A DNA stretch of 64,000 nucleotides from Haliotis cracherodii. Taxonomy: Eukaryota. The DNA lies in NCBI RefSeq assembly GCF_022045235.1, contig NW_027266343.1, forward strand, positions 2,728,001 through 2,792,000, in the 5' to 3' direction. Within the stretch, counting starts at the first letter, position 1. Each line of letters opens with the position of its first letter. Under the pieces are notes generated by a model that was not told the DNA's origin, did no database searches, and saw nothing but the letters and a program-made list of their open reading frames with translations. This document shows, piece after piece, positions 1-64,000 of this stretch. The translations under genes were made by a program, and so were the position numbers.

Positions 1-306
1 TAACTTAGTCGTATGTGATTCTTACAATTTGTGCATGATCCTTTCATGAATCTTAACCCATTCCTGGCATTGTTCATAATTTTCAATCCGATTAACCACG
101 AAAGTTTGCATTATTGGCATATTCGTGGTCATAGTGAAAGGGGGCATTAGAGAGGAACTTCAGACAGGATGGTCTAAGGTAATGCAATTTGATGATCAGA
201 GTTGCTTCCCTTTTCTGTGCCAGGAAAAGCTGTTGGTTTTAATCTCAGATTATGATCTTTGTTTTTTATGCATTACCATGCTTGTGGGGTTCTCCAATGT
301 ATCTGA

Positions 307-575
307 GGGGACACGGGGGGCCCAATCGTCTAAGGCGCTGCGATTCGTTGTTCAGAGTTGCGTCAGAAACCTCTGATTGTGGGTTCGAATCCTGGTTTGC
401 CCCAATTATGTTTCTAGGTTTGTCAGCACCATACCCTTATTCGTGGGTTTCACCGAAGTTGTAAACGTCCAAGACCTGCATCACTTCGGGCTTTCCTCCC
501 ACATTAAGCTGACACGCCGTGATGTAACTGGAATAATGTTAAAAGCGGCGTTAAACCCAACTCACTCACTCACTC
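307..575 (+). mobile_element. SINE family A (tRNA-Leu-like head, (ACTC)n tail)
   Basis: A-box-like GGCCCAATCGTCTAAGG, B box GGGTTCGAATCC, shared body, tail CTGGAATA..TTAAAAGCGGCGTTAAACCCAACTCACTC. Confidence 0.85.
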
Positions 576-931
576 CAACGTATGTCCTAGTTTTGGAGAG
601 CTAATAGGTCACCTGCTTGTTGTTTCACATTGAATTATCTCCAACATTAGATGTTCAGCGAACCATAGTTGTATTCTGTATCAGAAACAGTGACCACACA
701 TTGACTCTGAGGGATTAATGACAACAGTGTTCATTGACATATGTGACTTTTATAGTAATGTATTTTATTGGAATATGTACATTTAATGCATATTCCATAA
801 AGATATTTTACAAAATACAGAGAGCACTAACAAATTCAATCATGCTTATTCTTAGTGAAACATCTTGAGAAGAGATAGCTAAATGTAACTAAATTATTGT
901 TTTTCCTGAAGATAAATATTTTGTGTTGCAG

Positions 932-3900
932 CAAGGCAAACCAGACTGATGAAGAGACCATTGCTCTAAATGAGTGCATCCAGTTGTCATTCCATCACTC
1001 CTGCCGCCACCACCTTCTCCTCCTCTACCCAAGAGAGCTCCTCATCCTTGACCTTGAGATCAACCAGACAGTGGGGATTATCTCCCTTGACAAAGCAGCC
1101 TCTTCCTTTGCCCAGGTAAACCAATATCGACTTGTGAGCAGATGTGTTTGCATGTTCCATCTTTGAAAACTCTGTTTTTTTCAGAAATTAACCTTTAAAG
1201 TTTTATTTTTTCTGCAAAGTGTCTCATGGTTAAGAGGAGGCATGGGAGGCCCAGTCATCTAGTGAAATTCACTGTGCCGGTGTCCCTTGTCATTGCCAGG
1301 AACTTCTTCGGTTCGAATCCTAGTTTGACATCACCATACACATATATCATGCTGGGCCCTCCTCCTACATGACCCTGACATGCTTTCATATACTACTCAA
1401 ATGAAGATAAGCATTACCCGATTCTTTTATACTTCTATAGTAATATGAACAAATTGATTGGTGCTTATCTTCTTTTGAGTAGTATATAACTGAAATAGCA
1501 ACTTCCACAAGGATAAAGAGTCATGACAGCAGCCAAAGAAGATATATTTTCAAAACTTGTTTTGGTGTTTTTGGAGGAGTTGAACATGAATTTGTCCTGG
1601 TGTTTCATTGGGGAATTGGGGGGCACGGGTGGCCCAGTCGTCTAAGGCGTTGCAATTCGCTGTGCAGAGTTGCGTCCCTTGGGCACGCCAGAAACCTATG
1701 ATTGTGGGTTTGAATCCTGGTTCGCCCCGATTATGTTTCTAGGTTTGTCAGCACTATACCCGTGCTCGTGGGTTTCACCGAAGTGGTAAACGTCTGAGAC
1801 CTGCATCACTTTGGGCTTTCCTCCCACATTAAGCTGACACTCAGCAATATAACTGGAATACTGTTAAAGGTGGCGTTAAACTCACTCACTCACTCACTCA
1901 CTCACTCACTCACTCACACTCATTGGGGGATTGGATGGTTACATCTTTATGTCGGAGCGTGGCTATTCCCAGCAGGAGTTAGATGGTGTGAAAAAGCAGG
2001 ACTGCATAGTATTACCAGTTTACCTATATACTGCAATACACTTTTCAAACAAAACGTAATACAATGTATTTTTGTGTTTCCGTTATATTTTTTGTTTTGC
2101 CTGGCCCTGTTATTATTTATTTGTTTGTTTGTTTGTTTGTTGTTTAGCACCACGCTCAATAGTTCAGCTATATGAAGGTGGTCTGAAAATAATTGTGTCT
2201 GGACTAGATAATCTAGTGATTGACATCATGAACATCGATCCACGCAATTGGGATACAATGACATGCATCAACCAAGTCAGCGAGCCTGACCACCTGATCC
2301 CGTTAGTCACCTCTTCTGACAAGCATAGTTGCCTTTGAAGACAAGCAAGGGTTGCTGTAGAGGCCCTATTATTACTAGGCAGCAGTGATGAACCTGGAAG
2401 ACAGTTGACTGCATCCTTACACAATATTCACTCACGGACTGACTCACTCGTATCACAAGACATTTTACTAGGGTTACAGTTCTGACTTTATTCATGCTGT
2501 ATCACCACCACTGTGGCACTGATGTGCCAATTAATGGTAGACTAGCTTAACAATATGGATATACATGACCTACATGAAAACCTAAGAACTAAAATATCCA
2601 CAAAATAGTGCCATTATTATCTCCATTCGGAACTGTCAGCTTACGTTCATTTTCGAGATAGACTTTTCCCAGGATGGAACTCCAACTTTGTCTTGTGTCT
2701 GCAGATTATCCCCTGCTGGCAGAGAGATGTGTTCTACTGTCTGCACGAGAACGGCAGTATATCGGTGCGTGTCCGTCGCAAAACCAACCTCATGTCTGCA
2801 CCTGCATCCGAGGGAACTGGAGCGTTTGGTAAGTCAGCAGCAGTCAAGCCAGGGGATCATTCTAGGAATAGCTTCTAGTATACAGGGATTTACCAGGGGA
2901 TCATTCTAGGAATAGCTTCAGGTATAGAGGGATTTACCAGGGGATCATTCTAGGAATAGCTTCTAGTATACAGGGATTTACCAGGGGATCATTCTAGGAA
3001 TAGCTTCTAGTATACAGGGATTTACCAGGGGATCATTCTAGGAATAGCTTCTAGTATACAGGGATTTACCAGGGGATCTTTCTAGGAATAGCTTCAGGTA
3101 TAGAGGGATTTACCAGGGGATCATTCTAGGAATAGCTTCAAGTATACAGGGATTTACCAGGGGATCATTCTAGGAATAGCTTCTAGTATACAGGGATTTA
3201 CCAGGGGATCATTCTAGGAATAGCTTGAGGTATACAGGGATTTACCAGGGGATCATTCTATGAATAGCTTCTAGTATACAGGGATTTACCAGGGGATCAT
3301 TCTAGGAATAGCTTCAGGTATAGAGGGATTTACCAGGGGATCATTCTAGGAATAGCTTCTAGTATACAGGGATTTACCAGGGGATCATTCTAGGAATAGC
3401 TTCAGGCATACAGGGATTTACCAGGGGATCATTCTAGGAATAGCTTCAGGTATAGAGGGATTTACCAGGGGATCATTCTATGAATAGCTTCTAGTATACA
3501 GGGATTTACCAGGGGATCATTCTAGGAATAGCTTCAGGCATACAGGGATTTACCAGGGGATCATTCTAGGAATAGCTTCTAGTATACAGGGATTTACCAG
3601 GGGATCATTCTAGGAATAGTGTCAGGTATAGAGGGATTTACCAGGGGATCATTCTAGGAATAGCTTGAGGTATAGAGGGATTTACCAGGGGATCATTCTA
3701 GGAATAGCTTGAGGTATAGAGGGATTTACCAGGGGATCATTCTAGGAATAGCTTCTAGTATACAGGGATTTACCAGGGGATCATTCTAGGAATAGCTTCA
3801 GGCATACAGGGATTTACCAGGGGATCATTCTAGGAATAGCTTCAGGTATACAGGGATTTTCCAGGGGATCATTCTAGGAATAGCTTCAGGCATACAGGGA

Positions 3901-6900
3901 TTTACCAGGGGATCATTCTAGGAATAGCTTCAGGTATACAGGGATTTTCCAGGGGATCATTCTAGGAATAGCTTCAGGCATACAGGGATTTACCAGGGGA
4001 TCATTCTGGGAATAGCTTCTAGCATACAGGGATTTACCAGGGGATCATTCTGGGAATAGCTTCTAGCATACAGGGATTTACCAGGGGGGCTATCTATACT
4101 ACTCTTTACAAGGTAAGGATCCCATGATTCTTTCATGGCATGATAGATTAACTATAGTAATATGAAAATATTGTGTGGTCCTTAACTTCTTTTGAGTAGA
4201 ATATTTTTGGGTCAGGGGAACTCTCTGTAATATATCTGAGTTGTCCAACACATGAACACCTGATTCTTTGATAATGCTACGGTTAATCTGGGGGCGGTTG
4301 GGTAGCCTAGTGGTTAAAGCGTTCGCTCGTCACGCCGAAGACCCGGGTTCGATTCCCGACATGGGTACAATGTGTGAAGCCCATTTTGGGTGACCCCCGC
4401 CGTGATATTGCTGGAATATTGCTAAAAGCGGCGTCAAACCATACTCACGCACTCACTACAGTTAATCTGTCATGGCATGTTGGGTATTCTTAATTTCCTT
4501 TTGAGTAGTATATATAACACGCATTCTACAATTTTGATGACGTAGAATAATGATTCAAACAGCCAGTCCTTACTTAGTCTTCCAGTACTTGCAATGTAAG
4601 TGAGCTGAGCAGTGTATCACTGATGTATGTATATCGTGATTCCAGATGACACGCCACCTAATGTGTCCTTGGATGTGGCCTATGACCTCCGCTGCCAGTC
4701 CGACCCGCTGCGGGTGACGAGACACAATCGGGTGTACGGCATCGCTGCCTCCCTCATCTCCGAGCGGACCATGGCTCTCATCATGAGCGACAGCAGGGTC
4801 ATCTTCTGGGACCTGCACACCATGGATACGCCGGTCAGTGTTGGCTTGTACTGCTCACAGGGGAGGTAACTCACAGGGGAGGTAACCTTGTGGTGAATAT
4901 GTTGGCTCGTCACCATACATGTGATACATTGTCAGAGGGTGTCGGGGACATTGAGCCGTTTCTTTCAGGGAAATGTTTGCATCTATCAGGGAAAATTTGA
5001 ATATAGCATCCAATACATTTAAATTTTAAACGACTCTTTGTGTAGTCCAGTCAAAATGGCGTAATCAAATCAACATCAAGTTTATAAAATGCTGCCAGAT
5101 TTCGGTCAATTGCAGGATTTGCAAAGCATGTGTACCACGGACTCGGAGTCAGCAGATATTTTCAAAATTTATTCATGTTTTTAATCAAGGTTGTAACTTC
5201 ATCTGTATGACAATTGAGATATAGAATGAATAAATGCTCACGTTTTCTTATGTTACAGATTGAGATTGACCACCAGGTGGCCTCGCCACTGTACACCCCC
5301 GGCCTGACCCTGCCGTCCCCCGCCCAGCAGATCCCGTCCCGCAGACAGGACTTTCCCATCATATCCCGACTAGCATACCCCAAGGTTGCTCTCACTGATC
5401 TCATCGGTCAGTCCCAGCTGCCCTTGGCTGAAGGTCAGAGGTCAAACAAAGGTCACACAGTTCAACTCAAGTTCATCTTGACTGGGTTGCTGAACGGAAT
5501 CGCAGCTCATGTCACCACCATCAGAATGTGTCCTCCCCTCACCAACAAGAACTGGAATGTATACGAACCTCTTCTGGCTCTAGGTAAGATAGATTCATAC
5601 AGTATTGTGACAAAGGTTAAACTCCACTTTGAACGGTATTTCAGTTACATCATGGTTTGTCCACGCTGACAGACCTTGGATCATCATGATCATAATTGTA
5701 GTGATTTTGAATCTATACTTATACTGCCATGAAATATACATCATTGGATTTTTTTAATGGCATTTAGAATCGATACACATAAGGAAGAGAATTTCCGGAT
5801 GTCAGCTTCTTTATTATGAGGAAACACAATGTTTTGGAGCTGGTTTTCTTTTGCCCTTATTGCTATGTCCATTCTTGTACCTGTCACTGCTCCTCACCTC
5901 CGGCCTAACGTTTGCCCAGTGTCCATTGCCCAATTTAAAGGGTGTCTTCCAGTTGTCCATAACCATCAGTGCTAATTACTGTAAAGTGTTGCTTCCATTG
6001 TCTTTTGCTATCACCTATCAGCGCCAATTACAGGTATCTTATGGCTTCCCTTGTTAGTTTCCACCTTTTGTTATCTTATTACTTTTGTTGTCCTTACATG
6101 TACATATATATGCTCTCTGCCTCATGGCATTCCTTCACCTGATGAAGGAGTAAGCATATACTCCGAAATGTTGTGTTTCCTCATGATAAAGAAGTTCCTC
6201 TTATTCCTTATATTGTCTTCTTTGCCATGTCTAATTGATAATGAAACTTTCTTTCAAAGACAATCCATTCTCCATCCAGGTACTTTCTCCGGAGCTGTCC
6301 AGATTGTGAATGTGGCATCCGGACAACTGGACCGTGAATACAGCCTGCATTCTTCCATGGTCAGGTAGGTCTCATAGCCTTTCCACTGCCATGTTCAGAT
6401 ACGTACAGTAGCCTTTTTACAACCAGACCAGGACTACCAGGTATGTGTAGCATCGTGGCAGCCCTTTAAACCCCGACATTGTCACATTAGCTGTGCAGAG
6501 TTACGATCCTTGGGCACACCAGAAACCTATGATTGTGGGTTCGAATCCCAGTTCACCCTGATTATTTCTAGGATTGTCAGCACCATACCCTTACTCGTGG
6601 GTTTAACCAAAGGGGTAAACATCTAAGACCTGCATCTCTTCGGGCTTTCCTCCCACATTAAGCTGCGATATAACTGGAATACTGTTAAAAGCGGCGTTAA
6701 ACACAACTCACTCACTCACTCACTTTTCCTGAGAGAACAGCCTGTCTAGGTTTATGTGTAGTGCGTTTGCAACCTTCTAAATGCTGACTTACTTTTGCTC
6801 TAAGAGCACTGCACTTTGTCACACCTATTTCCTAGTTTCTGTATACATGATAGAACAAGTTTCAGATTTGAAACAAGAAATAGTAACCTGCTTAGTAACC

Positions 6901-9900
6901 ATAATGAAATACTAAGAATAGTAAGTGAGTGAGTTGGGCGCAATGTCGCTTTTAACAGTATTCCAGTTATATCGCGGCGTGTCAGTTTAATGTGGGAGGA
7001 AAGCCAGAGGTGATGCAGGTCTCAGACGTTTACCACTTCGGTGAAACCCACAAGCACGGGTATGGTGCTGACAAACCTAGAAACATAATCAGGGCGAACC
7101 AGGATTCGAACCCACAATCATAGGTTTCTGGCATGCCCAAGGGACACAACTCTGCACAGCGAATCGTGGCGCCTTAGACGACTGGGCAACCCGTGGCCTC
7201 CAAATAAATACTATGAATAAAAGAAGAACTGGCCAAAAATTACATTAGTCTAAGTGTTTGATGTTTCTGTCTGTGACACAGAGGTATTGAGTGGTGCGGC
7301 CTGAAGACATTCCTCTCCTATGCCTACCCCAACCCTGGCCCCAGTGGACTGGTCAAGAACGAGGTCTTCTATGTGGACATCTTGTCTGGTAAATACTGTT
7401 ACACCGTCACCTTTACTGAAGAAATATTTCATGTTAAAGAGAAACAGAAAGTGCTTTTACCATGTCTTTAGCAACTTATCCCAATAGATTTTAATCAACT
7501 TGCCGCTTTGCCATCTAATGGTCATAAGAGGCAACCCAGTGGATCAGGTGTCAGACTTGGTGACATGCTTGTATGTCATCATACCCTGATGACGTGGATC
7601 GATGCTCATGATATCAATCAATGGAGTGTCTGGTCCAGATTCGATAATTTGCAGGCTGCCTTCATATTGCTAGAATATTGCAGTGTTAAACAAAAAGCAA
7701 AACAAACAAAATCTTACCTATGAGACAATCCTTTCCTAAAAAAACAAAAATGAAAGTTGACTGTTGCATCTCCCTCAGGTAAGGTGACGTCGGTGAGGAC
7801 ACAGCGAGATGAGGAGTCCCGCATAGAGTCGCTGCAGATCTCACACCTCAGGTCAGTATCCAGCCCTCCAAGTCACTGCAGATATGTCCATACAAACTCT
7901 TCTGATGATCAGGGACCCGTTCCACAAAGCGATCTTAGTGCTAAGATGATTGTAACTCCTATACTTTAACATAGGCTTATGACAGTCCTGGCACCAATAT
8001 CGCTTTGTGGAACATTTTTGTGTACTTTTCAGAGCTAGCAGGGTCGTTTCTGTGCATGATCATAATTCACTTATTGTAATCTTTTGTGTGAACCATCGGA
8101 TCCTGGCACTCCTAAGGGAAGCAACTGCAGAGCAAACTACAGCACCTAGATAACTGGGCCACCAGTGCACCTAGTTAAATTTTGAGATTTACGATATTTT
8201 CCTGTGAGAAAGAAACAATATTGTTGTGTTCATTCAAATTACTCAACCATAGCTGTCCTGAATGTTAAAAACTGTGAGTGTAATATTGCAATGACTGTGT
8301 ACTGTTGTTGCTGAGTTACGGTGACCCTCCTCGTCTGATGTGACTTTGAAGCTGTCCCCACCTGTGTGTTCCAGGCAGTACTTCGTGCTGGCCTTCAAGG
8401 ACAAGCCCCTGGAGCTTTGGGACATGAGGACTCTCACCATCATCCGGGAGCTGCCTAAAGCCTTCCCCCGACCCACAGCTGCTGTAAGTAGTCAGGGAAT
8501 GGTCCAGTCATATCATCAGGGAGTCAGCTAGGGTTGTCAGAGGCTATAGTCAGCTGCTGTAGGTAGACAGGGAATGGTCCAGTCATATCTCAGGGAGTCA
8601 TCTAGGGTTCTCAGAGGCTGTCGTCAGCTGCTGTCAGTAGACAGGGAATGGTCCAGTCATATCATCAGGGAGTCAGCTAGGGTCAGCTAGGGTTGTCAGA
8701 GGCTATAGTCAGCTGCTGTCAGTAGACAGGGAATGGTCCAGTCATATCATCAGGGAGTCAGTTAGGGTCAGCTAGGGTTGTCAGAGGCTATAGTCAGCTG
8801 CTGTAGGTAGACAGGGAATGGTCCAGTCATATCTCAGGGAGTCAGCTAGGGTTCTCAGAGGCTGTCGTCAGCTGCTGTCAGTAGACAGGGAATGGTCCAG
8901 TCATATCATCAGGGAGTCAGCTAGGGTTGTCAGAGGCTATAGTCAGCTGCTGTCAGTAGACAGGGAATGGCCCTGTCATATCATCAGGGAGTCAGCTAGG
9001 GTTGTCAGAGTCTGTCAGAGGCTGTCAGTAGACAGGGAATGGTCCAGTCATATCACCAGGGAGTCATCTAGGGTCAGCTAGGGTTCTCAGAGGCTGTAGT
9101 CAGGGAATGGTCCAGTCATATCTCCAGGGAGTCATCTAGGGTTGTCAGAGGCTATAGTCAGCTGCTCCCAGTCATATCATCAGGGAGTCAGCTAGGGTTG
9201 TCAGAGGCTGTAGTCAGCTGCTGTCAGTAGTCAGGGAATGGTCCAGTCATATCATCAGGGAGTCTGCTGGGGTTGTCAGAGGCTATAGTCAGCTGCTCCC
9301 AGTCATATCATCAGGGAGTCAGCTAGGGTTGTCAGAGGCTGTAGTCAGCTGCTGTCAGTAGTCAGGGAATGGTCCAGTCATATCATCAGGGAGTCTGCTG
9401 GGGTTGTCAGAGGCTGTAGTCAGCTCTAGGTCTACATCCAACAAGGACAATGCCAGTAAAGTAAATTTTAAGTTATTAAATTGTAACTAATGTAATATGT
9501 CACCCATATATCACTGTGAACAGGATCAAAAGAGTAAGAGATTTAGTTTTATGTGTTTGCATTGAATAAGAAAATAAGGGCTTTGATAAAGACTTTTGGG
9601 CAGAATAGAGCTAAATGTCTGTATCATGGCATGTCAGCCAAATGATGGAGGAAAGTCTAAAGTGATGGGATTGTAGATGTTTACCATTCTTGTGAAACCA
9701 ACGAGCATGTGTGGTGTTGATAGATGAAGGATCAGAATTTGGGTGAATCTTTGATTAAGATTCACTCACTCACTCACTTATTCAAACAAAGCATATTGGA
9801 ATATAATACCATTTGTGTGAATTTCAAGAATCAAGGCTGAAGTTTGTTTATGAGTTTCTAGTTCTCGGGTTCGACTCACATCGCTCAAACACTCAGGTCA

Positions 9901-12900
9901 TGTACAAATGATGAAAGGGTTGGTTGCGGTTTGGTTTTGGACCTTACCCTGAAATGAATATTGATTTTGACCAACTTTGGTTTGTTTACAGAGATACTCA
10001 TGAAAGTTCATCCAAAACAATGTTTAGGGGATAAACTGTTTCTGTTGCTATGCTTTCAAGTCGAGAACTTGGGACAATGATCATGTCTACATGATATACC
10101 GAACGCTTGAATAGATAGGATCTCTGACTGTTTATGCAATACTCACTCACTCACTTATGCATGGCGGATGTTATGAAGTATGAGTTCATACACCATTGAC
10201 AAGAGCTTCACCTGAACAGAGTGTCCGGACACTTGATGTATTGCTGAGAGGATTCCTGGGTTGATGCTGTGTGTAGAGATCTGTCTGACCCCACATGCTC
10301 CTCCCTTGCTGCAGGTGTGGTCCCCCTCCCACAGTCTGAAAAGTCTGAAGAAGAAGTTGTTGGACTCGGGGGCGGAGGAGGACAAGACGTCCATGATCAA
10401 GTCCACCGAGGGGGAGACGCCGCCCACGTCCACCTCCTCACAGTCCAGTATGTCAGACAGCACCACCAGCACCAAGTGAGTCAAGCTGTCTCTTCCCTGC
10501 TGTTCTGTGTCTTTCCTATACCTGCAGTTCTGGTTCTTTTCTATACCTGCTGTTCTGAGTCTTTCCTATACCTGCAGTTCTGAGTCTTTCCTATACCTGC
10601 AGTTCTGTGTCTTTCCTATACCTGCTGTTCTGGTTCTTTCCTATACCTGCTGTTCTGAGTCTTTCCTATTCCTGCTGTGTGTGTCTTTCCTATTCCTGCT
10701 GTTCCGTGTCTTTCCTATTCCTGCTGTTCTGAGTCTTTCCTATTCCTGCTGTGTGTGTCTTTCCTATTCCTACTGTGTGTGTCTTTCCTATACCTGCAGT
10801 TCTGTGTCTTTCCTATTCCTGCTGTTCTGAGTCTTTCCTATTCCTGCTGTGTGTGTCTTTCCTATTCCTGCTGTTCTGTGTCTTTCCTATTCCTGCTGTG
10901 TGTGTCTTTCCTATTCCTGCAGTTCTGTGTCTTTCCTATTCCTACTGTGTGTGTCTTTCCTATACCTGCAGTTCTGTGTCTTTCCTATTCCTGCTGTGTG
11001 TGTCTTTCCTATTCCTGCTGTTCTGTGTCTTTCCTATTCCTGCTGTGTGTGTCTTTCCTATTCCTGCTGTTCTGTGTCTTTCCTATTCCTGCTGTTCTGT
11101 GTCTTTCCTATTCCTGCTGTGTGTGTCTTTCCTATTCCTGCTGTTCTGTGTCTTTCCTATTCCTGCTGTGTGTGTCTTTCCTATTCCTTCTGTGTGTGTC
11201 TTTCCTATGCCTGCTGTGTGTGTCTTTCCTATTCCTACTGTGTGTGTCTTTCCTATACCTGCTGTTCTGAGTCTTTCCTATTCCTGCTGTGTGTGTCTTT
11301 CCTATTCCTGCTGTTCCGTGTCTTTCCTATTCCTGCTGTTCTGAGTCTTTCCTATTCCTGCTGTGTGTGTCTTTCCTATTCCTACTGTGTGTGTCTTTCC
11401 TATACCTGCAGTTCTGTGTCTTTCCTATTCCTGCTGTTCTGAGTCTTTCCTATTCCTGCTGTGTGTGTCTTTCCTATTCCTGCTGTTCTGTGTCTTTCCT
11501 ATTCCTGCTGTGTGTGTCTTTCCTATTCCTGCAGTTCTGTGTCTTTCCTATTCCTACTGTGTGTGTCTTTCCTATACCTGCAGTTCTGTGTCTTTCCTAT
11601 TCCTGCTGTGTGTGTCTTTCCTATTCCTGCTGTTCTGTGTCTTTCCTATTCCTGCTGTGTGTGTCTTTCCTATTCCTGCTGTTCTGTGTCTTTCCTATTC
11701 CTGCTGTTCTGTGTCTTTCCTATTCCTGCTGTGTGTGTCTTTCCTATTCCTTCTGTGTGTGTCTTTCCTATGCCTGCTGTGTGTGTCTTTCCTATTCCTG
11801 CTGTGTGTGTCTTTCCTATTCCTGCTGTGTGTGTCTTTCCTATTCCTTCTGTGTGTGTCTTTCCTATGCCTGCTGTTCTGTGTCTTTCCTATTCCTGCTG
11901 TGTGTGTCTTTCCTATTCCTGCTGTGTGTGTCTTTCCTATTCCTTCTGTGTGTGTCTTTCCTATTCCTGCTGTTCTGTGTCTTTCCTATTCCTGCTGTGT
12001 GTGTCTTTCCTATTCCTGCTGTGTGTGTCTTTCCTATGCCTGCTGTGTGTGTCTTTCCTATGCCTGCTGTGTGTGTCTTTCCTATTCCTGCTGTGTGTGT
12101 CTTTCCTATGCCTGCTGTTCTGTGCTCCCTTTCTGATGGCTTCTGTGCTGTGGTAGAGGCAAAACACTGAATATCAACATTTATCATGTTTATGGTTTAG
12201 CTGCGAGATGCATTTCGTATCTCATGCTGCCTTGTGTGTTGTCAGAGACAAGAAAAGCCAGGGCAAGATGACAGTGAGGGAACACTTTGTGATGACCGAC
12301 AAGGACGGGACTGTCTTCCACTTCATAGTGGAGGGGAGCCTCATCTCAGATGTCACCAAGATACCCCCGGAGGTAGGCTGCTTGTTATCCCCCGCCATGA
12401 AGTGCAGGGTTTCCATGGCAACGACTTTGACTGCAAATGGCAGATCTTGAAACACGTAAATATTTCTTGCCTTGCACACAATTGGGCTTGTCATACTGGC
12501 AGGGGAGTATGACATATTTGTTCTACTTTTGTTGTCCTCAGTCAAACTCCATCACCTAGGATTCACACCCTACTTTTGTTTTCACCTGGAGTAAGGTCAG
12601 AATGAATTAATGGCTAATTTTCTGTCTTGTGCAGATTTTGTTGTGTTGGATTGTTTTATGGCAATGTCAGATGACTGACATTGTGCACATGCGTCAATGA
12701 GATCACTGACATTTCAGAGCGGTCTGAGCACCGTGACAACGTTGGCGTGGAAGGGGGACTTCCTGGTGTTCGGAGATGTCGACGGCACCCAGTGTCTCTG
12801 GGACCTCAAGGCCAAAATATCCAGGTAGGAAGAGTCCAGTACACACCTGTACAGTATCAGGGGATTGAAAGTTCATGAATTAATTCAACATTCAGAGGGT

Positions 12901-15900
12901 ATATGTAAAAAATGAGCAATGAGTGGAAGCTGTTTATACATGTAGTACAATGAGTGAGTGAGTGAGTTATGTTTAACGCCGCTTTTTACAATATTCCAGT
13001 TACAATCCGGCGTGTCAGCTTAATGTGGGAGGAAAGTCAGAAGTGATGCAGGTCTCAGACATTTACCACATCGGTGAAACCCACAAGCACGGGTATGGTG
13101 CTGACAAACCTAGAAACATAATCGGGGCGAACTGGGATTCGAACCCACAATCATAGGTTTCTTGCGTGCCCAAGGGATGCAACTCTGCACAGTGAATCGT
13201 GCACAGCCACCCGTGCCCCTATACAATAAAACACTGCAGGGAGCATGAACCACTCGTGGCTGCCTCCCTCATGGTTTATTTTCCCTGCAATGTTATATTG
13301 TACGATAAACGACAGCAAGTCATCTATTTCCTATATGAGGTATCAACACGATGTACAGCCATTTTAAGGATGTCAATAAATTGTACTAGCTTTAAAAACA
13401 TTTACCTGTTTTGAAATAAGAATGACTCCTATATGCAATCCAACCTCGGCAATGTGGGAAAACTCCATTTGATGTATAGGGGGGTAGGTTTGGTATTCTT
13501 ACAATTTTCACGCGATTATCTGCACCTTTTCTCCCAATACCAATTGTCATATCTCTCCCACTTCCGGGTGCGATCGTTCGGCCATTGCGTTTATCTGCGC
13601 TGTCCAGCTACATCTATGGGGAAGAACTCACTGGAAAGTCACCTCTCAAAAACAACTTCATCCAATTTACTACGTCATCAAGTTGTGAGCGCATGTTCGA
13701 ATCTCCAGAAATGATGTCATGATAGAGCAATGTTTTATCGTGAAATAAGCCACGTTTCATTCTTCATTCTTCATTGTGATTCAGCGCGTAGCTATCCCAT
13801 ATATGATTATTAGGGGTGACTATTGGTCTGGAAATCACTATTGCGATAACTATTGATATTGAAAGAAACTATTGCGATAACTATTGATATTGCAAGCAAC
13901 TATTGCGATAAATATCGATAGTTTTCAGTGTATTATGTTAGATGGATTTTAGAGTTAAATTAAACCTTGGAACTGAAGTTTCCTTTGAATGTGATAACCT
14001 TAACAACAAATAAGTAAAGTTTGAGATATAACTGATTTGTTTTTTCTTTACCCTAATAATTTAAGAAAAAGAAACTTCCACATTATCATGTGTAAATTAC
14101 TCTTACTCATGATCAAAAGAAAAACAAATTTGAACATCATTGCATGTATTTTATTGATATGGTAAATACAATCGAAACTATCGATATTCCTAACTGAAAT
14201 CGATACTATTGATCAGAAACTGATTTAACAATCGATTTATTGACTTTAAGTGCTTACCAATGGCAACAGATCGATATTTCGATTTATCGTGACACCCCTA
14301 ATGATTATACATTGAAGGTATTATACCCTGGATCATCAAGGATGGCTCTGGTCGGGGTACTATGGTTATTATCTCTGTTTCAAACACAGGCTGTGAGTCT
14401 GTACACTTCTTTTGTTATGACTTTGCCCCTCCGGTTCGACCCGATTATGTTTCTAGGTTTGTCAGCACCATACCCGTGCTCATGGGTTTCACCGAAGTGG
14501 TAAACGTCTGAGACCTGCATCACTTTGGGCTTTCCTCCCACATTAAGCTGACAATATAACTGGAATACTGTTAAAAGCGGCGTTAAACCCAACTCACTCA
14601 CTCACTATGACTTTGCCCTGATTCCAGAACCACACCATCCAGCCGAGGGTGGATCAAGAAAATCCGTTTTGCTCCTGGCCGGGAGAATTTCAAATTCTTC
14701 ACCCTCCACAACGATGGTATTGTGATCTGGGACATCAACAAGGAGGGGAAGGTAGGTGTAGGGGGACGAGCATGTGCAATACTGACTTAACAAGCCAGAG
14801 TGTCCATTTTTATCCCCCACCACAATGTGGAATGAGAATATAGGAATGGGTGCTGTCCGTCCGTCACGTGTCGTTTCTGGAGCAGAACTAAAAAAACATG
14901 AGATGAGATAACCAAACTTGGCACATAGATAGTTTGACATTTTTTAAAAATGTATTTTTCAAGTTTCCATTGCAACGACTTTGACTTAGACAGAAAATGG
15001 GTTAAGTGCTCCTTTCCGAAGCAGATCTTCAAAACTGTACAATATTTCTTCACTAAACTTTGCACATAGATAGGTCTAGTGGTAAACTGGGGCCTTTTGA
15101 TGGTTTGGGATTTTTATCAAATTTATTTTTCGAGTTTCCATAGCAACAACTTTGACTTAGTTCAAAGGGGCTAATGCCTTGCACACAACCGGACATGTCA
15201 TATTGGCGGGGGATATGAGTATTTCATGCTTGTTGTTTGTCCTGTGAGGCTTGAATTCTGATAATGATTATGATACACAACAATCATGCCAATATAGTGG
15301 TAATGTCTTCATAATCCATCCTTCCGCATGTCTGTAGTCAGGACTTTGTTCTGTTTTGGAAATGTAATAAGAAGCTTATGGTGTCAACATAATTTCAACC
15401 AAGAATCAATAGGACACCTAAGCAGATTTGTTTTCATTTGAGTTGTCTCCCTTTGACCTTCATGGGATACCACTAAAAACTGTCTTGTTTCAGTCTGAGA
15501 TCATGCATTCAATCAAGAGTCCCAAAGAGATAGCTAAAGTTGTGGATGCGGAGTGGGCGGGGTCGGACAGGCCGGTGGTGGTGACCGCCAGTGGGTGTGT
15601 CCACATCTTTGACATCACCATGAAGAAAGCCACCTCCAGTATAGACCAGTGGGACCTGACAGGTACAGTCCACCTAGTGACTGGTCATTTATAAGTGGGG
15701 AGAAAGACAAACAATCATATTTTGCTGACACCCCCTCCCACACTTTGTGTAACACTTTTTTCATTCCCCCCCTCCTCAAATACATATAAGGGTGGTCGGG
15801 TAGTCTTGTGTCACTGTTCATGAATCCAGGATAGTGTTGTCGACTGTCTTGCAACAGGCCTGTCACTGTTCATGAATCCAGAATAGTGTTGTTGACTGTC

Positions 15901-18900
15901 TTGCAACAGGCCTGTCACTGTTCATGAATCCAGAATAGTGTTGTCGACTGTCTTGCAACAGGCCTGTCACTGTTCATGAATCCAGAATAGTGTTGTCGAC
16001 TGTCTTGCAACAGGCCTGTCACTGTTCATGAATCCAGGATAGTGTTGTCGACTGTCTTGCAACAGGCCTGTCACTGTTCATGAATCCAGGATAGTGTTGT
16101 CGACTGTCTTGCAACAGGCCTGTCACTGTTCATGAATCCAGGATAGTGTTGTCGACTGTCTTGCAGCAGGCCTGTCACTGTTCATGAATCCAGAATAGTG
16201 TTGTCAACTGTCTTGCAACAGGCCTGTCACTGTTCATGAATCCAGAATAGTGTTGTCGACTGTCTTGCAACAGGCCTGTCACTGTTCATGAATCCAGGAT
16301 AGTGTTGTCGACTGTCTTGCAACAGGCCTGTCACTGTTCATGAATCCAGAATAGTGTTGTCGACTGTCTTGCAACAGGCCTGTCTCTGTTCATGAATCCA
16401 GGATAGTGTTGTCGACTGTCTTGCAACAGGCCTGTCACTGTTCATGAATCCAGGATAGTGTTTTAGACTGTCTTGCAACAGGCCTGTCACTATTCATGAA
16501 TCCAGGATAGTGTTGTCGACTGTCTTGCAACAGGCCTGTCACTGTTCATGAATCCAGGATAGTGTTGTCAACTGTCTTGCAACAGGCCTGTCACTGTTAA
16601 TGAATCCAGAATAGTGTTGTCGACTGTCTTGCAACAGGCCTGTCACTGTTCATGAATCCAGAATGGAGTTGGAAGCTGGCAGGAATTAAGTGTTTTCTGA
16701 TAGGTGTCCTGTCCTCACTGGGCGAGTAGATAAGAACATATAATAGATTGTAAAAGGAAACAAGAAACTATCCCATCCTGAAACTTCTTGAACGCTCATA
16801 CTTGCATGTTTGTCAAGAATCAAAGGGGTAACTCTAATTCACACTTTCATTTCCAATCTGGCCACTACAATAGTGGGCATTGTACCAACACTTCAATTAT
16901 TTGCAGCCGCTGATAATCACTAGAAATAAACTTACAACAAAAAACTATTGCCTCAATGCTCTCTTTAACGAGTGTGTTACTGTGTGTGATGTAGAGCCAG
17001 TGTTCAGCCCCCACTTGTTGCCGCCGAAGTCGTCGCAGCTGATGAAGTGTCTGCTGCAGCACCAGCCTTGGACAGAGGAGTTCAATCTCAGTCTCGAGGG
17101 TATGAGGGAGGACGACTTGGACGTCCAGAGGATTGTCAATGCACAGATCCAGCTCATAGACGGGTGAGTAAACTGTCAGTTCCCTCATACAGCTCATAGA
17201 CGGGCGAGTAGACTGTCAGCTCCCTCATACAGCTCATAGACAGGTGAGAAGGCTGTGAACTCCCTCATACAGCTCATAGACAGGTGAGTAGACTGTCAGC
17301 TCCCTCATACAGCTCATAGACAGGTGAGTAGACTGTCACATCCCTCATACAGCTCATAGACAGGTGGGTAGACTGTCAGCTCCCTCATACAGCTCATAGA
17401 CAGGTGAGTAGACTGTCAGCTCCCTCATACAGCTCATAGACAGGCGAGTAGACTGTCAGATGTATCAACCACTGTTGTTTCTGATCCACACACTTTGTAC
17501 GGGCTGCCATGATATAGGTGTAACAGATAATGAGATTATAGGTGTAGATGCACTACTTACCGTGTAGGAATACAATCTTTGAGTAAACTGCCCTTGTATC
17601 CTAGAGTGATCCTTTTTATGTTTATCAAATGTTGATACAAGTTTATTCTGTTGGTTTAACACATAGATAACACTCTCCATGATATGATAAACATATGATG
17701 AGTGTTTCTGCTCTGCACGTCTGTACACTTGTTGTTTCAGTGATCTGTTGGCCTATCTGCCTTACTGCCAGTTCGGGACAGCCCAGCGATGCCTCCTCAC
17801 AGCAAGGTAACCTCCCTCCAATCAAATCTTTGAAATGTCACCTTCTGTTAAACTGTATTTCTCATAGGGTACAGGTGTCAATGAAATTATATTGATGCTG
17901 ATTGCTAGTTCATGTCATTCGTCCATTGTTTTCATTGCTTATGAAGCAGTCCATTGCAATGTGACATCATGACATGTTGCAACAATTCAAGATGATGCAA
18001 GCTGTTCTTCATCAGGGGTGTCACAATAAATCCAAATATCGATCTATTGCCATTGGTAAGCACTTAAAGTCAATAAATCAATTGTTAAAACAATATCCAA
18101 TCAATAGTTTTGATTTCAGTTAGCAGTATCAATAGTTTTGATTGTATTTACCATATCAATAAAATACATGCAATGCTGTTCAAATTTGTTTTTCTATTGA
18201 TCATGAGTGGTATTAATTTACACATGATAATGTGGAAGTTTCTTTTTCTTAAATTATTAGGGTAAAGAAAAAACAAACCTGTCATATCTCAAACTTTACT
18301 TATTTGTTGTTATGGTTATCACATTCAAAGGAAACTTCAGTTCCAAGGTTTAATTCAACTCTAAAATCCATCTAAAATGATACACTGAAAACTATCGATA
18401 TTTATCGCAATAGTTGCTTGCAATATCAATAGTTATAGCAATAGTTTCTTTCAATATCAATAGTTATCGCAATAGTGATATCTAGACCAATAGTCACCCC
18501 TATTGTTCATGATGTCACAACTGCCTCTGTGGTCAAGAACACAGAGCATGTGTCTGGAGAGTAGGTCAGTGGTTTGATCCTCAGACCTTATACCAAAAGA
18601 AGCTAAAAGATGACACTTGTTGTTTCCCTGCCTGGTGCTCAGCATTAAGGGGATAAAACAAGGACTGGTCGGCTCAGTCAGTACACTGTGAGACCTTGTA
18701 CAGTCAAGAGGAGCATCAGATGTGTAGTTGACTGTTCCTGCCTCCACTCTAGGAGTGTTTGTGTTGTGTTGACAGATTGTTTGGTGATGAATCTGAAATC
18801 CACTTCTGGACCGTGGCCCTCCACTATCTCCGGTCAACGAAGGCCCAGCCGGTCAGCAAGGTAATGTGGGCTGTAGGGCTGGGACCGGGAACTCGGGTAA

Positions 18901-21900
18901 ACGGGGCTGTAGGGCTGGGACTGGGAACTCGGGTAAACAGAGCTGTAGGGCTGGGACAGGGAACTCGGGTAAATGGGGCTGTAGGGCTGGGACAGGGAAC
19001 TCGGGTTAACGGAGCTGTAGGGCTGGGACAGGGAACTCGGGTAAACGGAGCTGTAGGGCTTGGACAGGGAACTCGGGTAAACGGAGCTGTAGGGCTGGGA
19101 CAGGGAACTCGGGTAAACGGGGCTGTAGGGCTGGGACAGGGAACTCGGGTAAACGGAGCTGTAGGGCTGGGACCGGGAACTCGGGTAAACAGGGCTGTAG
19201 GGCTGGGACAGGGAACTCGGGTAAACGGAGCTGTATGGCTGGGACAGGGAACTCGGGTAAACGGAGCTGTAGGGCTGGGACAGGGAACTCGGGTAAACGG
19301 AGCTGTAGGGCTGGGACAGGGAACTCGGGTAAACGGAGCTGTAGGGCTGGGACCGGGAACTCGGGTAAACGGGGCTGTAGGGCTGGGACAGGGAACTCGG
19401 GTAAACGGAGCTGTAGGGCTGGGACAGGGAACTCGGGTAAACGGAGCTGTAGGGCTGGGACCGGGAACTCGGGTAAACGGGGCTGTAGGGCTGGGACCGG
19501 GAACTCAGGCACACGGGTAGGGTGGATCCCGACTAGGACCCTCGGTCTCCACAACTGTAGTTTCTTGGAACAATAATGCTATTTATTTATGATTAGGGGT
19601 GAGTGAGAATGGTTTTACGCCTCTTTTAGCAATATTCCAGCAATATCCAGGCGGAGGATACCAGAAATTGTCTTCACACATTGTACCCATGTCGGGAATA
19701 GAACCCGGGTCTTCGACAAGTGAATGCTTTAACCACTAGGCTACCTGACCGCCCCTTATGATTTGGATGTGTAGAATGTAGTTGACCAGTGTAACTAGGA
19801 AAGCCTATCTACATGGCTGCGGTAAAACAGATCCCAATCGGACATTTTGTACCCAATCCTTGAGACCTACAGTGTGTACCTGTGTTGGGTCAGAATTTTC
19901 ATTATGTTAAACATATTCTGGTTGCCCTGTTGAGAAATTATGCCTCCTGTGCCAAGGATATACAGCACTTCTAAAGATTTACTACAGCTTTAGATCTTCT
20001 GGTATGTCAGTAATATTTTTTGCTCTTGCTTTTTACAGTCCCCAAGCCGTGTGACCTCGCAGGCAGACATGACAGATCTGTTTGTGCCACAGACCCCGGG
20101 GTACAAGGAGGCGAGCGACCTCGTGTTGCTGGAGAACCCTGAGGAGACAGAAAGACAGCGCATCCTCACCAACCTCTACCGCGACCAGCCGCTGGAGCGA
20201 TGCTACGACGCCATGGTCGACAACAGGAACTTTAAGGTGGGAACTCCACTTCCTGTGTTGGTGTTTGTTATGCTTGGTAATAAAGGGAATTCATGGTTGG
20301 CATCTGGCTGTGTAGCATATATGGAAGAATTTGCATAATCATACTGTTGCATAACGTCAGCTACATCTTGAAGGTGTAAACTCCCTCCCTATGCTGGTCG
20401 TAAGAGGCGACTAACTGGATAGGGTGGTCAGGCTTGGTGACTTGGTTGAAAGCATGTGAATCACTGGATTGTCTGGTCAAGACTTGATTATTTTACAACT
20501 GGAAAATTTCAGAGTGTGGCATTAAGGGCTCAGTACATTGACCGATCTGAACCATGTTTGGAAACAACAGCCAATATCCCCCAAGCTTACCCGGCTCTGC
20601 TTGCTTTATTCTGTGAGAGAAGTTTCTGCTCTAGTGGCCACACTGTGGCTGTAATCTTATGACGTGGCCAGAGTTTTGTTTGTAAACAAATGCACTTATT
20701 CTGAAATGAAAACATACAGGCCTAATGCAAGCCTTTCAAAGCGCTTTCATATTGTTTTGCATGATTATATAGATTTCCTTCCGTCCAAGGTACTTTAAGG
20801 ATGTTAATTTACGGTAATTTGAAGGTCATTTGCAACATTGGATTGACATACCTTCACCTGAACTATGGAATACCCCCTGATGATGTGGGATGTGCGAGGG
20901 GTACAGTGTCAGTGCCGGAGGGCCGTTGGACCTTTACCGTAGTTCCCCCAGCAATCACAAGAGGATGTTCTTCGATAACAGCTTTTATTCACTCTTTGTG
21001 TTGCTGGTCCAACACACTCTATTTGTCACTTAGTGACAAGACTTCGGACGCAAGGTGTCAGTCTCGGTCTACATTCTGGTGCATGAGATCAGTTTCTAGT
21101 TCGAAAGGTAGTGACATCCAAAGAGATCAGGCGCACACCAGACTGCCTGACTTGAGGTCTGCTCTTCGTTAAATACCCGTGTGTCTACATCACAACTTTT
21201 TGTTTTTGTTTGTTTGTTGTTTAACGCTGCACTCAGCAATATTCCAGCTATATGACGGCGGTCTGTAAATAATCGAGTCTTGACCAGACAATCCGGTGAT
21301 TAACATCATGAGCATCGATCCGCACAATTGGGATACGATGACATGCATCAACCAAGTGAGCGAGCCCGCTCCCGTAAGTCGCCTTTTACGACAAGCATAG
21401 TTGCCTTTTACGGGAAAGCATGGGTTGCTGAAGACCTATTCTACCCCTGAATCTTCACGCGTCTATGTCACAACTACCAACATCATGACTTACCATTGGT
21501 CGGTAACCTTTCCCCCTTGAAATAGACTATTCCACCCCTATAGTTCTTACCCCAATCCCTTATTTGGCCCTCTGTTGGGTGGATTCCGAGATTTCCAGGA
21601 ATTTGGACCTCACTTCTGAGGACCATCTATGTCTAATAAGTCGGAAGGTACCTGGCTAGAAATGTCCTATTTCTGACACTACTGATGCTATTTCCAAAAT
21701 CCCGTTGGTCAAAGTCTCACTCACACACTAACCTACTTTCATGTCCCTAAGCATTTCTCACTGAACACTAATGAAATTATCAAACCTTGATATAGTTCAT
21801 AATATTTGCCTCCTAATTACATGAATTATTAAAACAACTTCATACTAATTATCTAAACAAATATTATAATTTCATGCCTATGATACTACTGCAACTGCAT

Positions 21901-24900
21901 CAGTGAGGTGTAAGACAATATAGCTTTACACAGCAAAGTGACTGTATCGCTTCAATGACAGAATGTGAAGCATATCTACGCAAATGGAAATAGTTTTAAG
22001 ATATTTTTTAAGATATATTATGAAAATATCGTTTAACTACATGTGTAGACCCGTCAAAATGAAAGAAATGAAAAACATGTAAAGATTGTGTAAGATGTGA
22101 CGATGTGACGATGTGACAGAGTTATGAGGTTGGCCGCAAGGAACCCTGGGTAGTAGAGTGATTGGCTTCATACGACCGAGGCATATTTATATTGTAATCT
22201 AGACCTTGATAAACACTGGCTTCTAATATAATCAAGCTGGCAAGAATTATTTTGTAACTTGTCCATAGAAAAACACAAAAGCTTTCTCTTCAATTTGCCT
22301 TAAAATCATGACTTGAGGCAGCTTCCGTGGAACTACATCAAGACAGATACAATTTGTGTATTGCAGAAGTACCAGCTAGACCGTGTGTCCCTCCATGACA
22401 GCAAGCGGTCGACGTACGAGCACACTCAGAAGTGTGCCGAAAACTACATGCTGCTGGGCCAGACAGACCGGGCCGTGCAGCTGCTGCTGGAGACCGAGGC
22501 GGACAACGACAACTACTACGTCGACAGTCTCAGGTGGGTGAACAGCTACTACGTCGACAGTCTGAGGTGGGTGGTCAGTCTCGGGTGGACAGTGTCAGGT
22601 GGGTGGACAGTGTCAGGTGGGTGGACAGTGTCATGTGGGTGGACCAGGTGGGTGGACAGTGTTATGTGGGTGGACAGTGTCATGTGGGTGGACAGTGTCA
22701 TGTGGATGGACAGTGTCATGTGGGTGGACCAGGTGGGTGGACAGTGTCAGGTGGGTGGACAGTGTCATGTGGCTGGACAGTGTCAGGTGGGTGGACAGTG
22801 TCATGTGGGTGGACCAGGTGGGTGGACAGTGTCATGTGGGTGGACAGTGTCAGGTGGGTGGACAGTGTCAGGTGGGTGGACAGTGTCATGTGGCTGGACA
22901 GTGTCATGTGGCTGGACAGTGTCAGGTGGGTGGACAGTGTCATGTGGGTGGACCAGGTGGGTGGACAGTGTCATGTGGGTGGACAGTGTCAGGTGGGTGG
23001 ACAGTGTCAGGTGGGTGGACAGTGTCATGTGGCTGGACAGTGTCAGGTAGGTGGACCAGGTGGGTGGACAGTGTCAGGTAGGTGGACCAGGTGGGTGGAC
23101 AATGTCAGGTGGGTGGACAGTGTTAGGTGGGTGGACAGTGTCAGGTGGGTGGACAGTGTTAGGTGGGTGGACCAGGTGGGTGGACAGTGTTAGGTGGGTG
23201 GACAGTGTCAGGTGGGTGGACAGTGTCAGGTGGGTGGACAGTGTCAGGTAGGTGGACCAGGTGGGTGGACAGTGTCAGGTAGGTGGACAGTGTCAGGTGG
23301 GTGGACAGTGTCAGGTGGGTGGACAGTGTCAGGTGGGTGGACAGTGTCAGGTGGGTGGACCAGGTGGGTGGACAGTGTCAGGTGGGTGGACAGTGTCAGG
23401 TGGGTGGACAGTGTCAGGTGGGTGGACAGTGTCATGTGGCTGGACAGTGTCAGGTGGGTGGACAGTGTCAGGTGGGTGGACAGTGTCAGGTGGGTGGACA
23501 GTGTCAGGTAGGTGGACCAGGTGGGTGGACAGTGTCAGGTAGGTGGACCAGGTGGGTGGACAATGTCAGGTGGGTGGACAGTGTCAGGTGGGTGGACAGT
23601 GTTAGGTGGGTGGACCAGGTGGGTGGACAATGTCAGGTGGGTGGACAGTGTCAGGTGGGTGGACCAGGTGGGTGGACAAGGTAGGTGGACAGTGTTAGGT
23701 GGGTGGACAGTGTCAGGTAACAGGTGGCTGATATTGAGATACTGACCCCTTAGATAGTCTTAGTCAGGATAAGAAATCTTGGCCATCAAATTCGACAGTT
23801 TGTAAAAATTGACTAGGAAGTTATGGTGGAACAACATTGACAGTTCATTGACAGTGAGATGAAAGCAAGTCTGTAATAATCCTGATGTTATGTCTAACAG
23901 TCGACCTGTTGTTCTGCAGGGCCTGCCTTGTAGCCAGCATCAGGTCCTCAGGGGCCTCACAGAGCACCATCAAACTCGTGGCCACAAACCTCATCGCCAA
24001 TGGTAAACTGTCAGGTATGTATTGGGACATGTTGTGTAGGCTGCCGCAAATCCATGTATGGAGCCGCCTCCCTTAGGCGTGCCAGTAACCTACTTCCCAC
24101 CATAGATCCTACATGTAATATTAGTGATTATTATACGAGCATGTGTGTCATACTGATTTCATGAAACGAGTGTCAGAATTCTTGTGTTTCCCAACCAAGA
24201 ACAAGGGTAATAAATGAATTCTTACGCAATTCGAAAGGCCTCGAACAATGTCGTCCGGATGATGTAAATGATACACTGGTGAGGGAGTACTGTTTTACGC
24301 TGCATTTAGCTATATTCCAGCAATATCACGACAGGGGACACCAGAAATGGGCTTCACACATTGTACCCATGTGGGGAATTGAACCCAGGACTTCGGCGTG
24401 ACGAGCGAACACTAGGCCTCCCCACACAATACACTGGTGAAGTGAAGTGATATTTACACTGGCGCGCATAAGATTTTTATGAACGTGGTTATTTCTAACC
24501 TCAGTGGTAATACATATGAGGTAATGCATGTGACGTGTCTGTGCGTGACAGTCGGTGTTGTGTGTTGCAGAAGGGGTGCAGCTGCTTTGTCTGATCGACA
24601 AGGGGCTGGACGCATGTCGGTACCTGCAGACGTACGGCAACTGGGACAAGGCTGTCTGGCTGGCCAAGGTCAGGACTCCATGTGTATGTTGTGTGCCAGT
24701 TTATCAGCATGCGCAGGACAAGGGTCTGTCTGTCTGTCTGCAAGCATGCTGGATAAATTAGAACTTGTCCTATATCAATACATTGTTTATGGATAATGAC
24801 TTCTTTTATCCTTTCTAACAATGTTTGGGTAACAATTTCTTTTATCCTTTCTAACAATGTTTGGGTAACAACTTCTTTTATAATTTGTTACGAGGTTTGG

Positions 24901-27900
24901 GTAACAACTTCTTTTATCTTTTCTAACACTGTTTTGGTAACAACTTCTTTTATACTTTGTAACAATGTTTGGGTAACAACTTCTTTTATAATTTGTTATG
25001 ACGTTTGGGTAACACCTTCTTTATCCTTTCTAATGATATTTTGGGAACAACTTCTTTTATTCTTTGTTACAATGTTTGGGTAACAACTTCTTTTATAATT
25101 TGTTATGACGTTTGGGTAACACCTTCTTTATCCTTTCTAATGATATTTTGGGAACAACTTCTTTTATTCTTTGTTACAATGTTTGGGTAACAACTTCTTT
25201 TATTCTTTGTTACAATGTTTGGGTAACAACTTCTTTTATTCTTCGTCACAATGTTTTAGAGCTACTCTTGCCCCTTCATTAAGTGAATACTGAGTAAGCG
25301 CATGGAGTTAATATATATACATGCTGATATGTTTAGACAAGGTAGGATTGATGTACAAAGATAACAAAATAATGACGAAGCCAATGAGATTAAAGGAAGA
25401 TAAGCCAATTAAGTCCACTGAAGGTGTGGTGATTGGCTGGGTGTTAGAACAAGGAGCTCCCCATGGTAACCCTGACAATCAAGGTGTCCATTTGTGGTTG
25501 ATGATAGCACAGTGGAGTACATGCTGGGTGGGGAGATGCCTTGGTGTTTGTTTCAATAGCTGGCTTCTTTCTTTGGATTTCTAGAGGATCTTGAAGTTTG
25601 TCTTTATCAAGTGACTGATGTGAGGTAGTCCTGAAATGTTGCAAAGAATAAAAGAAGTTGTTATCCATCAAAAAGTGTTATGTTCTTCCAACTTCTAAAT
25701 GCCTATCAAAGACTTGTCCTATTTCATACAACTAACTCCAAACAAACAACCAAACAAAATCATCTATCGCTGACTTCACTCTGCCCTCTAATCACTGACT
25801 AATCTCTGACTAATCACTCAAAGATCCCCCATTGCAGAGTGGTTACCTGGTGTGTTTCAGGCTACCCTAGACAACAATGAGTGCAGCGAGGTGATGAAGC
25901 GGTGGGCGGACCATCTGTGTGGAACACAAGTCAACCAGAAGGTAACATCATGGATATATGAGGATGATGTGATCATAGGCGGATCCCGAGGGGGGATTTG
26001 AAAACCAAATGTAGTATGTTGTAGGCAATAAGATTATCTGAGAGAGGATTTTGATATTTTGGACCCCTTCTCATTTAAAAATGCTGGATCTGCCCTTGAA
26101 GTTTAAGGAAAATTTGACAAAGAAAGCTTTTGAAAGTGAAATAGGGATTAGACAAGATTTTAGTCTGGATTTCTGTGTACCAAAATAGTCGTAATTTTGT
26201 ATTGACCCCAATGGGGTTTGGGTTTGAAGAGGTCCTATCAGCCTGTGTTTGTATGGAGAAACTAAATAGATCAAGAGGTCAGAATCAGCCAGTGTTTGTA
26301 TGGAGAAACTAAATAGATCAAGAGGTCTGATCAGCCAGTGTTTGTATGGAGAAACTAAATAGATCAAGAGGTCAGACTCAGCCAGTGTTTGTAGGGAGAA
26401 ACTAAATAGATCAAGAGGTCAGACTCAGCCTGTGTTTGTATGGAGAAACTAAATAGATCAAGAGGTCAGACTCAGCCTGTGTTTGTATTGAGAAACTAAA
26501 TAGATCAAGAGGTCAGACTCAGCCTGTGTTTGTATGGAGAAACTAAATAGATCAAGAGGTCAGACTCAGCCAGTGTTTGTATGGAGAAACTAAATAGATC
26601 AAGAGGTCAGAATCAGCCAGTGTTTGTATGGAGAAACTAAATAGATCAAGAGGTCAGACTCAGCCTGTGTTTGTATGGAGAAACTAAATAGATCAAGAGG
26701 TCAGACTCAGCCTGTGTTTGTATGGAGAAACTAAATAGATCAAGAGGTCAGACTCAGCCTGTGTTTGTATGGAGAAACTAAATAGATCAAGAGGTCAGAC
26801 TCAGCCAGTGTTTGTATGGAGAAACTAAATAGATCAAGAGGTCAGAATCAGCCAGTGTTTGTATGGAGAAACTAAATAGATCAAGAGGTCAGACTCAGCC
26901 TGTGTTTGTATGGAGAAACTAAATAGATCAAGAGGTCAGACTCAGCCTGTGTTTGTATGGAGAAACTAAATAGATCAAGAGGTCAGACTCAATGACTCAG
27001 TTGACATAGTACCCCAAAAGTGTGGATCGTTTCTCATAATATCAATCACGTGTTTGTGTGGTCCAGACTTGATTATCTACAGGATGCTGTCATACAGCTG
27101 GAATATTTCAGAGTGCTGCATAAAAATATCAGCAATATTCCTGCAGTCAGTAAATAATTGAGTCAGGACCAGACAATCCAGTGATTGATCACAAGAGCTT
27201 GATCCACACAATTAGGTTACAATGACATGCTATCAACCAAGTCATAAAGCCTATTTTCACCTTGTTAAACCAGCCAGCATGGGTTGCTGGGGACGTTGAT
27301 CTGACCTGGAATCCCCACTGGTGCACTCTATATTATCGCAGGCTAATCCTAACTGATGTGTCATAAAAGTTGAACAAAGAACAAGAAATGTTTTGCATAT
27401 GACATATTCAATAGGTTAGTAAGCCTGCACCATCACAATGTATTATAAATTAACAACTGTGATAATAAAGCTATGTGTCTAGCATGTGTTGCCTATGTGA
27501 TGCAGAGCAAGGCCCTGCTGGTGCTATTGTCTCTGGGCCAGTTCTTCAAGGTGGTGGAGATGCTGTACGGGATGAGATGCTTTGACAGAGCCACCTGCTT
27601 CATCGAGGCCTGTCTGGAGTTTGGGGTCATCGAGAAGACATCAGAAACTGGTCAGTTATTTCCTTTTTTCACATCTTGCTCCACGTTACCATGGGGGCGG
27701 TGGGGTAGCCTAGTGGTTAAAGCGTTTGCTCATCACGCTGAAGACCTGGGTTCGATTCCCAACATGGGTACAATGTGTAAAGCCCATTTCTGGTGTCCCG
27801 CGGTGACATTGCTGGAATATCACTAAAAGCGTAAAACCATACTCACTCACTCACTCACCCCATGGTAACAGTTTCTTAGATTTAGGCTGCTTGAGGATCT

Positions 27901-28512
27901 GTTTTTACTCTACAAAATAAAATGTATTTGCAGGTCGTTATTTTACTGTTTCACATAATTTTGTGTTACATAAGTTTGTATTTGTATTGAAGATGCATAA
28001 GGGTTTCATAATTAGTTTTAATACCTCTCTAGCCGTAGTTTGTTTCACAAGCATGTGTCAGAGACTTGGGATCTGCCTGCTTTGTGCATTTAAGGAGTTT
28101 TTCTCGCATGAGAAGGATTACCCTCTACCACTGTTCTAAGGTCTAATTTGCCATGCAGAGTTGCATCCCTTAAACATACAAGGATCTGTTTGTGATAAAA
28201 CCCAGATTTTCCCCCATTGGTCTGTTGGCATGGTACACGTTTGAGGTTTTGGGTCAAATCTTCACACTGTATTGAATCAGAACAATCTGGTTTTATTGAG
28301 ATTTCTCTTAGTATAAAAGTTCTTGATATAGCAGGAGTAATCTGCAGTGATCTGAACTTGTAACTTCAGCATCACTGATGGAAGCAGTCTTTCTGGAACA
28401 TGCAAGATATCTCAGCAACCTTGGACTGAGGAAGGCTGCAGAGCACTACTGCCACCTGGCGGGAAACAAGGGCCAGCAACTCTTGAAGGAAGTTGAAATA
28501 CTATTTGCCTAA
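932..28512 (+). CDS. WDR11: WD repeat-containing protein 11, 5'-partial, 23 coding exons (~1040 aa visible)
   Basis: GT-AG exons with consistent phases: 932-1115, 2705-2828, 4646-4833, 5259-5583, 6280-6364, 7282-7388, 7779-7851, 8375-8483, 10315-10475, 12246-12372, 12718-12824, 14628-14751, 15494-15662, 16995-17163, 17741-17806, 18776-18860, 20039-20236, 22367-22533, 23920-24014, 24571-24668, 25861-25941, 27506-27650, 28370-28512 (TAA). Recognisable WDR11 peptides: LLLLYPRELLILDLEINQTVG, YCLHENGSIS, YDLRCQSDPLR, RMCPPLTNKN, WSPSHSLKSLKKK, LFGDESEIHFWTVALHYL, LGQTDRAVQLLLET, STIKLVATNLIANGKL, EGVQLLCLIDKGLDACRYLQTYG. Confidence 0.95.
1389..1486. mobile_element. Small MITE with ~25-bp TIRs and TA flanks (Tc1/mariner-type)
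   Basis: TATACTACTCAAATGAAGATAAGCA ... TGCTTATCTTCTTTTGAGTAGTATA. Related copies or ends at ~4095-4203, ~4255-4512 and ~33200-33250. Confidence 0.75.
1619..1922 (+). mobile_element. SINE family A, full length
   Basis: GGGGCACGGGTGGCCCAGTCGTCTAAGGCG head, long (ACTC)n tail, TSD-like TCATTGGGG on both sides. Confidence 0.9.
2120..2365 (-). mobile_element. Retroposon family C (non-tRNA structured head, (AAAC)n tail), degenerate
   Basis: Reverse complement of the element at 57886-58144. Confidence 0.8.
2849..4087. repeat. 44-bp minisatellite, ~28 copies
   Basis: Unit CCAGGGGATCATTCTAGGAATAGCTTCTAGTATACAGGGATTTA, starting 20 nt after the donor at 2829. Confidence 0.97.
4290..4457 (+). mobile_element. 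SINE family B (tRNA-Asp-like head, ~165 bp) inserted into a MITE
   Basis: A box TAGCCTAGTGG, GTCACG loop, B box GGTTCGATTCC, (ACTC)n tail. TSD CTAC(G/A)GTTAATCT. Confidence 0.9.
5780..6210 (+). mobile_element. Non-autonomous element with inverted termini and a CTGATGA..GAAA motif (Penelope-like relic?)
   Basis: Homologous to 59709-60083; the termini are inverted repeats of each other. Confidence 0.6.
6452..6723 (+). mobile_element. SINE family A
   Basis: B box, body and (ACTC)n tail match the other copies. Confidence 0.85.
6921..7199 (-). mobile_element. SINE family A, full length
   Basis: Reverse complement of the family A consensus. Confidence 0.9.
7525..7710 (+). mobile_element. Retroposon family C, degenerate
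   Basis: GTCATAAGAGGCAAC ... TCTGGTCCAGA ... GTTAAACAAAAAGCAAAACAAAC. Confidence 0.7.
7919..8013. mobile_element. Palindromic (hairpin) MITE-like element
   Basis: GTTCCACAAAGCGAT ... ATCGCTTTGTGGAAC perfect 15-bp inverted repeat with further imperfect inner pairing (CCTAT/ATAGG). Confidence 0.65.
8476..9426. repeat. ~75-bp minisatellite containing the WDR11 exon end and 5' splice site
   Basis: Unit CAGCTGCT|GT(A/C)(A/G)GTAG(T/A)CAGGGAATGGTCCAGTCATATCATCAGGGAGTCAGCTAGGGTTGTCAGAGGCTATAGT, about 13 variable copies. Confidence 0.93.
10490..12125. repeat. 24/25-bp pyrimidine-rich minisatellite with a 612-bp higher-order duplication
   Basis: Units CCTGCTGTGTGTGTCTTTCCTATT and CCTGCTGTTCTGTGTCTTTCCTATT. 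Identical ORF starts are offset by 612 nt (10677/11289, 10751/11363, 10849/11461). Confidence 0.97.
12383..12525 (+). mobile_element. Short internally deleted copy of the Helentron-like element at 14806
   Basis: TTATCCCCCGCC ... TTTCCATGGCAACGACTTTGACT ... GCCTTGCACACAA ... TGTCATACTGGCAGGGGA. Confidence 0.55.
12951..13219 (-). mobile_element. SINE family A
   Basis: Reverse complement of the consensus, with (GAGT)n at the left end. Confidence 0.9.
13811..14300 (+). mobile_element. hAT-type MITE (490 bp)
   Basis: TIR TAGGGGTG..CACCCCTA, perfect 8-bp TSD ATGATTAT (13803-13810 and 14301-14308), subterminal ATCGAT/TATTG repeats. Confidence 0.9.
14429..14605 (+). mobile_element. 5'-truncated SINE family A next to a splice acceptor
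   Basis: 13-bp TSD TATGACTTTGCCC (14416-14428 and 14606-14618). Confidence 0.9.
14806..15233 (+). mobile_element. Helentron-associated (HINE/DINE-like) non-autonomous element
   Basis: Subterminal inverted repeats ATCCCCCACC / GGCGGGGGAT, GTCC microsatellite near the 5' end, two internal ~150-bp core repeats, T-rich ends. Confidence 0.6.
15810..16663. repeat. 52-bp minisatellite, ~16 copies
   Basis: Unit CTGTCACTGTTCATGAATCCAGGATAGTGTTGTCGACTGTCTTGCAACAGGC. Confidence 0.97.
17150..17459. repeat. 40-bp minisatellite containing the WDR11 5' splice site, ~8 copies
   Basis: Unit CAGCTCATAGAC(G/A)G|GTGAGTAGACTGTCAGCTCCCTCATA. Confidence 0.95.
18013..18502 (-). mobile_element. hAT-type MITE, inverted copy of 13811-14300
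   Basis: TIR CAGGGGTG..CACCCCTA, 8-bp TSD TT(C/G)TTCAT, reverse complement of 13811-14300 along its length. Confidence 0.9.
18515..18690 (+). mobile_element. SINE family D, degenerate 5' part
   Basis: ATACCAAAAGA..TAAAAGA..ACTTGTTGTTTCCCTGCCTGGTGCTCAGCATTAAGGGG matches 38461-38816 in reverse. Confidence 0.7.
18859..19507. repeat. 36-bp minisatellite starting at a WDR11 5' splice site, ~18 copies
   Basis: Unit G|GTAAACGGAGCTGTAGGGCTGGGACAGGGAACTCG, open in the WDR11 frame (VNGAVGLGQGTR)n. Confidence 0.96.
19598..19755 (-). mobile_element. SINE family B
   Basis: Reverse complement of 4290-4457, TSD-like TTATGATT. Confidence 0.85.
21198..21463 (-). mobile_element. Retroposon family C, full length
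   Basis: 5' end GACGCGTGAAGAT, TSD TACATCACAACT / TATGTCACAACT. Confidence 0.88.
22510..23720. repeat. 18-bp (and 13-bp) G-rich minisatellite made of tandem 5' splice sites
   Basis: Unit GACAGTGTCAG|GTGGGTG derives from the exon end GACAGTCTCAG|GTGGGTG, and is preceded by a 33-bp duplication of the exon end. Confidence 0.96.
24280..24423 (-). mobile_element. SINE family B
   Basis: Reverse complement of the family B consensus. Confidence 0.8.
24795..25256. repeat. ~36-bp AT-rich minisatellite, ~13 copies
   Basis: Unit GTTTGGGTAACAACTTCTTTTATCCTTTCTAACAAT. Confidence 0.9.
26227..26991. repeat. 47-bp minisatellite, ~16 copies
   Basis: Unit AAGAGGTCAGACTCAGCCTGTGTTTGTATGGAGAAACTAAATAGATC. Confidence 0.96.
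27128..27322 (-). mobile_element. Retroposon family C, diverged subfamily
   Basis: Head ACCAGTGGGGAT...GTCCCCAGCAACCCATGC; a partial + strand copy abuts it at ~27020-27120. Confidence 0.7.
27693..27857 (+). mobile_element. SINE family B
   Basis: GGGGGCGGTGGGGTAGCCTAGTGGTTAAAGCG head and (ACTC)n tail. Confidence 0.9.
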
Positions 28513-30039
28513 CACATTATCATTGTAAAATTGTGAAATGTAATATATTATGAACCACAAATGCATTTGAAGATTAGGATGGGTAATTATGTGTGAAAGT
28601 GTAATGTCCGCAGGTGTAATGAAAGGTTATGGGTGTGGCTCTTTATGTAACAGTTGGAGATAAATAGAAGGCTTGTTAAATACAATGTTTATTCCTTATA
28701 CAAGATATTTACCATCCCAAACACACAAGAGTGATAACCTCTTTATCATAATTATAATGTCATTCTTCAATTCTGTGCTTTAAAAATGTCTGCCAATCTC
28801 TCACAAACATTATCTAAACATTGCAAGAAACTGCCCAAACTTGTTAAATGCCTATTCACAGCTACATCACAGTTAACGATAGACACTGATTTTCAGCATA
28901 TCAGACAATTCTTTTGATAATGAAAGCAATTGAAGCCGGTAGTTTCTCCACATCCCCGATGGTTAATTCTGACTCGAAAAAAACTATATTTAGTCCCTAC
29001 TTGACCTTTGATATTTGCATCTCTATCCGCAGATGACCCTAATGGATATCGTTATTATCCTGCCAAGAAACCTACCCATTATATGATAAGTGATATTTAT
29101 ACAAATCAAATTGCTTACGAAGGAACGAAAAACAGTGGCATTTAAAATCCATTCAGAAAAGATGATCATTGTCGCTTCCTGAGTCTCAGGACAAGTTTGT
29201 ATCAACTTAAAGTGTCGATATGAACACACTGAGTACTGTCATCATCTGTATTTTCACGCTGTATGATTACAATGGATGGGTTACTTTTGTCTACACAAGT
29301 ACTAGGATATTTTGTCTACGCAATGTTGCCCTTCTTTCAATTTCACGACTGAGATTTTGTAGAGGAGCTCCTGTGCTCATGTCATAATTATGGAACATAC
29401 CTCATTAATATAAGGTTTAACAAACATTTTTTTAAGCAGCAGCCCTTTCATGTTTGTCCCATCAATGACAAAAACGTCTTTATTTGTATTTTGGTAGAGT
29501 TTTCTTGTCAACAAATACATGTGATGGTATGAAAGGGATGTATTTTTAAGGTCTCATTATGATACTCAATGTCAGTGAGCAAGCTGTCTGGTCAGCTCAG
29601 TAGGAATTGTGTCTAGTCCTTTGATTCATAGAGCCGATGTATTAGCTGTGTACTGAACAGGTGGTACTATGAGACAACACTTCACTGCCAGCTGTGAGCA
29701 GAAGTGTGGATGCATGAAGATGAATGCAGGAATCAAGTCCAAATCAGTGCACTGGGGGGGTAGCTTAGTGGATGGAGTGTCCTGGTCCGATTCTCCACAT
29801 TGGTTCAATGTGTGAAGCTGATTTTTGGTGTCCCCTGCCATGGTATTGCTGGAATATTGCTAAAAGTGGCGTAGATACTTTCTCTTTCACGGCATCATCC
29901 GCACAGCAAGGCAGAGTGTATACTGAATATACCAGCTTATTTGTCTCTTGTAAATGTATGTGTGTCTCCATGAACTGCTCACTGATCATGTCTTTGGATA
30001 TGGACAGAACAAATGGATTACTTTGTCAACAGTATGAAA

Positions 30040-30562
30040 TATACTGAACAGCAAAAGAAACATCACTTCATGAAAATAATTCAATTGAACTATCAATGCA
30101 TTTTTGGGGGGTATCTCGTTTTGACGTAGTCTGTATCCAAATTTAATCTTAATGGCCAAAAAGTGACACAAATATGGATATAATGGGTTGCCAAAACGCC
30201 ATGATTATAATGTCCACGTGAGAATCATCTACAGATAAGAGCAACGATACCAGGCCACCCACGGCATGCAGTCATCCTAAAGCCTGGTTTCTCTGGCCTG
30301 GCGCTAGGATCAATACAAGAATGTTGGATCCAAGTATTGGGGTGCCGTTTATCAGAAAAGGCACAAGGAAACCAATGTAATTTCTTTTTTTCATGGAATG
30401 CATTCAGACATTGTACCATGGTCGTATAAGCATCCCATAGTTGTTACTCTTTGGCCGTTAACATTAAATTTGGATACAGACCAACATAAAAAAATGATAT
30501 AAAATGCATTGATATTCAATGGAAAACTTTCATAAGTGATGTTTCTTTTTTAGTTCAGTATA
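30040..30562. mobile_element. MITE with ~130-bp imperfect TIRs and TA flanks (Tc1-like)
   Basis: TATACTGAACAGCAAAAGAAACATCACTT..TCTGTATCCAAATTTAAT..GGCCAAA is mirrored by TTTGGCC..ATTAAATTTGGATACAGA..AAGTGATGTTTCTTTTTTAGTTCAGTATA. Confidence 0.8.
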
Positions 30563-31530
30563 TCTCTGTACCATATACTATTTTTTAAACGAAATATTTG
30601 TCAGATGAAAATTTGACCTTGGGAATGAAGTATCCATTTCAAGGATGGCACAAGCCTTAGTCTGTTATATAGAATAGAAAAAAATCTAATAAGGATCTCT
30701 TAAAATCATATCCTTCTCAGGTGAAATACTCATTTTGAAATACAGAAACGAATCATCAGATAACCTTTATTCCACGTCAGTAGTAATTTGACGGCTCTTT
30801 CAATTACTTCTTGAAATAATGTGATGTGACCCCGCATGTGTCCAAATAGAAGAATAGTGTTCTCATACCAAGTTTCATCAGGTTAAGATGCATCCCTGCC
30901 GTTTCCCCTATACCATATTTGCCATAATAAGCACCCTGTCCACATAGAACATTTAAAAAGGTGATTAAATTAAAGTGAAGGAGCGAACATATACTACTGC
31001 ACTCTAGATAGGGATATTTGTATCTTTACATATGAGAATCATTGTTGTGTATAATGGAAACTGTCTATCGGAGTATCCCTATCAAACCCTGAGTAGTAAT
31101 GTTCAAATGTAAAGCCACATAGAACCTATGTCTTCATTTCCTGACGACTAAAGGTGTCAATAACACAAAGACGTGGTCAATGTAGGTCTCTGTATGGACG
31201 GCACTTAATATAGCAAATACAGTAATAACATTAGTGTTACAATAATCCGCTCCTCTAGTGGTAGAGGAAATGAACTTCGGTCTTTCATCATGTTCATCTA
31301 AATGTGATAAATAGTTAGTGTATATACCATGACTAGAAGTTCTACTACATTCAGTGATATGGATTCATTCGTCAACTTGTACAGTACAGGCAAAGTGGTC
31401 TCAGCATGGTGCTTGTATAAAATGTCCTACTAGTATTGTAGTTTAGTTTTGTCTGAAAAATCAATAGTAACTTTTTTTTATAACAGAAATTCAAATAATT
31501 AAGATACATAAAAATAATGATTCTTTCCAT

Positions 31531-31774
31531 TGTGAGTAATTTTGGTGAAACACCGCTTTTAACAGTATTCCAGTTATATCGCGTCGTATCAGCTTTATGT
31601 GGGAGGAAAGCCCAAAGTGATGCAGGTCTCGGATGTTTACCACTTCGGTGAAACCCACGAGCACGGGTATGGTGCTGACAAACCTAGATTCGAACCCACA
31701 ATCATAGGTTTCTGGTTTGCTTAACTATGGACAGTGAATCTTGCACCTTAGACTACTGGGCCACCTGTGTCCCC
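31531..31774 (-). mobile_element. SINE family A with internal deletions
   Basis: 12-bp TSD GATTCTTTCCAT (31519-31530 and 31775-31786). Confidence 0.88.
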
Positions 31775-34187
31775 GATTCTTTCCATAAGCATATTAGAGT
31801 TTTAAGTATCTTGAATGTACAGAAACCTTCAGATTTGTAAAGATGTTCCAGTGTGTAAGGGCTACAAGTTCTGTTGTCTATTTGTTTAAATGTGCTTTTA
31901 ACCAGCATTATATGCATTCCTAGTTATTTATACGTGTATATTCTATCTGCTTGTTCATTGCATATGTACGCCATTGAAGAATAAATCTTCATATGTTGAT
32001 ATGATGCATCTCCTGAGTTTATCTATCAGAGCTTGCCTCATAGGAACCGTGACAAGATTGGATCTATTTACTTTTGATGTGGATTTCACGAGACAAATGA
32101 CACTGAAAAGATAAATATCCCACATATACACCAGTTAAACAGTTGTTTAAGAAACAGTAAATAACTGAGAATCTGACAGTGGAAACTATTAAATGTCTAG
32201 CGTCTATGAGAGGCATTTAGCAGTTAAAGTCGTACGAAAGGATGAGATGTGGATGAATGTCATCGCTACCAACTAATCCATATATCTTATATTTACTTAC
32301 CTAGTTTAGGATAAAATTTAAAACTGCTCAAATGCACCGACTATAACAGGTCTTCAATGTATTTTGAAGTCTGTGATGGGAGATTGTTCCATTACAGTGA
32401 GCCGGCATGTAGGAATGACTTGTCACCCTACTTCTGATATGTGACTTTGATACTGTCAGCATATGGTCATCTTCAGATTGGAGTGAGCGTGCAGGCTTGG
32501 AAGGTACCGGTTCTATCAGTTCCTATGAATATACAAGAGCCAAACTACGTGATTGCATTCTTTGTTGGATAGGCAACCAGGGTGTAACTCATAACAATGA
32601 TATAACAGAAACTGGCAAAAGAACACCTGATTTTTTCATATTACTTTAGTTAATCTGTCATCACAAATTAACTATAGTCATATATGATTTGTTTGTTGTT
32701 TAACTCTGCACTCAGCAATATTCCAGCCGTCTGTTAATAATCGAGTCTGAACCAGACAATCCAGTGATTGACATCATGAGCATCGACATGCGTCAGCCAA
32801 ATCACCAAGCCAGTCCACCCCATCCCATTAGCAGTCGCAGACGTAACGTGTTTGCAAGACGGCTCTGCCGTCTCTTGTACACGAGACGGGTGCGGTCTGC
32901 AGTACTCAGTGAAGCGCTTGATACTAATTAACTCAATCACCGTGGCTGTGCTGTCACCCGCAACCTCCGCGAAAGTAATTAAAGCTCTATGTAAAATCAT
33001 CCACTGCTGAGAGGGACCACAATCCACCCAAGGTTGTGACTGGCGGGTCGCGTGTGCATCGAGGCATCCGCCTTCCTATTTTCACATTCCCTATTTCCGA
33101 ACAGTTAAGACATGTCAACATGTCATTCTGGACTGGATACACTGAATAGACACCTCATGACAAGCATGGGTTGCTGAAGATCCATTCTTTACCTGAGGTA
33201 GTCATATGAAAACGTTGGGTTTTCTTTAACTTCTTTTGAGTAGCATATAACATACTCCAATCTAAAGCAGTTGTCGAGCAAATTTTCTGTGACACAGATT
33301 TGGGAAAGCAAATAAAACACAAGTTATAGAGGGCAAGACAGGTCTTCAAAAAACAGCCATATTGATGTGAAGCTTTAATTACAGTTTGAAAATATGTACA
33401 ATATCGACATTATGAAATGACATGATGAGGGTGTTGAATAATTTACAACAATCATGAACTGACGATGATGTACTGTATCCATGTATACATGTGTTTGTAT
33501 ATGTTTACATGTACATATATGCGACACATTTATTACATCTATTGTCCTTAAGTCATAATCAACAAAATACCAACATGTTCGTCATAAGCATTCTCACATA
33601 CACTGAGGAATCTTGACTGCATTCACCAAATGGCACCAAAATTGCCCCAAGCATCTTAATTTGTCTCTGCAGAAAATCTTTGTCCAACTGGAAGAGGTAA
33701 CAAGTATTGTTATATTCCACCTATAGCTATGTCCCAGCAGGCGGGGAATAATTGGCTCAATGCATCATGCCCACATAGGAAATCAAACCCAGGCCTACAA
33801 GGTGACAAGCTTTAATCACTAGGCTTCCCCACCACCCCCAGGGAGAGCTAAATACTCAACATTCTTTCATGAAACATGTTCCTGAATTGAATCCAGGAAT
33901 TGTAATTAATAGCACCTCAAACAAACACTTTCTCCACAGTGTAACAAACTTGCAGCTATATAACCTTGCTATCAGCAGAAACTCTTTCATTTTGTTGTTG
34001 AACATCCCCCCGACACATTCCAATCGACACTTTGAAAACTGTGCATTGAAAGCGATCTCCTTGGGATCATTAACTGTCGCTGTAGGAAATAGAATCTTGT
34101 CTGTGAAGTCTTTCCACACGGTCCCTGTTCATAGCTGATCAGGATCTCACTGACTTGTTCCATCAGCGACACACACACACACAAAGT

Positions 34188-53434
<19,247 letters not shown>

Positions 53435-53461
53435 TTCTGCAACAAGGCATCAGAAAAATTG

Positions 53462-53695
53462 CTGTTTGTTGCTTAATGCCACACTCAGGCATATACCAAC
53501 TATAAGAAGCAAAGGCATTCAATAATCAAGTCTGGACCACGCAATACATTGACTAATATGTAGATCCACTCTGTCGGGATACAATGACAAGCAATCAGCC
53601 AAATCAGCTAGCCTGACTACCCAATCAACTAAGTTGCCTCTTTCGAAAAGCACAGATTACTGGGAACCAATTCAAACTCAGTATCCCAGAGGGTC
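53462..53695 (-). mobile_element. Retroposon family C, old subfamily
   Basis: 5' end GACCCTCTGGGAT..TTCCCAG, TSD-like AGAAAA(A)TT. Confidence 0.7.
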
Positions 53696-54152
53696 AGAAA
53701 ATTCAGATCTCTTTCTTTCAATTCCCTTAAATATGCTTTTGGATCATGGTGGGCACTGGTTTTTAACAATGTTCCAGGGTAATCTATAATCAAGACCAGC
53801 TGCCCTTTCATGTACTGTGATCCCTCGCTACAACGCTACCTTCGGGGTCCAAATAACTGAGGAGCATTATACATGATCAGTGGTTTAACGAAGGTGGAGT
53901 CGTAGGCTGTAATGACCAACACAACAGTATACATGCTCTGCCTACCTAACACGATCTACCTTGCACGTTTCAGAGTTTCAAAAAACATTAGAATAGGAGT
54001 TGTTTATGATTCATAGAGTAAAAAAAAGATTTATCGAGTATTAATATGTGCTTTAAAAAAATACACATTGTATCCCTTCAGCGAATTCAGGTGAATAAAC
54101 AGGTGTAACAAACTTGGTCAATAAAAGTATTAAATTTGACATAAAACATTAC

Positions 54153-54159
54153 TCGACAT
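54153..54159 (-). CDS. POLR2B: Possible micro first coding exon of POLR2B (ATG TCG A|gtaatg)
   Basis: A phase-1 donor joins in frame to the acceptor at 53436 (ag|AA ATG TAT), giving M-S-K-M-Y-D. Very short, so it cannot be verified without transcripts. Confidence 0.35.
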
Positions 54160-54229
54160 GATGATTTACCATTCAAATTGTATTTCCTGCTCTCCAAGGC
54201 ATTGTTTTATAAGTAGAGATTAAGATTAC

Positions 54230-54320
54230 CATGTGTATTTTCTCATAAACTAAGCCGGAAAAAGCAATCAGCTGTGCGCACGTTTCCTCCCAATCTACCG
54301 GTGATTCAGTTATAAAGCAC
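54230..54320 (-). promoter_or_regulatory. Putative POLR2B proximal promoter
   Basis: CCGGAA (ETS-like) and TGTGCGCAC (NRF1-like) motifs lie just upstream of the putative first exon in otherwise AT-rich DNA. Confidence 0.25.
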
Positions 54321-57300
54321 CCAATGATACAACTTCAAAGATTTTTATGCAATTGTCAAAAGAAATTGTATCTGAAATTATTATTATATCAGGAATAATA
54401 TATTCCAATATCATGTTATTTTAGTTGCAGCTTCCACTATATATATAGTTCAAATGAGAAGAATCATATGCGTAGCACTTCGGTACAGGTGGTATGCAGA
54501 ATATTTTTTTACGCATGGAACAATTTGACCAGTCACTGTAGGAACTTCATGTGCTACATGTATTTCGCTTGTGAAAAAGTTATGTTGACATTTAACAGTC
54601 ACACTGCCTCAAATGTGACTTTAAGCGAGTCAGGGTACAGCATTTATGATATGTGTATCCATTCTCTTGCAACTTAAGTTTGTTTCAAGGCGTCAATAGC
54701 GGTAATCTGACCATGGTTGCTGTAAATAATGGTGAGTTGTGCGATCTACCGATTACTTTGGATACGACTTTGCCAAAATAATTATAAACATTATTATAAT
54801 TATTGAATGAAATTTTGAATATAATTAACAAAATATATTGCAAACATTAGTCCAGATAAACAATGAACAATTTGTTTATAACAAGATATTATAATAATAG
54901 GTTCAAATTGCATACTTCAGTTCGGATTTCTGATGTTACGTGATCGCGGTGATCAGCCTATAATTTTTTCTGCAATGGGGGAAAACATCATGTCATTGGA
55001 AAACTTGAGTTTATATCAGTAATTTTGAGGGGGGGGCATGCTTTACCATGCGCTAATACCGAGTTAGCACTATATTGAAGAGCGCAATAGCGAGGGAACA
55101 CTGCATCTTGGAATAAGTTCTGGTTTACATTGGATGACATCACATTGCCCAAAGTGTTTACAACTCCATCAATGACCAGATCACACAGCCTTTCAAGCCA
55201 GTTATCATAAATCAGGGGATAGTGTGAATAAGCACAGGACTTTCCCAACGATACTGAGGTAAGAAGTGGACTGCACTACTTAGGAGACAGGCTGCTGACT
55301 ATATTGGATTATCCCAGTACATTTGAACTTACTGGAATGAACATGGTCAAACAGCAGAATAACTTTAACCTGTGGCAGTACTTACAACCCTATAAGCCCT
55401 AGTCTTCAACTTACATGAAGATCAATTATGCTGAATAAACAAATTATTGGAATGACTCGTAGGATAGTATTGTCAGACACAATTATTTTGGACAGAAAAC
55501 CTGTGTATTTGGGGCAGATTTTGCATCTATTTGATATAGAATCTGTAGAGACTGAATCAGTAAGAATTAATATGAGGAAAATGGGGTTTAGGATTTCAAA
55601 GGTTCATCTGTCCCAAACATATCCCTCCAAATATTGAGAACGTACGTTGATTTTTGTTTTAACAGGACCCGCCAAAATAAAAACATTGTGAGATGCTGTA
55701 TTTGGTGTCGTAAATTTATTGACACACACGGCCTTCGTAATCGACGTATTTACATAAAATGGACATTGTCCCTTGACAGATCATATGTGTACAGAAGTTT
55801 ATACATTGACTGATTATCAGTCATGACCAAATATGCCTTATTTCTTTGTCAACATTTTGAACTAATGCCGGTGCGCAGAATGTAAACAACGTTTACAAAT
55901 GTTCATATAACAACAACAGATACCTTCGTCTTGACCATACATGGTTGATTATGTCCTTGAATATGTTATTGACTAAAATATCTAGAAGTTGGTTGATTTG
56001 GTCATATGATGACTCCGATATTGACAGATTATAAAGCCTCCTCCTCTAAAACCATCAGAGCTCCGCCATTGAAGCTGACGGAACTCTTCTATCGGAGAGT
56101 TACGAAAGTGTACTTCGACATGAAACCGGATCGACAGAAACCGAACCTGTTGAATATAAAACTTGAAAAGATAAACGGAATACGGATTTCGATAACTTTT
56201 TGTTCATTTATAGTTTTTTTCACAAGCAGATCGCCTATATATAGAATCAGAAGATTGTCAGTGTCAAGTGAAACAGGGTCTTGATTATATATCTTGATCC
56301 CCTCTCTCCCTGAAAATCAAATGGTTGCTCCTTAAAATCATAATGGCATTTTGCCTGTTGTCTATGTTTTGTCTTTGTGCATATTCATTTTTTGTTGTGT
56401 GATTAATCAAACAGTAAAATCCCTCTTCTGTTCATCAACACTAGCATCAATCACATTTTTATGTGACATTTTCAACATCTGCTGATGTGTGTTCGATCCC
56501 AGAATTGCTCTGATTATGATCTTTGGTTTGTGAGCACTATAACCCTGCTTGTTTGGTTTCACCAAAGTTGTAAACTTTAGCTGAGGTCAGTTTGGGCTTT
56601 TCATCCTCTTTTTCTATCTGACTTGCCTTGAGATAACCAAAACACTGTTGAGTGTGGCATCAAATGTAACTCACTCATTCATTCACTTCTATGGCAGTGT
56701 AATTTATTGTTAAACAATGATTGTAACTGCATTACATTGTTTCTGTTGAGATTCAGTTGAAGTTCATTGCATTGTATTTGGACAATTATTAGTTGTAAGG
56801 AATGTAGTACTATTTAATGTAAGCAGTGGTGACAAAGTTATTATATTTAGATGCTCAAATTATCTGCAGACTACCGGAATAGCAAACATGTGGCATATTC
56901 ATTGATGTTCTAGTGACACTGGAGTGTCCAAGCACTGTGTGAAAAGTGCTGGAAGCTGGTTAGACTATATAAATGTCTCATCTCACATTTCATCTGACAT
57001 TACATCAAGACCAGAGGTTGCGTGAAGATCACTTATCACCCTGGATTCCCAGCCTTGGCCTATCTTGGAAGCTTGACCATTGTCTCTGCTGGGTGAATAT
57101 ATTATTATCACTTACTTTGCTATCACCACTGTGTTTGTAATTTGATACTGACCACTGCCATCATATTTTATACTGCCATTGGGATATTGTAGTATGATTT
57201 TATTGTGTATTGCCATTGTAATTGCTGTGCAGTAGTTTGCATTGAAATGTAAACGTAGTATCATATTCCTGGCTGAGAAAATTTTAAAAAATGGATCACC

Positions 57301-57743
57301 CTGCAATGTCGCCTTTCTCAGACTGGTTTTGGCTGTAAATGCAATGCGTCACCTTTATGTGAGATACAGGTTTTTTTTGCCATCAGTTTCCTGACTAATC
57401 TATTTTTGATGACAGCAATATCATAAATTTCATTTGATTCCCACATGCACAGGTCATGGCGTATCAAATACAATATTTTGTGATTTCATAACCTGTATCA
57501 AACATATGGTTGCTCCTTTACCTTATCAGTCAGAAGATTTGCAGTGTTACTGAGTAGATGACATTTGGAACTAATATCATCACAAATCTGACTAAAGTCA
57601 CAAGGCTTTGTAGCTCATCTGAAATATGAAGAGTTAATGGTGTCCGTCTTCACAGTTGGATCAGAATTCTGCGGGTATGTTTAGAGAGACCAGAGTCATA
57701 GGCCTTGTAGTTTCAGAGAAGATGTCAAAATGCAAAAGTCAAT

Positions 57744-57766
57744 GACAGACAGACAGACAGACGTGC

Positions 57767-57850
<84 letters not shown>
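57744..57850. repeat. (GACA)n plus (GA)n microsatellite
   Basis: Read directly from the sequence. Confidence 0.97.
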
Positions 57851-57853
<3 letters not shown>

Positions 57854-57885
57854 GGCTAAGTGATAGCCAATTGACATACCATGCC

Positions 57886-58144
57886 GACCCGTGAAGATTC
57901 CGGGGTAGAATAGGTCTTCAGCAACCCATGCTTGCCGTAAAGGGTGACTATGCTTGGCGACTAAAAGGCGATTAACAGGATCGGGTGGTCAGGCTCGCAT
58001 GTCATCGATCCCAATTGCGTGGATCAATGCTCATGATATTAATCACTGGATTGTCTGGTCCAGACTCGATTATTTACAGACCGCCGTCATATAGCTGGAA
58101 TATTGCTGAGTGCGGCGTTAAACAACAAACCAACCAACCAACCA
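57886..58144 (+). mobile_element. Retroposon family C, full-length reference copy, inserted in a family D relic
   Basis: Perfect 12-bp TSD ACATACCATGCC (57874-57885 and 58145-58156); (CAAC/AAAC)n tail. A further partial copy lies at ~58365-58522. Confidence 0.92.
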
Positions 58145-59708
58145 ACATACCATGCCAGAGTTTAACATGGATATCCTACTTAGACACAGTATACTGACTC
58201 CAAGCCGAAATGCCAAACGCTAGATAGGGTAAAAACACAAACACAAGACACACATCACATCCTGATTCAGGACATGACATCCTGTGCTTCCTAACAACTG
58301 AACCTACCTGGCCGAGAAAAAACAACCAAATTGAAGTTGTTCTGATAAATATTGATAAAACTTTATACGCTTGCTGATTTGGTTGATGCATGTCATCATA
58401 TCCCAATTGCGTGGATTGATGCTGATGATGTCAATCACTGGAATGTCTGGTCCAGACTTGATTATTTACAGACCGCTGTCAAATAGCTGGAATATTGCTA
58501 AGTGCGGTGTTAAACAACAAACTTGCTACATAACTATTGGGAAATGCGGTATCAATTTCCCCAAGCTGAATAAAAAAATTGTTTTGAAATTGCAATGGGT
58601 AACAAAACAAATCAAGAAAAATATTCATTCACAGTTAAAAGGTCCGGAAGATGGGTTTTTTTATCCAATGCCATTTTTTTCAACCAATCAGATTGCAGCA
58701 CACTCTTCCCTTCATTCTGCATTAACAAATAAACAACAGAACAACTACTAGGTGAAGTTTATTGCTTATTGAAACTACTAATGCCAATACAGAACATGTA
58801 CAAAAGCATACATATTTTTACCAAAAATACTGCAAAAAATGCAAAAGAAACCTTTTCATGAGCACCATGAATCAATCAACCCAAAATGTTCCAGCTCGGT
58901 CCTCAAAGACCCAAAAACATCACCAACAACTTTTTGTATGCTTTAGTGACATATCCAACAAGATATAAAATACAGACTCCTTTAAAAAATAAGGAACCAA
59001 AACTACATAGATTCAAAGCAATCTAAATCTAGTATTGAAATCAAACATGACTACGTAAGCATATCAAGACAAAAGCTGGAAGACATCGTCTAAAAATAGT
59101 ATGTCTCTAACGTCAACGTATCTTGTATGTCACAACATACAATAAAGCGGTATGCGTATCTCAAAATGACTACAAAAGCCGATATATTTGTCATATCAAA
59201 ACATACATGTATGTCATACACATTTTATCAATGAAAATACACTGTATATTTTATGCATAAAAATAAAGTATACAAGCACATAATTCAAGCATGTTTAATG
59301 TTACTTTGCAACAAGGAGTATATTCAAATGCCAATCTCTTTGGTTTCGACATGCACATCAGAAATCATATATAGTGTGTCTGGTTATTTACACTTGTGCT
59401 TTCTTAAAGCTTTTGTCTGTGATATCTGTCCATACACTCTTAAAACTAGAGTGTTACAGATTAAAAACTTCATTGTCGCTGTCTCGGTGAGAGAGAGATA
59501 GTTGGTGTTTTTATGTGCGCTTTTCGACTTTATTCGTATTTCGCACACGGGCCAGCCAGGCCAATTAGTGGTCTCGGTGACATGGCGTACCAATAACTCC
59601 GAGACCATGCTACATCTGCCTCATGTCGTCAAGTTTGAATGTAATGCTGCAAGAAGTAGATTGATTACAATTGTCAAGTCTTTAAAAGGCATTTAGATGT
59701 GACAAACA

Positions 59709-60083
59709 TAAGGAAGAGAATCTATGGATGTCAACTTCTTTATTGTGAGGAACACGTTTCGGAGTATTAGCACCAACAATGATCAAAGCAATAAATCCCA
59801 GGGACTGGGCAGACAGGTAAGTAACACTGATAGGTAATGACAATGGAAGCCAAATAGATAATCAGCCCCGACATTGCTAATCACCTATCAGCGCCATTTA
59901 TCTGTTGACTTCTGTTGTTAAGTTTCCACCGTTGTTATGTTATTACTTTTATTGTTCTTACATGTACATATATATACTCTCTGTCTCATCTCATTCATTC
60001 ACCTGATGAAGGAGTAAGCATATACTCTGAAACGTAGTGTTCCTCACAATAAAGAAGTTGACATCCTTAAATTCTCTTCCTTA
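59709..60083 (+). mobile_element. Non-autonomous element with ~60-bp inverted termini and a CTGATGA..GAAA motif (Penelope-like relic?)
   Basis: TAAGGAAGAGAAT..GGATGTCAACTTCTTTATTGTGAGGAACAC..TTTCGGAGTAT is mirrored at the 3' end; homologous to 5780-6210. Confidence 0.65.
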
Positions 60084-60711
60084 ATTACATGTTTGCTACT
60101 CTGACTTAACATAGAACCCAATTGAGAATTACATTTTCCAAATTAATGGTATCTGTACAGGCACAATATAAATGACAGAAACAAGACTTTGTGTCTGAAT
60201 ACAACCACAGAACATCTTGTAACACAATGACCCCCCTCCACCCCACCCCACCCCCCCTGTCTTCATAGTCAGGAAAACATCATTTCAGCTAAGCCTTCAT
60301 TATTCATAAAACTTGAGCTATTCAAATTAATAATTTATATTCACTTGACCTATCCAATCCTAATAGCATAAAAACCTGAAATCTGTAACAGACAACAACT
60401 GTCGCGCTCAACATTGTGTCAAAACAAGCACAAAACTCATAACAATGTATACATAAACATATACATGATGTATACACAATATTCCATTAAAGCTGTAACA
60501 AACATATCAATTAAAGCATCTACACCACGAAATAATTAAAGCACATTTGACCAACTGCAGACAGGTATCATATTTACATGGCAATGGCCCATCAAAAGGG
60601 AACAGGATAAATGGTATTCCCACTGTAAACACCCATTTACTACAAAACATGCCCCTGCTGAAACAAACGGAATGGTCAGGGCCAAGGTCATAGCTGGAAG
60701 TACTGGACACT

Positions 60712-60883
60712 AACCAAGGTCAAGGCCAAGGTCATAATGGATGGGACACACACAAACCAAGGTCAAGGTCATAATGGATGGGACACGCACAAACCAAGGC
60801 CAAGGTCATAATGGATGTGACACACACAAACCAAGGCCAAGGTCATAATGGATGGGACACACACAAACCAAGGTCAAGGTCAT
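60712..60883. repeat. 37-bp minisatellite, ~4 copies
   Basis: Unit AAGGTCATAATGGATGGGACACACACAAACCAAGG(T/C)C. Confidence 0.88.
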
Positions 60884-60931
60884 TAACATCAGCCTTTGCA
60901 TACATATTGTTACATACCGGGTATCTTAAGA

Positions 60932-61187
60932 GTGAGTGAGTGAGTTGGGTTTAACGCCACTTTTAACAGTATTAAAGTTTTATCATGGCGTGTCAGCTTG
61001 ATGCGGGAGGAAAGCCCGAAGTGGTGCAGGTTTTAGACGTTTACCACTTCAGTGAAACCCACAAGCACGGATATGGTGCTGACAAACCTAAAAACATAAT
61101 CAGGGCGAACCGGGATTCAAACCCACAATAATAGGTTTCTGGCATGCCCAAGGGACGCAATTCGGCACAGCGAATTGCGGTGCCCCC
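60932..61187 (-). mobile_element. SINE family A
   Basis: 12-bp TSD GGTATCTTAAGA. Confidence 0.9.
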
Positions 61188-61699
61188 GGTATCTTAAGAT
61201 ACTGAACACAGTATTATTAGAAGAAAAGGTTTTCCACAAAGAAAGTTTTGTAAAGATCTGTTGCTTATTAGGTACTGACCTTTCCATATTTTTTGGAGTG
61301 GGAGTGGGGAGCTGGCATATATTTGAAACAAAAAAACAAAAAATAATCAGAATGTTTGTTTGCAGGACATGGTGATGTCCTGAAAAAAAATATGTTGTGA
61401 AAAAGAATTGTGGAGAAAAATATTGTGACACAAGTCTGGCCCCCATCTGCTGGCATATTGTTACATACTGGCCAGAAATATACTGATGACTTTCACTATG
61501 ACCGGAACTTGACGTGTCTCAGAGGGTGCCTTCATGGCCTGCCTCCCGAATCACTTTTGAGAATTTTGGATGAAAATCTAATATATTTTGACATCAAATA
61601 TATCAACACAGGTCGAAAAAAGTTTGTCACTCTGAGGTTTGCCAGTTTGGGATTATAAATGCTTTATTGTGTCCCACAGTAGCATCATTAGCGTTTGGA

Positions 61700-63968
61700 T
61701 AGGGTGGGTGGGTGGATGGTAAGATGGGGTGGGTTAGGAGGATGTGGCTGTGGAGGGGTGGGTTAGGAGGATGTGGCTGTGGAGGGGTGGGTTAGGAGGA
61801 TGTGGCTGTGGAGGGGTGGGTTAGGAGGACGTGGCTGGAGGGGTGGGTTAGGAGGATGTGGCTGTGGAGGGGTGGGTTAGGAGGATGTGGCTGTGGAGGG
61901 GTGGGTAGATGGTAAGATGGGGTGGGTTAGGAGGATGTGGCTGTGGAGGGGTGGGTTAGGAGGATGTGGCTGTGGAGGGGTGGGTTAGGAGGACGTGGCT
62001 GTGGAGGGGTGGGTTAGGAGGATGTGGCTGTGGAGGGGTGGGTTAGGAGGACGTGGCTGGAGGGGTGGGTTAGGAGGATGTGGCTGTGGAGGGGTGGGTT
62101 AGGAGGATGTGGCTGTGGAGGGGTGGGTTAGGAGGATGTGGCTGTGGAGGGGTGGGTTAGGAGGATGTGGCTGTGGAGGGGTGGGTTAGGAGGACGTGGC
62201 TGGAGGGGTGGGTTAGGAGGATGTGGCTGTGGAGGGGTGGGTTAGGAAGATGTGGCTGTGGAGGGGTGGGTTAGGAGGATGTGGCTGTGGAGGGGTGGGT
62301 TAGGAGGATGTGGCTGTGGAGGGGTGGGTTAGGAGGATGTGGCTGTGGAGGGGTGGGTTAGGAGGATGTGGCTGTGGAGGGGTGGGTTAGGAGGATGTGG
62401 CTGTGGAGGGGTGGGTTAGGAGGATGTGGCTGTGGAGGAGGGGGGTTAGGAGGATGTGGCTGTGGAGGGGTGGGTTAGAAGGATGTGGCTGTGGAGGGGT
62501 GGGTTAGGAGGATGTGGCTGTGGAGGGGTGGGTTAGAAGGATGAGGCTGTGGAGGGGTGGGTTAGGAAGATGTGGCTGGAGGGGTGGGTTAGGAAGATGT
62601 GGCTGTGGAGGGGTGGGTTAGGAGGATGTGGCTGTGAGGGGTGGGTTAGGAGGATGTGGCTGGAGGGGTGGGTTAGGAGGATGTGGCTGTGGAGGGGTGG
62701 GTTAGGAGGATGTGGCTGTGGAGGGGTGGGTAGATGGTAAGATGGGGTGGGTTAGAAGGATGAGGCTGTGGAGGGGTGGGTTAGGAAGATGTGGCTGGAG
62801 GGGTGGGTTAGGAGGATGTGGCTGTGGAGGGGTGGGTTAGGAGGATGTGGCTGTGGAGGGGTGGGTTAGGAGGATGTGGCTGTGGAGGGGTGGGTTAGGA
62901 GGACGTGGCTGGAGGGGTGGGTTAGGAGGATGTGGCTGTGGAGGGGTGGGTTAGGAAGATGTGGCTGTGGAGGGGTGGGTTAGGAGGATGTGGCTGTGGA
63001 GGGGTGGGTTAGGAGGATGTGGCTGTGGAGGGGTGGGTTAGGAGGATGTGGCTGTGGAGGGGTGGGTTAGGAGGATGTGGCTGTGGAGGGGTGGGTTAGG
63101 AGGATGTGGCTGTGGAGGGGTGGGTTAGGAGGATGTGGCTGTGGAGGAGGGGGGTTAGGAGGATGTGGCTGTGGAGGGGTGGGTTAGAAGGATGTGGCTG
63201 TGGAGGGGTGGGTTAGGAGGATGTGGCTGTGGAGGGGTGGGTTAGAAGGATGAGGCTGTGGAGGGGTGGGTTAGGAAGATGTGGCTGGAGGGGTGGGTTA
63301 GGAAGATGTGGCTGTGGAGGGGTGGGTTAGGAGGATGTGGCTGTGGAGGGGTGGGTTAGGAGGATGTGGCTGTGGAGGGGTGGGTTAGGAGGACGTGGCT
63401 GGAGGGGTGGGTTAGGAGGATGTGGCTGTGGAGGGGTGGGTTAGGAAGATGTGGCTGTGGAGGGGTGGGTTAGGAGGATGTGGCTGTGGAGGGGTGGGTT
63501 AGGAGGATGTGGCTGTGGAGGGGTGGGTTAGGAGGATGTGGCTGTGGAGGGGTGGGTTAGGAGGATGTGGCTGTGGAGGGGTGGGTTAGGAGGATGTGGC
63601 TGTGGAGGGGTGGGTTAGGAGGATGTGGCTGTGGAGGAGGGGGGTTAGGAGGATGTGGCTGTGGAGGGGTGGGTTAGAAGGATGTGGCTGTGGAGGGGTG
63701 GGTTAGGAGGATGTGGCTGTGGAGGGGTGGGTTAGAAGGATGAGGCTGTGGAGGGGTGGGTTAGGAAGATGTGGCTGGAGGGGTGGGTTAGGAAGATGTG
63801 GCTGTGGAGGGGTGGGTTAGGAGGATGTGGCTGTGAGGGGTGGGTTAGGAGGATGTGGCTGTGGAGGGGTGGGTCAGGAGGATGTGGCTGTGGAGGGGTG
63901 GGTTAGGAGGATGTGGCTGTGGAGGGGCGGGTAAGGAGGATGTGGCTGTGGAGGGGTGGGTAGATGGG
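61700..63968. repeat. 29-bp G-rich minisatellite, ~78 copies
   Basis: Unit GGAGGATGTGGCTGTGGAGGGGTGGGTTA with recurring variant blocks. Confidence 0.97.
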
Positions 63969-64000
63969 GCTACGGTGGATGGGATACATCAGGTTTCCTA

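What the first reader, a model, noticed from the sequence alone, without database searches (positions are those of the whole stretch)
22510..23720. A 1.2-kb array built from the splice donor itself
Seen: the exon end AACTACTACGTCGACAGTCTCAG|GTGGGTG is first duplicated as a 33-nt in-frame unit, giving a second donor at 22567 that would add WVNSYYVDSLR. Its last 11 exon nt plus 7 intron nt are then amplified as GACAGTGTCAG|GTGGGTG about 65 times. Some variants destroy the G|GT context (CAT GTG), while others improve it (CAG|GTAGGT, and the final CAG|GTAACA at 23717). The real donor therefore competes with dozens of near-identical ones, and each AG|GT is formally also an acceptor or recursive site. 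The G-runs could form RNA G-quadruplexes or bind hnRNP H/F (inference).
Basis: partly seen in the sequence, partly recalled or inferred. Interest (0 to 1): 0.7.

Follow-up and report, generated by a model that had tools for sequence, protein, structure and literature searches.

The report
Splice-donor minisatellite in abalone WDR11
An intron of the abalone WDR11 gene begins with about 67 tandem copies of its own splice signal, a type of repeat already described in human and lancelet genes and common in this genome, and the extra copies are likely ignored and harmless.

Summary
The array is real: 67 units (18 and 13 nt) plus a 33-nt precursor fill most of a 1,386-nt WDR11 intron in an abalone genome, leaving 62 extra AG|GT sites, 53 of them strong donor matches. 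It is a new member of a known kind: donor-spanning minisatellites (human F7 intron 7, CBS intron 13; lancelet 'mirages'), where the first site wins. Six of six annotated Haliotis isoforms use the first donor; two assembled RNA data sets from related organisms argue against the in-frame second donor, but the junction was not read directly, so minor leakage stays open. It is not special here: two other WDR11 donors carry such arrays, and 25 of 537 predicted introns sampled across the genome do, against 10 at acceptors (12.3 expected each). Copies show no sign of selection. This scan has found the same kind before at other loci of this genome. The only new lead is the roughly twofold donor-side excess.

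The parts
22367..22533 (+). WDR11 coding exon (TPR region) whose last 26 nt seed the repeat
   Evidence: 100% identical to Haliotis WDR11 P0001; Pfam TPR_WDR11 E 0.0017, below the curated cut-off; spliced mapping
22531..22539 (+). Authentic 5' splice site CAG|GTGGGT (first copy)
   Evidence: 11.7 bits, stronger than 94% of 429 predicted donors; 10 of 10 read-through ORFs from other animals lose similarity at this point
22508..22573 (+). Two copies of the 33-nt precursor unit; second copy carries an in-frame pseudo-donor after 22566
22574..22587 (+). 14-nt degenerate unit between precursor and array
22588..23722 (+). Minisatellite: 67 units of 18 or 13 nt, 11 unit variants, with block duplications
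   Evidence: found only here in the genome
23714..23722 (+). Last, partial unit CAG|GTAACA; weaker than the real donor
   Evidence: 7.3 bits; shared by DNA contigs of runs X3 and X8
23723..23919 (+). Unique 3' part of the intron with branch-point-like motifs and the true acceptor
   Evidence: 7 YTRAY motifs in 23720-23919, 0 in the array; acceptor 11.9 bits
23920..24014 (+). Next WDR11 exon
   Evidence: covered by RNA contigs of X16 and X13

Best explanation
This is a minisatellite built from the WDR11 exon-intron junction and found only at this locus; the spliceosome likely uses the first, exon-adjacent donor and removes all copies with the intron, so the array is likely neutral. Shown: the unit spans the junction, the first copy is the conserved donor, the annotated proteins carry no insert, and such arrays are frequent in this genome. 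Inferred origin: slippage duplicated a 33-nt junction piece (the second copy starts with AACAG, the same five letters that follow the array's last GT, so they likely come from the old intron start); loss of 15 nt between two GACA motifs gave the 18-nt unit, which expanded by block duplications with 5-nt deletions. Inferred splicing: the most upstream functional donor is taken, as tested for human F7 intron 7; any rare use of a later copy would mostly give a premature stop (56 of 62 sites) and likely be removed by nonsense-mediated decay, so there is little selection for or against the copies.
For: Intron and donor mapped with a protein. 6 of 6 Haliotis isoforms read DSLR|ACL; 2 may be annotated on this same genome, 4 are from two other species; their only difference nearby is a 15-nt alternative donor two exons later, so short donor shifts do get annotated. 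101 of 125 homologues matched the junction pattern, all without insert. RNA contigs of X16 and X13 have zero depth over 23700-23884 and fit from 23917 (5/37 of the bin), i.e. the joined exon ends in CAG, which the second donor does not. 56 of 62 pseudo-sites give a stop within the next two exons. Class: 3 of 22 in-window WDR11 donors are spanned by arrays; 25 of 537 predicted introns elsewhere. No purge or conservation of the copied GT: varied in 0.059 of copies against 0.083 for other non-CpG dinucleotides, 25 arrays, p 0.16; copies near the real donor are not weaker (4 of 21 arrays rise with distance, 13 fall); periods are multiples of 3 in 9 of 22 against 24 of 64 for interior arrays. Precedent: PMC1557585, PMC3087553, PMC3902484.
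Against: No RNA run of the window's own organism was listed and all runs are contigs, which drop rare forms. The 23917 start does not separate the first donor from the 18-nt copies, which also end in CAG. It is not known whether organism D or the two other annotated species carry the array. In 6-16 and CBS the nearest copies are used (as cited in PMC1557585). In this array the weakened variants cluster near the real donor (13 of the first 26 units, 1 of the last 41), which could reflect selection, though copies are not independent. The first-site rule was tested in mammalian cells only.
Confidence: 0.76

Rival explanations
1. Leaky array: the nearest copies are used at a measurable rate, giving an 11-residue insert (22566) or NMD-bound transcripts, so copy number or variant order tunes WDR11 output, as reported for human CBS and 6-16.
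For: 53 pseudo-donors score 9.1 bits or more and 6 are in frame without a stop; the second donor lies only 33 nt downstream; precedent as cited in PMC1557585; weakened variants cluster at the 5' end of this array.
Against: No isoform with the insert among 6 of 6 cluster members; the major assembled RNA in 2 of 2 runs does not fit the second donor; no class-wide weakening of near copies.
Confidence: 0.15
2. The G-rich array acts as an intronic enhancer or RNA G-quadruplex (hnRNP H/F-type) that helps or regulates the real donor.
For: 48% G, 53 GGG triplets, 46 two-tier motifs; G4Hunter-type score reaches 1.2 in 10% of windows. G-triplet enhancers downstream of donors are recalled from mammals, not tested here.
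Against: 0 three-tier motifs at loops up to 12, mean score 0.85, no window at 1.5; the real donor is already strong (94th percentile); the other donor-spanning arrays listed have unrelated, mostly not G-rich units, so G-richness follows from the donor that was copied.
Confidence: 0.05
3. The AG|GT copies serve as acceptors or recursive sites, removing the intron in steps or seeding a new intron.
For: By a matrix alone the CAG|GTGGGT units score 2.4-7.5 bits as acceptors, overlapping the low end of real ones (5th-25th percentile 4.0-6.8). PMC3087553 proposes intron gain from such repeats.
Against: True acceptor scores 11.9; no YTRAY or TRAY motif in the array against 7 YTRAY before the true acceptor; the unit is purine-rich; the intron is 1.4 kb, whereas recursive sites are recalled from very long introns.
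Confidence: 0.02
4. The array is inflated or created by assembly error.
For: Its full length was not spanned by any independent contig.
Against: 11 unit variants in a non-random order; two independent DNA runs break exactly where the repeat predicts.
Confidence: 0.02

Closest known systems
Human F7 intron 7 37-bp VNTR (PMC1557585; read: abstract, passages of Introduction/Results/Methods, whole Discussion)
   Same: First unit spans the exon-intron boundary; the donor is reiterated down the intron; even the intronic hexamer is the same (gtgggt). [quoted passage not shown]
   Different: 5-9 copies of 37 nt with 4 exon nt, against 67 copies of 18/13 nt with 11 exon nt and a 33-nt precursor; F7 was tested in cells, this locus was not.
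Human CBS intron 13 31-bp VNTR c.1444_1467+7(16_21) (nomenclature read in passages of PMC2630376; splicing only as cited in PMC1557585), with 6-16 intron 2, lamin B2 and PDGF intron 4 (as cited, primary papers not seen)
   Same: Nearly the same anatomy as the 33-nt precursor: 24 exon + 7 intron nt there, 26 + 7 here.
   Different: CBS and 6-16 are reported to use the nearest extra sites as well; no such use was found here. Copy-number polymorphism is shown there, untested here.
Amphioxus 'mirages' (Adh3, troponin C, globins, PGBD5; passages of PMC3087553 and PMC3902484)
   Same: Minisatellite-like duplications of either exon-intron boundary in an invertebrate, units of 10-160 nt, reported not to disturb splicing; suggested to be common in that lineage.
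   Different: Described from single genes; I saw no genome-wide count or donor/acceptor comparison in the passages read. Here a mollusc, with a sampled rate of about 4.6% of introns at donors and 1.8% at acceptors.

Membership tests
Donor-spanning minisatellite (F7 IVS7 / CBS IVS13 type; 'mirage') | Head-to-tail repeat of minisatellite-sized unit | tested here: met
   period 18, 68.7 copies, 83% matches
Donor-spanning minisatellite (F7 IVS7 / CBS IVS13 type; 'mirage') | First unit spans the authentic exon-intron boundary | tested here: met
   array starts 25 nt inside the exon, donor mapped at 22533
Donor-spanning minisatellite (F7 IVS7 / CBS IVS13 type; 'mirage') | Donor sequence reiterated in the following intron | tested here: met
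   40 further CAG|GTGGGT and 22 other AG|GT sites
Donor-spanning minisatellite (F7 IVS7 / CBS IVS13 type; 'mirage') | Normal mRNA made from the most upstream site; later sites silent or minor | tested here: inconclusive
   6 of 6 isoforms and 2 of 2 RNA contig sets agree, but the junction was not read directly and contigs drop rare forms
Donor-spanning minisatellite (F7 IVS7 / CBS IVS13 type; 'mirage') | Copy number varies among alleles (VNTR) | not testable with these tools
   only short-read contigs, which break at the array
Recursive (ratchet) splice site | Pyrimidine tract and branch point before AG|GT | tested here: not met
   0 YTRAY/TRAY in the array; purine-rich unit; acceptor score 2.4-7.5 against 11.9
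Recursive (ratchet) splice site | Intermediate junctions or lariats in nascent RNA | not testable with these tools
   no raw RNA reads listed
Canonical RNA G-quadruplex motif | Four G3+ tracts with loops of 1-7 (or 1-12) nt | tested here: not met
   0 matches; only two-tier motifs (46); mean G4Hunter-type score 0.85 (algorithm written from recall)
Dispersed satellite or transposon-borne repeat | Unit present at other loci | tested here: not met
   11 of 11 exact dimer matches lie in this array

The most novel reading that the evidence does not exclude
Abalone introns breed minisatellites at their 5' ends: about 1 in 20 introns of conserved genes starts with an array of its own donor, twice what random placement predicts, while acceptors sit at expectation. 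This would point to a mutational process tied to the 5' splice site (or to an asymmetric tolerance by the spliceosome), and would give thousands of natural donor-competition assays, this 67-copy array being among the richest, to test the first-site rule outside mammals.
Probability: 0.3. Interest if true: 0.55.

Novelty: new member of a known kind. Interest (0 to 1): 0.22.

Why it matters
The locus itself is ordinary for its kind and for this genome. It matters a little as an extreme natural case (53 strong decoys behind one donor in a conserved gene) of a rule so far tested on 5-9 copies in mammalian cells. The sampled donor-over-acceptor excess (25 against 10, 12.3 expected) is the part worth following: if it holds on a full annotation it says something about where minisatellites are born or which are tolerated.

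Tried and rejected
No RNA holder on record was listed for the stretch; this is no evidence on expression, and the six 'RNA?' runs are guesses by the tool. A dispersed repeat near 24280-24413 swamped the loose-end table, so the junction letters were not shown. A protein search with the in-frame read-through of the first array units found 12 candidates, none at E 0.01 (near lengths only, weak). Rfam: one chance-level hit, 18.5 bits against a cut-off of 70. RNA folding of 22500-22800: z 0.31, no special structure (quadruplexes not modelled). A first test suggested that the copied GT is more conserved than other positions (0.085 against 0.21, p 0.01), but its control used the peripheral first copy and included CpG and edge windows; with a consensus-based control the effect vanished (p 0.16-0.17, rank test p 0.09), so it is rejected. 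The idea that donor-killing variants are selected near the real donor fits this array but not the class. My first impression from the window alone (12 of 23 arrays start within 60 nt of a donor, 2 end within 60 nt of an acceptor) was stronger than the wider sample: in the first 100 regions arrays of all sizes showed no polarity (37 against 30 of 165), only minisatellites of 100 bp or more did (30 against 17 of 78, p 0.06). The intronless kinase loci and the compact myosin cluster loci returned were not used. Paper searches returned nothing; others returned nothing on junction minisatellites in molluscs or on a genome-wide donor/acceptor count.

Full report
Setting. The window is animal DNA rich in tandem repeats (49 TRF rows). 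The exon at 22367-22533 is 100% identical to a Haliotis WDR11 protein (P0001). Spliced mapping of P0001 and of a Haliotis RPB2 protein (P0131) gives 22 WDR11 introns on the + strand and 23 RPB2 introns on the - strand inside the window, and 7 more WDR11 introns upstream. The intron in question is 22534-23919, 1,386 nt, phase 2.

Observation. Confirmed. A 33-nt piece (26 exon + 7 intron nt) is present twice, then a 14-nt remnant, then 67 units from 22588 to 23722. 53 units keep AG|GT, 14 have G-1 changed to T, 14 are 13-nt deletion variants; 11 variants occur in a non-random order with repeated blocks of up to 8 units. There are 63 AG|GT sites in 22495-23730 with the real donor. The unit dimer matches 11 times in the genome, all here, so the repeat was born at this locus. 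DNA contigs from run X3 (organism A) and X8 (organism B) both start 11 letters left of 23700; the window sequence predicts a contig break at exactly 23689 because that 30-mer recurs with two different next letters. So a repeated array with the same end exists in two further samples, one of another organism. Its length in them is unknown.

Strength of the copies. With a donor matrix self-trained on this genome (WDR11 sites were among the training sites), the real donor scores 11.7 bits, above 94% of 429 predicted donors. 53 of 62 later sites score 9.1 or more. Joining each site to the next two exons gives a stop in 56 of 62 cases; six are in frame and open (22566, 22647, 22956, 22992, 23010, 23046); the first in-frame stop is at 23048.

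Which donor is used. All 6 of 6 members of the Haliotis WDR11 cluster, from three species, read DSLR|ACL; two of them may be annotated on this same genome. Their isoforms differ by a 15-nt alternative donor two exons later, so a short donor shift is visible to that annotation (that these models draw on RNA data is recalled). 101 of 125 homologues matched the junction pattern, all with the same length; of the 24 that did not, 10 were read and all 10 lose similarity at this same point, as genomic read-through would, so the intron position is old. In the two RNA-type runs laid (X16 organism B, X13 organism D; kind guessed by the tool) depth is zero over 23700-23884 and fills 5.0 and 4.98 of 37 bases of the bin before 23921, i.e. 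the fit starts at 23917. The upstream exon in those contigs therefore ends in CAG, which fits the first donor and the 18-nt copies but not the second donor (GAG). This is indirect: the junction letters were not shown, contigs drop rare forms, and no RNA of the window's own organism was listed.

Other claims. Acceptor or recursive use: matrix scores of 2.4-7.5 bits overlap weak real acceptors, but the true acceptor scores 11.9, and the array has no YTRAY or TRAY motif against 7 YTRAY in the last 200 nt of the intron. G-quadruplex: no three-tier motif, 46 two-tier motifs, mean score 0.85, maximum 1.24; protein binding to the 53 GGG triplets cannot be tested here. Folding z-score 0.31; Rfam nothing.

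How common. In WDR11 itself arrays also span the donors at 8483 and 17163, others start 2-21 nt after donors, and one spans an acceptor upstream of the window. To look wider I located multi-exon genes by Pfam searches (DEAD, kinase, myosin head, SNF2), took 100 stretches of 10 kb around hits and 35 of 76 planned neighbours (1.35 Mb), and predicted exons with a self-trained model. Held-out accuracy: 25 of 27 predicted donors and 27 of 27 acceptors right in WDR11 (28 true exons), 21 of 21 and 20 of 21 in RPB2 (22 true); 91 of 100 Pfam anchors recovered in frame. Among 537 phase-consistent introns in 82 blocks, 129 arrays (period 10 or more, 100 bp or more) lie in 119 introns; 25 span the donor and 10 the acceptor, against 12.3 expected at each edge if the seed unit fell uniformly (P 0.0005 for donors, 0.29 for acceptors; 25 against 10, p 0.017); with a stricter exon score 23 against 9 of 429. 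Block bootstrap: donor 4.6% (2.8-6.6), observed/expected 2.0 (1.4-2.8); acceptor 1.8%, 0.80 (0.39-1.38); 15 blocks against 4, p 0.019. A test without TRF gives 18 against 5 of 387 introns, and the donor side stays ahead out to 200 nt. Limits: exons are predicted, one of the 25 looks like a false exon (kept in the counts, dropped from the tests below), 5 overlap the donor by 3 nt or less, the genes are conserved families and not a random sample, and the null ignores base composition.

Selection on copies. None found. The consensus unit keeps GT in 22 of 25 arrays; GT varies in 0.059 of copies against 0.083 for other non-CpG dinucleotides (p 0.16; 2 arrays skipped for too few copies). An earlier, biased control had suggested conservation. 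Near copies are not weaker, and periods are not enriched for multiples of three (9 of 22 against 24 of 64). This array has the most copies as strong as the real donor among 22 compared (33; next 30 and 21), so it is at the top of a continuum, not apart from it. Against neutrality: in this array 13 of the first 26 units but 1 of the last 41 carry the weakened donor; block duplication can explain that.

Mechanism. Shown: anatomy, local origin, conserved first donor, proteins without insert, frequency of the class. Inferred: birth by slippage of the 33-nt piece (the second copy begins with AACAG, as does the sequence after the last GT), shortening to 18 nt between two GACA motifs, expansion by block duplication; selection of the most upstream donor; removal of rare mis-spliced RNA by NMD.

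Known cases. PMC1557585 (abstract, passages, Discussion read) describes the human F7 intron 7 VNTR whose first unit spans the boundary, shows with 50 constructs that later sites are functional but unused unless the upstream one is lost, and cites 6-16, CBS, lamin B2 and PDGF, with use of the nearest extra sites in 6-16 and CBS. PMC2630376 (passages) gives the CBS unit as 24 exon + 7 intron nt, 16-21 copies. PMC3087553 and PMC3902484 (passages) describe lancelet 'mirages' at both boundaries that do not disturb splicing. PMC10078293 (passages) catalogues splicing-linked repeats in humans; the passages seen give no count of junction-spanning ones. I found no paper on such arrays in abalone or a genome-wide donor/acceptor count in searches; the library lacks most subscription journals, the primary 'mirage' papers were not seen, and no supplements were read. 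Earlier notes of this scan report the same kind at seven other places of this genome; they led me to the lancelet and CBS papers and are not counted as support.

Verdict. Real, a new member of a known kind, likely neutral; interest 0.22. The donor-side excess across the genome is the one lead that could be new.

Noticed in passing
window 8476-9425, 17150-17459, 18870-19506 (+) and 48088-46752 (-): Four more arrays at donors: two span WDR11 donors (8483, 17163), one starts 10 nt after donor 18860 and carries GTAA in register, one starts 2 nt after RPB2 donor 48090. My exon model chose a copy (18896) over the true donor 18860, so that array may be a better candidate for leakage.
   Followed up: partly
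window 24668 and 24683: Alternative donors 15 nt apart add VRTPC/VRTQC; this separates isoforms X1 and X2 in three Haliotis species, and RNA contigs of X16 and X13 run to 24684, i.e. use the weak distal site.
   Followed up: partly
G000:C80:2724804-2725160 (L020): A 31-nt array spans a WDR11 acceptor upstream of the window; the protein-mapped acceptor is the last copy.
   Followed up: partly
G000:C67:728201-748200 (L246, L280): One myosin gene region has four donor-spanning arrays and arrays at two acceptors within 20 kb; some introns are almost wholly repeat.
   Followed up: no
window 24280-24413: Very high-copy dispersed repeat, SINE-like by size and tail (label from appearance, not tested); thousands of contigs lay on it.
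   Followed up: no
window 61726-63961: G-rich 29-nt array, 78 copies, mean G4Hunter-type score 1.44, a far better quadruplex candidate than the finding.
   Followed up: no
window 13837-13920 and 18393-18476: Two 31-nt short arrays in opposite orientation in different WDR11 introns share their unit, suggesting a small mobile element with an internal repeat.
   Followed up: no
G000:C12:46.07-46.20 Mb: About 20 near-identical, tandemly spaced DEAD-domain matches with 7-8 internal stops each.
   Followed up: no
sample of 537 predicted introns: Minisatellites make up 91,476 of 539,051 intron bases (17%) and lie in 119 introns.
   Followed up: partly
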